Program-made: the position numbers and the translations under genes
The notes under the pieces: model-generated
Databases searched by the model: none
What the model saw: the letters and a program-made list of their open reading frames with translations, nothing else
Told to the model about the DNA's origin: nothing
Shown here: positions 1 to 64,000 of the stretch, in pieces
How positions within the stretch are numbered: the first letter of the stretch is position 1
Layout: every line of letters begins with the position of its first letter
Source of the DNA: Pseudomonadota bacterium
Lineage (GTDB): Bacteria > Pseudomonadota > Gammaproteobacteria > Xanthomonadales > Rhodanobacteraceae
Direction of reading: 5' to 3'
Assembly: GCA_018240465.1 (NCBI GenBank)
Contig: JAFEFS010000073.1
Location: 6,008 to 70,007 of the forward strand
DNA: 64,000 bases

Positions 1-909
1 CACCACGAGCCGTTCGAGCATTTCGAAGCGGCGCTGAAGGAAGCCTACGCGACGGGTCTGCTCGGCAAGAACATCGGCGGCAGCGGCATTGATTGCGATA
101 TCTACACCGCGCTCGGCGCCGGCGCCTACATCTGCGGCGAAGAAACCGCGCTGATGGAATCGCTCGAAGGCAAGAAGGGCCAGCCGCGTTTCAAGCCGCC
201 GTTCCCGGCCGGGTTCGGCCTCTACGGCAAGCCGACCACGATCAACAACACCGAGACCTACGCTTCGGTGCCGACGATCCTCAACAAGGGCGCCGAGTGG
301 TTTCTCGCCCAGGGCAAACCGAACAACGGCGGCCCGAAGATTTTTTCCGTGTCGGGCCACGTCAACAAGCCGGGCAACTACGAGATCAAGCTCGGCACGC
401 CGTTTTCCGAGCTGCTCGAGATGGCCGGCGGCGTGCGCAACGGCAACAAGCTCAAGGCGGTGATTCCGGGCGGTTCGTCGATGCCGGTGCTCAAGGCCGA
501 CACGATGATGGGCCTGACCATGGATTACGATGCGATCCAGAAGGCCGGATCGGGCCTGGGCTCCGGCGCGGTCATCGTCATGGACGAGACGACGTGCATG
601 GTGCGTGCCTGCCATCGCATCAGCCGCTTCTATTACGCAGAGTCCTGCGGCCAGTGCACGCCCTGCCGCGAAGGCACCGGCTGGATGTACCGCATGCTTT
701 CGCGCATCGTCGAAGGCAAGGCCCAGCTTGGCGATCTCGACATGCTGAAATCGGCGGCCGGGCAAATCGAAGGACATACGATCTGCGCGTTCGGCGAAGC
801 CGCCGCCTGGCCGGTGCAGGGTTTCCTGCGCCAGTTCTGGCCCGAGTTCGAGTACTACATCAAGAATGGCCGCAGCATTGTCGATGCGCCCATGGGAGTT
901 GCCGCATGA
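1..909 (+). CDS. nuoF: NADH-quinone oxidoreductase subunit F (5' partial)
   Basis: Frame open from base 1; [19 protein letters not shown] motif, NNTET, Fe-S motif [12 protein letters not shown]...HTICAFG; upstream of nuoG. Confidence 0.97.
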
Positions 910-3281
910 GTGCGCAGCCGACCGCGCCCGCCGCACCGCCCGATTTCGTCAACATCGAAATCGACGGCAAGGCGCTGCAGGTGCCGAAGAATTCGATGAT
1001 CATCGCCGGCGCCGACAAGGCCGGCATTCCCATTCCGCGTTTCTGCTATCACGAAAAGCTGCCGATCGCCGCGAACTGCCGCATGTGCATGGTCGAGGTC
1101 GAGATGGGCGGCAAGCCGATGCCGAAGCCGCAGCCCGCGTGTGCGACGCCGGTCGCCGAGGGCATGAAGATCAGGACCGCTTCGCAGAAGGCGCTGTCGG
1201 CGCAGCGCAACGTCATGGAATTCCTGCTGATCAATCATCCGCTCGATTGCCCGATCTGCGATCAGGGCGGCGAGTGCGAACTGCAGGACCTGTCGATGGG
1301 CTACGGCCGCTCGGTCTCGCGTTTCGTCGAGCGCAAGCGCGTCGTGCCTGACGAGGATCTCGGCCCGCTGATCGAAACCGAGATGACGCGCTGCATCCAG
1401 TGCACGCGCTGCGTGCGCTTCATGACCGAAGTCGCCGGTTCGCCGGAGCTTGGCGGCATGGGCCGCGGCGAGCATCTGGAAATCGGCACCTACATCGGCA
1501 AGACGATCGATTCGGAACTCGGCGGCAACATCATCGATGTCTGCCCGGTTGGTGCGCTGACCAACAAGGTATTCCGCTTCCGGGCGCGCCCGTGGGAGCT
1601 GATCGCGCGCGAGTCGATCGGCTATCACGACGCGCTGGCCTCGAACCTGTGGCTGCACACGCGCCGCGGCGAAGTGCTGCGCACCGTGCCGCGCGACAAC
1701 GAAGCGATCAACGAATGCTGGCTGTCCGATCGCGACCGCTATTCGCATCAGGGTTTGTATGCGGATGATCGCGCGACAAAACCTCTCGTGCGCAAGAACG
1801 GCGAGCTCGTCGAAACCTCGTGGGAAGAGGCGATCGCCTTCGCCGCCGACGGCTTGAAGAAATGTGGCACCGATGTCGGTGCGCTGGTTGCTCCGTACGT
1901 GTCGAGCGAGGAAGGCCATCTGCTCGCGCAAATCGTGCGCGGCCTCGGCAGCGACAACATCGATCATCGCCTGCGCGTTGCCGATTTCGCCGACGGCGGT
2001 CCGGCGGGCGCTACGTTCGAAATGCCGGTCGCGCAGATCGAGAAGGCGAAGGCGATTCTGCTCATCGGCAGCAATCCACGTCACGAAATGCCGTTGCTCG
2101 GACACCGCATCCGCAAGGCCTGGAAGGCCGGCGCGAAGGTGTTTGCGGTCAACGCGCTCGATTACGACTTCAACTTCGATTTCAACCTCGGCGGAAAATT
2201 CATCGTGCTGCCGTCGCAGTTGGTCGGCGAACTTGCCGCATTGGTCGCGGCGGCGCGCGAAGGCGGCGCCAGCGTGCCCGCGAATGTCGCAGCCGTGGTC
2301 GATGCGGCGAAGCCGACCGACGCGCACCGCGCGGCGGTGAAGGCACTGTGCGAGGCGAGCGACTCGGTGCTGATCTTCGGCAACGATGCCGTGCACCAAG
2401 CGCAAGCCTCGTTGCTGCGTGCACTTGCGAAGGCGCTTGCCCAAGCGACGGACAGTTCGTTCAACGAACTTGCCGATGGTGCGAATGCAGTCGGTCTCGC
2501 ACGCGTCGGCGCGCAACCGCGCGCGAACGGGCGCAATGCCGCGGCGCTGCTCGCGCAGCCGACCAAGGCGTTGATCAGCTATCACCTGGGCGCCGAAGAC
2601 ACGAGCTCGCCGGCAGCTTACGACATCGCGCGCGACAACGCGCCATTCGCCGTCTACATCGGCGCGTTTGCCTGCAACGGCGTGAAGCGCACTGCGCAAG
2701 TCGTGCTGCCGGTCGGCCTGCCGCCGGAAGTCGACGGCAGTTATGTGAACGTCGATGGCTTCGTACAGACAGTCGCCGCCGGCGCAAAACTGTCGGGCGA
2801 CGCGCGGCCGGGGTGGAAGGTGTTGCGTGCGCTCGGTGCCGCGCTGGGTTTGCAGGGGTTCGGCTTCACCGAATTCAGCGAAGTGCGGGCCGCCGTCGCC
2901 GATGCGCTCGCGACGAAATCTTCGGCGGCGGCGTCCGCTGCAATGGCGCCCTCGACGACCGCTTCGGTCGGAGCGGGAGCGTTCGAGCGTATCTCCACCG
3001 TGCCGATCTACCGCAGCGATGCGATCCTGCGCCGTTCGCCCGCGCTGCAGGCGCATCCGCTCACCGGGGTTTGTTCCGTTGGTCTGCACCCGGAGGATGC
3101 GCTGGCGCTCGGCCTGGGCAACGGCGGCAAGGCGAAGGTCAGTGCCGGCGCGGCGACGGTGGAATTGCCGGTCGTGGTGACGCGTGCGGTACCGCGCGGC
3201 GGCGCGTGGATCGAAAAGACCTGGAAGCAGACGCGCGCGCTGCCGGGCAATGGCGGCGCACTGACGATAACGAGGGCCTGA
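906..3281 (+). CDS. nuoG: NADH-quinone oxidoreductase subunit G
   Basis: ATG 906 overlaps nuoF stop (ATGA); [47 protein letters not shown]. Confidence 0.97.
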
Positions 3282-3285
3282 CCGC

Positions 3286-4359
3286 GTGCTTTCCCATTTC
3301 TTCCATTCCTGGATTCACGATCCGCTCGTCTCGATGTTCGGCGTCGGCGGACTCGTCGTCTGGCTCGTGCTCTGCATCCTCGCGATCGCCGTGCCGGTGA
3401 TCCTGTCGGTCGCGCTCTATGTCTGGTGGGAGCGCAAGGTGCTCGGCTGGATGCACGTGCGCATGGGGCCGAACAGTGTCGGTCCGGCGGGACTCGCGCA
3501 GACCTTCGCCGACGTGTTCAAGCTGCTGCTGAAGGAATACTTCATGCCGCAGTCGGCGAGCAAGTTCCTGTTCGTCGTCGCGCCGCTGATCGCGCTGGTG
3601 CCGGCGTTCGCCGCCTGGGCAGTCGTGCCGTTTGACGACAAGGTTGTGCTGGCCGACGTCAATGCCGGTCTGCTCTATCTGCTCGCGATGACCTCGCTCG
3701 GCGTCTACGGCATCATCCTCGCCGGCTGGTCGTCGAACTCGAAGTACGCGATGCTCGGCGCGATGCGCTCGGCCGCGCAGGTGGTGTCCTACGAAATCGC
3801 GATGGGCATGGCGCTGGTCGGCGTGCTGATCTGCGCGGGAAGTCTGAATTTGTCCGACATCGTGCGCGCGCAGGGCGGCCACTACGGTCTGTTCTCGTGG
3901 TTCTGGCTGCCGCTGCTGCCGCTGTTCGTCATCTATTTCATCTCGGGCGTGGCCGAGACCAATCGCGCGCCGTTCGACGTCGCCGAGGGCGAATCGGAAA
4001 TCGTCGCCGGCTTCCACGTCGAGTATTCGGGTGCGCCGTTCGCGGTGTTCTTCCTCACCGAATACGCGAACATGATCCTGATTTCGTTTCTCGCCTCCGT
4101 GCTGTTCCTCGGCGGCTGGCTTTCGCCGTTCCATGGCGCCGGTTGGGGTTTCCTTTCCGCCGACGGTTGGTGGTGGCTGTTCGCCAAGGCATTCGGCTTC
4201 GCGTTTTTCTATCTCTGGTTTCGCGCCGCGTTCCCGCGCTACCGCTACGACCAGATCATGCGTCTGGGCTGGAAAGTTTTCGTGCCCATCACGATCGTCT
4301 GGGTGCTCGTCGCGGGCTGCCTCGTGTACTTCAACATCGTCGGTCCGGGCAAGGTGTAA
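3286..4359 (+). CDS. nuoH: NADH-quinone oxidoreductase subunit H
   Basis: [43 protein letters not shown]; GTG start. Confidence 0.96.
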
Positions 4360-4364
4360 TCAAG

Positions 4365-4853
4365 ATGACCGCTGTCGTTCGCTATTTCAAAAGCCTGTTT
4401 CTGCTCGAGCTGCTCAAGGGGCTCGCACTGACCGGCAAATACATGTTCAAGCCCAAGTACACGATGCGCTATCCGATGGAAAAGATTCCGCAGTCGAATC
4501 GTTTCCGCGGCTTGCACGCGCTGCGCCGCTACCCGAATGGCGAGGAGCGCTGCATTGCCTGCAAGCTGTGCGAGGCGGTGTGCCCGGCGTTGGCGATCAC
4601 GATCGATTCCGAGCAGCGCGCGGACGGCACGCGGCGCACGACGCGCTACGACATCGACCTGTTCAAGTGCATCTACTGCGGCTTCTGCGAGGAAAGCTGC
4701 CCGGTCGACTCGATCGTCGAGACCAACATCCACGAATACCACTTCGAGAAGCGCGGCGAAAACATCGTGACCAAGCCGCAATTGCTGGCAATTGGTGATC
4801 GTTTCGAGAAAGACATTGCAGCGGCGCGCGCGCAAGACGCGGCCTATCGTTGA
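4365..4853 (+). CDS. nuoI: NADH-quinone oxidoreductase subunit I
   Basis: Two 4Fe-4S motifs ([24 protein letters not shown]); ATG 4365. Confidence 0.97.
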
Positions 4854-4876
4854 GAAGATACGTTGGCGAGGCGTCC

Positions 4877-5482
4877 ATGAGTTTCGAACTGATTTTGTTC
4901 TATCTGTTTTCCTTCGTGCTGCTGATCGCGGCGCTCGGCGTGATCACGGTGAAGAATTCCGTGCACGCCGCACTGCTGCTGGTGTTGACGTTCTTCACCG
5001 CGGCAGCGTTGTGGCTGCTGCTTCAGGCGGAGTTTCTCGCGGTTGCACTGGTGCTCGTCTATGTCGGCGCGGTCATGGTGCTGTTCCTGTTCGTGGTGAT
5101 GATGCTCGACATCAAGGTCGAGCCGCTGCGCGAGGGTTTCGTGCGCTACCTGCCGGTCGGCGCCGTCGTCGCACTGGTCATGCTTGTGGAAATGCTGGGC
5201 CTGATCGGGCTCAAGGCGATGTCGGCGCAGGCGTTGCCGCCCGATCCCGCTGGAGCATCGAACACGGCCTGGCTCGGCAATGCGCTGTTCACCCAGTTCC
5301 TGCTGCCGTTCGAAGTCGCCGCGGTGATCCTGACCGTTGCGCTGGTCGCCGCCGTGGTGCTGACCTTGCGCCGCCGCACCGGAGTCAAGTCGCAGAATCC
5401 TGCCAGGCAGGTTGCGGTCAAGGCGAGCGAGCGCATCCGCATCGTCAAAATGGAGAGCGTCAGCAAGGGAGGCACGCCATGA
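4877..5482 (+). CDS. nuoJ: NADH-quinone oxidoreductase subunit J
   Basis: [27 protein letters not shown]; operon position; ATG 4877. Confidence 0.96.
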
Positions 5483-5784
5483 TCACGCTGTCGCACTACA
5501 TCGTGCTCGGCACGATCCTGTTCTGCATCTCCGTCGCCGGCATCTTCATCAACCGCAAGAACGTCATCGTGCTGCTGATGTCGATCGAGCTGATGCTGCT
5601 CGCGGTGAATACGAACTTCGTCGCGTTCTCGCGTTTTCTCGGCAATGTTGACGGGCAGGTGTTCGTGTTCTTCATCCTGACCGTGGCGGCGGCGGAGTCG
5701 GCGATCGGGTTGGCGATCCTCGTGACGCTGTTCCGCAACCGCGCGACGATCAACGTCGGCGAAATCGATTCGATGAAAGGCTGA
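5479..5784 (+). CDS. nuoK: NADH-quinone oxidoreductase subunit K
   Basis: [23 protein letters not shown]; 101 aa; overlaps nuoJ stop. Confidence 0.96.
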
Positions 5785-5789
5785 TCGGC

Positions 5790-7820
5790 ATGAGTCTCAA
5801 TCCCACCATTCTGCTGATCATCGCGCTCGCGCCGCTGGTCGGCGCAGTCGTTGCCGGCATTTTTCGCAACCAGGTCGGCCGCATCGGCGCGCACACGGTC
5901 ACGATTGCCGGCGTAGCGCTCTCTTGCGTGCTGTCGTTCTACGTGCTCTACCAACTCGTCTGGGGCGGGGCGCAGAACTACAACGCCAATGTCTACACCT
6001 GGTTCCAGGTCGGCGCCATCGATGCGCACGTCGGCTTCCTCGTCGACCGCCTCACCGCGATGATGATGGTCGTCGTCACATTCGTCTCGCTGATGGTGCA
6101 TGTCTACACGATCGGATACATGGCAGAGGACGACGGCTACCAGCGTTTCTTCAGCTACATCGCGCTGTTCACCTTCTCGATGCTGATGCTGGTGATGAGC
6201 AACAATTTCCTGCAGCTGTTCTTCGGCTGGGAAGCGGTGGGCCTGGTTTCGTACCTGCTGATCGGCTTCTGGTTCAAGCGTCCGACGGCGGTGTTCGCGA
6301 ACATGAAGGCGTTCCTCGTCAACCGCGTCGGCGACTTCGGCTTCCTGCTCGGCATCGCCGGTGTGCTCTATTTCTTCCACACGCTCGACTATGCGACCGT
6401 GTTCGCGCACACCGACGTACTCAACGGCAAGACGCTGGAGATCCTCGGCGGCGATCCGTGGTCGGCTGCGACGGTGATCTGCATCTGCCTGTTCATCGGC
6501 GCGATGGGCAAGTCGGCGCAAATGCCGCTGCACGTCTGGCTGCCCGATTCGATGGAAGGCCCGACGCCGATCTCCGCGCTGATCCACGCAGCGACGATGG
6601 TCACCGCTGGCATCTTCATGGTCGCGCGCATGTCGCCGCTGTTCGAACTGTCAGAGACGGCACTGACGTTCGTGCTCGTGATCGGTGCGACGACGGCATT
6701 CTTCACCGGGCTCATCGGCATCGTGCAGAACGACATCAAGCGCGTGGTCGCATATTCGACCCTGTCGCAGCTCGGCTACATGACCGCCGCGCTCGGTGTG
6801 TCGGCGTACTCGGCCGCGGTGTTCCACCTGATGACGCATGCGTTCTTCAAGGCGCTGCTGTTCCTCGGCGCGGGTTCGGTCATCATCGCCATGCACCACG
6901 AGCAGGACATGCGTTACATGGGTGGCCTGCGCAAGTACATGCCGATCACCTTCATCACCGCGTGGATCGGCACGCTGGCGCTCACCGGCATGCCGGGCTT
7001 TGCCGGCTTCTACTCGAAGGACGCGATTATCGAGGCCGTGAAGGAAGCATCGGATCATGGCGGTCTGGCGCAGCATTACGCTTATTGGTGCGTGCTGCTC
7101 GGCGTCTTCGTCACCGCGTTCTACAGCTTCCGCCTGCTGTATCTCACGTTCCACGGCAAAGAGCGTTTTGTCGTCGAGCATGGTCACGGTCACGGGCATG
7201 ATGATCACGACAACCATGGTCATCACGAGCCGGGACATCTTGCGCATGAGCCGCACGAATCGCCGGCCGTCGTCACCTGGCCGCTGATGGCGCTGGCGGT
7301 GCCCTCGATCGTGATCGGCGCGCTGACCGTCGGTGCGATGCTGCACGGCGACTACTTCGGCAGCGCGATCCATGTCGCGCATGCGCAAAGCGATGGGGCA
7401 CACGAATTCCAGGGCTGGTTGTCGATGGCGTTGCACGGTTTGGGTCAGCCGCCGTTCCTGCTGGCGTTCTGCGGCTTCGCACTGGCGACCTACATCTATC
7501 TGTTCAATCCGGCCGTCGCCGACAAGGCCAGGAGCGCCCTGTATCCGCTGTGGAACATGCTCGACAAGAAGTATTGGTTCGATCCGATCTATCAGGCCGT
7601 GTTCGCGCGCGGCGGCGTCGCGCTCGGGCGTGGCCTGTGGAAGGGCGGCGATGTCGGCGTGATCGACAATGTGCTGATCGACGGCTCGGCTGCGGCGGTC
7701 GCGCGCACAGCGGGCGTCGTGCGCTGGCTGCAATCGGGTTATCTGTACACCTATGCGTTCGCGATGATCCTCGGGCTGGTATTCCTGCTCGGCGGATTGT
7801 GGTGGGTTGTTCGTGGTTGA
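5790..7820 (+). CDS. nuoL: NADH-quinone oxidoreductase subunit L
   Basis: FFGWEAVGLVSYLLIGFW, GKSAQMPLHVWLPDSMEGPTPISALIHAATMV. Confidence 0.97.
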   Translation: MSLNPTILLIIALAPLVGAVVAGIFRNQVGRIGAHTVTIAGVALSCVLSFYVLYQLVWGGAQNYNANVYTWFQVGAIDAHVGFLVDRLTAMMMVVVTFVSLMVHVYTIGYMAEDDGYQRFFSYIALFTFSMLMLVMSNNFLQLFFGWEAVGLVSYLLIGFWFKRPTAVFANMKAFLVNRVGDFGFLLGIAGVLYFFHTLDYATVFAHTDVLNGKTLEILGGDPWSAATVICICLFIGAMGKSAQMPLHVWLPDSMEGPTPISALIHAATMVTAGIFMVARMSPLFELSETALTFVLVIGATTAFFTGLIGIVQNDIKRVVAYSTLSQLGYMTAALGVSAYSAAVFHLMTHAFFKALLFLGAGSVIIAMHHEQDMRYMGGLRKYMPITFITAWIGTLALTGMPGFAGFYSKDAIIEAVKEASDHGGLAQHYAYWCVLLGVFVTAFYSFRLLYLTFHGKERFVVEHGHGHGHDDHDNHGHHEPGHLAHEPHESPAVVTWPLMALAVPSIVIGALTVGAMLHGDYFGSAIHVAHAQSDGAHEFQGWLSMALHGLGQPPFLLAFCGFALATYIYLFNPAVADKARSALYPLWNMLDKKYWFDPIYQAVFARGGVALGRGLWKGGDVGVIDNVLIDGSAAAVARTAGVVRWLQSGYLYTYAFAMILGLVFLLGGLWWVVRG

Positions 7821-7838
7821 GTTGCATAACTGAATAAC

Positions 7839-7949
7839 GTCATCCGGGCATGGATTGCCCGGGTCCAGACTGCAGGGATGCCATGCAATCGGTTTGGTGG
7901 GATTTGCCGTCCATGGCGACGGGATTCCGGCAATCCATGCCGGAATGAC
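7839..7949. repeat. Inverted pair of GTCAT-type palindromic (REP-like) units between nuoL and nuoM
   Basis: GTCATCCGGGCATGGATTGCCCGGGTCCAG (7839-7868) and near reverse complement GGATTCCGGCAATCCATGCCGGAATGAC (7922-7949). Confidence 0.8.
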
Positions 7950-7976
7950 GAGCGAAAAAAGAATAGGAATGACGGA

Positions 7977-9488
7977 ATGATGCAATCGCTGTTGAGCATC
8001 CTGATCTGGCTGCCGATCGTTGGCGGATTCGCCGCGCTCGCATTGGGCACGCACCGGGCGAAAGAAGCGCGCTGGCTGGCGCTGGCCGTGTCTGTCGTGA
8101 CGTTCATCGTCAGCGTTCTGCTGCTGACCGGCTACGATGCGGCCGCCGGCACGATGCAGTTCCTCGAGCAGCATCGCTGGGTTGCCGCGATCAATGCGAA
8201 CTATCACCTCGGCGCCGACGGCATCTCGGTCGCGCTGATCGTGCTGACGACTTTCGTCACTGTGCTCGTCATCCTTGGGGCCTGGGATTCGGTGCGCGAC
8301 AAGGTCAATCAGTACATGGCCGCGCTCCTTGTTCTCGAAGGCTTGATGATCGGCGTATTCTGCGCGCTCGATGCGCTGCTTTTCTACGTCTTCTTCGAAG
8401 GCATGCTGATCCCGATGTTCATCATCATCGGCATCTGGGGCGGGCCGCGTCGCGTCTACGCGACCTTGAAGTTTTTCCTCTACACGTTCCTGGGATCGAT
8501 CTTCATGCTGGTCGGGTTGATCTGGCTCTACCTGCAGGCGGGTAGTTGGGAGCTGTCGCAGCTCGCGGCGCTCAAGCTCACGCTGACCCAGCAGTCGTGG
8601 CTGTTCTTCGCCTTTCTGATCGCATTCGCGGTCAAGGTGCCGATGTGGCCGGTGCATACATGGTTGCCGGATGCACACGTCGAGGCGCCGACCGGCGGCT
8701 CGGTCGTCCTGGCGGCGATCATGCTGAAGATCGGCGGCTACGGTTTCCTGCGTTTCTCGCTGCCGATCACGCCTGATGCGAGCCAGCATTTCGCCTGGCT
8801 GCTGATTGCGCTGTCGCTGATCGCGGTGATCTACATCGGCTACGTTGCCCTGGTCCAGGAGGACATGAAGAAGCTGATTGCGTACTCGTCCGTGTCGCAC
8901 ATGGGCTTCGTCACGCTCGGCATCTTCATTGCGCTCGCGCTCGTGCGCGTGACCGGCAACAAGGACGCGGCCCACCTCGGCGTTTCCGGCGCGATGGTGC
9001 AGATGATCTCGCACGGGTTCATCTCGGGCGCGATGTTCTCGTGCATCGGCGTCGTCTACGATCGCATGCACACGCGCATGATCCGCGACTACGGCGGCGT
9101 CGTGAACACGATGCCGTGGTTCGCCGCTTTCTGGGTGTTCTTCTCGATGGCCAATTGCGGCCTGCCCGGCACGAGCGGTTTCGTCGGCGAGTTCATGGTC
9201 ATCCTCGCAAGCTTCCAGTCGAACTTCTGGATCGCCGCGCTCGCCGCGTTCACCCTGATCATCGGGGCGGCGTACACGCTGTGGCTGGTCAAGCGCGTGA
9301 TCTGGGGCGAGGTGACCAACGATCACGTCGCCAAGCTCAAGGACATCAATCCACGCGAGGCGCTGGTACTCGGCGCGTTCGCGGCGGCGACCCTGCTGTT
9401 CGGCATCTGGCCGGCGCCGTTGACCCATCTGATGGATGCCTCGGTCAGGCATGTCGTCGATCAATTGCTGATCGTCAAAGCGGGATAA
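7977..9488 (+). CDS. nuoM: NADH-quinone oxidoreductase subunit M
   Basis: AFAVKVPMWPVHTWLPDAHVEAPT, LKIGGYG; start 7977 or 7980 (longer ORF start runs through the repeat). Confidence 0.96.
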   Translation: MMQSLLSILIWLPIVGGFAALALGTHRAKEARWLALAVSVVTFIVSVLLLTGYDAAAGTMQFLEQHRWVAAINANYHLGADGISVALIVLTTFVTVLVILGAWDSVRDKVNQYMAALLVLEGLMIGVFCALDALLFYVFFEGMLIPMFIIIGIWGGPRRVYATLKFFLYTFLGSIFMLVGLIWLYLQAGSWELSQLAALKLTLTQQSWLFFAFLIAFAVKVPMWPVHTWLPDAHVEAPTGGSVVLAAIMLKIGGYGFLRFSLPITPDASQHFAWLLIALSLIAVIYIGYVALVQEDMKKLIAYSSVSHMGFVTLGIFIALALVRVTGNKDAAHLGVSGAMVQMISHGFISGAMFSCIGVVYDRMHTRMIRDYGGVVNTMPWFAAFWVFFSMANCGLPGTSGFVGEFMVILASFQSNFWIAALAAFTLIIGAAYTLWLVKRVIWGEVTNDHVAKLKDINPREALVLGAFAAATLLFGIWPAPLTHLMDASVRHVVDQLLIVKAG

Positions 9489-9563
9489 ATTGAAAAATGC
9501 AGTCGGGATGGCTGCTTTTTGATTCTGCACACAGGAACGTGTGCTCCAGTGAGACTCAAGAAC

Positions 9564-11015
9564 ATGCCTTTCAGCCTTCACGATCTCTTCCTGCTGCTGC
9601 CCGAAGCGTTCCTGCTGTTCGCGATCTGCGCCGTGCTCGCGGTCGATCTCGTCATCAAGCCGGCGCAACGCGATCTCACGCATTGGCTGTCGATCGCCGT
9701 GCTCGTCGCGACGCTGGTGCTCGTCGTCGGTTTTCCCGCCGAGCCCGGGCGTGGCTTCTCCGGCATGTTCGTGCACGATGCCGTCTCGAGGCTGCTGAAG
9801 GTTTTCATCCTGCTGGTTGTGCTCGCGGTATTCGTCTACGCCCGCACCTATCTCAGGGATCGCAATCTCCACGTTGGCGAGTTCTATCTGCTCTGCCTGT
9901 TTGCGACACTGGGCATGATGCTGCTCGTTTCCGCCGGCAGTCTGGTCATGATCTACGTCGGCCTCGAATTGCTGACGCTGTCCTCGTATGCGCTGGTCGC
10001 GCTGAACCGCGATTCGCCGCTGTCGTCCGAAGCGGCGATGAAGTACTTCGTGCTCGGCGCGCTCGCCTCGGGCATCCTCCTGTACGGCATGTCGATGATC
10101 TATGGCGCAACCGGTACGCTCGACCTGCAGAAGATCCACGCGGTTGCCTCGCTCGCCGCCGGCAGCTCGCACCAGACCCTGCTCGCGTTCGGCCTTGTCT
10201 TCCTCGTCGCCGGCATCGGCTTCAAGTTCGGCGCCGCGCCGTTCCACATGTGGCTGCCCGACGTCTACCAGGGTTCGCCGACCGCGGTTACCACGTTCAT
10301 CGGTTCCGCGCCGAAGATCGCCGCGTTCGGCATGGCCTGGCGTCTGCTCGATGGCGCTCTCGGCGGCCTGCATCCGCACTGGGGCGAGATGCTGGCCGTG
10401 CTCGCCGTGTTGTCGCTCGCCATCGGCAATGTCGTGGCGATCGCGCAGACGAACTTGAAGCGCATGCTCGCTTACTCGACTATTTCGCACGTCGGCTTTC
10501 TGCTGCTCGGCCTCGCCAATGGCACGCCCTCGGGTTACGCCGCCGCGATGTTCTACGCGATTGCCTACGCGATCATGGCGACCGCCGCGTTCGGCTCGAT
10601 CCAGTTGCTCGCGCGCGCCGGCTTCGAGGCCGAGGAGATCGACGACTTCAAGGGCCTCAACCAGCGCAATCCGTGGTATGCCTTCGTCGTGCTGCTGGTG
10701 ATGGCGTCGCTCGCCGGCATTCCGCCGCTGTTCGGCTTCTTCGCCAAGCTCATGGTGCTCAAGGCGGCGATCGACGCCGGCATGATGTGGCTCGCGATCG
10801 CCGCGATCGTGTTCGCCATCGTCGGCGCGTTCTACTACCTGCGCGTGATCAAGGTCATGTATTTCGATCCGCCGGTGCAGAAGGGCGCACTCGCGCTGCC
10901 GCAGGACATCCCGCTGCGCTGGATCCTCTCGATCAACGGTGCCGCCCTGCTGTTTCTCGGCCTGTTCTTCGGCCCGCTGCTGGGCTGGTGCTACCGGGCG
11001 ATGGGGGCCGGTTGA
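9564..11015 (+). CDS. nuoN: NADH-quinone oxidoreductase subunit N
   Basis: EAAMKYFVLGA, FKFGAAPFHMWLPDVYQG, KRMLAYSTISH; ATG 9564. Confidence 0.96.
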   Translation: MPFSLHDLFLLLPEAFLLFAICAVLAVDLVIKPAQRDLTHWLSIAVLVATLVLVVGFPAEPGRGFSGMFVHDAVSRLLKVFILLVVLAVFVYARTYLRDRNLHVGEFYLLCLFATLGMMLLVSAGSLVMIYVGLELLTLSSYALVALNRDSPLSSEAAMKYFVLGALASGILLYGMSMIYGATGTLDLQKIHAVASLAAGSSHQTLLAFGLVFLVAGIGFKFGAAPFHMWLPDVYQGSPTAVTTFIGSAPKIAAFGMAWRLLDGALGGLHPHWGEMLAVLAVLSLAIGNVVAIAQTNLKRMLAYSTISHVGFLLLGLANGTPSGYAAAMFYAIAYAIMATAAFGSIQLLARAGFEAEEIDDFKGLNQRNPWYAFVVLLVMASLAGIPPLFGFFAKLMVLKAAIDAGMMWLAIAAIVFAIVGAFYYLRVIKVMYFDPPVQKGALALPQDIPLRWILSINGAALLFLGLFFGPLLGWCYRAMGAG

Positions 11016-11047
11016 GGTCGAAGCAATCCGGCACTGGTCTGGCGTCC

Positions 11048-11077
11048 TTGCAAAATGCCGTAGTCTGAGACTAGAAT
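11048..11077 (+). promoter_or_regulatory. Sigma70-type promoter of tRNA-Met/rimP operon
   Basis: TTGCAA (11048-11053), 18 bp, TAGAAT (11072-11077), GC-rich discriminator, directly before the tRNA. Confidence 0.6.
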
Positions 11078-11088
11078 AGCGGCTCTGG

Positions 11089-11165
<77 letters not shown>

Positions 11166-11248
11166 AATTCTGAATGCCCGGCTTGTCCGGGCATTCGCTT
11201 CGCAGGATGCGGATCGCCGGTTTCTGGATCAAAACGGCGGACTATGGA

Positions 11249-11270
11249 ATGGGCCTTCGGCCCATTTTTT
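11249..11270 (+). terminator. Intrinsic terminator/attenuator between tRNA and rimP
   Basis: ATGGGCC-TTC-GGCCCAT followed by T-run; a second hairpin GAATGCCCGG/CCGGGCATTC at 11172-11196. Confidence 0.7.
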
Positions 11271-11380
11271 GTTTCTGAAATCAGGTATTCGAAGACATTT
11301 CGTCGGGTCGCGATTTTTTCGAGAAGTGCAGGCAGGAGCCCGCTGTTTGATTCTCGCGATCACGGACGAGCGCAAAAACC

Positions 11381-11890
11381 ATGAGAAACGAGGAACTGAC
11401 CAATCTGCTGGCGCCCGCGATCGCCGACATGGGGCTGGAATGCCTCGGCGTCGAGTACAGCCCTTCGCATGGCAATTCGCTGGTGCGCGTGTACATCGAT
11501 GCCGCCGACAGACCGGTCACCGTCGACGACTGCGAGCTGGTCAGCCGTCAGGTGTCGGCGTTGTTCGACGTGAATGATCCGATCACGGGGCGCTATACGC
11601 TCGAAGTGTCCTCGCCCGGACTCGATCGCCCGCTGTATACGCCGACGCAGTTTGCGCGTTTCGTCGGCGAGCAGGTGAAAATCGAGCTGAGCCTGCCGTT
11701 CAACGGCCGGCGCCGCTTCCTGGGACCGATCCTCGCGGTCGAGGGCGAGACGATCAAGGTCGAGCAGGATGGTGCCGCGGTGGACATCCCGCACGGCAAC
11801 GTGCAGAAAGCCAAACTCGTGCCGCGATTCGACGAGCCGATGAAGCCGGGAAAAGGCGGCAAAGTGGAAAAAGGTAAAACCAGGAAATAG
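11381..11890 (+). CDS. rimP: Ribosome maturation factor RimP
   Basis: LVRVYID, DDCELVSRQVS, YTLEVSSPGLDRPL; before nusA. Confidence 0.96.
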   Translation: MRNEELTNLLAPAIADMGLECLGVEYSPSHGNSLVRVYIDAADRPVTVDDCELVSRQVSALFDVNDPITGRYTLEVSSPGLDRPLYTPTQFARFVGEQVKIELSLPFNGRRRFLGPILAVEGETIKVEQDGAAVDIPHGNVQKAKLVPRFDEPMKPGKGGKVEKGKTRK

Positions 11891-12024
11891 GTAGAACTGC
11901 AGAATTCGGCCCGCGGCGGTCTTCACCCCCCCTTGAGTCAAGGGGCGGTCGCAGCCCGGATTGTGGTGGTACGTGCGCAAGTCGAAGTCCCGACGATGGG
12001 GCCTTCTCGAACAAAGGTGTGACG

Positions 12025-13518
12025 ATGAGTAAAGAAATGTTGTTGGTGGCCGATGCGGTCGCGAACGAAAAAGGCGTTGAACGAGACGTGATCTTCCATG
12101 CGCTCGAGGCGGCACTCGCCTCCGCTGCGAAGAAGCGTTATCCGGACGAAGACGTCGCCGCGCGCGTGGCGATCGATCGCCACAGCGGCGAGTACGAGAC
12201 GTTCCGCCGCTGGGAGGTCGTCGCGGACGACGTGGTCATGGAGTCGCCCGATCGCCAGTTGCGCCTGATGGACGCAATCGACGTCAAACCGGACGCACAG
12301 GTCGGCGATTTCATCGAGGAAAAGATCGACAATCCCGACTTTGGCCGCATCTCCGCGCAGGCCGCCAAGCAGGTCATCGTGCAGCATGTGCGCGAAGCCG
12401 AGCGTGCGCTCGTGGTCGCGGCGTTCAAGGATCGTGTCGGCGAACTCGTCACCGGCGTGGTCAAGCGCGTCGAACGCGGCAGCATCTATCTCGACCTCGG
12501 CGGCAATGCCGAAGCCTACATCGCGCGCGACAAGGCGATTCCGCGCGAAGCGGTGCGCGCGGGCGACCGCGTGCGCGGCTATCTTTACGAGGTGCGCGCC
12601 GAGCAGCGCGGCCCGCAGTTGTTCGTCTCGCGCACCGCGCCGGAATTCATGATCGAGCTGTTCAAGCTCGAAGTGCCCGAAGTCGGCCAGGGGCTGGTCG
12701 AGATCAAGGCCGCGGCACGCGACGCGGGCGACCGCGCCAAGATCGCAGTGCTCGCGCACGATCATCGCACCGACCCGATCGGCGCCTGCATCGGCATGCG
12801 TGGATCGCGCGTGCAGGCGGTGTCGAACGAACTCAACGGCGAGCGTATCGACATCGTCCTGTGGAACGAAAACCACGCGCAGTTCGTGATCAACGCGATG
12901 GCGCCGGCCGAGGTGCAGTCGATCATCGTCGACGAGGACAAGCACTCGATGGACATTGCCGTCGCCGAGGACAAGCTCTCGCAGGCGATCGGCCGCGGCG
13001 GCCAGAACGTGCGCCTCGCCTCCAAGCTTTCGGGCTGGCAGCTCAATGTGATGACCCAGGACCAGGTCGCGGCCAAGTCCGAGGCCGAACAGACCGCGGC
13101 ACGCGAGCTGTTCCAGCAAAAGCTCGAGGTCGATGCGGAAATCGCCGCGATCCTCGTCCAGGAAGGTTTCAGCACGGTCGAGGAAATCGCCTACGTGCCG
13201 ACCGCGGAACTGCTCGGCATCGAAGGCTTCGACGAGGACATCGTCGAGGAGTTGCGCGCGCGTGCGCGCGATGCGCTGCTCACCGACGCGCTCGCGGTCG
13301 AGGAAGACATCGACGAGCACAAACCGGCGGACGATCTTCTCGCGGTGACGGGCATGGACGAGGCGACCGCATTCACGCTCGCCCAGCACAAGGTCGTCAC
13401 GCGCCAGGATCTGGCCGATCTGGCGACCGACGAGCTGGTCGAGTTCGCCATCGACGGTGTCGACGAAAAGCGCGCGTCGGCGCTGATCATGGCGGCAAGA
13501 CAGGCTGAGGCGGCGTAG
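12025..13518 (+). CDS. nusA: Transcription elongation factor NusA
   Basis: FGRISAQAAKQVI, S1/KH domains, DPIGACIGMRGSRVQAV, IGRGGQNVRLA; ATG 12025 (GTG 12019 alternative). Confidence 0.97.
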   Translation: MSKEMLLVADAVANEKGVERDVIFHALEAALASAAKKRYPDEDVAARVAIDRHSGEYETFRRWEVVADDVVMESPDRQLRLMDAIDVKPDAQVGDFIEEKIDNPDFGRISAQAAKQVIVQHVREAERALVVAAFKDRVGELVTGVVKRVERGSIYLDLGGNAEAYIARDKAIPREAVRAGDRVRGYLYEVRAEQRGPQLFVSRTAPEFMIELFKLEVPEVGQGLVEIKAAARDAGDRAKIAVLAHDHRTDPIGACIGMRGSRVQAVSNELNGERIDIVLWNENHAQFVINAMAPAEVQSIIVDEDKHSMDIAVAEDKLSQAIGRGGQNVRLASKLSGWQLNVMTQDQVAAKSEAEQTAARELFQQKLEVDAEIAAILVQEGFSTVEEIAYVPTAELLGIEGFDEDIVEELRARARDALLTDALAVEEDIDEHKPADDLLAVTGMDEATAFTLAQHKVVTRQDLADLATDELVEFAIDGVDEKRASALIMAARQAEAA

Positions 13519-13667
13519 CCGGCGCCGGGCAGAGAACGAATCAGGTGTGCGTATGAACACTTGAAAACACGCGAGTCGTCGTCGCGCGGAAGCGTGGATG
13601 GCGACGCAGAAACAGAAGGCGGTGCGCGAGTCACGACTGCGCATCGCTGCGAGGAGAAGCAGGAATC

Positions 13668-16304
13668 ATGTCGGACGTAACGATCAAACAACTCGCCGGT
13701 GTACTCGGCATGAGCGTGGACAAGCTGCTCACCCAGCTTGACGGCGCCGGCATGAAATTTTCGAGTCCCGACCAGGTCGTCTCGAGCACCGAAAAGGTCA
13801 AGCTGCTCGGCTTCCTGCGCCGCACACACGGCAAAGGCGAGAGCTCCGGCGGCAGCGAGGACAGCGCGCCGCGCCAGGTCACGCTCAAGCGCCGCACGGT
13901 CAGCGAACTGACGGTCAATCAGGGCGCGACGCGAGGCAAGACGGTCAATGTCGAAGTGCGACAGAAGCGCACCTACGTCAAGCGCAGCGAGATTCCCGAC
14001 GAACAGAAGCCCGACGCGGAGCGCGAAGATGCGCTGAAAAAGCTCGCCGAATCGCAGCTCAAGCGCGAGACCGAGGAAATCACGCGCCAGGACCAGGAGC
14101 GCCGCCGCCTCGAGGAAGAGGCCAAGCTGCGCGCCGCCGAGGAAGCGCGCGCGCGCGCCGAAGCCGAGGCGCGCGAAGCGCAGGCCAAGCTGGCCGCAGA
14201 ACAGGCCGGCAACGCCGCGGCGACGGTGGAGAAACAGCCCGAACGCGCGGCAAAATCCGAAACCGCGGCGCCGGCGCGCAAGCCGGCCGAGGCTCCGCGT
14301 CCGCGTCCCGCGCGCGCCAATGGCGAGGCTGAGGGGGCCGCGCATGCCGCCAATCGGCACAAGAAGCATGGTTCGCATCGCATGCCCAGCGAGGGAGACG
14401 GCGCGCCGCGCTATTTCGGTGCCGAACTGCACCTCTCCGACGAGGGGCACGCGCGTCGCGGCGCGATCAAGCGCAAGCCGCGCCGCCAGGTCGAGCAGGT
14501 GCGCTCGCCGTCGGGCGGCCCGCATGGTTTTTCACGTCCGACCGCGCCGGTGACGCGCGACATCCCGATCGGCGAATCGATCCTCGTCTCCGACCTTGCC
14601 CAGAAGATGGCGGTCAAGGGCGCAGACGTAGTGAAGGCGCTGTTCAAGATGGGCGTGATGGCGACGATCAACCAGCCGATCGATCACGACACCGCGGTGC
14701 TCGTCGTCGAGGAACTCGGCCACAAGGCCACGCGCCTCGAGGAGCACGACGCCGAGACCACGCTTGCCAGAGTGGAGATCGTCGGCGACAGAGAGCCGCG
14801 TCCGCCCGTGGTCACGATCATGGGCCACGTCGATCACGGCAAGACTTCGTTGCTCGATTACATCCGTCGCACCAAGGTCGCCTCCGGCGAAGCCGGCGGC
14901 ATCACCCAGCACATCGGTGCATACCACGTGAAGACCGATCGCGGCGTGATCTCGTTCCTCGACACGCCGGGCCATGCCGCGTTCAGCGCGATGCGCGCGC
15001 GCGGTGCGAAGCTGACCGACATTGTCGTTCTCGTCGTCGCCGCCGACGATGGCGTGATGCCGCAGACGATCGAGGCGATCAATCATGCACGCGCCGCGAA
15101 GGTGCCGCTGATTGTCGCGATGAACAAGATGGACAAGCCGGAAGCGAATCCGGATCAGGTCAAGCAGGGTCTCGTGCAGCACGAGGTCGTGCCGGAAGAG
15201 TGGGGTGGCGACGTGCAGATCGTGCCGGTGTCGGCCAAGACCGGCGACGGCGTCGACAACCTGCTCGAAGCGATCCTGCTGCAGGCCGAGGTCATGGAAC
15301 TGACCGCGGTGAAGGACGGCCTGGGCTCCGGTGTCGTCGTCGAATCCAGTCTCGACAAGGGCCGTGGCCCGGTCGCGACCGTGCTCGTCCAGCAGGGTAC
15401 GCTGAAGAAGGGCGATTTCATCGTTTGCGGCGTCGAGTACGGCCGTGTGCGCGCGCTGTTCAACGAAGGCGGCCAGCAGGTCGATTCGGCCGGCCCGTCG
15501 ATTCCGGTGCAGTTGCTCGGCCTCTCCGGCGTTCCCGATGCGGGCGACGACTTCATCGTCGTCCAGGACGAACGTCTGGCCAAGGACGTCGCGCTCGAGC
15601 GCCAGCACAAGCGCCGCGACGCGCGCCTGCTCAAGCAGGCCGGCAATCGCATGGAAGACATCATGGCGCAGATGGGCCAGGGCGAGGGCCAGCAGACGCT
15701 GAACCTCGTGGTCAAGGCCGACGTGCAAGGCTCGGCCGAAGCGCTGCGCGACGCGTTGACCAAGATCGGCAATGACAAGATCAAGGTGCACGTGATCGGC
15801 TCGGGCGTCGGCGGCATCACCGAATCCGATGCTACGCTGGCCGCCGCATCGAAGGCCGTGATCATCGGCTTCAACGTGCGTGCCGATGCCTCCGCGCGCA
15901 AGATCATCGAGGCGAACGGTCTGGATCTGCGCTATTTCTCGATCATCTACGACGTGATCGACCAGGTGAAGCAGGTGGCTTCCGGCTTGCTCGGCAACGA
16001 GATCCGCGAGGAGATCATCGGCGTGGCGCAGGTGCGCGATGTGTTCCGCTCGTCCAAGTTCGGCGCGATCGCCGGTTGCATGGTCATCGAGGGCACGGTC
16101 AAGCGCAACAAGCCGATCCGCGTGTTGCGCGACAATACCGTGATCTTCCAGGGCGAGCTCGAATCGCTGCGCCGCTTCAAGGAGAGCGTCGAGGAAGTGC
16201 GCAACGGCATGGAGTGCGGCATTGGCGTCAAACAGTACAACGACGTCAAGCCGGGCGACCAGATCGAATGCTTCGAGCGCATCGAAGTGGCAAGGACGCT
16301 GTAA
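13668..16304 (+). CDS. infB: Translation initiation factor IF-2
   Basis: [24 protein letters not shown] GTPase motifs. Confidence 0.98.
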
Positions 16305-16338
16305 GGGATCGGGGTTCGGAAGGGCGGAAGCTCCTTGC

Positions 16339-16368
16339 CCGTCATTCCCGCCTTCGCGGGAATGACGG
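16339..16368. repeat. Perfect GTCAT-type palindrome after infB
   Basis: CCGTCATTCCCGC-CTTC-GCGGGAATGACGG, 13-bp perfect stem. Confidence 0.8.
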
Positions 16369-16410
16369 CGTTGGAAATCCGCCGCGTCAGGGCAACGTCG
16401 CGGGGCAATC

Positions 16411-17496
16411 ATGATTTTTCGGCGACTCAAACTACCGCTGCTGTTCGGCATCACGCTTGCCGCTTCCGTGCAGGCACAGGAATCTCTCCCCCAAATCGAC
16501 GCCACCGGCACAGTCTCCGCGCCTGCCGCGCGCTTTCCGTTCTCGGTTTTCGCATCGAAGGAAGCGCTCGCGCGTTTCGGCGAGATATTCAAGGAAGGAA
16601 AGGCCGCGCCGCCGCTGGGTCAGGACATCCAGGCCAGCCGCACCTTTTACGACAAGATCAACAGTGATCGCGCCGAGCGCATGAAGAAGCTCTACCCGGT
16701 CGAGATCGCAGCGCGGAAATTCGGCGGGGTCGCCGCGGAAGTGGTGACGCCAAAAGGCGGCGTCGCACCGCGCAATGCGCAACGCGTGCTGATCAACCTG
16801 CACGGCGACGCCTTTCTCTGGGGCGCGGGCTCGGGCGGCATGGTCGAGGCGATCCCGATTGCGAGCGTCGGCAAGATCAAGGTCGTCACGGTTGACTACC
16901 GCCAGGGTCCCGAGCACGCGTTCCCGGCTGCGAGCGAGGACGTGGAAAAGGTATACCGGGAATTGTTGAAGACGCATCGGGCCCAGGACATCGGCATCTA
17001 CGGCTGTTCGGCCGGCGGCGCACTGACCGCGGAAGCGACCGCATGGCTGCAGACCAGAAACCTGCCCGTGCCGGGTGCGATCGGCATCTTCTGCGCCGGC
17101 GTGGTCGATTTCAACGGCGATTCGGCGTATACGGCGCATCTTCTGATGGGCGAAACGGTGCCCGTGCGGTTCTTTCCGCTGACGAGGCTGCCGTATTTCA
17201 AAGGCGCCGATCCGGCGAGTCCGCTGGTGTTGCCGGGCGTGTCCTCGAGCGTGCTCGCGAAATTTCCGCCGACCCTGCTCGTTTCCGGCTCGCGCGATTT
17301 CACGATGAGCGCGACGCTGCGCAGCAACGAGCTGCTGACCGAGGCCGGCGTGAAAACCGAACTGCATGTCTGGGAAGGCATGTGGCATTCGTTCTTCTCC
17401 GATCCGGAGCTGCCGGAATCGAAGGCGATGTATGCCGTTGTGGCGCATTTCTTTGATCGTGAACTTGGCGGTGCCGGCGCGGACCGGAAGCATTGA
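16411..17496 (+). CDS. Secreted alpha/beta hydrolase (HSL/abhydrolase_3 esterase family)
   Basis: Signal peptide (LLFGITLAASVQA); LHGDAF, VDYRQGPEH, GCSAGG nucleophile, GSRD, GMWH. Confidence 0.85.
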   Translation: MIFRRLKLPLLFGITLAASVQAQESLPQIDATGTVSAPAARFPFSVFASKEALARFGEIFKEGKAAPPLGQDIQASRTFYDKINSDRAERMKKLYPVEIAARKFGGVAAEVVTPKGGVAPRNAQRVLINLHGDAFLWGAGSGGMVEAIPIASVGKIKVVTVDYRQGPEHAFPAASEDVEKVYRELLKTHRAQDIGIYGCSAGGALTAEATAWLQTRNLPVPGAIGIFCAGVVDFNGDSAYTAHLLMGETVPVRFFPLTRLPYFKGADPASPLVLPGVSSSVLAKFPPTLLVSGSRDFTMSATLRSNELLTEAGVKTELHVWEGMWHSFFSDPELPESKAMYAVVAHFFDRELGGAGADRKH

Positions 17497-17498
17497 GC

Positions 17499-17843
17499 AT
17501 GGCCACCCGTTCCTTCAACCGTGCCGACCGCCTTTCCGCCGAACTTCGCCGCCTGCTCGGCACGATGGTGCACCAGGCCGTGCGCGACAACGCGCTGCCG
17601 TCGATGAGCGTGTCCGACGTGGAGGTCACCAGGGATTTCGACGTCGCGACGATCTTCGTTACCGCCCTGCTGCCCGACACGGCGAAGGACGGCGTGAAAG
17701 CACTCAACGAACTCGCCAAGGAATTCCGTCGTGAGCTGTCGCGCACGATGAACATCCGCCGCGTGCCTGAACTGCGCTTTCGCTACGACGATTCGCTCGA
17801 TCGCGGCGAACGTATCGAAGCTTTGCTGCGCGAGAAGCCGTGA
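17499..17843 (+). CDS. rbfA: Ribosome-binding factor A
   Basis: [26 protein letters not shown]; before truB. Confidence 0.95.
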
Positions 17844-18772
17844 AGCGGGAGTTTCGCGATGTTTCCGGCATTCTGTTGTTCGACAAACCGCCGGGGTTGA
17901 GTTCAAACCAGGCACTGCAAAAGGTGCGTCACCTGTTCCGCGCACAGAAGGCGGGCCATACCGGCAGCCTTGATCCGCTGGCGACGGGCCTTTTGCCGAT
18001 CTGCTTCGGCGAAGCGACCAAGATTGCGGGCTACCTGCTCGGTGCGCGCAAGGCGTATATGGCGCGATGTCGGTTGGGCGCAACCACGACGACCGACGAT
18101 GCGGAAGGCGAGGTCGTCGACGTTCGCCCGGTCCCGGCCTTCGATGAAACCACGATTCGATCCGTGCTGGCGACGCTGCGCGGGCGCATCGTGCAGATTC
18201 CTCCGGCGTATTCCGCGATCAAGCAGGGCGGCGTGCCGTTGTACAAGCGCGCGCGCCGCGGTGAGGAGGTCGATGTTCCCGCGCGCGAGGTCGAGGTCTT
18301 CGCATTTGATCTGCTCGCGTGCGCAGGCGATGTGCTCGAACTGCACGTCGAATGCGGCTCCGGCACCTACGTGCGCAGCCTCGTGCGCGATCTCGGCGCA
18401 AAGCTTGGCTGCGGTGCGCACCTGACCGCGTTGCGTCGCGAATGGGTGGAACCATTCAGGCAGCCGGCGATGCGGACTCTGGCACAACTCGAACACATCC
18501 ACGGCGAGCGGGGACCGGCCGGCCTCGATGAACTGCTGCTGCCGCTCGGACAAGGCCTGGCGGCCTTGCCGGCGTTGAGCCTGTCCCCGCCGCAGGCGAT
18601 CGCGTTGCGTCAGGGCAAGCGACTGGAGCGCACTGGCATGGAGGCTGCGCCGCTGTGCCGGGCGCTCGATGGACAGGGAAATCTGGTGGCCCTGGTCGAA
18701 ATCGGCATCGACGGTGGAGCGCGCGTGCTGCGTGGCTTCAACGCCGCGGCTACTGGGCAGGTCATCGAGTGA
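17840..18772 (+). CDS. truB: tRNA pseudouridine(55) synthase
   Basis: [32 protein letters not shown]. Confidence 0.97.
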
Positions 18773-18783
18773 GGATTGTTTTG

Positions 18784-18796
18784 TAATTGGTTGATT
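18784..18796 (-). promoter_or_regulatory. IHF-consensus site upstream of rpsO
   Basis: Minus strand AATCAA-CCAA-TTA matches WATCAANNNNTTR, next to an AT-rich tract in a GC-rich genome. Confidence 0.5.
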
Positions 18797-19040
18797 ATTA
18801 AATAATTTCCAATAGATCTATTCGTCGGGATCCGTGCCGCCGTCCGGTTCGCTGCCCTGCACGAAGTTTTCGGCGGCGCGCCACCCCACGTCGGCGCAAA
18901 AAACGGTTACAATGAGTGGCTTCGTTCCGTTGTAGCGAAGCATTTTTTTCATCCATCGAAACCGATCCACTAACGCGGGCCGCGCTGACCCACAAGACGT
19001 CAGCTGATCCGCGCCGGACGCTTCATCAAAGGCAAACATC

Positions 19041-19310
19041 ATGTCTCTCTCCGTCGAACAGACCAGCAAGGTCATTGCAGAATACCGCCGTGCGCCGAAC
19101 GATACCGGCTCTCCCGAAGTGCAGGTCGCGCTGCTTTCCGCGCGCATCGAGCACCTCTCCAAGCATTTCGCCGACCACGACAAGGACCACCATTCGCGTC
19201 GCGGCCTGCTCAAGATGGTCAATCAGCGCCGCAGTCTTCTGGCTTACCTCAAGAAGTCCGATGCGGAGCGCTACAAGACGCTGATCGAGCGTCTTGGTCT
19301 GCGCCGCTAA
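19041..19310 (+). CDS. rpsO: 30S ribosomal protein S15
   Basis: [24 protein letters not shown]; 89 aa. Confidence 0.98.
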
Positions 19311-19322
19311 GCAACATCACCC

Positions 19323-19406
19323 GTCATCCCGGCGCATGCCGGGATGATCCATTTTCAGGGCTCGAAAACCAGTACAGCATTCCCTCCCGCTCGCGCGGGA
19401 TTGTGA
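19323..19406. repeat. GTCAT-type palindrome plus decayed partner between rpsO and pnp
   Basis: TCATCCCGGC-GCAT-GCCGGGATGA then TCCA (19324-19351); degenerate CCCGCTCGCGCGGGATTGTGA near 19386-19406. Confidence 0.65.
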
Positions 19407-19525
19407 AGGCAGGATGCCGAAGCGAACATTCGCGCAGCGAATGGCTCCGGGGCGAGCCGCAGGACGCGGCGCATTGACGAGCAAAAGGGGTCTTGCGACC
19501 TCGCAAACGATTCAAGGAATCCAAC

Positions 19526-21628
19526 GTGGCAAAAGTAACCAAGTCGTTCCAGTACGGAAATCAGACGGTCACGCTCGAGACGGGCGAAATCGCCCGCCAG
19601 GCGTCCGGTGCGGTGATGGTGTCGATGGGCGGTACCGTAGTGCTGGTCACCGCGGTCGCCGCGGCAAAGGCGAAGGAGGGGCAGGATTTCTTCCCGCTCA
19701 CCGTCGACTATGTCGAGAAGTTCTACTCCGCCGGCCGCATTCCGGGCGGTTTCTTCAAGCGTGAAGGCCGCCCGACCGAGAAGGAGACGCTGACCAGCCG
19801 CCTCATCGATCGTCCGGTGCGTCCGTTGTTCCCGGAAGAGTACAAGAACGAAGTGCAGGTCATCGCTCAGGTTGTTTCGCTCAACCCGGAAATCGACGGC
19901 GACATTCCGGCGATGATCGGCGCTTCCGCCGCGCTGTCGCTGGCCGGCATCCCGTTCAAGGGTCCGATCGGCGCCGCGCGCGTCGGCTACGCGAACGGCC
20001 AGTATCTGCTCAACCCCACCGCGACGGAACTGAAAACCTCCGATCTCGACCTCGTCGTCGCCGGCACCTCGAACGCCGTGCTGATGGTCGAATCCGAAGC
20101 CAAGCTGCTCAGCGAAGACGTCATGCTCGGCGCGGTCGTATTCGGCCACAAGGCGATGCAGGTCGTGATCAACGCGATCAATGAGCTGACGGTCGAGGCC
20201 GGCACCAAGCCGTCGGCATGGACCGCCCCGGCGAAGAACGACGCCGCGATCGGCGCGCTCAAGGAAGCGGTCGGCAATCAGCTCGGCAAGGCGTTCCAGA
20301 TTCGCGACAAGCTGCAGCGCCGCGACGCGATCGCCGCGATCAAGCAGGACGTGTTGACCGGCCTCGCCGGCCGCATCGAGGCGGAGAAGTGGGACAAGGC
20401 CGAACTCGCCAAGGAATTCGGTGAACTCGAATACCGCACGCTGCGCGACTCCGTGCTCGCGAGCAAGGTGCGCATCGACGGGCGCAAGCTCGACGACATC
20501 CGTCCGATCACGGTGCGCGTCGGCGTACTGCCGCGCACCCACGGCTCGGCGCTGTTCACGCGCGGCGAGACGCAAGCGCTGGTCGTCGTCACGCTCGGCA
20601 CCGCGCGCGACGCGCAGATCATCGACGCGCCGGAAGGGGAGTCGAAGGATCCGTTCCTGTTCCACTACAACTTCCCGCCGTTCTCGGTCGGTGAAGCCGG
20701 CCGCTTCGGCGCGCCGAAGCGCCGCGAGATCGGCCACGGCCGCCTTGCCAAGCGCGGCGTGCAGGCGGTCAAGCCGACGATGGAGGCCTTCCCGTACGTG
20801 GTGCGCGTGGTCTCGGAGATCACCGAGTCGAACGGCTCCTCGTCGATGGCCTCGGTCTGCGGCTCCTCGCTTGCGATGATGGACGCGGGCGTGCCGCTCA
20901 GGTCGCCGGTCGCGGGTATCGCGATGGGCCTGGTCAAGGAGGGCGACAACTTTGTCGTGCTGTCGGACATCCTCGGCGACGAGGATCACCTCGGCGACAT
21001 GGATTTCAAGGTCGCCGGTTCCGCCGACGGCATCAGTGCGCTGCAGATGGACATCAAGATCGACGGTATCACCGAGGAGATCATGAAGGTCGCGCTCGCG
21101 CAGGCCAAGCAAGGGCGTCTGCACATCCTCGGCGAAATGGGCAAGGTGATCACGACCTCGCGCACCGAGATGAGCGAATTCGCGCCGCGCCTGATGACGA
21201 TGAAGATCCACCCCGACAAGATCCGCGAAGTCATCGGCAAGGGCGGCAGCGTGATCCGCGGCATCACCGAAGAGACTGGCGCCACGATCGACATCAGCGA
21301 CGACGGCACGATCGTCATCGCTTCGGTCAACCGCGAAGCGGCCGACGCGGCCAAGGCGCGCATCGAGCAGATCGTCTCCGACGTCGAGCCGGGCCGCATC
21401 TACGAGGGCAAGGTCGCCAAGCTCATGGACTTCGGCGCGTTCGTCACCATCCTGCCGGGCAAGGACGGCCTCGTCCACGTCTCGCAGATTTCCAACGAGC
21501 GCGTCGAGAAGGTTTCCGACAAGCTCAAGGAGGGCGACATCGTCAAGGTCAAGGTGCTCGAAGTCGACAAGCAGGGCCGCATCCGCCTGTCGATGAAGGC
21601 GGTGAATGAAGAAGCCGGTGTGGCGTAA
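19526..21628 (+). CDS. pnp: Polyribonucleotide nucleotidyltransferase (PNPase)
   Basis: [46 protein letters not shown] and S1; GTG 19526. Confidence 0.98.
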
Positions 21629-21648
21629 TTCGCCCCTCGTTCCAGCGA

Positions 21649-21682
21649 CAACAAAAAACGCGCCTCGGCGCGTTTTTTGTTG
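21649..21682 (+). terminator. Bidirectional intrinsic terminator after pnp
   Basis: CAACAAAAAACGCGCC-TC-GGCGCGTTTTTTGTTG. Confidence 0.85.
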
Positions 21683-21771
21683 GCCGAGAAGCAGCCTTGT
21701 CGCACCTCGTTCGCGTAGTGCGATCGCGGCAAACGCGTGCTAGCATCGAAAACGAATCTGGAGACACAGGC

Positions 21772-23241
21772 ATGAGCGAAAACAAGAGCATGAATGATTG
21801 GCTGAAGGACTGGGATGCGTTGCAGCGCCAGTATTTCAACGCCTGGTCCGATCTCGCGCAGAAGGCGCCGTTTGCGCTGCCGCCGGGTGCGGCGCCGTTC
21901 GCCGGGGCGAATCCGTTCTCCGGCGCCAATCCGTTCGCCGCGGGCGTTGCGAATCCGTTCGCCGTGCCGCCGACGGCCGGCTTTGCCGGGTTCGCCCCGT
22001 TCAATCCTTTCGCTGGTGCGGCGCCGGCGCCACAATCGCCATGGCACGAGGGCCTGGAGCAATGGTCGCGTCTGTTCGCCGACGCGGGCAAGCAGAGCGA
22101 AACGGCCGAACGTCTGACCGAAAGTGCGAAGGCCTATGTTGCGATGATGCAATCGCTGTTCGCAAGCTCGGTGCCGGGCGACGGCGTGGCGCATCCCGCG
22201 CAGGTGTGGATCGACGCGGCACGCAGTGGCTTCGCCGGCACCGGGACGTCGGGCATTCCCGGCTTCGATCCGGCGGCGAATCCGTTCGCGAAGGCCTTGC
22301 GCGAGGTGGCCGGCAAGGGCGCCCAGGGGTTCGCCGAACTGCCTTCCGCGTTCGCGCCATACATCGAGCAGATGCGCAAGCAGGGCCTGTCGTGGCTGCA
22401 GATGCCGGCGTTCGGTCTCGCGCGCGAACACCAGGAGCACTATCAGCGCACCGCGCTTGCCTTGGTCGAATACCAGCAGGCGCTGCGCGAGTACAACCGT
22501 CTGATGCTCAAGGCGGCCCAACGCGGCAACGAATTGTTCGAGCACAAGCTCGCCGAACGCGGCGAGCCGGGACGCGCGATCGACTCGCTCAAGGCGCTGT
22601 ACGACCTCTGGGTCGACGCGATGGAGGACGCCTATGCCGAGGTCGCGCTGTCGGAAGAATTCAGCAAGGCCTACGGCGAACTTGCCAATGCACAGATGCG
22701 CGTGCGCAAGCAGATCCAGGCCGAGGTCGAGCGCGTCGGTCGCGAGCTTGGCATGCCTACACGCGGCGAACTCGACAGCCTCGGCAAGCGTGTCCACGAC
22801 CTGCGCCGCGAAGTGCGCGACGGTGGTGTGCGTGCCGATGGCGGCATCGAGGTCGAAGTCGACGCCCTGCGCAGCGAAGTTGCCGCGTTGAGGAAGTCGT
22901 TGGCACAGGCAAACTCGAAGCATTCCGCTGCCGCGGCGAAACCGGTCGAGGCTGCGATCACGGCAGCGAAACCCGCGCCGTCCGCAGTGAAACCGCGGCC
23001 CGCGGCGAAGCCGGTCCGGCGTCGTGCCGCGGCGGTGAAGTCGCGCGCACCCGCAGCGGTGGTGCGCCCGCGTCCGGCCGATGAAACGGCGGGCAAACCG
23101 ACGGCGAGCTCGTTCGCCGATGCGGTTGCGGCGATGCAGCGACGCGTCAAGCGCAAGCCGAAGTTGCGCGCCGCCGCGGCGCGCGTGGCGAAGCCGAGCA
23201 AGGGCGGCAAGGAAAACGAGAAACGGAGCAAGCAGAAGTAA
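21772..23241 (+). CDS. phaE: Class III PHA synthase subunit PhaE with low-complexity N-terminal insert and basic C-terminal tail
   Basis: PAFGLAREHQ, LYDLWVDAMEDAYAE, YGELANAQM, MPTRGELDSLGKRVHDLRRE; directly upstream of phaC; ATG 21772. Confidence 0.92.
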   Translation: MSENKSMNDWLKDWDALQRQYFNAWSDLAQKAPFALPPGAAPFAGANPFSGANPFAAGVANPFAVPPTAGFAGFAPFNPFAGAAPAPQSPWHEGLEQWSRLFADAGKQSETAERLTESAKAYVAMMQSLFASSVPGDGVAHPAQVWIDAARSGFAGTGTSGIPGFDPAANPFAKALREVAGKGAQGFAELPSAFAPYIEQMRKQGLSWLQMPAFGLAREHQEHYQRTALALVEYQQALREYNRLMLKAAQRGNELFEHKLAERGEPGRAIDSLKALYDLWVDAMEDAYAEVALSEEFSKAYGELANAQMRVRKQIQAEVERVGRELGMPTRGELDSLGKRVHDLRREVRDGGVRADGGIEVEVDALRSEVAALRKSLAQANSKHSAAAAKPVEAAITAAKPAPSAVKPRPAAKPVRRRAAAVKSRAPAAVVRPRPADETAGKPTASSFADAVAAMQRRVKRKPKLRAAAARVAKPSKGGKENEKRSKQK

Positions 23242-23249
23242 CCTGGCTG

Positions 23250-23329
23250 GTCGTTCCGGCGATAGCTGGAATCCAGCCTTGATCTTTGACGCCGATGAAA
23301 AGCTGGATGCCAGCTTTCGCTGGCATGAC
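23250..23329. repeat. Inverted pair of GTCAT-type units between phaE and phaC
   Basis: GTCGTTCCGGCGATAGCTGGAATCCAG (23250-23276) and CTGGATGCCAGCTTTCGCTGGCATGAC (23303-23329). Confidence 0.75.
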
Positions 23330-23352
23330 GAATCGTTGCGAGGTACGACTCC

Positions 23353-24417
23353 ATGAACCCCATCCGCATCGCGCCGCAGAAGGCGTACGAGGAAGCTTCG
23401 AGGTTTCAGCAGAAAATCGCGGCCGGCATGCAGGTGCTGCGCACCCTTGACGACGTGCACTACGGCGCGACCGACAAGGAAGAAATCTACCGCGAGGACA
23501 AGCTCGTTCTGTACCGCTTCAAGGGGCCGCACAAACCGACCGCGAAGGTGCCGATCCTGATCAGCTACGCGCTGGTCAACCGGCCGTACATGGTCGACCT
23601 GCAGGATGATCGATCCCTGGTCAAGAATCTGCTTGCACGCGGCGAGGACGTCTATCTCATCGACTGGGGCTATCCCGACGCCTCGGACAAACACCTGACT
23701 CTCGACGACTACATCAACGGCTACATCCGCCGCTGTGTCGACGTGGTGGCGAAGCGCCACAAGCTCGCCAGGATCAACCTGCTCGGCATCTGCCAGGGCG
23801 GCGCGTTCAGTCTGTGCTTCGCTTCGATCTATCCCGAGAAGGTCCAGAACCTGATCACGATGGTGACGCCGGTCGATTTTCAGACCCGCGACAACATGCT
23901 CTCGAACTGGGTGCAGCATCTCGACGTCGACCTGTTCGTCGATACGCTCGGCAACGTGCCGGCCGACCTGATGAACTACTGCTATCTGATGCTCAAACCG
24001 GTGCGCCTGAACCAGCAGAAGTACATCGGCCTCGTCGACATTCTCGACGACAAGGCCGAGCTGGAAAATTTCCTGCGCATGGAAAAATGGATTTTCGACA
24101 GCCCCGACCAGGCTGGCGCCGCGTTCCGCCAGTTCATCAAGGATTTCTACCAGGGCAACAAGTTGGTCAACGGCGGCCTGAAGATCGGTGACAAGTCGGT
24201 GGATCTGAAGAATCTCGATGTACCCGTGCTCAACATCTTCGCCGAGCAGGATCACCTCGTGCCGCCCGACGCCTCGCGCGCGCTGCGTGGGCGCATCGGC
24301 TCGGACGATTACACCGAGCTCGCGTTCAAGGGCGGACACATCGGCATCTACGTTTCCGGCCGCGCGCAGCGCGAGGTACCGACGGCGATCCACGAATGGT
24401 TGGCGGCGCGCACCTGA
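23353..24417 (+). CDS. phaC: Class III PHA synthase subunit PhaC
   Basis: 354 aa; YALVNRPYMVDLQ, lipase-like box GICQGG, KWIFDSPD, DH, GGHIG. Confidence 0.97.
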   Translation: MNPIRIAPQKAYEEASRFQQKIAAGMQVLRTLDDVHYGATDKEEIYREDKLVLYRFKGPHKPTAKVPILISYALVNRPYMVDLQDDRSLVKNLLARGEDVYLIDWGYPDASDKHLTLDDYINGYIRRCVDVVAKRHKLARINLLGICQGGAFSLCFASIYPEKVQNLITMVTPVDFQTRDNMLSNWVQHLDVDLFVDTLGNVPADLMNYCYLMLKPVRLNQQKYIGLVDILDDKAELENFLRMEKWIFDSPDQAGAAFRQFIKDFYQGNKLVNGGLKIGDKSVDLKNLDVPVLNIFAEQDHLVPPDASRALRGRIGSDDYTELAFKGGHIGIYVSGRAQREVPTAIHEWLAART

Positions 24418-24560
24418 GGATGCGCCGGCAACGGTGATGGAGCCGTCACGCGAGCGCGAGGTTGTCGGTCGTTTTGCGCCGATGACGACGTTGCCCGGCG
24501 CCGCATCGAATGGTTGCGCAAACCGATGTCGTGCAACCGCAGCGTCGGACCGCCACGTCG

Positions 24561-25148
24561 ATGAATGACAAGCTTCCACCACCGCGGCAGGCGCGCTGGG
24601 CAGTCGGCACGGTGTTCACGGTCGGGCATTCGACATTGCCGATCGCGCGTTTCATCGCGCTGCTGCGGGTCTACGCCATCGAACGGCTGGTGGACATACG
24701 CACGGTGCCGGGATCGCGCCGCAACCCCCAATTCAACGGCGACGCGTTGGCCGCGAGTCTCGCGGCGGAGCAAATCGATTATGTGCATATGCGCGCGTTG
24801 GGCGGCCTGCGCCGGCCGCGCAAGGATTCACCGAATGGTGCCTGGCGCAACGCCGGTTTCCATGGCTACGCCGACTACATGCAGACGCCGGAATTCGGCG
24901 CCGCGCTCGACGAACTCGTTCGCCTGAGCCGCGAGCGCCGTGTCGTGATCATGTGCGCCGAGGCCGTGCCCTGGCGCTGCCATCGCTCGCTCGTGGCCGA
25001 TGCGCTGGTCGTGCGCGGCATCGCGGTGATCGAGATATTGTCGGAAAGCAACTATCGCCATCACGAACTCACCTCGTTCGCGCGAGTCGAAGGTGTCCGC
25101 ATCAGCTACCCGCCGCCTGCGGACCCGTCGCTTTCCTTGCCATTGTGA
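24561..25148 (+). CDS. DUF488 family protein
   Basis: FTVGHS, LVDIRTVPGSRRNPQFN, ALGGLR, MCAEAVPWRCHRSLVAD. Confidence 0.85.
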   Translation: MNDKLPPPRQARWAVGTVFTVGHSTLPIARFIALLRVYAIERLVDIRTVPGSRRNPQFNGDALAASLAAEQIDYVHMRALGGLRRPRKDSPNGAWRNAGFHGYADYMQTPEFGAALDELVRLSRERRVVIMCAEAVPWRCHRSLVADALVVRGIAVIEILSESNYRHHELTSFARVEGVRISYPPPADPSLSLPL

Positions 25149-25151
25149 GAG

Positions 25152-25739
25152 ATGCAAACGCCGCTTTCGAAGTTGCTCAAGGACATCCGCGCGTGTACGC
25201 ATTGCGCGGCGAGCCTGCCTTGCGGACCGCGGCCGGTACTGCAGGCGCATGCGTCCGCCCGGCTGCTGATCGTGGGCCAGGCGCCTGGAAGGAAGGTGCA
25301 CGAAACCGGCATTCCCTGGGACGATGCATCGGGGGACACGCTGCGTGACTGGCTCGGCCTGACGCCGGCGCAATTCTACGACGCGAGCAAGGTAGCCATC
25401 ATGCCGATGGGATTCTGCTATCCGGGGCGTGGCCGCTCCGGCGACCTGCCGCCGCGGCCGCAATGCGCGCCGCGCTGGCACGAGAAACTGAATGCGCGGA
25501 TGCCCGGGATCGCGTTGACCTTGCTCGTGGGCAGGTACGCGCAGGTCCACTATTTGGCGGATCGTCGCAAGACGACGCTTGGCGATACGGTCAAGGCATG
25601 GAAAAACTATTTTCCGTCAGGCCATCTGCCGCTGCCGCATCCTTCTCCGCGCAACCGACCGTGGTGCGTGCGCAATCCCTGGTTCGAGCAGGAACTGGTG
25701 CCGGAACTCCGCGCCCTCGTCCGATCGCTTGAGCTTTAG
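25152..25739 (+). CDS. Uracil-DNA glycosylase superfamily protein
   Basis: CxxC near N-terminus, IVGQAPG, WDDASG, FCYPG, LPHPSPRN. Confidence 0.85.
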   Translation: MQTPLSKLLKDIRACTHCAASLPCGPRPVLQAHASARLLIVGQAPGRKVHETGIPWDDASGDTLRDWLGLTPAQFYDASKVAIMPMGFCYPGRGRSGDLPPRPQCAPRWHEKLNARMPGIALTLLVGRYAQVHYLADRRKTTLGDTVKAWKNYFPSGHLPLPHPSPRNRPWCVRNPWFEQELVPELRALVRSLEL

Positions 25740-25955
25740 TCAGCGATCGAGTTTGGTCAGCGCTGGCCCCTTGTGCATGGCGACGTGATCCGTGCGGTCA
25801 CTCTTGATCTCGTACTGGGGTTTGTCCGGGCCGGCATGGTGGATATGGCCCTTGTAGTTCACGTCCTGCGTGTGCACCTTGACGATCCGGCCGCTGACGC
25901 GACCGGCTTCGGAATTCCAGGCGACATGGTCGCCGACCTTGAAGTGCTCGCCCAT
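25740..25955 (-). CDS. DUF2945 (HVA1/TUDOR-like) small protein
   Basis: FKVGDHVAWNSEAG...PQYEIKSDRTDHVAMHK; ATG 25955. Confidence 0.8.
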   Translation of the reverse strand: MGEHFKVGDHVAWNSEAGRVSGRIVKVHTQDVNYKGHIHHAGPDKPQYEIKSDRTDHVAMHKGPALTKLDR

Positions 25956-26011
25956 GACTTCCGCCGGTCCGGCTCGCCAGGCCGCGATATCGCGTCGCGG
26001 CGAGGGCAGCG

Positions 26012-26431
26012 CTACCTTTTTCCGCTTCGCGCAGCGCGGGGCGAAGCGGGCGACGGCGCGGCCGCGGCGCCGGCTTTGGGTTTCGCACCGCTCTTGGTCG
26101 CCGAGCTTTGCTCGAAGATGTTCGTGTAGAACAATTCGGTTGCCTTGAGCGCCATCTCGATCGTCTGCTTCTGCGAGGCGTTGCTGGTGGCAACGGATTC
26201 GCGCATCAAGTCGAACAACTCCGACCACAACTGACGCAAGCTGGCTATGTCCTTGACGTGGGAGGTCTGGGTCATCAAACGCGTCATCGCGTCGACGTGG
26301 AATTGCACAGTGCGGATCGTGAGATCGAAGGCCTGGTCGCTGCCTTCGAGGCCGAGCTTCGCGGCCTGTTGCAGGCGGTCGCTGGCTTCGCGACCGAGGA
26401 AATACAGCTGGCCCGGATTGAATTGCAGCAT
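26012..26431 (-). CDS. Putative phasin-like protein with Ala/Lys/Pro tail
   Basis: GGAGG RBS before ATG 26431; 139 aa amphipathic helical pattern, tail TKSGAKPKAGAAAAPSPASPRAARSGKR; near phaEC. Confidence 0.5.
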   Translation of the reverse strand: MLQFNPGQLYFLGREASDRLQQAAKLGLEGSDQAFDLTIRTVQFHVDAMTRLMTQTSHVKDIASLRQLWSELFDLMRESVATSNASQKQTIEMALKATELFYTNIFEQSSATKSGAKPKAGAAAAPSPASPRAARSGKR

Positions 26432-26537
26432 ATGCCCTCCTGATGGTTCTCGTATTTCGTCCGATCTGGGGTCTGCGTGCCAAGAATACAACCTTCGGCA
26501 CGAACAGCCCTTGTGCGCCGCGAAAAAAAGTGCCGGA

Positions 26538-26720
26538 TCAGTCGCGTTCGCGCCAGGATTGCAACGCCAACCGCATCGCCTCGAACTGGCGCGCGACCCG
26601 CATGCACGCATCGCAGGCGAACAGATGCAGGCGCAAGCGCAGGCGCATGCGCCACGGCAACGAGTGTTCCATCTGCTGCGAGAGGAGGCGCGAGGCCTGT
26701 AGGCAGGTGATGCGGAACAT
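26538..26720 (-). CDS. zf-HC2 (ZAS) anti-sigma factor, soluble
   Basis: TCLQASRLLS...HLFACDAC (Hx3Cx2C); just downstream of ECF sigma; start 26720 or 26765. Confidence 0.85.
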   Translation of the reverse strand: MFRITCLQASRLLSQQMEHSLPWRMRLRLRLHLFACDACMRVARQFEAMRLALQSWRERD

Positions 26721-26727
26721 CGGATGC

Positions 26728-27330
26728 CTAGCCAGTCTGCGCACGGCCGAAACCCACGTTTTCAAGACAAGTACGCAGCATCATGCGCGCCCGGTACAGT
26801 TGCACCCACACGTTGGACGGCGTGATCTGCAAATCCTTACACAGCTCGTCGGTGTCGCTGCCGAGCACTTCGCGCAGCACGAACAGCTGGCCGGTGCGCC
26901 TGGGCAGCTTGTCGACGCAGCGTTGCACGGCGACGAGGAAGGCATCCTGCTGTGCCAGTTCGGCTGGATTGCCGGCATCCATAGGCTGCCTGGCGTAGTG
27001 GCCACTCGCGTCGAACAGGCGATCGAACTCGTGCTCGGCGTTTTCGCCGGCTTCCGGCAACGGTTCCTCGCGCCATTGCTTGCGCACGAGATCGATGATG
27101 TGGTTCTTGAGGATCGCGGTGAGCCAGGTGCGCAGCGACGAGCGTCCGGCGAAGCTCGCGCGGCGCTCGTAGGCTTGGGTCAACACGTCGGAAACCGCGT
27201 CCTCGGCCAGGTGCTCGTCGCGCAGTTCCAGACGCGCGACCTTGAGCAGGTAAGTTCGATGCGCGGCCAGCGTCTCGAAATCGATGACGACGGCGGAGGA
27301 AGCAGCAGCAGCGGAATCGCCGGTTTCCAT
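26728..27330 (-). CDS. ECF sigma-70 factor (in frame with upstream peptidase ORF)
   Basis: AEDAVSDVL, SSLRTWLTAILKNHIIDLVR (region 2), ELCKDLQITPSNVWVQLYRARMMLR (region 4); internal ATG 27330. Confidence 0.9.
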   Translation of the reverse strand: METGDSAAAASSAVVIDFETLAAHRTYLLKVARLELRDEHLAEDAVSDVLTQAYERRASFAGRSSLRTWLTAILKNHIIDLVRKQWREEPLPEAGENAEHEFDRLFDASGHYARQPMDAGNPAELAQQDAFLVAVQRCVDKLPRRTGQLFVLREVLGSDTDELCKDLQITPSNVWVQLYRARMMLRTCLENVGFGRAQTG

Positions 27331-28065
27331 GCGGTATTGCGGCCGGGACAGATTGCGCATTATGCCATCGGTGCGGCCTTGTCGTTGCGCGTCGCTGGCG
27401 TCCGTCCGTACTTCCGCTGCGATCGTGGCTATGGTTTCCGGCGCGTACGGCATCGATTCGGGGGCATCGTCCTGCCAGCACCAATGCCAGGGCTCGTAGG
27501 CCATGGCGTGCGCATTGCCACGTGGATAGCTCAGCCTGAAGTGGTGGAACTTCGCGTTCCGCAAGAGCCAGGCGAACGCGGGCGAGCGCTCGAATTCTTC
27601 CTCGACCGGAGCGTAGCCCGGCGTCGTGATGTCGACCGCGCGTCCGCTGTGGTGCTCGCTGTAGCCGGGCGCCGCGCTGACCCGCAGAACCTCGGCCATC
27701 GTCTGCCCGTGCGCGAGTTTGCCACGCACGATCGCCAGCTGCGCTTCGACGCTGCGGAACGTGGACACGGCACGCAGATCGATGCCGTCGCCTGCCGCCG
27801 CGGCGCGCATGCGCGCCCACGCGCGCGCGGCTGCCGGTGTCAGTCGTTGCTCATAGCCCAGGGCGTCGCGACCGCCGATGCCGACGAGCCGTTGCGGTTC
27901 GCGCACGTCGGCAAGGCCGCGCGCACTGGCGTAGTCGCGCGGGATGCCCAGGCGGAAGGCGGCTTCGACCAGCACTTCCGCGCCCGGCCGTGGCGGCGTC
28001 AACGCTACGGCCGGCCGCGCGGCCATCAAGATGAGGGCGGTGAAAACGCCGGGGAATCGCAGCAT
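27331..28065 (-). CDS. M15B/VanY-type D-Ala-D-Ala carboxypeptidase domain (no stop before the sigma gene)
   Basis: Signal peptide MLRFPGVFTALILMAARPAVA; STFRS, APGYSEHHSGRAVD, YEPWHW; frame continues into sigma to stop at 26728. Confidence 0.85.
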
Positions 28066-28355
28066 GTCCAGTCGTCCGTACTTCATCGATCCGTAGGTGC
28101 TTTCAGGCGCGGCGGGCCGGATGCGCCATGCGGAAGATCCGGCGCAATGCGGCGGCCTCGATCAGGAAAGCGCAATTCCGGCGGAAACGGCTCACGCATG
28201 CGAATGCGCGCGTGTGGCGCGGGGTCGGGATCGCGACTCGGGGGTGATGCGAGCGCAGGCTGGCAAGCCGGGTGAGGCCCCGGGGCAAAGTTTTCAGGCT
28301 ATGTGCCGAAGCGCTTGCTAAACTCCGCGCCCCTTCATTTCATCCGGCCCGCCTC

Positions 28356-28700
28356 ATGGACCAGATTCTGTTCCACCTGAATTTCTTCCACCTGTTCAAG
28401 GTAGCCGTAACCGGCTGGAAGCTGGTCGGCTTTCTCGGCACGGCGCTGTTCACCGCACGTTGGTTCGTGCAGTTCTACGCGACCAAGAAACTGAAGCGCG
28501 TCACCGTGCCGATGATGTTCTGGTATCTCTCGGTGACCGGCAGCGTGCTGACGCTCGCCTACTTCATCTGGGGCAAGAATGATTCGGTCGGCATCATCCA
28601 GACGGCGTTCCCGATGTTCGTGTCGTTCTACAACGTGTATGCGCACCTGCGCCATCGCGACCTGAGCACGGGCGAGCACGAGGAGCCGCGCGGTTCTTGA
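28356..28700 (+). CDS. Stand-alone lipid A biosynthesis N-terminal (LAB_N) domain membrane protein
   Basis: GFLGTALFTARWFVQFYAT, VPMMFWYLSVTGSVL, DSVGI; ATG 28356. Confidence 0.8.
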   Translation: MDQILFHLNFFHLFKVAVTGWKLVGFLGTALFTARWFVQFYATKKLKRVTVPMMFWYLSVTGSVLTLAYFIWGKNDSVGIIQTAFPMFVSFYNVYAHLRHRDLSTGEHEEPRGS

Positions 28701-28767
28701 CTCTTGCCTTCCCGCTGGAACGCGAAATTGAAACGCAGCCGTCCGCGACCGGAATTTTCACGAAAAC

Positions 28768-30480
28768 TCAGAAGGCCGACGCGGTCAGGGCGATGTCGGC
28801 ATCTTTCCATGCCTGCTTGAAACGCTGCCCGATCGCGGCGGCGTCCTTTGTCTTGCGCTGTGCCTCGAGCGACCGGGCGAGGCCGTACAGCGCCCAGCCG
28901 TTTTCCGGATGGCGTCGTAAATCGTCGCGATAAACCTGTTCGGCTTCCTTTGCGTTGTGGTCGCGCAGCAGTTCCGCCCCGAGCAGGTGGCGCACCGGGA
29001 CGAACCAGTCCGCGGGCTCGTCGTAGTCGAGCCGATCCTCTTTTGCGACCGCCTCGCGCAGCGCGGCGATGGCTTCGCCGCGGCGGCCTTGCGCGGCGGC
29101 GATGCGTGCCGTTGCAACCGCGGCCGCGACGGCGATCAGGTCGCCGGCCTTGTTGAGCCCGGCCGGCGCGTCGGCGGGCGTAGCCGCGGCGATGGCGTCG
29201 AGTTCGTTCTTCTCCGCGATCGCGGCATCGACCCGGTCCGTCGCTGCGAACGCCACGCTGCGCGCGTAACGATACGCGGCCGACAGGCCGAGCAGTTTCG
29301 GATCGGGCGCGGGTACGGCGAGGATGTCCTGCCAGCGGCCGAAGCGTTCCATCACGAAAAATGGCTCGGCCGCGTACCAGTCAAGGCCGGCACCCATGTG
29401 CAGCGATTCGTCGGTGAGCCGCGAGGTCATCTCGCGCATGGCCTGCAGCGCCGCGGTCGAGCGGCCGCGCATCGCCTCCGAGTAGCCGAGGAACTGGTAG
29501 TTGTGGGTGAAATACATGCCGCTGTAGTACATCCATCCCGGCGGCCTCGCCTTGTCGACGTAGGCGGCATCGGCCTTCGCGCCGTCGATGTTCGCCGTGC
29601 TGGCGTCGGCGTAGCGTCCGACGCGCTGGTAGATGTGCGACGGCATGTGCACGATGTGGCCCGCGCCCGGCATGAGCGCGGCGAGCCGGTCGGCGGCGGC
29701 CAGGCCTTTCTCGGGATGCGGCGAGGCCTCGACGGCGTGGATGTAGTAGTGGTTTGCGCCGGGGTGGGTCGGGTTGCGCGCGAGCACGCCTTCCAGCGTC
29801 GCGACGATCTCGTCGGTGCCCGGAGCGGCCTTGCCCTCGTTACTCCACAATTTCCACGGATTCGCCGTCATCAGCGCCTCGGCGAAGAACACCTGCACGT
29901 CGTCATCGGCCGGATACTGTTCGGCGGCCTCGCGCATCGCGCTCGCGTAGGCGTCGTTGAAAGGCTGCATTTTTTCGGGCGGTACCGGAATCGCGCTCGC
30001 GTAGCGCTTGCCCAGCGCGCCGATCAAAGCCTGCTCGACGGGCGTCGCGTGCGCGGCCTGCTTCTGCGCGGACTCGACGGCGTTCCAGAGCGCCTGCCAG
30101 CGCTGTTCCATCGCCGGCATGTTGTAGTTCGGACCCAGCGCTTCGGCCGCGCCCCAGTAACAGATCGCGCAGGCCGGATCGAGTTCGATGGCGCGGGCGA
30201 ACGCGCGCGCGGCCTCGTCGTGGTTGAAGCCGTAGATCAGGTTCAGGCCCTGGTCGAAATACGCCTGCGCCTCGGGCGAGTTCGTCGTAACCTTGCGCGA
30301 GTAGGCGCCGAGTCCGTCCAGAGGCTGCGCGCCCCGGGCCCATTGCACGAGTGCCGGGGCGGGCGCGGCCATTCCCGCGTGTTCCGTGTGCGCGTCGGAC
30401 TTCTGTTGCGAAGTGGATGCGCACGCGAACAAAGCGCACGAGCCGAGTGCCGCGACAAAGCGACGATGGATCGTATTCAT
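28768..30480 (-). CDS. TPR-containing lipoprotein
   Basis: Lipobox LFAC; AQAYFDQGLNLIYGFNHDEA, DPACAICYWG, C-terminal TPRs (NGWALYGLARSL); ATG 30480. Confidence 0.8.
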   Translation of the reverse strand: MNTIHRRFVAALGSCALFACASTSQQKSDAHTEHAGMAAPAPALVQWARGAQPLDGLGAYSRKVTTNSPEAQAYFDQGLNLIYGFNHDEAARAFARAIELDPACAICYWGAAEALGPNYNMPAMEQRWQALWNAVESAQKQAAHATPVEQALIGALGKRYASAIPVPPEKMQPFNDAYASAMREAAEQYPADDDVQVFFAEALMTANPWKLWSNEGKAAPGTDEIVATLEGVLARNPTHPGANHYYIHAVEASPHPEKGLAAADRLAALMPGAGHIVHMPSHIYQRVGRYADASTANIDGAKADAAYVDKARPPGWMYYSGMYFTHNYQFLGYSEAMRGRSTAALQAMREMTSRLTDESLHMGAGLDWYAAEPFFVMERFGRWQDILAVPAPDPKLLGLSAAYRYARSVAFAATDRVDAAIAEKNELDAIAAATPADAPAGLNKAGDLIAVAAAVATARIAAAQGRRGEAIAALREAVAKEDRLDYDEPADWFVPVRHLLGAELLRDHNAKEAEQVYRDDLRRHPENGWALYGLARSLEAQRKTKDAAAIGQRFKQAWKDADIALTASAF

Positions 30481-30565
30481 GACTTCTCCCCAAGTCGTGA
30501 TCGATGCGCGGAGCTTACACTTTTCCGCGTACGCGAAAAATCGGATGCGGAAAAGACGGCAGCGA

Positions 30566-33262
<2,697 letters not shown>

Positions 33263-33283
33263 TGTTGTGCTTTGCTCTTGCTT

Positions 33284-33312
33284 GTCATTCCGGCAGGGAC
33301 TGCCGGAATGAC
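33284..33312. repeat. Perfect GTCAT-type palindrome between the two metH halves
   Basis: GTCATTCCGGCAG-GGA-CTGCCGGAATGAC, 13-bp perfect stem. Confidence 0.8.
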
Positions 33313-33317
33313 GATTT

Positions 33318-34403
33318 CTACGCGGCTACCGACTCAATCGCGGGCAAAACCCGCGGCGCGACGCCGCGCACCGCCTGCGCAATCGCACGGATGTGCGCGG
33401 GGCTCGTGCCGCAGCAGCCGCCGACGAGGTTGACCAGGCCGCTGGTCGCGAATTCGCCGACCACCGCGGCCATCTGCTCGGGCGTCTCGTCGTATTCGGC
33501 GAACGCGTTGGGCAAGCCGGCGTTCGGATGCGTGGACACATGGCACTCGGCGACGTTGGCCAACGCTTCGACGTACTGGCGCAGCTCGCTCGCGCCGAGC
33601 GCGCAGTTGAGGCCGATGGCCAGCGGCTGCGCGTGGCGCAGCGAGTAGTAGAACGCCTCGGCGGTCTGGCCGGAAAGCGTGCGGCCGGACAGGTCGGTGA
33701 TCGTGCCCGAGATCAGGATCGGCACGCGCGCGCCGCGGCGCTCGAATTCCTTGCCGATCGCGTACAGCGCGGCCTTGGCGTTGAGCGTGTCGAAAATCGT
33801 CTCGACCATGACCACGTCGGCACCGCCGTCGAGCAGGCCGCGCGTGGCTTCGCGATAGGCCGCATCGAGTTCCTCGAAACTCACATTGCGGAAGCCCGGA
33901 TTGTTGACGTCGGGCGAAATCGACGCCGTGCGGCTGGTCGGCCCAAGCACGCCGATGACGAAGCGCGGTTGCCCGGGAGTTTTCTGCTCGACCACATCGC
34001 AGCACTCGCGCGCGAGCCGCGCGCCTTCGCGATTGAGTTCGCAGGCGAGGTGTTCCAGGTGGTAGTCGGCCTGGCTGATCGTGGTCGAGTTGAACGTGTT
34101 CGTCTCGATCAGGTCGGCGCCGGCGTCCAGATACGCGGTGTGCACGGCCTTGATGATCTCGGGCTGGGTCAGCGAGAGCAGGTCGTTGTTGCCCTTGAGG
34201 TCGCAGCCGGGGCCGTGGTGTTCATGCTGATGATGCGCGTCGCGGCCTTCGGAGAAGCGCGATCCGCGGTAGCCGTCTTCCTCGAGCTTGTACGACTGCA
34301 GCATCGTACCCATCGCGCCGTCGATGACCAGGATGCGTTTGGCCAGCGCGTCGAGTAGCGCTTGCGTGCGGACCGGATTGAGCCAGGGCAGGGCGGTGTT
34401 CAT
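33318..34403 (-). CDS. metH: Methionine synthase, homocysteine S-methyltransferase (N-terminal) part
   Basis: [40 protein letters not shown]. Confidence 0.95.
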
Positions 34404-34436
34404 TTCATTGCTCCAGACAAAACATTGCCGTATCGG

Positions 34437-35363
34437 TCATGGCTTTTGTGCCAGCAAGGACAACACTTCGAAGTGCGGCGGCCGGCGTTCGCGCGTCAGG
34501 CGCGTGCAGCTCAGCACCTCGAGGCCGGCCTTGCGCGCGAACTCGCGCAGCTCGGCATCCTTGAAGCCGAGGTTGCGGTGGTCGAACGGCGCGACCGCGG
34601 TGCGGTGCGCGTGCCGGGCCAGCGTGGTCACGAGCAGGCGTCCGCCGGGCTTGAGCACGCGCGCGGCCTCGACGACCGCCTGCGCCGGCGCGTCGCTGTA
34701 GGTAAGGGCGTGCATCGACAGCACAAGGTCGAACCGCTTCGAGTCGAGATTCAGCGCATGCATGTCGCCTGCTTGGACTTCGACGTTGTCGAACGTCTTC
34801 AGCCGCGCGCGCGCGGCATGGACCACGCGCTCGCTCGAGTCGATGCAGACGATGCTGCGCGCGTGCGGCGCGAGCAGTTCGGCCAGCGCGCCGTCGCCCG
34901 AGGCGATGTCGAGCACGTCGCCCGAGTCGATCAGCCCGGCCAGCGCGCGCGCCAGCGCTTCCCAGGTACGGCCCGGCGAATAGTGGCGCTCCATGTCGCC
35001 GGCGACGGTGTCCGCCCAGCCTTCGGCGCGCGCGCGTTCGGCGAGCACGGTGGGCAGGCGCTGCGCGTCGTTCTTGAGCAGGGCGTCGTCGATCGTCTCG
35101 CGCAGCGCATGCAGGAAGGACGACGACTTCGCATCCAGCTCGGAGTTGTAGCGATAATAGGCGGACACGCCGGCGCGGCGGTCGCGCACGAGGTCGGCCT
35201 CCTTGAGCTTGGCCAGGTGCGTCGACACGCGCGGCTGGGCGAGGCGCAGCACGTCGGACAGCTCGGCCACGGTCAGCTCCTCGCGTTCGAGCAGCGCGAG
35301 CAGCCGTACCCGGGTCGGGTCGGAAAGCAGGCGCAGCAGGGCCGAGGTCGAGGCGAGGTCCAT
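34437..35363 (-). CDS. ArsR-family regulator with C-terminal SAM-binding domain (SahR/SamR-like)
   Basis: LSDPTRVRLL, QPRVSTHLAKLKEADLV, ERHYSPGRTWEA, VLDIASGDG; heads the metH genes. Confidence 0.88.
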   Translation of the reverse strand: MDLASTSALLRLLSDPTRVRLLALLEREELTVAELSDVLRLAQPRVSTHLAKLKEADLVRDRRAGVSAYYRYNSELDAKSSSFLHALRETIDDALLKNDAQRLPTVLAERARAEGWADTVAGDMERHYSPGRTWEALARALAGLIDSGDVLDIASGDGALAELLAPHARSIVCIDSSERVVHAARARLKTFDNVEVQAGDMHALNLDSKRFDLVLSMHALTYSDAPAQAVVEAARVLKPGGRLLVTTLARHAHRTAVAPFDHRNLGFKDAELREFARKAGLEVLSCTRLTRERRPPHFEVLSLLAQKP

Positions 35364-35372
35364 TTATCCTTT

Positions 35373-35426
35373 TATCTTGATTGAAAGATATATGCGTAGA
35401 ATATGGGCGATGCGGCGCGGAGTCAA
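35373..35426 (-). promoter_or_regulatory. Promoter and candidate operator of the ArsR-metH operon
   Basis: Minus strand TTGACT (35426-35421), 17 bp, TATTCT (35403-35398); palindrome TATCTT-N6-AAGATA (35373-35390) just downstream. Confidence 0.7.
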
Positions 35427-35456
35427 TGTGGATGATGAGCGGAAAGCGGTGGCTTC

Positions 35457-35564
35457 GAGCAGTGAGCGGGCAGCCGTGAGCGGTGAGCGGGGAAGAGCGG
35501 GCGTTGCGCATCGTCGATGGTTTCCCGGCTTTTTCCGCTCACCGCTCACCGCTCACCGCTCGCT
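35457..35564. repeat. Inverted arrays of a heptamer (GTGAGCG / CCGCTCA)
   Basis: Degenerate GTGAGCG(G) copies 35462-35501; (CCGCTCA)3+CCGCTC at 35535-35561. Confidence 0.8.
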
Positions 35565-36324
35565 GATCCTCGGCCTCTGCACTTGGTTCGCCGCCATGCC
35601 CGCACACGCCATCGACAATGCCGCGCTCGGTAAATACTGGACCGACGACTCCATGCGCGTGCCGTATCGCGCGATCGTCACGCCCGGGCGCGAAAACAAC
35701 GAATTGCTGCCACTGGTGATCTTCCTGCACGGCGATTGGCAGGATGGCACCGACAACGAATCCCAACTCGGCGGCTACGGCAACGGCTCGATGGAACTGA
35801 TCGACCGGGCGATTTCAACGAACGTGCCGTTCGTCTATATCGCGCCGGAAACGACCAACGCCTACTGGCCGCCGGCGCGCGTCGCCGCGGTCGTGCGCGA
35901 TGCGTTCAAGCGCTTCCCGATCGACCGGCGGCGCGTGATCCTGACCGGCATTTCCGATGGCGCCACGGGCGTGTGGGACACGCTCAAGACCTGGCCCGCG
36001 TGCTTCGCCGCCGGCGTGCCGATGTCGGGGATGACGGAAACCTCGGGGCTCGCGCCCATCGCGCTTGTGCCGCAGTGGGTGTTCCACGGCGGCAAGGACA
36101 ACGACACCGACGTGGAGAAAGGCTACGACGGCGAAATGGTCGGTTCGCGCGCGGTCGTACGCGCGCTGCGCGCGATGGGCGGCAGGCCGATCTATACCGA
36201 GTATCCGGAGGAAATGCACGTCATCTGGCATCGCGCCTATGCGACGCCGGGCCTGCTCGGCTGGATGCTCAATCAGCGCCTGCGCGGCAAGGCCTGCGAT
36301 TTCGCCGACTACGCAACGCGGTAA
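35476..36324 (+). CDS. Secreted alpha/beta hydrolase (COG4099-like predicted peptidase/esterase); start uncertain
   Basis: LPLVIFLHG, TGISDGATG (GxSxG), WVFHGGKD, HVIW; signal LILGLCTWFAAMPAHA; only GTG starts in frame upstream. Confidence 0.7.
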   Translation: MSGERGRAGVAHRRWFPGFFRSPLTAHRSLILGLCTWFAAMPAHAIDNAALGKYWTDDSMRVPYRAIVTPGRENNELLPLVIFLHGDWQDGTDNESQLGGYGNGSMELIDRAISTNVPFVYIAPETTNAYWPPARVAAVVRDAFKRFPIDRRRVILTGISDGATGVWDTLKTWPACFAAGVPMSGMTETSGLAPIALVPQWVFHGGKDNDTDVEKGYDGEMVGSRAVVRALRAMGGRPIYTEYPEEMHVIWHRAYATPGLLGWMLNQRLRGKACDFADYATR

Positions 36325-36371
36325 GATGGCCAGCCTCGCTTTTGCTCGAAAAACACTCATCTGGAGCCGTC

Positions 36372-37532
<1,161 letters not shown>

Positions 37533-37659
37533 ACTGAATGCAATCTGAACTTTTCTCTGACAACGCTACTCTTTAGCGCCGAACCTGAGCGGATGCCACG
37601 TGCAATGCGGGGTGTTCGTATAAAAACGGGCCGCGCCCAAACTGCGGAGGAGTGACGAT

Positions 37660-38967
37660 ATGTTGCGCTTCATCTTGCTGTTGAGCTTTATTCTTGGTCT
37701 GTGCCAAACCGCCACCGCCGGTGTGGTGTGGGTTGCCGACGGCGACTGTGTTGCAATTCAAAGCGCAGCGGCGCAGGCCGCGAATCGGCCCACGACCATT
37801 CAACTCGCCCGCGGCGGAAGCTACGTCAGCAACGACACGGCCTGCTCGATCAGCGTCGGGCAGGGCAAACTGGTCGTTGAAGGCAATGGAGCAACGATCC
37901 GGGCACGACAGATTTGCGGATTGGGGACGGCTTTCAACGTCGGTCCCGGCGTAGTGCTGACGGTGCGCAATTTGAAGCTTGTGGACGAAACCGACACTTG
38001 CATGGGTAGCGTGCCCAGCGGACTGTTCCGCAATGGTGGTGCGCTCTATCTGGAGAACGTGACCGTTTTCGGGAACTCGCTCGGCACGACGCTGCGGAGC
38101 TTTGCGCCAGCGGATGTGACGCTGCGCAATACGACCTGGATCGGAGCGTCTCTGACCGGCACCTTCACTGCCTACAACTCCACGTTCGTCGATTCGTCAC
38201 TGACGATGGGCCCGTGTGGCATGAACCCGATGATTTGCAATGGAATCACGTTGTCCAATTCGCTGCTCTCTTCGAACAAGCAGATTTGTTTCCAGACCAA
38301 CGGAACGCCGCTGACTTCGTTCGGTGGAAATGTGCTGACCGATCCCGGGTGTGGGCCCTCCGCGAGCACAGGCGACAAAGTCGTTTCGGATATGGGCTTG
38401 CCCGCACCAGCCGACCACGGCGGTCTCGTGCCGACCGTGCAAATCGACTACGCCAGCCCGGCCTATCGCGCCGGCGTCGCGCAATACTGCGAGGCCACCG
38501 ATGCGCGCGGCGTCACGCGCAACGCGGTGAACTGCGATGCTGGTGCCTACGAGTTCGGCGGCGGTGTGGGCCTGGTGACGGCGAACGGCATGAACGGGCT
38601 CTACTACGTGCCGGGCATCGCCAACGGCCACTATGTGTCGTTGCGGCGCATCCACGACAACAAGGATGTCATGGTGTTCTGGACCACGTTCGACAACAAC
38701 GGCAACCAGGCCTGGATCTACGGTGTCGGCACGTTGACCTCGGATCGGCACATCCACGCGCAGATGGCACGCAATACCGGCGGCGTGTTGCAGCCGGGCG
38801 GTGCGCCGACGGGGGCGAAGGCGAGTCCGTGGGGCACGGTGGACATCGATCTGACGAGTTGCGCGGCGGCGCAATTCAATTACCAGTCCGATCTGCCTGA
38901 GTTCGGCAGCGGCCAGTTTCCGCTGAGCCGGCTGGCGTTCGAATCCGCGATCGACTGTGGAGACTGA
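37660..38967 (+). CDS. Secreted protein with choice-of-anchor Q-like repeat region and C-terminal beta domain
   Basis: Signal peptide; ADHGGLVPT, SPAYRAG, DARGVTR, CDAGAYE pattern; less GC3-biased than flanks. Confidence 0.65.
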   Translation: MLRFILLLSFILGLCQTATAGVVWVADGDCVAIQSAAAQAANRPTTIQLARGGSYVSNDTACSISVGQGKLVVEGNGATIRARQICGLGTAFNVGPGVVLTVRNLKLVDETDTCMGSVPSGLFRNGGALYLENVTVFGNSLGTTLRSFAPADVTLRNTTWIGASLTGTFTAYNSTFVDSSLTMGPCGMNPMICNGITLSNSLLSSNKQICFQTNGTPLTSFGGNVLTDPGCGPSASTGDKVVSDMGLPAPADHGGLVPTVQIDYASPAYRAGVAQYCEATDARGVTRNAVNCDAGAYEFGGGVGLVTANGMNGLYYVPGIANGHYVSLRRIHDNKDVMVFWTTFDNNGNQAWIYGVGTLTSDRHIHAQMARNTGGVLQPGGAPTGAKASPWGTVDIDLTSCAAAQFNYQSDLPEFGSGQFPLSRLAFESAIDCGD

Positions 38968-39131
38968 AATTGACGGGCATGTGCCTGTCCGCATGAATGC
39001 GAACATCGCAGCATCCCGTCTGCGGCGTTCCGTTTCCGCACGCGGCAGTGAAAGTCAGGCACCTGCACACGCGTGCAGCTCGCCACGCAGGCATTCGAAA
39101 TGGCTTCGCCGGTTCGAGTGCATTTGAAAGG

Positions 39132-39160
39132 AGGGGCGCCGCATGGCGCCCTTTGCTTTT
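39132..39160 (+). terminator. Intrinsic terminator
   Basis: GGGCGCC-GCAT-GGCGCCC followed by TTTGCTTTT. Confidence 0.6.
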
Positions 39161-39356
39161 GGAAGAAGCGCGGATTCGTTGTGCCTCCATGTTGCAACGC
39201 GGCGAGGAATTCCGAAGGATCGTGAACGCTTGCTGAGGCGGAGCGATGGGCAGCTACGCCGAAGTGGCTCCATCGCCTGCAAGCAAAGCGGCTTATAATT
39301 CGCGTTCGATCCGGCATCGGGCCGGAGCCACTCACGCCAGGGACTTCCGATCCGCC

Positions 39357-42300
39357 ATGAACGCGAAACTCGCACCGGCCGACACCACGATCGACGCCAT
39401 CCTCACCGAGCTGCAGCCGCATCTTTCCTCCGCGGCACAAGTCCAGCAGGCGCGCACTTTCGTCAGCCAGTTTTTCAGCCGCGTCGCCGGCGACGACGTC
39501 GCCGTGCGCGATGCGAAGACCTGGGCGGCGCTGCTGCACGGGCTGATGGATTTCATCCGCGTGCGCGCGGCGAACACGCCGAGCGTGCGCGTGTTCAACC
39601 CGAGCCTGGAGAACGACGGCTGGGAGTCGAACTACACGGCCGTGCAGATCGCGACGAACGACATGCCGTTCCTCGTCGACTCGGTCGGCATCGCCGCGCA
39701 CGAACACGGTTTGGCGCTGCATGGCCTGATCCATCCGGTGTATTTCATCGCGCGCGATCCGGGCGGCAACCTGCTCAACCTCGCGCTCGACGACGCGCAC
39801 AAGGGCAGGCCCGAGTCGGTGATGTATCTCGAAGTCGATCGCCTGAGCGAGCCGGCCGAGATGGAGCGCCTGCAGAAGGCCATGCAGCTCGCGCTGCACG
39901 ACGTCGCCGCGGCCGTCGCCGACTGGCCGGTGATGAAGGCGAAGATGCTCGAGATGGCCGACAATGTCGGCAAGTGGAAGCTGCCGCTGGACGCGGCCGG
40001 CGTCGCCGAGGCGCAGGAGTTCCTGCGCTGGGCGGCGGCGGACCATTTCACCTTCCTCGGCTACCGCGAATACCACGTCGTCAAGAAGGGCGACGACGAA
40101 GTGCTCGAGGCCTCGCCGAAAACCGGCCTCGGCATCCTGCGCGGCAGCGAGAAGCAGGTCGCGCCGCGCTCGCTTAAGACGCTGGTGTCGCACGAGCTGC
40201 GCAAGTCGGGCACGGGCGACGCGGTGATCCTGACCAAGACCAACGCGCGCTCGACCGTGCACCGCGGCGGTTACATGGACTACATCGGCGTGCTCGAATT
40301 CGACGACAAGGGCATGCCGACCGCCGAGCATCGTTTCCTCGGCCTCTATGCCTCGGGCGCCTACACGCGCCGGCCGTGGGAGATCCCGCTCGTGCGGCAG
40401 AAGTACGAGGCGGTGATGGACCGCGCGGGCTACAAGCGCGACTCGCATTCGGGCAAGACCCTGCGCAACGTCCTCGAGACGCTGCCGCGCGAGGAGCTGT
40501 TCCAATCGAGCGAGAACGAACTGTTCGATACCGCGGGCGGCATCATGCACCTGCAGGGCCGCGCGCGTTCGCGCCTGTTCGTGCGCCGCGACAAGTACGG
40601 CCGCTTCTTCTCCTGCCTCGTGTTCGTGCCGCGCGAGCGCTTCAACACCGATGTGCGCGAGCGCATCGAGGCGCTGCTCAAGCGCGCCTTCCACGGCGAG
40701 CGCGTCGATTCCTCGGTGCAGATGGGCGAGTCGCCGCTCGCGCGCGTGCATCTGGTGATCCGGCCGAAGCCGGGCGACAAGCCTGGCTACGACGTCGCCG
40801 AACTCGAAGCGAAGATCGGCCAGGTCGTGCGCAACTGGCACGACGAACTGCGCGAAACGCTGGTCAAGAAACACGGCGAGGACAAGGGCTCGCGCCTGGC
40901 CAACCGCTACGGAAGGGCGTTGCCGGCGGGCTACATCGAAGAGGTTTCCTCGGCCGTCGCCGCAGCCGACGTCGAAGCGGCGGCGAGCCTGAAGAACGCC
41001 GATGACATCCGCCTGAATCTCTACCGCTCGCGCGGCGAGACCAATTTGCGCTTCAAGCTGTTCCGCTACGGCGCGCCGATCACGCTGACCGAAGTGCTGC
41101 CGATGCTCGAGAACATGGGCATGAAGGTGCTGTCCGAGCATCCGTACGAGATGCACGTCGGCGACACGTCGATCGTGATCCAGGATTTCGAGGTGCAACC
41201 GGCCGGCCGTTTCGACTTCGATCTCGACACCGTGCGCGACACGTTCCAGCAGAGCTTCGAGCGCATCTGGCGCGGCCAGACCGAGAGCGACGGCTTCAAC
41301 AAGCTGATCCTCGGCGCCAACCTCGACTGGCGCCAGGTCGCGATGCTGCGCGGCGTGTGCAAGTACCTGCTGCAGGCCGGCGTGCCGTTCTCGCAGAGCT
41401 ACATGGAGGAGACGCTCAACCGTTATCCGCTGATCGCGGCGTTTTTCATCGTGCTGTTCGAGACCAAGTTCGATCCCGCGCGCGACAAGTGGACGAAGGC
41501 CGAGATCGAGCAGCAGAAGAAGCGCCTGCAGAAGGAAATCGACACGCTGCTGCCGGAAACGATGAAAGAACAGCGCGGCATGATCGTCGACGCCGTCGTT
41601 GCCGCTTGTGCGCAGACGCGCGAGGAGCAGTACAAGGCCGCCGTTGATGCGGTCAAGTCGCTGCTCGACAACGTCGCCAGCCTCGACGAGGACCGCATCC
41701 TGCGCGCCTACCTCGGCACGATCGGTGCGATGCTGCGCACGAGCTATTTCCAGACGCCCGAAGGCAAGCACCGCGAGTACATCTCGTTCAAGTTCGATCC
41801 GTCCAGGGTGCCGGACCTGCCGAAGCCGCGGCCGTACCGCGAGATCTTCGTCTATGCACCGCGCGTGGAGGCAGTGCACCTGAGGTTCGGGCCGGTCGCG
41901 CGCGGCGGCCTGCGCTGGTCGGACCGGCGCGAGGATTTCCGCACCGAGGTGCTCGGCCTGGTCAAGGCGCAGATGGTGAAGAACACCGTCATCGTGCCGG
42001 TCGGCTCGAAGGGCGGTTTCTTCGTCAAGCGTCCGCCGCTTGGCGGCGACCGCGATGCGCAGCTCGCCGAAGGCATCGCCTGCTATCGCCTGTTCATGAA
42101 CGCCATGCTCGATATCACCGACAACCTCGTCGACGGCAAGGTGGTGAATCCGCAGAACTGCGTGCGCCACGACGCCGACGATCCGTATCTCGTCGTCGCC
42201 GCGGACAAGGGTACGGCGACGTTCTCCGACATCGCCAACGCGATTTCGATCGAGCACGATTTCTGGCTCGGCGACGCGTTCGCCTCGGGCGGCTCGGTCG

Positions 42301-44318
42301 GCTACGACCACAAGGCCATGGGCATCACCGCGAAGGGTGGGTGGGAATCGGTCAAGCGCCACTTCCGCGCGCTCGGCCGCGATTCGCAATCGCAGGACTT
42401 CACCTGCGTGGGCATCGGCGACATGTCCGGCGACGTGTTCGGCAACGGCATGCTGCTGTCGAAGCACATCCGCCTCGTCGCCGCGTTCGACCACCGCCAC
42501 ATCTTCCTCGATCCGAACCCGGATGCGGCCAGGACCTTCCCCGAGCGCGAGCGCATGTTCAAGCTGCCGCGTTCGTCGTGGGCCGACTACGATGCGAAGT
42601 TGATCTCGAAGGGCGGCGGCATTTATCCGCTGACCGCGAAGTCGATTGCGATCTCGCCCGAAGTGCGCGCCGCGCTCGGCATCGACGACGGCGTCGAGGC
42701 GCTGTCGCCGAACGACCTCAAGCGTGCGATCCTCAAGGCGCCGGTCGACCTGCTCTGGAACGGCGGCATCGGCACCTACGTCAAGGCCGAAGTCGAGACC
42801 AACGCCGATGTCGGCGACCGCGCCAACAACGCGATCCGCATCAACGGCAAGGAATTGCGCAGCAAGCTGATCGGCGAGGGCGGCAACCTCGGCTTCACCC
42901 AGCGCGGGCGCATCGAAGCGGCGCTCAATGGTGTGTTGTTGAATACCGACTTCATCGACAACTCGGCCGGCGTAGACACCTCCGACCACGAGGTCAACAT
43001 CAAGATCCTGCTCGGCGACGCGGTGCAGCGCGGCGAGCTGACGATGGACCAGCGCAACAAGCAGCTCGCGGCGATGACCGACGAGGTCGAGCGCCTCGTC
43101 CTCGCCGACAACTACCGCCAGAACCAGGCGATCAGCCTGATGGAGCGCATGTCGGTCGCGCGTCTCGGTTCCAAGCAGCATTTCATCCGCACGCTGGAAT
43201 CGCAGGGCTTGCTGGACAGGCAGATCGAGTTCCTGCCGAGCGACGCCGAGTTCGCCGAGCGCAAGGCGCGCGGCCTCGGCCTGACGCGCCCGGAACTCGC
43301 CGTGCTGCTGTCGTATTCGAAGATCGTGCTGTTCCAGCAGTTGCTCGAATCCGACGTACCGGAGGATGCGTACCTGTCGAAGGAGCTGCGCCGCTATTTC
43401 CCGGTGCCGCTGCAGGAGAAGTACGCCGAGCACATGGAGCGCCATCGCCTGAAGCGCGAGATCATCGCCACCGCGGTGACCAACTCGATGGTCAACCGCA
43501 TGGGCGCGACCTTCGTCCTGCGCATGGGCGAGGACACCGGCAAGACGCCGGCGCAGGTCGCGCGTGCGTTCAACATCGCGCGCGAAGTGTTCGATGCGCG
43601 CAACATGTGGGCGCAGATCGAGGCGCTCGACGGCAAGGTCAACGGCAACGCGCAGATCGACGCGCTGCTCGTGATCTGGCAGTGCCTGCGCGGCACCACG
43701 CGCTGGTTGCTCAACCATGCCGACGAAGGACTCGACATCGCCGCCGCCGTGGCCCGATACCACAAGGGCATGCAGGAACTGCGCAAGCAGCTCTACGACG
43801 TGGTCACGCCGAGCGAGCGCGCGATCTACGAGAGCGAGCAGCGCCGCTGGAAGGAGGCCGGCTTCCCCGACGCGCTCGGCAACGAACTCGCCGGCCTGCG
43901 CACGCCGGGCTCGGGCCTCGACATCATCCACGTCGCCAGCGACCACAAGCTCAGGATCGGCGAGGCGGCCGAGGTGTATTTCGGCCTCGGCGAATCGCTC
44001 AACCTCAACTGGCTGATGCAGAAGATCGAGGCGTTGCCGGTCGAATCGCAATGGCACGCGCAGGCGCGCGGCGGCCTGCGCGACGAACTCTACGCGCAGC
44101 ATCGCGCGCTGACCGCGCAGGTGCTCGAGGGCGGCAAGAAAGGCGCGAAGGGCAGCGATCTGGTCGCCGCATGGCTCGGCCGCGACGATGCCTCGCTCAA
44201 GTTCACGCTCGCGATGTTCGCCGACATGCGCTCGCAGGTGGTGACCGACTATCCGATCATCTCGGTCGCGGTGCGCCGTCTCGCCCAGCTCGTGCAGGCG
44301 GGGGCGCAGTCGTCGTGA
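39357..44318 (+). CDS. gdhB: NAD-specific glutamate dehydrogenase, large type
   Basis: About 1650 aa; DMPFLVDS, RGGLRWSDRREDFRTEVLGLVKAQMVKN, YLVVAADKGTATFSD, DNSAGVDTSDHEVNIKI; ATG 39357. Confidence 0.96.
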   Translation: MNAKLAPADTTIDAILTELQPHLSSAAQVQQARTFVSQFFSRVAGDDVAVRDAKTWAALLHGLMDFIRVRAANTPSVRVFNPSLENDGWESNYTAVQIATNDMPFLVDSVGIAAHEHGLALHGLIHPVYFIARDPGGNLLNLALDDAHKGRPESVMYLEVDRLSEPAEMERLQKAMQLALHDVAAAVADWPVMKAKMLEMADNVGKWKLPLDAAGVAEAQEFLRWAAADHFTFLGYREYHVVKKGDDEVLEASPKTGLGILRGSEKQVAPRSLKTLVSHELRKSGTGDAVILTKTNARSTVHRGGYMDYIGVLEFDDKGMPTAEHRFLGLYASGAYTRRPWEIPLVRQKYEAVMDRAGYKRDSHSGKTLRNVLETLPREELFQSSENELFDTAGGIMHLQGRARSRLFVRRDKYGRFFSCLVFVPRERFNTDVRERIEALLKRAFHGERVDSSVQMGESPLARVHLVIRPKPGDKPGYDVAELEAKIGQVVRNWHDELRETLVKKHGEDKGSRLANRYGRALPAGYIEEVSSAVAAADVEAAASLKNADDIRLNLYRSRGETNLRFKLFRYGAPITLTEVLPMLENMGMKVLSEHPYEMHVGDTSIVIQDFEVQPAGRFDFDLDTVRDTFQQSFERIWRGQTESDGFNKLILGANLDWRQVAMLRGVCKYLLQAGVPFSQSYMEETLNRYPLIAAFFIVLFETKFDPARDKWTKAEIEQQKKRLQKEIDTLLPETMKEQRGMIVDAVVAACAQTREEQYKAAVDAVKSLLDNVASLDEDRILRAYLGTIGAMLRTSYFQTPEGKHREYISFKFDPSRVPDLPKPRPYREIFVYAPRVEAVHLRFGPVARGGLRWSDRREDFRTEVLGLVKAQMVKNTVIVPVGSKGGFFVKRPPLGGDRDAQLAEGIACYRLFMNAMLDITDNLVDGKVVNPQNCVRHDADDPYLVVAADKGTATFSDIANAISIEHDFWLGDAFASGGSVGYDHKAMGITAKGGWESVKRHFRALGRDSQSQDFTCVGIGDMSGDVFGNGMLLSKHIRLVAAFDHRHIFLDPNPDAARTFPERERMFKLPRSSWADYDAKLISKGGGIYPLTAKSIAISPEVRAALGIDDGVEALSPNDLKRAILKAPVDLLWNGGIGTYVKAEVETNADVGDRANNAIRINGKELRSKLIGEGGNLGFTQRGRIEAALNGVLLNTDFIDNSAGVDTSDHEVNIKILLGDAVQRGELTMDQRNKQLAAMTDEVERLVLADNYRQNQAISLMERMSVARLGSKQHFIRTLESQGLLDRQIEFLPSDAEFAERKARGLGLTRPELAVLLSYSKIVLFQQLLESDVPEDAYLSKELRRYFPVPLQEKYAEHMERHRLKREIIATAVTNSMVNRMGATFVLRMGEDTGKTPAQVARAFNIAREVFDARNMWAQIEALDGKVNGNAQIDALLVIWQCLRGTTRWLLNHADEGLDIAAAVARYHKGMQELRKQLYDVVTPSERAIYESEQRRWKEAGFPDALGNELAGLRTPGSGLDIIHVASDHKLRIGEAAEVYFGLGESLNLNWLMQKIEALPVESQWHAQARGGLRDELYAQHRALTAQVLEGGKKGAKGSDLVAAWLGRDDASLKFTLAMFADMRSQVVTDYPIISVAVRRLAQLVQAGAQSS

Positions 44319-44403
44319 TGGCGCTTGCGGGCATGCTGCTCGCGGCGCAGTAGGAACGGCCGGCAAGGGTTGACCTGATTCGCGTCGGACGTCAGTGCGG
44401 CAC

Positions 44404-44537
44404 AAGCCCCCTCATCAGAGCTGGCGTGGGGGAGAGGCATGGGGGCGCTTCTCGCTCTGGCCTTTCACGATGATCGAAAGCCCCTCACCCCAAGCTCTCT
44501 CCCTCAACGAGCCGTTGCTGCGCTGAGTGTTGGGGCT
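44404..44537. repeat. Decayed CCCCTC...GAGGGG-type palindromic repeats left of the AT-rich cassette
   Basis: AAGCCCCCTC...GGGGGAGAGG (44404-44437) and AAGCCCCTCACCCCAAGCTCTCTCCC...GGGGCT (44478-44537). Confidence 0.55.
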
Positions 44538-44696
44538 AATCAGGAATCCGAAACAAGCGAGGCCTCGGTCGCAGATTTCGGTTGTTAAAGATTTCCAAAT
44601 TAAATTATTAATCTTTTGTTATCAAATTCTTGACAAATCAATTGTTACCTTCGACTCGCGCTGGGTAGAGCGCCAAACTGGTCGGAGAGAGTAGCT

Positions 44697-47045
44697 ATGA
44701 ATTTGTACTGGGTGAGTCCTCGTCTTATTTCTGTGCGCAAAGCACGAATTGCTTCAATGGTCGCGATTCTCGTAAGTGGAGCACTTCCGCAACATTCCAA
44801 TGGAACGACTGTCGCTTCGCAGTTTACGGAAGGTCCTTTCGTCGGCGGCGTGTTCGACAGGCCTCCCATGGAAAACGCCGACCTCGTCGTTTATCGCAAG
44901 CAGGTGCAAGAGACTACGCGCAGACCTCGCAAGGCATTCGAGGTCGGGAAGTATCTGTCAGATGAGAACGGAAACAGCAATGAATTGATCGTTTTGCCGG
45001 ACAGCGCAAACCCGGCATGGCTTTCATCGTTAAATATTGGTTTGTCAGGCTCCGTACGCGCTGAGGACGTATTGGTCGAAGGCGTTGAGAAGGCGGATAT
45101 GCGCTTGCTTTCGGCTTTCTTCAATCCAGTCGACGCCAGGTATCTTATCGATGATGACCGGCTGGACAACGTCAGTCGCGCCGAATTGAAAGCCGATGAT
45201 CCGACTGAACGTCTACAGAGATATGTGATCCTGCGTTATGGCGATATTGCCAGCGCCAAAAAAGCAAAATTAGAACTGCAAAAAAGATTTGCGTCCAGCG
45301 TGGGGATGAATCGTACACTACGATTTGCTTGGTCACCCAACGATTCCTATTTTGCCAAGTATAACGCGACCCATCCAGCCCAGTATCAATGGGGACTACA
45401 CGCCATGAATTTTCCCGCGGCGTGGGATAAGGCCCTAGGGTTCTCCTATGTTGCAGATATAGATACCGGCTTCGTAAACGACACAGCTCCGGCGGACCTG
45501 CAGAAAAACTACAGATCACACTTCTCCGCAGCCATTTCGCTACCACCAGCGGGATTTGAAGCGCACGGCACACATGTCGGCGGAATCATCGCAGCGACGG
45601 TGAATAACTCGATCGGGGTGGCAGGTGCGTGTCCAAACTGCAGCCTCGGAGAAATGCGAATTAATCAGGATTGGGCAAGCATAGTTGTAGGGCTCAATAA
45701 ATCGATAGAGCGTGGGTTTCAAGTCGTAAACATGAGCCTTGGTACAGTCGAATATAGTGAAAATATTGCTTGCCCAGCCTCCAATTATTTCGACATCGAC
45801 AATTTTTGTACCGCCTTAAGCTTAGCCACAAGCCGAGATCTTCTCGCCGTTGCGTCCGCTGGCAATTTTCGTTGGAACAAACCTGCATTCCCTGCGAGCG
45901 AGTCCGCAGTGCTTGCGGTAGGCGGTGTTCAAATCGCAGCTGCGCCAAGTAACCCTTTTTCGTATCCCTATAGTGTGCAGCTTTGGACTGAGCCAAACGC
46001 ATTAGACTGGTATGGCCGGCCTGATTCTTCCGGAAGCAACTACCCTGGTAGTGACGGGGTAATGGCACCCGCTGCGGATATTGTCTCGACCTTGCCAGTG
46101 GGGTCGAACTACATTTCCGTTACCGACAGGCGGCCTTGCGCCGATTCGGCAGGGTTTGATTTTTCCGGAGCGGCGAATGACGGATATGGGAATTGCTCGG
46201 GAACATCCATGTCCGCGCCATATGTTTCCGCACTATCCGGGATTTTGAGATCGATTAATCCAAGGCTGAGCGCTTCACAGATAAAAACATTGATTCGTCA
46301 AGCGAGTGGCACATTTTCTGGTACTTATACTTACACGTTATCGAGCCCTCAGATACTATCGAGTTACGGAGTTCCGAATGCGCTAACAGCCGTCGCAAAC
46401 ACAATTGCGCAAACGACTAATAGGTTGACTCCTTTATTTTCGATGTACAGCCCGGGGCGGTCGGATTATTTCTACACAACTGTTCCGCAGATGGCCGCAT
46501 CGGCAACGATAGGGACACTGGAACCACGAAATAACGGCATGCCGAGTTCTATTAGCTATTCGGTACTCGATGGCGTCGGCATTAATGGTTATTCATCGTT
46601 TCCTGGTGTTAGCGGAAGTCCGAAAGCGCAGGTTTGGGTTTTTACTACATCGCTAAACCCCAAGAATGGCGGCGACCCATTGGTTCCATTGTATCGTCTG
46701 TCGTGGAAGTGCGGCGATGCGACCATCAGTCCCCCGGTGATTTGCAATTCGAATCCGCAGCATATCGACGTGACTTACACGGCTGATTCCGCGGGTGTGA
46801 CCGCCTTCACCGATCTTGGATATAAAGTCGATGGCATTGAAGGATATATATATCCTAAGACCAGTTCGCAGCCTACGGGTACCGTCAAATTGATGCGGAA
46901 GTACAATCCGTCGCGCGACGACCATGCAATCTTTCCGGATACGCTGGAAACGGCAATGTATTCTTTGGGGTATACGGATAATTCCGGAAGTGACTGGCTC
47001 GGTTATGTCTATTTAAATCAGGGACCTGTTCCTTCGATTTTATGA
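44697..47045 (+). CDS. S8 (subtilisin-family) serine peptidase with C-terminal repeat domain
   Basis: Triad motifs ADIDTG, HGTHVGG, GTSMSAP; oxyanion SAGN; C-terminal DYFYT/PLYRL/EGYIY repeats; AT-rich. Confidence 0.92.
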   Translation: MNLYWVSPRLISVRKARIASMVAILVSGALPQHSNGTTVASQFTEGPFVGGVFDRPPMENADLVVYRKQVQETTRRPRKAFEVGKYLSDENGNSNELIVLPDSANPAWLSSLNIGLSGSVRAEDVLVEGVEKADMRLLSAFFNPVDARYLIDDDRLDNVSRAELKADDPTERLQRYVILRYGDIASAKKAKLELQKRFASSVGMNRTLRFAWSPNDSYFAKYNATHPAQYQWGLHAMNFPAAWDKALGFSYVADIDTGFVNDTAPADLQKNYRSHFSAAISLPPAGFEAHGTHVGGIIAATVNNSIGVAGACPNCSLGEMRINQDWASIVVGLNKSIERGFQVVNMSLGTVEYSENIACPASNYFDIDNFCTALSLATSRDLLAVASAGNFRWNKPAFPASESAVLAVGGVQIAAAPSNPFSYPYSVQLWTEPNALDWYGRPDSSGSNYPGSDGVMAPAADIVSTLPVGSNYISVTDRRPCADSAGFDFSGAANDGYGNCSGTSMSAPYVSALSGILRSINPRLSASQIKTLIRQASGTFSGTYTYTLSSPQILSSYGVPNALTAVANTIAQTTNRLTPLFSMYSPGRSDYFYTTVPQMAASATIGTLEPRNNGMPSSISYSVLDGVGINGYSSFPGVSGSPKAQVWVFTTSLNPKNGGDPLVPLYRLSWKCGDATISPPVICNSNPQHIDVTYTADSAGVTAFTDLGYKVDGIEGYIYPKTSSQPTGTVKLMRKYNPSRDDHAIFPDTLETAMYSLGYTDNSGSDWLGYVYLNQGPVPSIL

Positions 47046-47070
47046 CGGGCGGAGTTTCAGGAGAAATCTA

Positions 47071-48573
47071 ATGACAAGACATTTTCAGCAAAGGACTTTT
47101 GTGGCCAGCGCGTGTATCGCGCTTGTCGTTTCAATGCCGATTTACGCCGTGGTCATAAACCCCCATGGCCTGGGTCAAGTACTGGTCTATCCGTACTACA
47201 CGGTTAACGGCAATAACTCGACGTTATTGACATTGATTAATTCCAGTACCGACACCAAAGCGGTCAAAGTCCGGTTTCTCGAAGGCTACAACGGGCGCGA
47301 TGTGCTCGACTTCAACCTGTATCTACAGCCTTACGATACATGGGTGAGCGCAGTGGTCGAGTCCGGCGACGGTGCGGCGCTGTATACCAACGATGCCAGT
47401 TGCACGGTGCCGAAGCTTCCCTCGACGATCGTGTCAGCAATGGCTTTTTCTACCAACAACTTCAACTCGGGCTCGACGCAGGGTGCAGACGGTGGTCCGA
47501 CAGGTTCCTCACGCACGCGCGAGGGACATATCGAAGTCATCGAAATGGGTACGGTGACGAACGATGTCTGGCAGACTAGCGATTCGTTGAAGCACCACGG
47601 TGATGCGACGGATTGCTCACAAGTGCTTCAGGCTTGGCAAGAGGGCGGCTATTGGCGAAGCAACGCGCAAACCGATATCGGACCGGCCACAGGCGGCCTG
47701 TTCGGCAGCGGGACAATCGTCAATGTTCCGGTTGGCACGGTGCAATCCTACAATGCCGATGCGATTACGCAGTTCTATGCAGAAGGTGGCGTAGGGCAGC
47801 ACAGCGCGCCCGATGCATTGACGCCAAACATTGCCAGCGCGACGTCGCTATCGGCTTTGGTCTACACGGGCAATAAGGTCCAATCGCTTGGCTTCAAGCG
47901 TGGCATCGATGCCGTGTCCGCTGTTTTCATGGTCGAGTCATTGGCCAACGAATATTGGACCGGCGGCGGCACGGCGGCGCGTTCGGAGTGGGTCATTACC
48001 TATCCCACAAAACGGTTCTATGTCGATCCGTATTATGTCGGCCAGAGTGCGCAACTGCCGTTCGAGTATACGTACGGAGTCACTCAGAGTGGTACGGCGG
48101 TTTCTTACACCGACGTGAGGTGGGTTCAATTGGATAGGGAGGGGAAAATTGCGGTGCCAGTCTGCCTCGCCGTGGGAAGCTGTCCGTCGCCGCGCCTCCT
48201 GTACGACAGTCAAATCGTGACGTTTGGCTCAGGAGGCGCGAATGGAATGGATCAGCTATACGGCCCAAAGACGCCTTCGAATGTTCTTGCGTCCAATTTA
48301 GTTCCGATGAATCTTCCGGCGTCGAGTCCGCAGACGGGTTGGGCGATACTGGACTTTCATCAAGGCCAGCAACCGACGTCACCGCTTCGCTTGTTGACAG
48401 ATACCAGCGGGAGCAAAGCTCTCATTGGACAACCAGTCACGGGCTTCTGGGTTACGCAACTCATCAATGGCAATGCCGACGGCAAGGGCATTCTGGCTAA
48501 CTACACTGCGTTGTTCCGACACAAAGCCAACGCAAGATGCATCAACATCTCCGATAGCTCTCCGTGCTCCTGA
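47071..48573 (+). CDS. Secreted hypothetical (putative cell-surface) protein
   Basis: Signal peptide ending MPIYA; INPHGLGQVLVYPYYTV, KAVKVRFLEGYNGRDVLDFNLYL, EWVITYPTKRFYV. Confidence 0.75.
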   Translation: MTRHFQQRTFVASACIALVVSMPIYAVVINPHGLGQVLVYPYYTVNGNNSTLLTLINSSTDTKAVKVRFLEGYNGRDVLDFNLYLQPYDTWVSAVVESGDGAALYTNDASCTVPKLPSTIVSAMAFSTNNFNSGSTQGADGGPTGSSRTREGHIEVIEMGTVTNDVWQTSDSLKHHGDATDCSQVLQAWQEGGYWRSNAQTDIGPATGGLFGSGTIVNVPVGTVQSYNADAITQFYAEGGVGQHSAPDALTPNIASATSLSALVYTGNKVQSLGFKRGIDAVSAVFMVESLANEYWTGGGTAARSEWVITYPTKRFYVDPYYVGQSAQLPFEYTYGVTQSGTAVSYTDVRWVQLDREGKIAVPVCLAVGSCPSPRLLYDSQIVTFGSGGANGMDQLYGPKTPSNVLASNLVPMNLPASSPQTGWAILDFHQGQQPTSPLRLLTDTSGSKALIGQPVTGFWVTQLINGNADGKGILANYTALFRHKANARCINISDSSPCS

Positions 48574-48620
48574 ACTAGAGCATTTTTGATTCAAATCTTA
48601 CAACCAGCGAGCCACCTCAA

Positions 48621-48726
48621 CCCCTCTCTCCTCGCGGGAGAGGGGCTGGGAAGAAGGACTTCGAAGACAAGGGCGGAGGTGGATGCATCGCCGAAGACCG
48701 TGGCTCCCCCTCTCCCGCGAGGGGAG
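48621..48726. repeat. CCCCTCTC...GAGAGGGG palindromic repeats right of the AT-rich cassette
   Basis: CCCCTCTC-TCCTCGCGG-GAGAGGGG (48621-48645) and CTCCCCCTCTCCCGCGAGGGGAG (48704-48726). Confidence 0.7.
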
Positions 48727-48888
48727 ATGTGTCAACAACCAAACCGAAACCGCTCTAGTTTCCGCTCCCTGTTGAATCCAAACTTTGCCGACAATCCCTC
48801 TCTGACTGCCAAGTAGCGGCTCGATATCTGCGTTGCGCCTGCCTACCGCCGGCAGGGACGTGAGCGATGGCGCGGCGCGGGCGGGACG

Positions 48889-49803
48889 TTATCGCACCGC
48901 CGCCGGCAAAAAACGCACCTGCACGCGCTGGCCGACCTTGAGGCTGTTGTCGGGCAGTTCGAGGATGCACTCGACGTCGCGCGTATCGGTGGTTTCCTGC
49001 GCGCTTTCGTTGAGCTTGCTCGGGCCGAATACCTCGCCGATGCGGTTTACGCGCGCGGTCTGCGGCTTGCCCGGGTCGGTCTCGCTGGAGATTTCCGCGG
49101 TCATGCCGACGCCGACCTTGTTGACGAAGCCTTCGTTGAGTTCGGCGCGCACGATGCGCGGCGCGTCGGGCAGCAGTTCGACGAGTTCGCCGGACGAGGG
49201 CGAGACGACGTCGCCGATGTGCGTCGCGCGCGAAATGATGCGGCCGGCGACCGGGGCCCGCAGCGTGCGCGCCTCGATCTCGTACTCGGCCTGGCGCACT
49301 TTCTGCTTCGCCGTCTCGATGTTGGCGTCGGCAACGGCGATCTCGGCGTTCAATTCCGCCATCGCCTGTTTCGCGTCGTCAGCCGACTGGCCGGTCGCGG
49401 CGCCGGCCACGGCCGCCTCGAGCACGCGCGCCGCGCGCAGCTTCAGCGCCGGTTGCTTGGCGCGGAGCAGCGTGCCTTGCGCACTCGCCGCGTTGAGTTC
49501 GGCGCGCGCCGCGTCGAGCGCGATCCGGGCTTGCTTCGTGTCGAGCACGACGAGCGCGTCGCCGGCCTTGACGTCGTCGCCGGCTGCCTTCGGCAGTTCG
49601 GCGACGATGCCGTCGCGCGAGGCGGCGACATGGACGAGCCCGCCCTGCACGTCGACGCGGCCGCGCGCGATCGCGACGAACTTCGACGAGGCCGTTGCGG
49701 TCGCTGCCGGCGTGCCCGACGTGGTCTTGCCGCAGGCGCCGAGCATCAGCGCGACGGCTGCGCCGGTTGCGAGGACGAGCGGGGTGAGGGCGGTCTTGCT
49801 CAT
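48889..49803 (-). CDS. HlyD-family periplasmic adaptor (lipoprotein)
   Basis: Lipobox LGAC; ARGRVDVQGG, lipoyl halves, coiled coil, TLRAPVAGRI; ATG 49803. Confidence 0.9.
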   Translation of the reverse strand: MSKTALTPLVLATGAAVALMLGACGKTTSGTPAATATASSKFVAIARGRVDVQGGLVHVAASRDGIVAELPKAAGDDVKAGDALVVLDTKQARIALDAARAELNAASAQGTLLRAKQPALKLRAARVLEAAVAGAATGQSADDAKQAMAELNAEIAVADANIETAKQKVRQAEYEIEARTLRAPVAGRIISRATHIGDVVSPSSGELVELLPDAPRIVRAELNEGFVNKVGVGMTAEISSETDPGKPQTARVNRIGEVFGPSKLNESAQETTDTRDVECILELPDNSLKVGQRVQVRFLPAAVR

Positions 49804-50531
49804 GGGTTCGCTTCCGCGGAAGTGGATCTGGACGGGGCCGACGCGCTGATCTGCTTCACGTCGGACAGGATACGCCCGTCGGCCATGTGGATGATGCGGT
49901 CGGCGTCGGCGGCGAGGCGCGTGTCGTGGCTGACGCAGACGACGGTTGCGCCGTACACACGCGCGACGCGATGCAGAGCGTCGATGACGTTCTTGCCGTT
50001 GACCGAATCGAGCGCGCTGGTCGGCTCGTCGGCGAAAAGGAATTGCGGCTTCTTCGCCAGCGCGCGCGCGATCGCGATGCGCTGTTTCTCGCCACCGGAC
50101 AGTTCGATCGGGCGCAGGTGCGCGCGCGAGGCGAGGCCAACTTCTTCGAGCGAGGCCAACGCCATGTTGCGCACGGCATGGCGCGGCAGGCCGAGGTAGT
50201 TGAGCGGCAGCATCACCTGCTCGAGCGCGGTCAGCGCCGGAAACAGGTTGAAACCCTGGAACACGAAGCCGGTGTGCTCGAGGCGGAACTTCTCCAGGTC
50301 CGCACGCGATTTCTGCCACAGATCCTCGCCGAGCGCGGCGACGTTGCCGCGGTCGGGCTTGAGCAGGCCGCTCAGTATTGCCAGAAGTGTACTTTTCCCG
50401 GAGCCGGAGGGACCGAGCACGAGAGTCAGCTCGCGCTCGTCGAGCGCGATCGACATGCCTTGCAACACGTGCGTTTCGACGCGCCCGCTCGTGTAGCTCT
50501 TGGTGATGTTGTCGGCGACGAGTGCGGTCAT
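49800..50531 (-). CDS. ABC transporter ATP-binding protein (DevA/LolD-like)
   Basis: GPSGSGKS, LSGGEKQR, FADEPT, VSHD. Confidence 0.95.
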   Translation of the reverse strand: MTALVADNITKSYTSGRVETHVLQGMSIALDERELTLVLGPSGSGKSTLLAILSGLLKPDRGNVAALGEDLWQKSRADLEKFRLEHTGFVFQGFNLFPALTALEQVMLPLNYLGLPRHAVRNMALASLEEVGLASRAHLRPIELSGGEKQRIAIARALAKKPQFLFADEPTSALDSVNGKNVIDALHRVARVYGATVVCVSHDTRLAADADRIIHMADGRILSDVKQISASAPSRSTSAEANP

Positions 50532-50533
50532 GA

Positions 50534-51667
50534 TCAGCGCAGCAGGTTCGCCGGTTCAAGGTGATTGATCGCACCGACCGCGAGAAAGCCGGAAATCAGC
50601 GCGATCGCCATGACCAGCGTGGCGCAGGCGATCGCGGCCAGATAGTTGAACGCGATCGGCACGTCCTGTCCGTGGGCGAGCAGGGCCAGCGAGACGCTCA
50701 CCGCGCTGCCGACGACGACGCCGATGGTGCCGACCCAGAACGCCTGCTCGAGGATCACGCGGCGCAGCGCGCCGATGCCCGCGCCGAGCGCGTTGAGCAT
50801 GGCGTACTCGCGCACCGAGCTTGCGACCGCGGCGAACAGCGTCTGGCTGGTGATGACCACGCCGACGAGGAAGACCACGAACGAAAGGAAGATGAAGCCG
50901 AGTCCGGCACCGGTTTCGAACATCCAGTAGGTTGCCGCGTTGCGCGCGAATTCGTCGTGGGTCCACACTGCAAAACGGTGGGCGGCGGCAACGGGCGTGA
51001 GCCGGTCGCGCACCACGTCCGGGTTCGCGCCCGCGGCGAGACGCGCGACGTAGTAGGCGACCTTGTCGCGCTCGGCAGCATCGGCGACCAGGGTGCGCGC
51101 GGTGGCGATCGAGGTGACGATATTGACGCCGCCGAGCGTGCGCAGGCCGTTCGCCGCGGCGACGATCTTGACCCGGTGGCCGTTGAGGAACGCGGTGCTG
51201 CCGATGTCGAGGCCGAGCTTGGGCAGGTCGGCCGCGTCGACTATCACCGCGCCGGGTTCGTTGAGCAGCGCGCGTTCGGCAACGTCGAGCACATGCGAGA
51301 ACATCAGCCCGTTCGGCGCGGGGTCGATGCCGGAGATGAATACCGATACGCTGCCGCGCTCGGCCGGGCCGCGCCAGTCGCCGTCCAGCCACTGGAACGG
51401 CTCGACCTGGACCACGGCCGGGTCCATGCGTAACCACATTTCGGTGTCGCGCGGCACGGGGCGGCCGAGTTCCACGGTCTGCGTGCCCGGATAGCCGGCC
51501 CAGATGTCGCCACCCGAGCGGCTTACGTAGACCCCGGCGCTGGAGAAGATGCCGAACATCAGCGCGGTCATCATCAGCAGCAGCAGGCCCGAGAACGCGA
51601 CCGCGAGCGCGGCCGGCAGGAACTTGCGCCACTCGTAGATCAGGGTCTTGCGCGCGAGGGCGACCAC
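50534..51667 (-). CDS. ABC transporter permease (DevC/FtsX-like)
   Basis: N-terminal TM, periplasmic domain, three C-terminal TMs, REYAMLNALGA; GTG start. Confidence 0.9.
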   Translation of the reverse strand: MVALARKTLIYEWRKFLPAALAVAFSGLLLLMMTALMFGIFSSAGVYVSRSGGDIWAGYPGTQTVELGRPVPRDTEMWLRMDPAVVQVEPFQWLDGDWRGPAERGSVSVFISGIDPAPNGLMFSHVLDVAERALLNEPGAVIVDAADLPKLGLDIGSTAFLNGHRVKIVAAANGLRTLGGVNIVTSIATARTLVADAAERDKVAYYVARLAAGANPDVVRDRLTPVAAAHRFAVWTHDEFARNAATYWMFETGAGLGFIFLSFVVFLVGVVITSQTLFAAVASSVREYAMLNALGAGIGALRRVILEQAFWVGTIGVVVGSAVSVSLALLAHGQDVPIAFNYLAAIACATLVMAIALISGFLAVGAINHLEPANLLR

Positions 51668-53100
51668 TACGGCAGGCCTTCGTTCTTCGCGTCTTTCGCG
51701 AGCGGCGGAATCGTGCCGCCGAAGGCCTTGTACAACGCGATGTAGGCGAGCGCGCGGTCGCGCGTGGCGAGGTTGCGCGCAAGGCGTGCCTGCGCCGCGG
51801 CGAGATCGGCGGTGGCGGTCTCCAGGCCGTCGCCGAGGCCGATACGCTGCATCGTCTGCGCGGATTTCGCGCCACGTTCGCTCAGGTCCAAAGCCTTCTG
51901 TTCGTTGCCCGCGAGTACGCTTTTCGCATCGAACTGGACAAGCGCGGTCTGCGCCTCGCCCACGCCCTCGATCACCGCCTGGCGATACGCGAGCAGCGAA
52001 GCCTGCAGCGCGCGTTCGCGCGCATTGATGACCTGGCGGCGCGCACCCCAGTCGAGGATCGGCAGGGAAATCGTCGGTCCAGCGATGAACACGAAGTCGT
52101 CATTGAGATGGGTGGAGGTCAGCGCAGTGGAGGAAATGAGGGTGGTGTAGAGGCCGAACTTGGGGAACAGGTCGGAGCGTGCGATGCCCAGCTCGCCCGC
52201 CGCGCGCACGACATTCTGTTCGGCGCGACGGATGTCGGCGCGGGTACGCAGGAGATCGGCGGGCGCGCTGCGGAAGTCGATCGCGGGCAGCACCGGCTGC
52301 TTCGATGCGCTGAGCAGGGCAGGATCAGGAGTGGTCGTACCGAGCAGAACGGCGAGGGCTTGACGGGTTTGCGCCGCGGTCAGTGCCGGTTCAGCCGCTT
52401 CGTTCTCCGCCTGCAGCGATTCGGCCCGGGCCCGGTCCAGTTCGAGCTGCGTGCCCATGCGGGTGGCGAGGCGTGTCTGCGCGAGCGCGGCCTGCCGGTG
52501 ACGCACCGCGACCACTTCGTCGAGGGCGCGCGCGCGCGCCTGAGCGGCGCGCAACTCGACATAGTTGCGCGCCACTTCGGCGATGACGGATACGCGCACC
52601 GCTGCGTCATCGATGATCGCAAGATTCTCGTCGGCGAGGTTGATGCGCTTGTTGCCGGTGGCGCGGCCGAAGAAGCCAAACTCCCAGGTCGAATCGAGGC
52701 CGATTTCGAGATAACCAGTGCTTGCATTCGGCGCGGTCTCGATGAAGGTGCGAAAATTGAGGTTCGGCCAGAACATGCCGCGGTGGGCGTGGCGGATCGC
52801 GCGTGCGGCCTGCAGGCGCTCGCCGGCGATGCGGATGTTGAGGTTGTCGTGCAGCGCGCGTTCGATCAGGCCGTCGAGCACCGGGTCGTCGAAGGCGCGC
52901 CACCAATGGTCGAGATCGGGGGCGAAGCCGCCCGCCGCAGCGTTGCGCGCCTGCCAGTCGGCAGGCGTGTCTTTGGGCAGATCGGGAATGGCCGTGTGCC
53001 ACGAGCATGCGCTCGTTGCGCAAGTCGCGGCGAACGCGAGCGCACGCAGGCCAGCCCGTACACCCTCGCGCAGAGGTGTCGGAAAGCGCATCAGCAACAT
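51667..53100 (-). CDS. TolC/NodT-family outer membrane efflux lipoprotein
   Basis: WWRAFDDPVLDGLIERAL, WEFGFFG, RADIRRAE, LYKAFGG; start 53100 or 53091. Confidence 0.9.
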   Translation of the reverse strand: MLLMRFPTPLREGVRAGLRALAFAATCATSACSWHTAIPDLPKDTPADWQARNAAAGGFAPDLDHWWRAFDDPVLDGLIERALHDNLNIRIAGERLQAARAIRHAHRGMFWPNLNFRTFIETAPNASTGYLEIGLDSTWEFGFFGRATGNKRINLADENLAIIDDAAVRVSVIAEVARNYVELRAAQARARALDEVVAVRHRQAALAQTRLATRMGTQLELDRARAESLQAENEAAEPALTAAQTRQALAVLLGTTTPDPALLSASKQPVLPAIDFRSAPADLLRTRADIRRAEQNVVRAAGELGIARSDLFPKFGLYTTLISSTALTSTHLNDDFVFIAGPTISLPILDWGARRQVINARERALQASLLAYRQAVIEGVGEAQTALVQFDAKSVLAGNEQKALDLSERGAKSAQTMQRIGLGDGLETATADLAAAQARLARNLATRDRALAYIALYKAFGGTIPPLAKDAKNEGLP

Positions 53101-53332
53101 GAAAAAATGGTCATGGCCGCGTGGATTGCCCCTCGAGTCATCGCCTATTGTCGCTTGGATCGTGCAGAATGTGCAGATGTCCGTTCGGGGCGAGGCGGCC
53201 GCGCTGGAATCGGTCCCGTGAATGTTCATTTTGGCGAGAATGGCCGTCAGCGTTGCGTGGACAGCGGATGAACAGGCCCGGAAAACCCCGGCCACAGTAA
53301 GCATTTCGCCCCTCTCCTCGCTTCTCAAGCCG

Positions 53333-54685
53333 TTACCTAGTGGGGACGATGACGACGGCGCTCAGCCCGGTTTGCCGGGATTCGTCGGTGAAATCCAGGC
53401 GGATTTCCGCGCCGATGCGATGCGCAATGGTTTGCACGATGGAGAGCCCCAGGCCCGAACCAATCTGCTCGCTACCCAGGGCGCGGTAGAACGGGTCGAA
53501 AACCCGCTCGCGTTCGGCCAACGGGATGCCGGGTCCATTGTCCCGAATGCACAGTTCGACGCTGCCTTCCGACACCCTCACGGAAAGGTCGACGCGCCCT
53601 CCCTCGGGAGTGTAGCGAATCGCGTTGTCGACCAGGTTCTTGACCACGGCGATCATGTCAAACTCGCTGACCCGTACTTTGGCGTCTTCGGTGCCTTCGA
53701 CGCCGATGTCGATGTGCTTGGCCCCGGCCAGCGGCATGAGGTCCTCCAACACGCGGCGGTAGATGCGCTGGACGGACACGGGCGACTGCGGCAAGTCGGC
53801 AGCCGACCGCACCCTGGCCAAGGTCAGCAGTTGATCCAGCAGGCTCCGGTCGCGCTCGATTCCTCGGCGCAGCACTGTCAGCCGCTCGCGTGCCAGGCCG
53901 GACATCTCCGCTTCCGCCAGCCGTTCGGCCTGCAGCGAAAGGGCGGTCAGCGGCGAGCGCAGCTCGTGTGCCGCATCCGCCACAAAACGGCGCTGGGACT
54001 CCATGGACTGACCCACGCGGGCCAGCAAACGATTGATCGCCACGGCGAAGGGCCGTACCTCGACCGGGAAGTGGCGATCGTCGACCGGATGCAGTTCCTG
54101 CTCGGCACGCTGGTCGATTGCCCGGGAGAGCGCGGCAATCGGGCGGAACATCTTGCGCACCAGGTTGGCGACGATCAGCAGCAGCACCGGCACCAGAATC
54201 AGGAAAGGCATCACGGTGCGCAGCGCACCGTCGTGGGCGATTTCGTTGCGAAACTCGGATTCCTGAGCCACCGCAATGCGTTCACCCGCGGCCGTGGTCT
54301 TGACCAGTACGCGGAAGTTCTCGCCGCCGACATCCAGCGTTTGCAGCCCATCCGCCAGGGTTGTCGGCAGGGAAAGAGTACCGCCGGCATCCACGCTCGT
54401 CGCAGACGGATCGGCCTCGCCCAAACGCTGGACGATCACGCGCGACTCTTCATCGGCATCCGCGAGTCGGGCATCGGTGGTCGGCAAGGTCGGCGACAGA
54501 AGCCGACTATTCATGAGCTGCGCGACCTGGCGCAGCACATCGTCCTGCAATTCATGCGCTTCATTGAAAGCCGACAGGAACGAGAAGACGCCCGCCACGA
54601 TGGCCACCACGAAGATGGCCAGCGACAGGGCGAAGGACAGCTTGAGCTGAACCGAATCGTTCAAGCGCCTTTTGCGACCATCCAT
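53333..54685 (-). CDS. Sensor histidine kinase (QseC-like)
   Basis: Two TMs, FVADAAHELRSPL, NLVDNAIRYT, DNGPGI, GSGLGLSIV. Confidence 0.95.
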   Translation of the reverse strand: MDGRKRRLNDSVQLKLSFALSLAIFVVAIVAGVFSFLSAFNEAHELQDDVLRQVAQLMNSRLLSPTLPTTDARLADADEESRVIVQRLGEADPSATSVDAGGTLSLPTTLADGLQTLDVGGENFRVLVKTTAAGERIAVAQESEFRNEIAHDGALRTVMPFLILVPVLLLIVANLVRKMFRPIAALSRAIDQRAEQELHPVDDRHFPVEVRPFAVAINRLLARVGQSMESQRRFVADAAHELRSPLTALSLQAERLAEAEMSGLARERLTVLRRGIERDRSLLDQLLTLARVRSAADLPQSPVSVQRIYRRVLEDLMPLAGAKHIDIGVEGTEDAKVRVSEFDMIAVVKNLVDNAIRYTPEGGRVDLSVRVSEGSVELCIRDNGPGIPLAERERVFDPFYRALGSEQIGSGLGLSIVQTIAHRIGAEIRLDFTDESRQTGLSAVVIVPTR

Positions 54686-55326
54686 CCGACCCCCCTGACG
54701 TTCTTGATGACCTCGCCGCCCAGCTTGCGTCGCAGCGCATGAATCAGAAATTCGACGGCGTTGCTCTCGACCTCCTGTCCCCAGCCGTAGATGCGGTCCT
54801 CCAGCTCGGAGCGCGAGAGAATGGCCCCGGGCCGCACCAGCAAGGCGTGCAGCAACGCGAACTCGCGCTGGGACAGTTGCCGCGGGGGACCGCCGCCGAC
54901 GCAGGCCTCCTTGGTGGCCGGATCGAGCGACACCACGCCATTGCTGAACGCGGGCGCAGCCGTGCCGCCCTTGCGCCGCAGAACGGCGCGCATCCGGGCG
55001 AGCAGCTCGGCCATCTGGAAGGGCTTGGACACGTAGTCGTCGGCCCCGCCGTCGAGGCCGCGCAGACGATCATCCAGGCCATCGCGCGCGGTAAGGATGA
55101 GCAGGGGAACCGGGTTGTCCTTGGCGCGGATGGCGGTCAGCACCTCCAATCCATCCTTGCCGGGCAGGCCCAGATCCAGCAGTACCAGATCATAATGCTG
55201 GCAATCGAGCGTCGTAAGCGCTTTCGGCCCGTCTTTTACCCAGTCGGCGGCATAGGACGCATCCTTCAATGCGCCGTGGACGGCTTCACCGATCATGGGG
55301 TCGTCTTCGACCAGCAATACCCGCAT
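54661..55326 (-). CDS. OmpR-family response regulator (QseB-like)
   Basis: LLVEDD, LLDLGLPG, LTARD, ADDYVSKPF, winged helix NVRGVGW. Confidence 0.95.
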   Translation of the reverse strand: MRVLLVEDDPMIGEAVHGALKDASYAADWVKDGPKALTTLDCQHYDLVLLDLGLPGKDGLEVLTAIRAKDNPVPLLILTARDGLDDRLRGLDGGADDYVSKPFQMAELLARMRAVLRRKGGTAAPAFSNGVVSLDPATKEACVGGGPPRQLSQREFALLHALLVRPGAILSRSELEDRIYGWGQEVESNAVEFLIHALRRKLGGEVIKNVRGVGWMVAKGA

Positions 55327-55348
55327 TCCTCCTCCTTTCCCTCGCCGT

Positions 55349-55740
55349 TCAATGTATCGCCCTGGCAGCCCGCTGCCGGAACAGCAGGATCGCGATCGGC
55401 ATGCAGGTCGGCAGTGCGATCGATGCCGAATGGCGGCTCAGCGCCAGACCGCCCGCGCTCAGCGACTTGTCCAGAAAATCGCCGACCACGGCACGCAGTG
55501 GACGGGCCAGGATGAACGCCGTCCAGAGCAGCAACTGCGGGATACGCCGATCCCGCGGTAGATCGCCACGGCCAGGGGCGAGCAGCTCGCTGAGCACGAT
55601 GACCGCACCAGTGTAGCCCGGGCCCGTCGCATCGGCCGGCCAATCGCCGAATGCTGTACCCAAGGCCCGGGAGAACATGATCGTCAGCCATTGGAAGGTC
55701 TTCAATCCGGATCGCGTCCGTTGGGCGATCCGGACGTATC
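55349..55740 (-). pseudogene. Degenerate C-terminal remnant of a DUF347 (COG4705) membrane protein
   Basis: TFQWLTIMFSRALGTAFGDW...LLWTAFILARP...GDFLDK...GGLALSR resembles the COG4705 repeat; first repeat missing, frameshift near 55705, aberrant middle segment. Confidence 0.7.
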
Positions 55741-55752
55741 GATGGCGACCGG

Positions 55753-56088
55753 TCAGTCCTGCTCGTCGTGATCGTCATCGCGATCCACCTTGTCCACTGC
55801 GGACGAGACGACCGTGCCCTTGTCGGCATCGACCCGGACATCGACGACCCTGGCTGCGCTGACTACCTCGACGTCGTAGACCCAACCCTGCTTCGAGTTT
55901 TCGTACTCGGCGCGCGACGCTTTGCCGTTGGCGTACTGTTCGGCAACGGTGACGGCCTGAGTGAGCGGAATCTTGGCCGTGGCAATCGCTGGGGCGTCGT
56001 TCTCCGCGCCGCTCTTGTCGGCGTGGGCGACTGCGCCGGTTGCCGCAATGGCGATCGCCAGGAGGAAAGACTTGGTGTTGAGGTACAT
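55753..56088 (-). CDS. PepSY domain protein
   Basis: Signal peptide; IPLTQAVTVAEQ...VYDVEVV...VRVDADKGTVV; acidic tail; ATG 56088. Confidence 0.88.
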   Translation of the reverse strand: MYLNTKSFLLAIAIAATGAVAHADKSGAENDAPAIATAKIPLTQAVTVAEQYANGKASRAEYENSKQGWVYDVEVVSAARVVDVRVDADKGTVVSSAVDKVDRDDDHDEQD

Positions 56089-56142
56089 GACGTTTCTCCG
56101 AGCGTGCAGGGATTTGCACGAAGGAGAGATTACGCAGGCAAA

Positions 56143-56158
56143 CTTAGCTGCCACTGAG
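56143..56158 (-). promoter_or_regulatory. Possible OmpR/QseB-type direct-repeat box upstream of PepSY gene
   Basis: CTTAG-N6-CTGAG (11-bp period), with CGTAAT -10-like downstream on minus strand. Confidence 0.3.
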
Positions 56159-56288
56159 CCAGGCGAGGTTTCGGTTCGCTCCGGCGCAGTGCGAGCGACT
56201 CAAGGAAATCGGCGTGGTCGTCTGTCGAAAATGACGTCGGGCGTCGAGTTCGCGGTTAGAATCGGCGCGACCCTTGCGTGGAGCCGCC

Positions 56289-57056
56289 GTGACCCGATCC
56301 GCCATCGCCTTCGTCGCCAGCCGCACCGAAGAAGCGCAGGATGCGCTCGCGCAGATACGCGCGCGGTACGCGGAAGTGCCGTACGAAGAGGCCGACGTGA
56401 TCGTCGCACTCGGCGGCGACGGCTTCATGCTGCGCACGCTGCACCGTCATCTCGCATTGAACAAGCCGGTGTACGGGATGAAGCTCGGCACGGTCGGGTT
56501 CCTGATGAACCAGTTTCGCATCGACTGCCTGGGCGAGCGCCTCGAGCGCGCGCAGGCGACCGTGCTCAAGCCGCTGGTGATGGAGGCGGTCGGAGAATCC
56601 GGTGGCAGCACGACTTCACTCGCGTTCAACGAGGTTTCGCTGTTGCGCCAGACCAAGCAGGCCGCGCACATCCGCGTCTCGCTCAACGGCACGGTCAAGA
56701 TCGACGAGCTGATGTGCGACGGCGTGCTCGTCTCGACCACGGCCGGCTCGACCGCCTACAACCTGTCCGCGCACGGTCCGATCCTGCCGCTCGGCGCCGA
56801 CGTGCTCGCGCTGACCCCGATCAGCCCGTTCCGTCCGCGGCGCTGGCGTGGCGCGATCCTGCGCGCGGGCACCGAGGTCAAGCTCGAGGTGCTCGACCCG
56901 TACAAGCGCCCGGTCAGCGCGACCGCCGATTCGAACGAAGTACGCGACGTGGTCGAGGTGACGGTGCGCGAATCGCGCGACCGTACCGTGCAGCTCCTGT
57001 TCGATCCGGAACACAACCTCGAAGACCGCATCCTCAACGAACAGTTTGCGTATTGA
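56289..57056 (+). CDS. nadK: NAD kinase
   Basis: [43 protein letters not shown]; GTG 56289. Confidence 0.95.
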
Positions 57057-57074
57057 AGGCGGCGCGACTGCGCT

Positions 57075-58064
57075 TCAGGCGGCGGCGAGTGCGCCGCGGA
57101 TTTCCGCGTCGACCGAATCCATCAGCGCGTAGCGACGCCGGTATTGCGCGCGTTTCTGGCTCGGGATGTCGGCGAGGTCCCGGTGCGCCGTGGCGAGGCC
57201 GAGCTCGAACACGCGTGCGTCGAGCGCCCCCGCGCCGTGGTCGCGCCAGATCGCATCGTAGCTGAGGCGGATGCGGCCCTTGCCGCGTTTGTAGCGCAGC
57301 GCGTGGCCGGCATCGGCGACCGCGAGCAGGCGCGTGGCACCGACGCTGCCCGCGACGGCGCGCGCGGCGTGCACGAGCAGCGAGAATGGCCGCAGGCCTA
57401 GCATCGCCTTGGTCGCCCGGCGGAAGGCATCCTGGCCGTCGTCGCCGTGCAGCCCCTGGATGCCGCCGATCAGCAACGCGCGCTGGTGCGCGCGCAGGGA
57501 AGGGGAAAATTCGGCGGCGTCGCCAAGAATGAAGGTGGTCGACGCGATCGGCGCGGAATCCTCGAACAGGCCGATCGAGATTTCGCCTTCCTGCCAACAG
57601 TGCGGCAAGTGCAGCAGGCGCAGTTCGTAGCGGCCGGGCGGAGTTTCGATCGCGGCCAGGCGCAAACCCGCCGGCGAATAGATCGCTGCGACGAGCGGGC
57701 GCGGAACGCGACGCAGGAACGCATCGAAATGTCCGCTGGCGAGGCCGAGGCGGGCGGCCGTGTCGCAGCCGTCGAGCGCGTAGCGATGCTGGATTTTCGC
57801 CGCGAGCAGCGGCTGGCGCGCGAGCATCGGCCGCAAAGCGGGCGCCTCGAGCAGGCGCAGCCAGGCGTCGTGCAGACGGTACCGGGCCAGCGCACGCAGC
57901 AGGAAGCGCGCGCGCTTGAGCAGGGGCTTGCGCTTGCCGGCATAGGTGCGGCGGGCGAATTCGAGCAGCGAGGCGCGCTCCTGCGAGCGCGGCGGATCGA
58001 TCAGGCGCAGTGTCGGCCAGGCCGATGCGGAAGGCAGGACGGGCGCTTCGAATTCGATGGTCAT
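57075..58064 (-). CDS. VirK/YbjX (DUF535) family protein
   Basis: KIQHRY, EGEISIGL, LLIGGIQG, ATKAMLGLRP, SYDAIW, KRAQYRRRY; ATG 58064. Confidence 0.85.
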   Translation of the reverse strand: MTIEFEAPVLPSASAWPTLRLIDPPRSQERASLLEFARRTYAGKRKPLLKRARFLLRALARYRLHDAWLRLLEAPALRPMLARQPLLAAKIQHRYALDGCDTAARLGLASGHFDAFLRRVPRPLVAAIYSPAGLRLAAIETPPGRYELRLLHLPHCWQEGEISIGLFEDSAPIASTTFILGDAAEFSPSLRAHQRALLIGGIQGLHGDDGQDAFRRATKAMLGLRPFSLLVHAARAVAGSVGATRLLAVADAGHALRYKRGKGRIRLSYDAIWRDHGAGALDARVFELGLATAHRDLADIPSQKRAQYRRRYALMDSVDAEIRGALAAA

Positions 58065-58276
58065 CGGTAGATACGATGCACACGCGACACCGGCACCCCG
58101 GGCGGCCGGGGCCGGCAGCGTGCGCTGCAGACGTTTCTGGATTCCGCCCGTCGCGCAGGATACGCGACAGTTACAAAAAAATACACTTGGGGAGAAACTG
58201 GAACAAAACTTTACTTTTCCCGCCGTGCTCAGGTGCGGATCTGCCAACGATCGGTCGGCTCCTGGCATGGGGTAAC

Positions 58277-59194
58277 ATGCCACCCATGCCCGAAAACGAA
58301 GCCGCCGACCGTCTGATCGTCGCGATCACTTCGCGCGCGCTGTTCGACATGGCCGAAAGCCACGCGTTGTTCGAGCAGGCGGGCCTCGAGGCGTTTCATA
58401 GGTTCCAGCGCGAACGCGAGAACGACGCGCTGGTGCCCGGCATCGCTTTTCCGCTTGTGCAGAAACTGCTCAGGCTGAACCCGCCGAAACCCGAACCGCC
58501 GCGCGTCGAAGTCATCCTGCTTTCGCGCAACTCGACCGACACGGGTCTGCGCATCTTCAATTCGATCGAGCATTACGGCCTCGACATCGCGCGTGCCGCG
58601 TTCACCTCGGGCGCGGCGGTATGGCCTTATGTGCGTTCGTTCGGTGCGCAATTGTTCCTGTCGGCCAACCCGGAAAGCGTGAAAAGTTCGCTCGATGCCG
58701 GCATTGCTGCCGCAACGATCCTGCCGTCGAAGGCGCCGGCCGCATCCTCGGATCAGTTGCGCATCGCCTTCGACGGCGATGCGGTCATCTTCGGCGACGA
58801 GGGTGAGCGCGTATCGCAGGAGCACGGTATCGAGGCATTCCATCGGCACGAGGTAGAGCGTGTCGACCAGCCCCTGTCCGGCGGGCCTTTCCGCGGTTTC
58901 CTCGCCGCACTGCATCGTTTGCAGGAGGCGTTCCCCGAGGAGAACTCGCCGATCCGCACCGCGCTTGTCACCGCGCGTTCCGCGCCCGCGCACAAGCGCG
59001 TGATCCTGACCCTGCGCCACTGGGGCGTGCGTCTCGACGAGGCACTGTTCCTCGGCGGCCGCGACAAGGGGCCGTTCCTGGAAACCTTCGGCGCCGACAT
59101 TTTCTTTGACGACTCCGCGCACAACGTCGAGTCCGCGCGCCGCCATGTCGCCACGGGACACGTGCCGCACGGCGTGTCGAACGAGAAGCGCTGA
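58277..59194 (+). CDS. 5'-nucleotidase (cN-I-like family)
   Basis: VAITSRALFD, LRIAFDGDAVIF, LVTARSAPAH, DIFFDD; start 58277 or 58286. Confidence 0.9.
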   Translation: MPPMPENEAADRLIVAITSRALFDMAESHALFEQAGLEAFHRFQRERENDALVPGIAFPLVQKLLRLNPPKPEPPRVEVILLSRNSTDTGLRIFNSIEHYGLDIARAAFTSGAAVWPYVRSFGAQLFLSANPESVKSSLDAGIAAATILPSKAPAASSDQLRIAFDGDAVIFGDEGERVSQEHGIEAFHRHEVERVDQPLSGGPFRGFLAALHRLQEAFPEENSPIRTALVTARSAPAHKRVILTLRHWGVRLDEALFLGGRDKGPFLETFGADIFFDDSAHNVESARRHVATGHVPHGVSNEKR

Positions 59195-59327
59195 GCACGG
59201 TTGCTGCCTTGCCGCGCCGCTGGAGGGCGGGCGTGCGACGCGCGCCCTGCGGCATGACTTCGTGCAAAGGGCAGGCCGGCGGAAAGGCCCGGCCGATCCG
59301 GCGCGTCGCAGACGCTGCGACGAAATG

Positions 59328-59361
59328 TGGTATTCTTGATTTTCGTTCGGAAATCAAGAAT
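59328..59361 (+). promoter_or_regulatory. Extended -10 promoter overlapped by a perfect 11-bp inverted repeat (candidate operator)
   Basis: TGG-TATTCT (59328-59336); ATTCTTGATTT-N8-AAATCAAGAAT (59332-59361), ending 4 nt before the ATG. Confidence 0.75.
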
Positions 59362-59365
59362 TGCG

Positions 59366-59947
59366 ATGAAGCAGCTTCCATCCCATGGCGGAGCCCGGCC
59401 CGGCGCCGGGCGCAAGCCCGGTTCGAACCGCTACGGCGAGCCGACGACTCCGGTTCGCGTTCCGCAAAGCCGCCTCGCCGCCGTCCGCTTCTATCTCGAC
59501 GAATGCGCGGCCGGAAAGCGGATGCGCCTTTCCGCTGCCGCCAACGACGCGTTCGCTCCGCCATTCCTGAACCTTCCTCTGATCGGCCGCGTCGCCGCCG
59601 GCCAACCCATCGGTGCCGATGCGCAGGTCGAACGCGAGATCGCGATCGATCGCCACCTGTTCCGTCCGCGTCCGGATTTCCTCCTGCGCGTCGAGGGCAT
59701 GAGCATGCGCGACGCCGGCATCCTCGATCGCGACCTGATCGCGGTGCATCGCACGCCCGAGGCACGCAACGGCCAGATCGTCATCGCGCGCATCGACGGC
59801 GAGATCACCGTCAAGGAATTCCGGCGCACGCGCTCGCGCATCACGCTGCTGCCGGCCAATCCCGACTTTGCGCCGATCGAGGTCGATCCGCAGGCAGATG
59901 ACTTCGCGATCGAAGGCCTTTACGTCGGCGTGATCCGCCTGCCGTAG
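59366..59947 (+). CDS. lexA: LexA-like S24 peptidase/repressor with non-canonical (UmuDAb-like) N-terminal domain
   Basis: C-domain GRVAAGQP (Ala-Gly site), RVEGMSM (Ser), TVK (Lys); N-domain [27 protein letters not shown] instead of a winged helix. Confidence 0.85.
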
Positions 59948-59956
59948 ACATTGCGC

Positions 59957-60595
59957 ATGAGCGTCCTGGCCGCCATCCCCGATTCCGCGATCGATGCGGT
60001 GCTGCGTGATCCGCGCGTCTGGCGTGGCGCGGCGAACGAGCACGAGGTCGCGTGCGTGCCATCCGGACATGCCGCGCTCGATGCAATCCTGCCGCATCGC
60101 GGCTGGACCCAGGGCGCTATGACCGAGATCCTGTTCGACGCGGATGGCACCGGCGAGCTTGCGCTCGTCCTGCCGGCGCTGGCACGACTGACCGGGCAAA
60201 AGCGCCACGTCGTTCTCGTCGCGCCGCCCTACCTGCCGTATGCGCCAGCCTTGTTCGTCAGCGGCATCGACCTTGGCTACCTGCATTGCGTGGAGGCGAG
60301 CGCGGATGCCCAGGCGTCGTGGGCCGCCGAACAATGCCTGCGCTCGGGCGTCTGCGCGGCGGTGCTGTGCTGGCCGCGCCAGGCGACGGATCGCACGCTG
60401 CGCCGCCTGCAGGTCGCGGCCGAATTCGGCAACGCGCTCGGCTTTGCCTTCCGTCCCGCGCGTGCTGCGGCGAACCCTTCGCCTGCACCGACGCGCATCC
60501 GCCTGCAGGCGGGCGAGGGCACGCATCTGCGCATCCTCAAATGTCGTGGCGCCAATCCGCCCGCGCGTTCGATCCCGTTGCGGCAGGCCGGGTAG
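59957..60595 (+). CDS. imuA: Translesion synthesis protein ImuA
   Basis: SGHAALDAILPHRGW...TEIL, GELALVLPAL, WAAEQCLRSG, LRRLQVAA, LKCRG. Confidence 0.93.
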   Translation: MSVLAAIPDSAIDAVLRDPRVWRGAANEHEVACVPSGHAALDAILPHRGWTQGAMTEILFDADGTGELALVLPALARLTGQKRHVVLVAPPYLPYAPALFVSGIDLGYLHCVEASADAQASWAAEQCLRSGVCAAVLCWPRQATDRTLRRLQVAAEFGNALGFAFRPARAAANPSPAPTRIRLQAGEGTHLRILKCRGANPPARSIPLRQAG

Positions 60596-60604
60596 GGGAT
60601 ACCG

Positions 60605-62047
60605 ATGCTTTGGGCGGCCTTGCTGTTGCCACGTCTCGGACTCGATGCGCTCGCGCGCAGCGTGCCGGATGCGGATGCGCGCATGCAGCAGCTCGCGTTG
60701 GTCTCGCGCGACCAGGCATGTCCGCTGATCGTCGATGCGATGCCGCGCGTGCGTGAAGCCGGCGTGCGCCGCGGGCAGACTCTGGCCGCGGCGCAGGCGC
60801 TGTTTCCAGCACTGAAAACCGCAGTACGCGATCCCGCGCAGGAATGCCGGCTGCGCGAACTGCTCGCCGGCTGGGCCTACGGTTACAGCTCGCAGGTGAG
60901 CTTGCGCGAGGACGATGCGATCCTGATCGAGGTCGGCGGCAGTTTTTCGCTGTTCGGCCCGTGGCCGCGGCTGGAGCGGCGCTGGCGCGAGGAGCTGAAC
61001 GCTCTCGGCATCACGCATCGGCTCGCCGTTGCGCCGACCGCGCTTGGCGCGCTCGCGCTCGCACGCGCGCAGGATGGTGCGCTCGTCGGCAACGCGGCAA
61101 CGCTGCGCCAGGCACTGGATGCATTGCCGATCGGGCATGCACGCCTCGACCCGCTCGTGGTCGAGGCGCTGCGCGGCATGGGCCTCTCGCGCCTGCGCGA
61201 AGTCTACGCATTGCCGCGCGCCGGCTTGATCCGCCGTTTCGGCGCCGCGCTTGCCGAGCATCTCGACCGCCTGCGCGGCGCGGCGCCGGATCCGTTGCCG
61301 CTGTATCGCCCGCCCGACCGTTTCCACGCACGCATGGAATTCGATCACGAGATCGAGTCGAGCGAAACGTTGCGTTTTCCGCTGCATCGTCTGGTCGGCG
61401 ATCTTTGCGCCTTCCTGACCAGCCGTGACGGCGGCGTGCAACAACTCGCGATCGTGCTCGAACACGACCCGCTGCAGTTCAGGCAGCGCGCGCCGACGCG
61501 GCTGGCGATCGGCCTGCAGTCGCCGCAGCGCGACGCGCGCACGATCTTCGAACTTTGCCTGCTGCGCCTGCAGGCAAGCCCGGTTCCCGCGCCGGTGCGC
61601 GCGCTCGGCGTGCAGGCCGAGAACCTGCCGCCGTTCGTACCGCTGGCGCGCGACCTGTTCGACGAAGCGCGCGGCGCGCAATTGGACTGGCCGCAACTGG
61701 CCGACCGGCTGCACAACCGGCTCGGCGCCGATGCGGTGTACGCGCTCGCGGTGGCCGACGATCCGCGTCCCGAACATGCCTGGCGCAAACGCTCAATCGC
61801 GCCAGCCGCAGCCCCCGTGCGCCGGCCCGGACCACGCCCGGGCTGGCTGCTGCGCCGACCGCTGCCGTTGCGCGGTGAGCCGAAGCGCATCCTCGCCGGC
61901 CCCGAGCGCATCGAAGCGGGTTGGTGGGACGGAGGTGACCTGCGCCGCGACTACTACGTGATCGAAACGCAGCAAGGCCAGCGCGCCTGGGCATTTCGCG
62001 GCATCGGCGGCGAAGCGCCGTGGCTGCTGCACGGATGGTTCGCGTGA
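60605..62047 (+). CDS. imuB: Y-family polymerase-like ImuB
   Basis: Between imuA and dnaE2; IEVGGSFSLFG, AVAPT, C-terminal GPERIEAGWWDG...RDYY. Confidence 0.93.
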   Translation: MLWAALLLPRLGLDALARSVPDADARMQQLALVSRDQACPLIVDAMPRVREAGVRRGQTLAAAQALFPALKTAVRDPAQECRLRELLAGWAYGYSSQVSLREDDAILIEVGGSFSLFGPWPRLERRWREELNALGITHRLAVAPTALGALALARAQDGALVGNAATLRQALDALPIGHARLDPLVVEALRGMGLSRLREVYALPRAGLIRRFGAALAEHLDRLRGAAPDPLPLYRPPDRFHARMEFDHEIESSETLRFPLHRLVGDLCAFLTSRDGGVQQLAIVLEHDPLQFRQRAPTRLAIGLQSPQRDARTIFELCLLRLQASPVPAPVRALGVQAENLPPFVPLARDLFDEARGAQLDWPQLADRLHNRLGADAVYALAVADDPRPEHAWRKRSIAPAAAPVRRPGPRPGWLLRRPLPLRGEPKRILAGPERIEAGWWDGGDLRRDYYVIETQQGQRAWAFRGIGGEAPWLLHGWFA

Positions 62048-62059
62048 GATTCCGCCGGC

Positions 62060-64000
62060 ATGAATACCGCGCCCGAATACGCCGAGCTGCATTGCCTGTC
62101 GAATTTCTCGTTCCAACGCGGCGCCTCGACCGCGCTGGAACTGTTCGAGCGCGCGGCTAAGCTCGGCTACCGCGCGCTCGCGATCAGCGACGAATGCAGT
62201 CTCGCCGGCATCGTGCGCGCGCTGGAAGCGTCGCGCGAAACCGGAGTCGCACTGATCGTCGGCAGCGAGATCCATCTCGACGATGGCCTCAAGCTCGTCC
62301 TGCTTGCGCCGAATTTCGCCGCCTACCAGTCGCTCTGCGCGCTGATCACGCGGGGGCGGCGCGAGGCGAAGAAGGGCGGATATGCGTTGCGCCGTGCGGA
62401 TGTCGCCGCGCATGCGCATGGCCTGCTCGCCCTGTGGATTCCCGGCGAAACCCCGGCACCGGATGATGCAGAGTGGATAAAACGGCATTTTCCACAACGT
62501 GCCTGGCTGGCGGTCGAACTGCATTGTGGCGCGGACGACGCCGCGCGCCTGCGCCAGCTGCTCGACTTTGCCGCCCGTCACGAATTGCCCGCCGTCGCCG
62601 CGGGCGACGTGCACATGCACGTGCGCCGCCGGCGTGCGTTGCAGGACATGCTGACCGCGATCCGCCACCACACGACGCTGCGCGCCGGCAGCGGCCACCT
62701 GTTCGCGAACGGCGAACGCCACCTGCGCCGGCGCGAGGCGCTGGCCGAACTTTATCCACGCGAGCTGCTCGCGGAAACACTGCGCATCGCGGCGCGCTGC
62801 ACGTTCGACCTGAAGCGCGATTTGAAGTATGCGTATCCGGGCGAGATCGTGCCGCGCGGGCATACGCCGACAACCTGGCTGCGGGATCTGGTCGAACAGG
62901 GCATCCGCTGGCGCTGGCCCGAAGGCGAAGGCGCCGCCGCGCGCGCGCAGATCGAGATGGAACTCGCGTTGATCGCCAAGCTCGGATACGAGTCGTACTT
63001 TCTCACTGTCAGCGACATCGTGAACTTTGCGCGCGGCAAAGGAATTCTCTGCCAGGGGCGTGGATCGGCGGCCAATTCCGCGGTGTGCTTTTGCCTCGGC
63101 ATCACCGCGGTCGATCCGCAGCGCTCGAAGCTGGTTTTCGGCCGTTTTTTGTCGGAGGAACGCGGCGAGCCGCCCGATATCGACGTCGACTTCGAGCATG
63201 AACGGCGCGAGGAGGTCATTCAATACATCTACGCCAAGTACGGCCGCGACCGCGCAGCGCTGGCGGCAACGGTGATCAGCTACCGGACCCGGAGCGCACT
63301 GCGCGACGTCGCCCGCGCGCTCGGATTCTCCGCCGATCAGGTCGCCCAACTGAGCCGCTCGATCTCGGTACACGACGACGGGGAGACCATGGCCGCACAC
63401 CTGGCCGAGGCTGGCTTCGACCCGGCCGCGCCGATGCTGCGGCGAGCGCTCGTGCTTGCGCGCGAACTGCACGGATTTCCGCGCCACCTTTCCCAGCATG
63501 TCGGCGGCTTCGTCATCTGCGATGCGCCTTTGCACACGCTCGTGCCGGTCGAGAACGCGGCAATGGCCGGGCGCACGATCATCCAGTGGGACAAGGACGA
63601 CCTCGACACGATGGGCCTGCTCAAGGTCGACTGTCTCGCGCTGGGCATGTTGACCTGCATCCGCAAATGCCTCGATCTGCTGCGTGCGCATCGTGGCCGC
63701 GATCTGACGATGGCCACGATTCCGAAGGAAGACGCCGCCACCTACGCGATGATCCAGCGCGCCGACACGGTCGGCGTGTTCCAGATCGAGTCGCGTGCGC
63801 AGATGGCGATGCTGCCGCGATTGAGGCCGAAGGAGTTCTACGACCTGGTCATCGAGGTCGCGATCGTGCGGCCCGGGCCGATTCAGGGCGACATGGTTCA
63901 TCCGTACCTGCGCCGGCGACAGGGCAAGGAAGCGGTGAGTTATCCGTCGCCCGAGATCCGCGGCGTGCTGGAACGCACGCTCGGCGTGCCGCTGTTCCAG
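62060..64000 (+). CDS. dnaE2: Error-prone DNA polymerase III alpha DnaE2/ImuC (3' partial)
   Basis: [60 protein letters not shown]; open to window end. Confidence 0.96.

Follow-up and report, generated by a model that had tools for sequence, protein, structure and literature searches.

A likely UmuDAb-type operator in front of a chimeric LexA-like repressor gene and the imuA-imuB-dnaE2 genes in the Rhodanobacteraceae

We find that the inverted repeat directly upstream of a lexA-like gene and its downstream imuA, imuB and dnaE2 genes is very probably, from comparative sequence data, the site bound by the self-cleaving repressor that this operon encodes. The recognized unit is probably a 22-bp site, TTGATT-N3-GTTC-N3-AATCAA, rather than the whole 11-nt arms of the repeat. 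This proposal draws on conservation among orthologues and in the wider protein family, on the uniqueness of the site in its genome, and on a layout in common with the operator of the Acinetobacter repressor UmuDAb. The features of the locus are given below by their positions in the window, which is the whole 64,000-nt stretch of DNA that was analyzed.

Up to 59194: 5'-nucleotidase gene, left neighbour of the intergenic region (Pfam)
59305-59321, no strand: second palindrome, GTCGCA-GACGC-TGCGAC; its wider form, CGTCGCAG-ACG-CTGCGACG, occupies 59304-59322
59328-59336, forward strand: extended -10, TGgTATTCT (conserved as TGnTAnnCT), with no -35 hexamer
59332-59361, no strand: full inverted repeat, ATTCTTGATTT-N8-AAATCAAGAAT (direct reading and repeat search)
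59336-59357, no strand: proposed 22-bp operator, TTGA-TTTTC-GTTC-GGAAA-TCAA
59366-59947, forward strand: chimeric repressor gene, 193 aa (open reading frame and domain searches)
59957-60595, forward strand: imuA (NCBIfam ImuA_translesion, 2.2e-63)
60605-62047, forward strand: imuB (IMS and IMS_C domains, Pfam)
62060 to the window end at 64000, forward strand: dnaE2 (open reading frame layout)

The chimera gene lies under one promoter with imuA, imuB and dnaE2, which make up the downstream part (59957-64000). The first-pass annotation had described a perfect 11-bp inverted repeat that overlaps an extended -10 and stops 4 nt short of the ATG, together with a second palindrome further upstream, and the sequence bears out all of these features, as does a repeat search for the second palindrome. 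The left arm ATTCTTGATTT occupies 59332-59342, the middle TCGTTCGG 59343-59350 and the right arm AAATCAAGAAT 59351-59361, followed by the 4 nt TGCG and the ATG at 59366; in the repeat search the main repeat appears as a 14-nt arm pair that is 93% complementary. The annotation had also found CTGT-N8-ACAG and GTAC-N4-GTGC boxes to be absent, and a pattern search of both strands of 59195-59365 likewise returned no CTGT-N8-ACAG, GTAC-N4-GT[GA]C, GAAC-N4-GTTC or TAGTA/TACTA box. The window has about six distinct perfect inverted repeats of 11 nt, mostly GC-rich and terminator-like (about 1.6 nested hits expected), so that they are no rarity there. Chance does not account for the repeat upstream of the chimera gene, but the argument draws on comparison and not on the palindrome.

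Conservation upstream of orthologues had been named as a test of the motif, and we found it retained in all ten hybrid sequences, which comprise the window and nine orthologues from Rudaea cellulosilytica DSM 22992, several Rudaea-like MAGs and three metagenome contigs. The hybrid orthologues are 60-87% identical at the protein level. In the alignment of the ten, the columns TTGAT, GT, C and AATC are invariant, and the letters between these vary, as does the region upstream of the promoter. Five of the sites are 22 bp long with a 4-bp core (GTTC or GTAC) and the other five are 23 bp long, their 5-bp core being GTAAC or GTTAC. The 23-bp N5-5-N5 geometry is that of loci L007-L009 and L116. At the outer ends of the repeat, only the closest orthologues and the P0052 and P0040 contigs retain the letters ATTC/GAAT. 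Given that the 8-nt "spacer" of the first reading carries the counterpart of the conserved core, we take the 22-bp site as the more likely recognized unit; the inverted repeat as such is confirmed, but its full 11-nt arms are less likely to be the unit. In the window, the arms are TTGA (59336-59339) and TCAA (59354-59357) around the central core GTTC (59345-59348), so that the site with its flanks reads cTTGA-ttttc-GTTC-ggaaa-TCAAg and its half-sites are TTGATTTTCGT and, on the opposite strand, TTGATTTCCGA. Both the 22- and the 23-bp class fit half-sites of the form TTGATTnnnGT that are separated by 0 or 1 bp. Such a 1-bp variation in spacing among orthologues is unusual for a rigid dimer site and fits flexibly tethered heads.

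To look beyond the orthologues we searched with the N-terminal domain alone, which retrieved 58 loci; a profile of the full-length alignment returned only canonical LexA loci, by way of its C-terminal pattern. The 58 loci come from Rhodanobacter, Tahibacter, Methylococcales, Chromatiaceae, Methylophilaceae, Alcaligenaceae, Thiomicrorhabdus, some Alphaproteobacteria and others, and nearly all encode UmuD-type proteins, several followed by umuC. A complete 12-letter match to TTGATT...AATCAA was found in 28/56 non-redundant upstream regions and in 0/506 control windows from the same loci; at a threshold of at least 11 of the 12 letters, the counts were 36/56 and 2/506. In all, over 35 genes that encode this N-terminal domain are preceded by the operator architecture, and the motif-bearing genes span the Alpha-, Beta- and Gammaproteobacteria. 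Most family sites have a GT(W)AC, GTTC or GTGC centre, and the start codon follows the site at distances between about 0 and over 40 nt. The UmuDAb-type N-terminal domain itself is carried by at least 156 representative protein clusters.

Several individual members of the family differ from this general picture. Four Alcaligenaceae loci (L161, L162, L165 and L166) keep the TTGATT/AATCAA arms and lack the GT..AC core, and in their proteins GEASARV replaces the GEPTxxVR segment; this co-variation hints that the GEPT segment may read the operator core. In the Methylophilaceae, the operator core GTTACAAT also serves as the -10, TACAAT, and the ATG follows after only 6 nt, so that a leaderless mRNA is implied. 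Long UmuD proteins with a UmuDAb-type head (L118-L170) are widespread outside the Moraxellaceae, many of them encoded in umuD-umuC operons and some by orphan genes, as in Acinetobacter.

The 193-aa protein encoded downstream of the repeat matches a single Pfam family, Peptidase_S24 (residues 71-186, 3e-33), and TIGR00498 lexA matches its residues 54-191. Residues 1-50 have no match in Pfam or NCBIfam, neither of which has a model for the UmuDAb-type domain. A search with residues 1-62 found the same domain on UmuD-like proteins of about 195 aa that are annotated "DNA polymerase V", and in a joint alignment the pattern HGGxRxGAGRKxGS..[YF]GEPT..[VL]R[VI]PxS....V...L hardly varies. This alignment contains C-terminal halves of two kinds, LexA-type (RVAAGQPI) and UmuD-type (VPAGFPSPADDY), and A78-G79, S113 and K150 are invariant. 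For comparison, Acinetobacter umuDAb loci were retrieved through the published operator, giving a UmuDAb sequence that begins MPKKKEFEHGGVRENAGRKAQFNEPTKVIRVPESQVNFIKNWLL. The match to the UmuDAb protein domain that the annotation had claimed stands: the N-terminal profile is homologous to UmuDAb of A. calcoaceticus (hhalign 97.5%, E 6e-12, 39 columns), and full-length BLASTP of the chimera against UmuDAb gives an E-value of 3e-24. Mutation of E24 and K40 of UmuDAb derepresses (PMC4807011), and these residues align with E25 and R41 of the chimera, E25 being invariant. With a UmuDAb-type head in residues 1-48 and a LexA-type S24 domain with a predicted Ala78-Gly79 cleavage site, Ser113 and Lys150 as its tail, the window protein is a natural chimera. 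The parts of a LexA-like switch are present, namely the Ala-Gly site, the Ser/Lys dyad and a RecA encoded in the genome (7e-140), and cleavage is predicted from them. The N-terminal domain consists of a Gly/Arg-rich arm, the GEPTxxVRVP segment and one helix. An AlphaFold model of the protein has a mean pLDDT of 79, with residues 1-16 below 50 and disordered and the N-terminal domain of low confidence, its lone helix spanning residues 34-48.

The likeness to the UmuDAb site that the annotation had pointed out extends to the published operator TTGA-N4-GTWAC-N4-TCAA, a 21-bp site with the A. baumannii sequence AACTTGAAAATGTAACTTTTTCAAGTT (PMC11332147), in that both have TTGA/TCAA arms and a central core. 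In the window and in A. baumannii/A. baylyi alike, the same inverted arms are extended to CTTGA/TCAAG, the inner flanks are AT-rich around a central core of GTnC or GTWAC type, and the promoter that the site overlaps is the one of the repressor gene itself; both repressors join a homologous N-terminal domain to an S24 self-cleavage domain, and neither regulon would extend beyond genes for error-prone polymerases. In EMSA of the UmuDAb operator the core outweighs either arm, and a two-site model with the core plus one arm in each site is favoured (PMC11332147), with which our half-site model of arm plus half-core agrees. The differences are mainly of geometry and partners. The site is 22 bp (N5-4-N5) here and 23 bp in sister species, compared with 21 bp (N4-core-N4) in Acinetobacter, and the window core is GTTC instead of the palindromic GTWAC/GTAC, although sister orthologues have GTAAC, GTTAC or GTAC. 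The window site overlaps the -10 and the predicted transcript start, whereas in Acinetobacter the overlap is with the -35 of a pair of divergent promoters. The chimera has a C-terminal domain of LexA type and not of UmuD type, and its proposed target is imuA-imuB-dnaE2 and not umuDC.

The annotation had proposed a genome scan for the motif, and our scan of the 3.67-Mb genome with a PSSM built from 19 family sites gave a single site, the one upstream of the chimera gene, at 36.1 bits; the next match, at 21.5 bits, is an AT-rich stretch. In the other hybrid genomes, an AT-rich spacer together with the core occurs only at the site upstream of lexA. The loose pattern TTGAT-N12/13-ATCAA has 1-6 matches per genome, and those that are not upstream of lexA have a GC-rich spacer and no core. 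A look-alike palindrome at C23:2204 (TTGATTTTTGCG-N12-CGCAAAAATCAA) was considered as a second operator and rejected; it follows a panD-like gene (a label resting on the N-terminal sequence only) between convergent genes and reads as a terminator-like hairpin. The domain LexA_DNA_bind (PF01726) has no match in the chimera, which thus lacks the wHTH of canonical LexA just as its intergenic region lacks the classical boxes, nor has it one anywhere else in the genome. We also found no second S24 protein above the cut-off and no second protein with a UmuDAb-type domain in the genome. In Acinetobacter, DdrR assists UmuDAb binding. A tblastn search of the whole genome with Acinetobacter DdrR returned no homologue (best E 1.3), so that no corepressor gene of this kind was found here, and there is one site per genome compared with about six in Acinetobacter. 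Because the operator occurs once in the genome, the circuit would be one of local autoregulation of the mutagenesis cassette; the "SOS operator" of the annotation holds up as the probable local operator of one operon but not as a genome-wide SOS box.

We propose that a dimer of the chimera would bind the 22-bp site with each subunit reading one half-site, that is, an arm and half of the core. The site extends from the final -10 base over the predicted transcript start, so that the bound repressor would block RNA polymerase at lexA(chimera)-imuA-imuB-dnaE2. DNA damage would then act through activated RecA, which would stimulate cleavage between Ala78 and Gly79 and derepress the operon. The autorepression site envisaged by the annotation is supported by the UmuDAb-type head of the protein and by the published operator layout, with the regulation itself predicted from sequence.

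Two other readings of the site concern the role of the protein. There is a slight chance that the operator is a non-functional relic of the grafting of the N-terminal domain and that the cassette is regulated only through the GTCGCA-N5-TGCGAC box. That upstream box ties the operon to a recA-type promoter class and could suffice for damage induction, but the operator letters are invariant down to 60% protein identity while the neighbouring intergenic DNA diverges, and the N-terminal domain itself is strongly conserved. It is still less probable that the operator is bound by a regulator other than the product of the downstream gene. The poor structure model of the N-terminal domain would leave room for such a regulator, but the motif co-occurs with genes for this domain over many taxa, the interaction between the homologous Acinetobacter domain and its operator has been shown by others (PMC4807011, PMC11332147), and the genome-wide search for a second carrier of either domain was empty.

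The remaining alternative depends on where transcription starts. A consensus scan of 59100-59450 found no -35/-10 pair and no terminator, and the promoter was accordingly placed at the extended -10, whose pattern TGnTAnnCT is conserved in 10/10 hybrid sequences and at the Rhodanobacter long-umuD locus L118. The final T of TGgTATTCT is the first T of the operator TTGA. From this -10, we infer that the transcript would start at about 59343, after the left arm, with a leader of about 22 nt. The annotation had remarked on a missing Shine-Dalgarno sequence, and there is indeed none between the operator and the ATG, that is, in the predicted leader 59343-59365, either here or in any hybrid orthologue. 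It had further suggested that the repeat could occlude translation initiation as RNA; in this reading, which we regard as very unlikely, a leader hairpin would mask the start region and reduce translation. Such a reading would suit the absence of a Shine-Dalgarno before the ATG, and, if the whole repeat were transcribed, it would have a 13-bp stem (59328-59400 folds at -22.2 kcal/mol, with a z of only -1.3). However, RNA from 59343 on does not contain the hairpin (-10.3 kcal/mol, z +1.5), the arms keep the same letters over distant taxa and do not covary, the would-be loop contains the conserved GT(W)AC core, and the distance from site to start codon varies widely in the family. Since the -10 sets the start beyond the left arm, occlusion of the translation start by RNA is not supported.

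The proposed operator belongs to a known type of gene cluster. A lexA2-imuA-imuB-dnaE2 mutagenesis cassette of Proteobacteria is said to have been described by Abella et al. and Erill et al. 2006 (Pseudomonas putida LexA2, Xanthomonadales). The window shares its gene order, with a LexA-family gene first that presumably regulates itself through a palindrome near its start codon, and sister genomes of the genus have exactly the lexA-imuA-imuB-dnaE2 arrangement with a wHTH LexA. The window differs from this cassette in having a UmuDAb-type domain in place of the wHTH, with the operator swapped along with it, and in having neither GTAC-N4-GTGC nor CTGT-N8-ACAG boxes. The non-canonical LexA of Bacteroidetes is likewise an S24 repressor with a non-wHTH head and a correspondingly different palindromic box, but that head is phage CI-like, the spacer of the box has no core and the regulon is a full SOS regulon, compared with the UmuDAb-like head and single operon found here (PMC8565304).

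The two halves of the chimera appear to have different relatives. Its C-terminal domain is 81-88% identical to that of the wHTH LexA of sister Rudaea genomes, and in a tree of C-terminal domains the chimera falls among the wHTH LexA proteins, apart from the C-terminal domains of long UmuD proteins, with support of 100/100. Hybrids and wHTH forms are interleaved in the same tree, in which the labels come from a crude pattern match and a few hybrids are mislabelled. The N-terminal domain, on the other hand, is about 70% identical to the heads of Rhodanobacteraceae long UmuD proteins, and the promoter-operator segments of Rhodanobacter L118 (ggTGcTATTCTTGAtttctgttcagcaaTCAAg) and of the window (tgTGgTATTCTTGAttttcgttcggaaaTCAAg) are nearly the same. 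From these relationships we infer that promoter, operator and N-terminal domain may have moved as one piece from a Rhodanobacteraceae "long umuD" gene onto the cassette LexA. A tblastn search of plasmid and phage collections with the N-terminal domain, as a trace of a mobile vehicle, found nothing. Where the cassette lexA of sister genomes encodes a wHTH, its operator, TACTACnTAAATTAGTAGTA, likewise occurs only once per genome. The cassette LexA being an autoregulator of one operon, it is explained how operator and DNA-binding domain could be exchanged jointly.

Among other genomes of the genus and order (L010-L033), we observed very different palindromes abutting the ATG of the cassette lexA, including TACGTACATTTGTACGT-ATG in many genomes, TACTACnTAAATTAGTAGT-ATG, CCACATnnATATGTGG, GACTAATATTAGTC and forms like CTGT-N8-ACAG. 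The operator of the cassette lexA turns over fast in this set, and the spacing of -35 and -10 implies leaderless mRNAs.

The second palindrome is a separate element and not part of the TTGA operator, and is very likely, judging from its distribution, a box of a DNA-damage regulon. It is conserved in 8/10 hybrid orthologues and, in the own genome, a related sequence lies upstream of recA (GTCGCAatccgTGAGAT). Versions of the form [G/A]TCGCA-N5-TGAGA[C/T], or palindromic variants, are found at about 16 recA promoters of the genus and at some from other families of the order. When the own genome is ranked with a PSSM of these sites, recA comes first, followed by the window site, nrdA, a kefB-like gene and parE, with a PA0069-family radical-SAM gene slightly lower:

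C72:156504: box upstream of recA
C35:19537: box upstream of nrdA
C93:64251: box upstream of the kefB-like gene
C65:7875: box upstream of parE
C85:25268: box upstream of the PA0069 radical-SAM gene

We also searched five other genomes for the exact TCGCA-N5-TGAGAY, which occurs directly upstream of recA in 5/5 and of the radical-SAM gene in 4/5. The exact box is found as well before nrdA and before two ycaQ-like genes, one dnaB and one kefB-like gene, the last four identified by N-terminal sequence only. The consensus across the genus (loci L195-L249 included) is [G/A/T]TCGCA-N5-TG[A/C]GA[C/T], which takes the -35 position 9-10 nt before a -10-like hexamer nAnnnT; this hexamer is found at that distance at 45/60 sites and at no more than 10 for any other offset, and in the window it is TATTCT, 9 nt downstream of the box. 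Two other assignments of the palindrome were rejected: it has no T-run and is thus no terminator, and as a second site for the chimera it is unlike the TTGA motif and also occurs at recA where the LexA has a wHTH head. At one recA upstream region (L222, genome G003), three tandem copies of GTCGCAatttc precede the box, a local amplification of its left half.

As to what reads this box, its layout resembles that of known activator sites. The PafBC -26 element is a WYL-type activator box. Other such boxes are CGWCA-N5-TGWCG for DdaA and CGAC-N7-GTCG for DriD (PMC12392091), and the second palindrome has in common with the WYL boxes of DdaA, DriD and PafBC a 5-N5-5 palindrome ending in CA/TG, its place at recA and repair promoters, the -35 position and a fixed 9-10 nt to the -10. 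The letters differ from the DdaA and DriD consensus, with TCGCA-N5-TGAGA/TGCGA here in place of CGWCA-N5-TGWCG. By this analogy, from which both the binder and the sign of regulation are taken, a WYL activator might read the second box, a suggestion to which we give somewhat less than even weight. The genome encodes four WYL proteins (C93:43958-44944, C85:36310-37008, one on C67 and C87:16695-17735), of which the C93 protein has the architecture HTH_11-WYL-WCX and is closest, among relatives of solved structure, to PafBC and DriD. The WYL gene on C87 has TGCGAC-N7-GTCGCA, similar to the CGAC-N7-GTCG of DriD, in its own upstream region.

In the searched literature (subscription journals lay outside its coverage), we found no description of a UmuDAb-type operator outside the Moraxellaceae or with a 22/23-bp geometry, of one serving a LexA-tailed chimera on imuA-imuB-dnaE2, or of the second box in Xanthomonadales. 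The UmuDAb operator has been presented as unique to Acinetobacter (PMC11332147), but we see its design, together with the unannotated head domain, in far more than 50 alpha-, beta- and gammaproteobacterial genomes, and it is not peculiar to Acinetobacter. The UmuDAb-type head, as seen in these sequences, looks like the mark of a regulator family with a wide distribution. Natural site variants of 22 and 23 bp clarify the half-site and give binding studies a ready set of variants, and Rudaea cellulosilytica DSM 22992, which has the same arrangement, is testable in culture. The Rudaea case is also a possible example of regulator rewiring, in which promoter, operator and DNA-binding domain were placed together onto the sensing domain of another repressor, and such rewiring would be tolerable because the regulon is a single operon.

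More tentatively, and at somewhat less than even odds, we suggest that Rudaea and its relatives may do without the classical SOS system, and that two non-LexA modules may meet at the cassette promoter: the genus-wide box, which would be read by a WYL activator like PafBC, DriD or DdaA, and a UmuDAb-type repressor and operator with control of the mutagenic polymerases alone. The two-tier logic of DdaA and UmuDAb in Acinetobacter would then have been assembled a second time, independently, in the Xanthomonadales, where promoter, operator and DNA-binding domain would have been swapped onto LexA as one module. If this reading is true, the box would replace the -35 at recA, nrdA, parE, the PA0069 radical-SAM gene, the ycaQ-like gene and the cassette.

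Follow-up and report, generated by a model that had tools for sequence, protein, structure and literature searches.

The 64-kb stretch of DNA analysed here (64,000 nucleotides, hereafter the window), which comes from a soil bacterium of the Rhodanobacteraceae, contains at positions 59366..59947 of the plus strand a gene for an S24 repressor of 193 amino acids plus stop codon, as characterized by Pfam, NCBIfam and protein searches. The gene product is a natural chimera of LexA2 and a UmuDAb-type head and is preceded by a candidate operator of the UmuDAb type; we are fairly confident that it represses its own operon, which contains the mutasome genes imuA-imuB-dnaE2, until it is cleaved with the help of RecA. 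The combination is new, but both of its components are of known kinds, and the chimera does not represent a novel type of system. In the full-text literature searched, which covers few subscription journals, neither a UmuDAb head on a LexA C-domain nor a UmuDAb-type regulator heading imuABC was found to be described, and the original prediction had likewise known of no description of this architecture.

Architecture of the chimera and its operon

The chimera gene is followed on the plus strand by imuA (59951..60595, with an alternative ATG at 59957; 213 bits with model NF033429, ImuA_translesion, whose cut-off is 150), by imuB encoding a Y-family polymerase homologue (60605..62047; Pfam IMS and IMS_C above their cut-offs) and by the 5′ two thirds of dnaE2/imuC (62060..64000, the gene being cut by the window end; NF004225 with 954 bits as well as PHP, DNA_pol3_alpha and finger domains). 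All genes are co-directional with gaps of 3-12 nt, and the distance between the repressor stop codon and imuA is 3-9 nt. Upstream of the chimera lie a co-directional 5′-nucleotidase gene and then a gap of 172 nt. The window contains no umuC, and no divergent small gene was detected in the 172-nt upstream gap.

The only Pfam match of the protein is Peptidase_S24 (PF00717; residues 71-186, E 3e-33), and LexA_DNA_bind (PF01726) is absent. The N-terminal domain (NTD) alone has no Pfam match even at E≤10, and a PHROGs search with it returned only phrog_21736, a family without assigned function. The protein can be divided into the UmuDAb-type NTD (residues 1-47; 59366..59506; defined by alignment, DNA mosaic and the AF2 model), which comprises a Gly/Arg arm, an x3-RVP segment and one helix (34-48), a linker with the probable recombination junction region (residues 48-67; 59507..59566; BLASTP, DNA mosaic, dN/dS and pLDDT), and the LexA-type S24 self-cleavage and dimerisation domain (residues 68-193; 59567..59944; PF00717, Foldseek and pLDDT), all on the plus strand. 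Within the latter, the cleavage site Ala78-Gly79 (59597-59602), the catalytic Ser113 (59702-59704) and the catalytic Lys150 (59813-59815) were assigned from the sequence on the same strand; none of the alignments made showed a substitution at A78, G79, S113 or K150. The sequence determinants of the predicted RecA*-stimulated self-cleavage are present.

The S24 C-domain is of the LexA type and not of the UmuD type. The lexA model TIGR00498 scores 138 bits against a cut-off of 110.95, with a match confined to profile positions 67-200. The UmuD model NF007621 gives 83 bits, below its cut-off of 110, compared with 159 for A. baumannii UmuDAb and 146 for the long UmuD protein P0125. An AF2 model built on 82 sequences reached a pLDDT above 90 across the C-domain and below 50 at residues 55-61 in the linker, and Foldseek matched it to the LexA C-domains of E. 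coli and P. aeruginosa with 54-59% identity and an rmsd of 1.3 Å, the identity to UmuD′ being 35%. In a tree of the C-terminal domains (CTD) the UmuD-type proteins are split off by a branch with a support of 100. Winged-helix LexA2 proteins have C-domains with 80-88% identity to that of the chimera, the values for P0043-P0051 being 84-88%; in alignments the chimeras and the winged-helix proteins are unrelated up to approximately residue 50 and near-identical from LxLPL(I/V)GRVAAG on. Two features that had been read from the window sequence beforehand were thus borne out: a LexA-like C-terminus, in which the motifs quoted at the time and TVK are present, and the lack of a winged helix, for which an HMM scan was expected to find S24 without LexA_DNA_bind; Pfam found S24 only, and the AF2 NTD has a single helix.

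In a search of 5.8 billion proteins, about 40 clusters from isolates, MAGs and metagenomes shared this short architecture (S24 only, 185-197 aa); winged-helix LexA proteins came next in rank. Among Rudaea-clade genes dN/dS was approximately 0.2-0.4 for the NTD, 0.07-0.2 for the C-domain and approximately 0.7 for the linker, and the NTD is under purifying selection. Since about 40 clusters share the architecture and the dN/dS of the NTD is approximately 0.2-0.4, the chimera is not a product of chance; it is a real, conserved and probably functional protein.

The UmuDAb-type head and the candidate operator

A search with residues 1-60 revealed a second family of 192-206 aa which carries the same head (57-80% identity, the positions E.T...R.P.S being among the invariant ones) on a UmuD-type C-domain (long UmuDs). 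One genome per GTDB species was then scanned for RPGAGRKPG, which resulted in 70 loci. About 50 of them encode long UmuDs followed by umuC, in Rhodanobacter, Dyella, Frateuria, Tahibacter, Oleiagrimonas, Methylophilaceae, Nitrosomonadaceae and Methylococcales, and further in Thiocystis, Thiobacillus, Neisseria and Kiritimatiellia. Five of the 70 are chimeras, located in three Rudaea genomes (including R. cellulosilytica DSM 22992) and two MAGs; imuA is the next gene in all five and imuB-dnaE2 follow in four, the contig of L006 stopping within imuA. The NCBIfam models part the LexA-type chimeras cleanly from the long UmuDs. Four more metagenomic chimeras from divergent subclades are each followed by imuA as well, so that the survey of cassettes proposed in the original prediction found imuA behind the chimera in 10/10 loci examined, with imuB-dnaE2 wherever the contig continues. 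At the locus L038 of a betaproteobacterial MAG, a long UmuD of the true UmuD type heads imuA-imuB.

The UmuDAb sequence itself was recovered by a tblastn search of a long UmuD against PLSDB, which led to A. baumannii chromosomes deposited as plasmids. A. baumannii UmuDAb is a chromosomal ORF of 203 aa (L001:1438-2049) with the N-terminus MPKKKEFEHGGARENAGRKAQFNEPTKVIRVPESQV; its length and its Ala83-Gly84 site agree with the published description (PMC4807011), and the published operator is found, as AACTTGAAAATGTAACTTTTTCAAGTT, upstream of the recovered ORF. BLASTP aligned A. baumannii UmuDAb with the window protein from residue 6 with an E-value of 1e-23. When the chimeras and the long UmuDs are aligned with A. 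baumannii UmuDAb, 12 NTD columns are invariant and 3 more nearly invariant, and the motif HGGxRxxAGRK...EPT...R(V/I)P.S is common to the chimera, A. baumannii UmuDAb and about 50 long UmuDs preceding umuC. By this alignment, residues 1-47 are homologous to the UmuDAb NTD. The UmuDAb N-terminus of the type HGGAR-xx-AGRK...Y-x-EPT-xx-IRVP, which the original prediction had quoted with the advice to align it, was in this way traced in the actual A. baumannii protein (MPKKKEFEHGGARENAGRKAQFNEPTKVIRVPESQV), and the alignment from residue 6 with its 12 invariant columns confirmed the relationship.

UmuDAb residues E24 and K40, mutation of which abolishes repression (PMC4807011, PMC11332147), align with E25 and R41 of the window protein. 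Repression is also lost in UmuDAb with a deleted or disrupted NTD (PMC4807011); point mutants of the NTD in Acinetobacter lower DNA binding only modestly and dimerisation counts more (PMC11332147). DdrR is a co-repressor which assists UmuDAb in Acinetobacter (PMC11332147); no DdrR-like gene was found here. In the AF2 model the NTD begins with an arm of low confidence (residues 1-20), which leads into an extended GEPT-x3-RVP segment and then into a single helix (34-48); it shows neither a winged helix nor three helices as in an earlier model of UmuDAb. When the PDB was searched with a profile of the NTD alignment, no meaningful homologue was obtained. The model, together with the arms that precede ribbon-helix-helix proteins on phage contigs (see below), suggests that the head may combine an AT-hook-like Gly/Arg arm with a ribbon-helix that would form only in the S24 dimer; this idea of half a ribbon-helix-helix fold differs from the helix-turn-helix proposed for UmuDAb.

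When residues 1-53 were searched with phmmer against 1.84 billion representatives, 159 clusters were obtained at E≤1e-3. Among them are S24 fusions of approximately 180-220 aa as well as numerous short proteins in which the head may stand alone. In one case the head is fused to an N6_N4 DNA methylase, and one UmuD carries six tandem Gly/Arg arms. On viral contigs mostly the Gly/Arg arm alone was detected, for instance on terminase-small-like proteins and sometimes in front of ribbon-helix-helix proteins; the scan gave no evidence for a phage-borne chimera, its matches being mostly to the arm only.

The candidate operator is a perfect 11-bp inverted repeat, ATTCTTGATTT-N8-AAATCAAGAAT, at 59332..59361, which was assigned by conservation and by the layout of the UmuDAb operator. 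Its core reads TTGATT TT CGTTCG GA AATCAA, its right end is 4 nt away from the ATG, and no other match to TTGAT-N10-14-ATCAA exists in the 64-kb window. The exact motif occurs within 150 nt upstream in 25/63 S24 loci bearing the NTD, compared with a background of 0.0017 per 150 nt taken from the flanking 612 kb, which corresponds to a more than 200-fold enrichment. In the wider form TTGATT-(A/T-rich)-GTnAC/GTTC-(A/T-rich)-AATCAA it precedes the chimera genes and most long-UmuD genes, and the head and TTGATT-N10-AATCAA co-occur across more than 50 loci of several orders. The UmuDAb operator determined by EMSA is TTGA-N4-GTnAC-N4-TCAA with AT-rich spacers (PMC11332147). The window sequence TTGA-TTTT-CGTTCG-GAAA-TCAA is a near match to it, one base longer and with the core GTTCG, so that the candidate operator has the arm-spacer-core-spacer-arm layout of the UmuDAb operator. 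The core is GTTCG in the Rudaea subclade and GTAAC or GTTAC in other chimeras.

A putative extended -10, TGG-TATTCT (59328..59336, plus strand), overlaps the left operator arm, and TGnTAnnCT is found just 5′ of and overlapping this arm at all chimera loci and most long-UmuD loci. Since a simple scan of 59150-59450 with sigma-70 and terminator consensus sequences returned no full -35/-10 promoter and no terminator, this element was called by its conservation. A second inverted repeat assigned by conservation, GTCGCA-N5-TGCGAC, is located in the -35 region (59305..59321). It has a single copy in the window, and its arms are conserved and its loop is variable in 9/10 chimera loci, which hints at a further factor that may bind this promoter; neither the long-UmuD locus L079 nor the winged-helix lexA2 loci (L073, L076) contain the repeat. 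An interpretation as a relic LexA2 box was discarded due to its dissimilarity to the TACTAC-N6-TAGTAG of the winged-helix loci.

Exchange of head and operator

The three winged-helix LexA proteins that could be located on contigs are encoded by the first gene of an imuA-imuB-dnaE2 operon in 3/3 cases, which identifies them as classical LexA2 cassette leaders. In both loci for which DNA was available (L073 and L076; the third case is the protein P0046) a palindrome TACTAC-N6-TAGTAG abuts the ATG. The statement that such cassettes are usually led by a winged-helix LexA2 therefore holds in the nearest relatives of the window locus, and in P. putida LexA2 directly controls lexA2-imuA-imuB-imuC (PMC3901139). 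No LexA-type box of the form TACTAC-N6-TAGTAG was found in the 172-nt intergenic region upstream of the chimera.

The mosaic structure is visible in the DNA. Across the operator and codons 7-33 the window locus is 75-76% identical to the long-UmuD locus L079 and 38-44% to winged-helix lexA2. For codons 48-59 the identity is 40% to L079 and 61% to the lexA2 of L073, and from codon 68 onward 39% and 76%, respectively. The start of the linker, AGKRMRL, resembles the LexA wing strand PGKARAIRL and may be what is left of it, and BLASTP with the winged-helix LexA protein P0063 starts at G50 of the window protein; both observations place the 3′ junction at approximately codons 47-50; the 5′ junction is upstream of the -10. 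As relatives with an 80-88% identical C-domain and the same operon position have a winged helix and a different box, head and operator were exchanged together. The domain-swapped origin put forward in the original prediction is hence recognizable as an L079-like 5′ part joined to an L073-like 3′ part; the joint exchange of the operator with the head was a point that it did not contain.

In the CTD tree the chimeras are interleaved with winged-helix LexA2 proteins, and the window subclade falls into a well-supported clade with 14 of them. This suggests several swaps; a single origin of the chimera was not rejected by the AU test (p 0.21). Of the separate domain phylogenies that had been proposed, the CTD tree was accordingly informative on the relationship to LexA2, and the NTD tree, based on 50 columns, was without resolution. 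The window locus is syntenic with Rudaea genomes, that of the cultured R. cellulosilytica DSM 22992 included (5′-nucleotidase 90-94% identical, NAD kinase 91-92%), which indicates vertical inheritance of the chimera within the genus. The long-UmuD locus L079 adjoins a phage-type integrase gene and a SRAP gene. With an integrase as neighbour, umuDAb-like/umuC pairs can be mobile and could act as donors.

Proposed regulation and comparison with known systems

By likeness to UmuDAb and to LexA/LexA2, DNA binding at the candidate operator, repression and RecA-dependent cleavage are expected of the chimera. The LexA C-domain would hold the dimer together and thereby place two N-terminal heads on the palindrome. 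Due to the overlap of the palindrome with the putative extended -10 and the likely transcription start, the bound dimer would block RNA polymerase and repress chimera-imuA-imuB-dnaE2. Upon DNA damage, RecA filaments would stimulate self-cleavage at Ala78-Gly79, the heads would be parted from the dimerisation domain, binding would be lost and the mutasome would be expressed. Relative to the winged-helix cassettes, the LexA2 box TACTAC-N6-TAGTAG is replaced by TTGATT-N10-AATCAA with a GT-containing core, and the winged helix by the UmuDAb-type head. The earlier proposal that the swap gave the mutasome its own damage-inducible circuit was not upheld, since such a circuit already exists under winged-helix LexA2; what the swap alters is the operator that is read.

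Other explanations of the locus were considered. The chimera could mainly be a polymerase accessory factor like UmuD/UmuD′, with the cleaved C-fragment activating ImuB/DnaE2 and another regulator acting on the palindrome. This would fit the occurrence of the head family mostly on UmuD-type domains beside umuC, the nature of ImuB as a Y-family homologue and the true UmuD-type protein in front of imuA-imuB at L038. However, the C-domain is orthologous to cassette LexA2 (80-88%) and not to UmuD, it stays under the cut-off of the UmuD model and is 54-59% identical to LexA and 35% to UmuD′, head and operator co-vary across families, and in P. putida the winged-helix LexA2 that occupies this position has been proven to act as a repressor (PMC3901139); we consider a main role as accessory factor very unlikely. 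That the gene results from an error of assembly or annotation, such as a mis-called start hiding a winged helix, or is a pseudogene in decay, is suggested by its rarity only, together with the label 'transcriptional repressor LexA' given by NCBI to relatives, and is of negligible probability in view of about 40 independent clusters, the occurrence of the architecture in a type strain in culture (R. cellulosilytica DSM 22992), stop codons just upstream in relatives, dN/dS below 1 and the invariant catalytic residues.

An alternative that concerns the head is that it is not a sequence-specific DNA binder but a basic tail or interaction arm, the operon being controlled by the primary LexA of the host or by the factor acting at GTCGCA-N5-TGCGAC. 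The low confidence of the arm in the AF2 model, the frequent presence of the Gly/Arg arm alone at the N-terminus of unrelated phage proteins, the substantial binding retained by UmuDAb NTD point mutants and the second palindrome kept in chimera loci are in line with this explanation. Yet the 172-nt intergenic region is without a LexA-type box, head and TTGATT-N10-AATCAA occur together at more than 50 loci of several orders, loss of the NTD abolishes repression by UmuDAb (PMC4807011) and the NTD is under purifying selection, which makes a head without operator recognition very unlikely as well. Repression of the mutasome operon by the chimera is the explanation followed below.

In comparison with UmuDAb, the self-cleaving repressor of umuDC and ddrR in A. 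baumannii and A. baylyi, the chimera has a homologous NTD of approximately 45 residues. Both share HGGxRxxAGRK, EPT, RVPxS and a helix in which the K40 position is basic, as well as an S24 module with Ala-Gly/Ser/Lys and an error-prone polymerase operon as target. They differ in the C-domain, which in UmuDAb is of the UmuD type (GFPSPA after the cleavage site) and in the chimera of the LexA type, in the gene context (umuC with divergent ddrR versus imuA-imuB-dnaE2 without divergent ddrR), in the operator (core GTnAC versus GTTCG, the spacing in the chimera being one base longer) and in the host, which for the chimera is a Rhodanobacteraceae soil bacterium whose close relatives have winged-helix LexA. 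The LexA2 cassettes of P. putida and of Rudaea/Rhodanobacteraceae (winged-helix forms) have their repressor as first gene of the same four-gene operon and presumably follow the same logic of a repressor that is autoregulated, cleavable with RecA and reserved for the mutasome, whereas the winged helix-turn-helix (PF01726) is gone in the chimera except for the possible wing-strand remnant. HdiR of Streptococcaceae and the COG2932 LexA-like repressors of Bacteroidetes are S24 repressors of error-prone polymerases (PMC8565304); like the chimera, they are self-cleaving and have a DNA-binding head other than the LexA winged helix, but their heads are phage-repressor-type HTH domains on C-domain lineages of their own, whereas the chimera joins a bona fide LexA C-domain to a UmuDAb head.

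Compared with winged-helix LexA2, the chimera would thus read a changed operator code: the mutasome would share the code of umuDAb-umuC and has no LexA-type box. Control of a mutagenic polymerase would have been retargeted by a move of head and operator onto another self-cleaving scaffold, so that nature has here provided a clean experiment on how modular repressors are. A further-reaching joint reading is tentative: a unit of approximately 180 bp would act as a portable cassette, a LexA-box-independent 'mutagenesis regulon' would exist in Rhodanobacteraceae, and the head would be a Gly/Arg arm with a ribbon-helix. If true, the portable unit would consist of the extended -10, TTGATT-N10-AATCAA and the head of approximately 45 residues, grafted onto UmuD, LexA2, a DNA methylase or nothing (standalone). 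ImuABC would then be under the operator code of the often mobile, integrase-linked umuDAb-umuC elements, and cross-talk between resident and incoming error-prone polymerases would be possible.

Reviews treat UmuDAb as a feature of Moraxellaceae (PMC8565304), and its head is usually seen as an oddity of this family, with its fold and DNA-binding role under debate. The loci compiled here place this head beyond Acinetobacter, as an autonomous and widespread module with a conserved operator. Dozens of orthologous pairs of head and operator become available to Acinetobacter researchers for covariation and structural work, and with Rudaea cellulosilytica DSM 22992 a chimera carrier is cultivable and harmless, so that the predictions are directly testable.

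Spread and operon context of UmuDAb-type regulators

Pairs of a long UmuD (a UmuDAb-type head on a UmuD-type C-domain) and umuC with the conserved operator were found to be widespread beyond the Moraxellaceae (genome contig loci L008-L070), and their hosts include Rhodanobacteraceae, Methylophilaceae, Nitrosomonadaceae, Methylococcales and Chromatiaceae as well as Thiobacillus, Neisseria, Kiritimatiellia and Verrucomicrobiota. In the published accounts found, UmuDAb is regarded as specific to Acinetobacter or the Moraxellaceae. In the Betaproteobacteria MAG GL46 (L038:3064-5271), a long UmuD of UmuD type (152 bits against NF007621) with the same head and operator as the chimera leads imuA-imuB, umuC being absent from that place. 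This arrangement is a second, independent route by which ImuABC is placed under a UmuDAb-type regulator.

Upstream regions and neighboring genes

A second palindrome, GTCGCA-N5-TGCGAC, is located in the -35 region of the chimera gene (window 59305-59321). Its arms are kept while the loop varies in 9 of the 10 chimera loci, namely the window and the upstream regions of L003-L007, L081, L083 and L084. A different palindrome, TCTCA-N4-6-TGAGA, occupies the equivalent position at Rhodanobacteraceae long-UmuD loci. Another regulator may bind at GTCGCA-N5-TGCGAC, or the repeat may form a hairpin in the RNA.

In Rudaea relatives, a 105-aa H-NS-family gene (PF00816) lies between the 5′-nucleotidase gene and the chimera (L004:5545-5862, R. 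cellulosilytica DSM 22992; also in the aligned part of L003); the segment of about 500 bp carrying it is absent from window 59195-59365. The long UmuD whose head is closest to that of the window chimera forms a pair with umuC adjoining a phage-type integrase gene and an SRAP (PF02586) gene (L079:258-5054), and SRAP genes were also located a few kb 5′ of two chimera cassettes (L081:672-1631 and L084:647-1609).

Other arrangements of the head and its arm

Protein P0145 carries six tandem 13-residue arms followed by a UmuD-type S24 domain, in P0258 the head is fused to an N6_N4 DNA methylase, and P0143, P0150 and P0160 (66-71 aa) consist of the head alone; some of these short proteins may be contig-end fragments. 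Without the rest of the head, the arm GG(A/K)RPGAGRKPG frequently tags the N-termini of phage proteins, among them some that are terminase-small-like or ribbon-helix-helix-like (viral contigs L085-L103), and therefore the arm alone is not diagnostic of a UmuDAb head.
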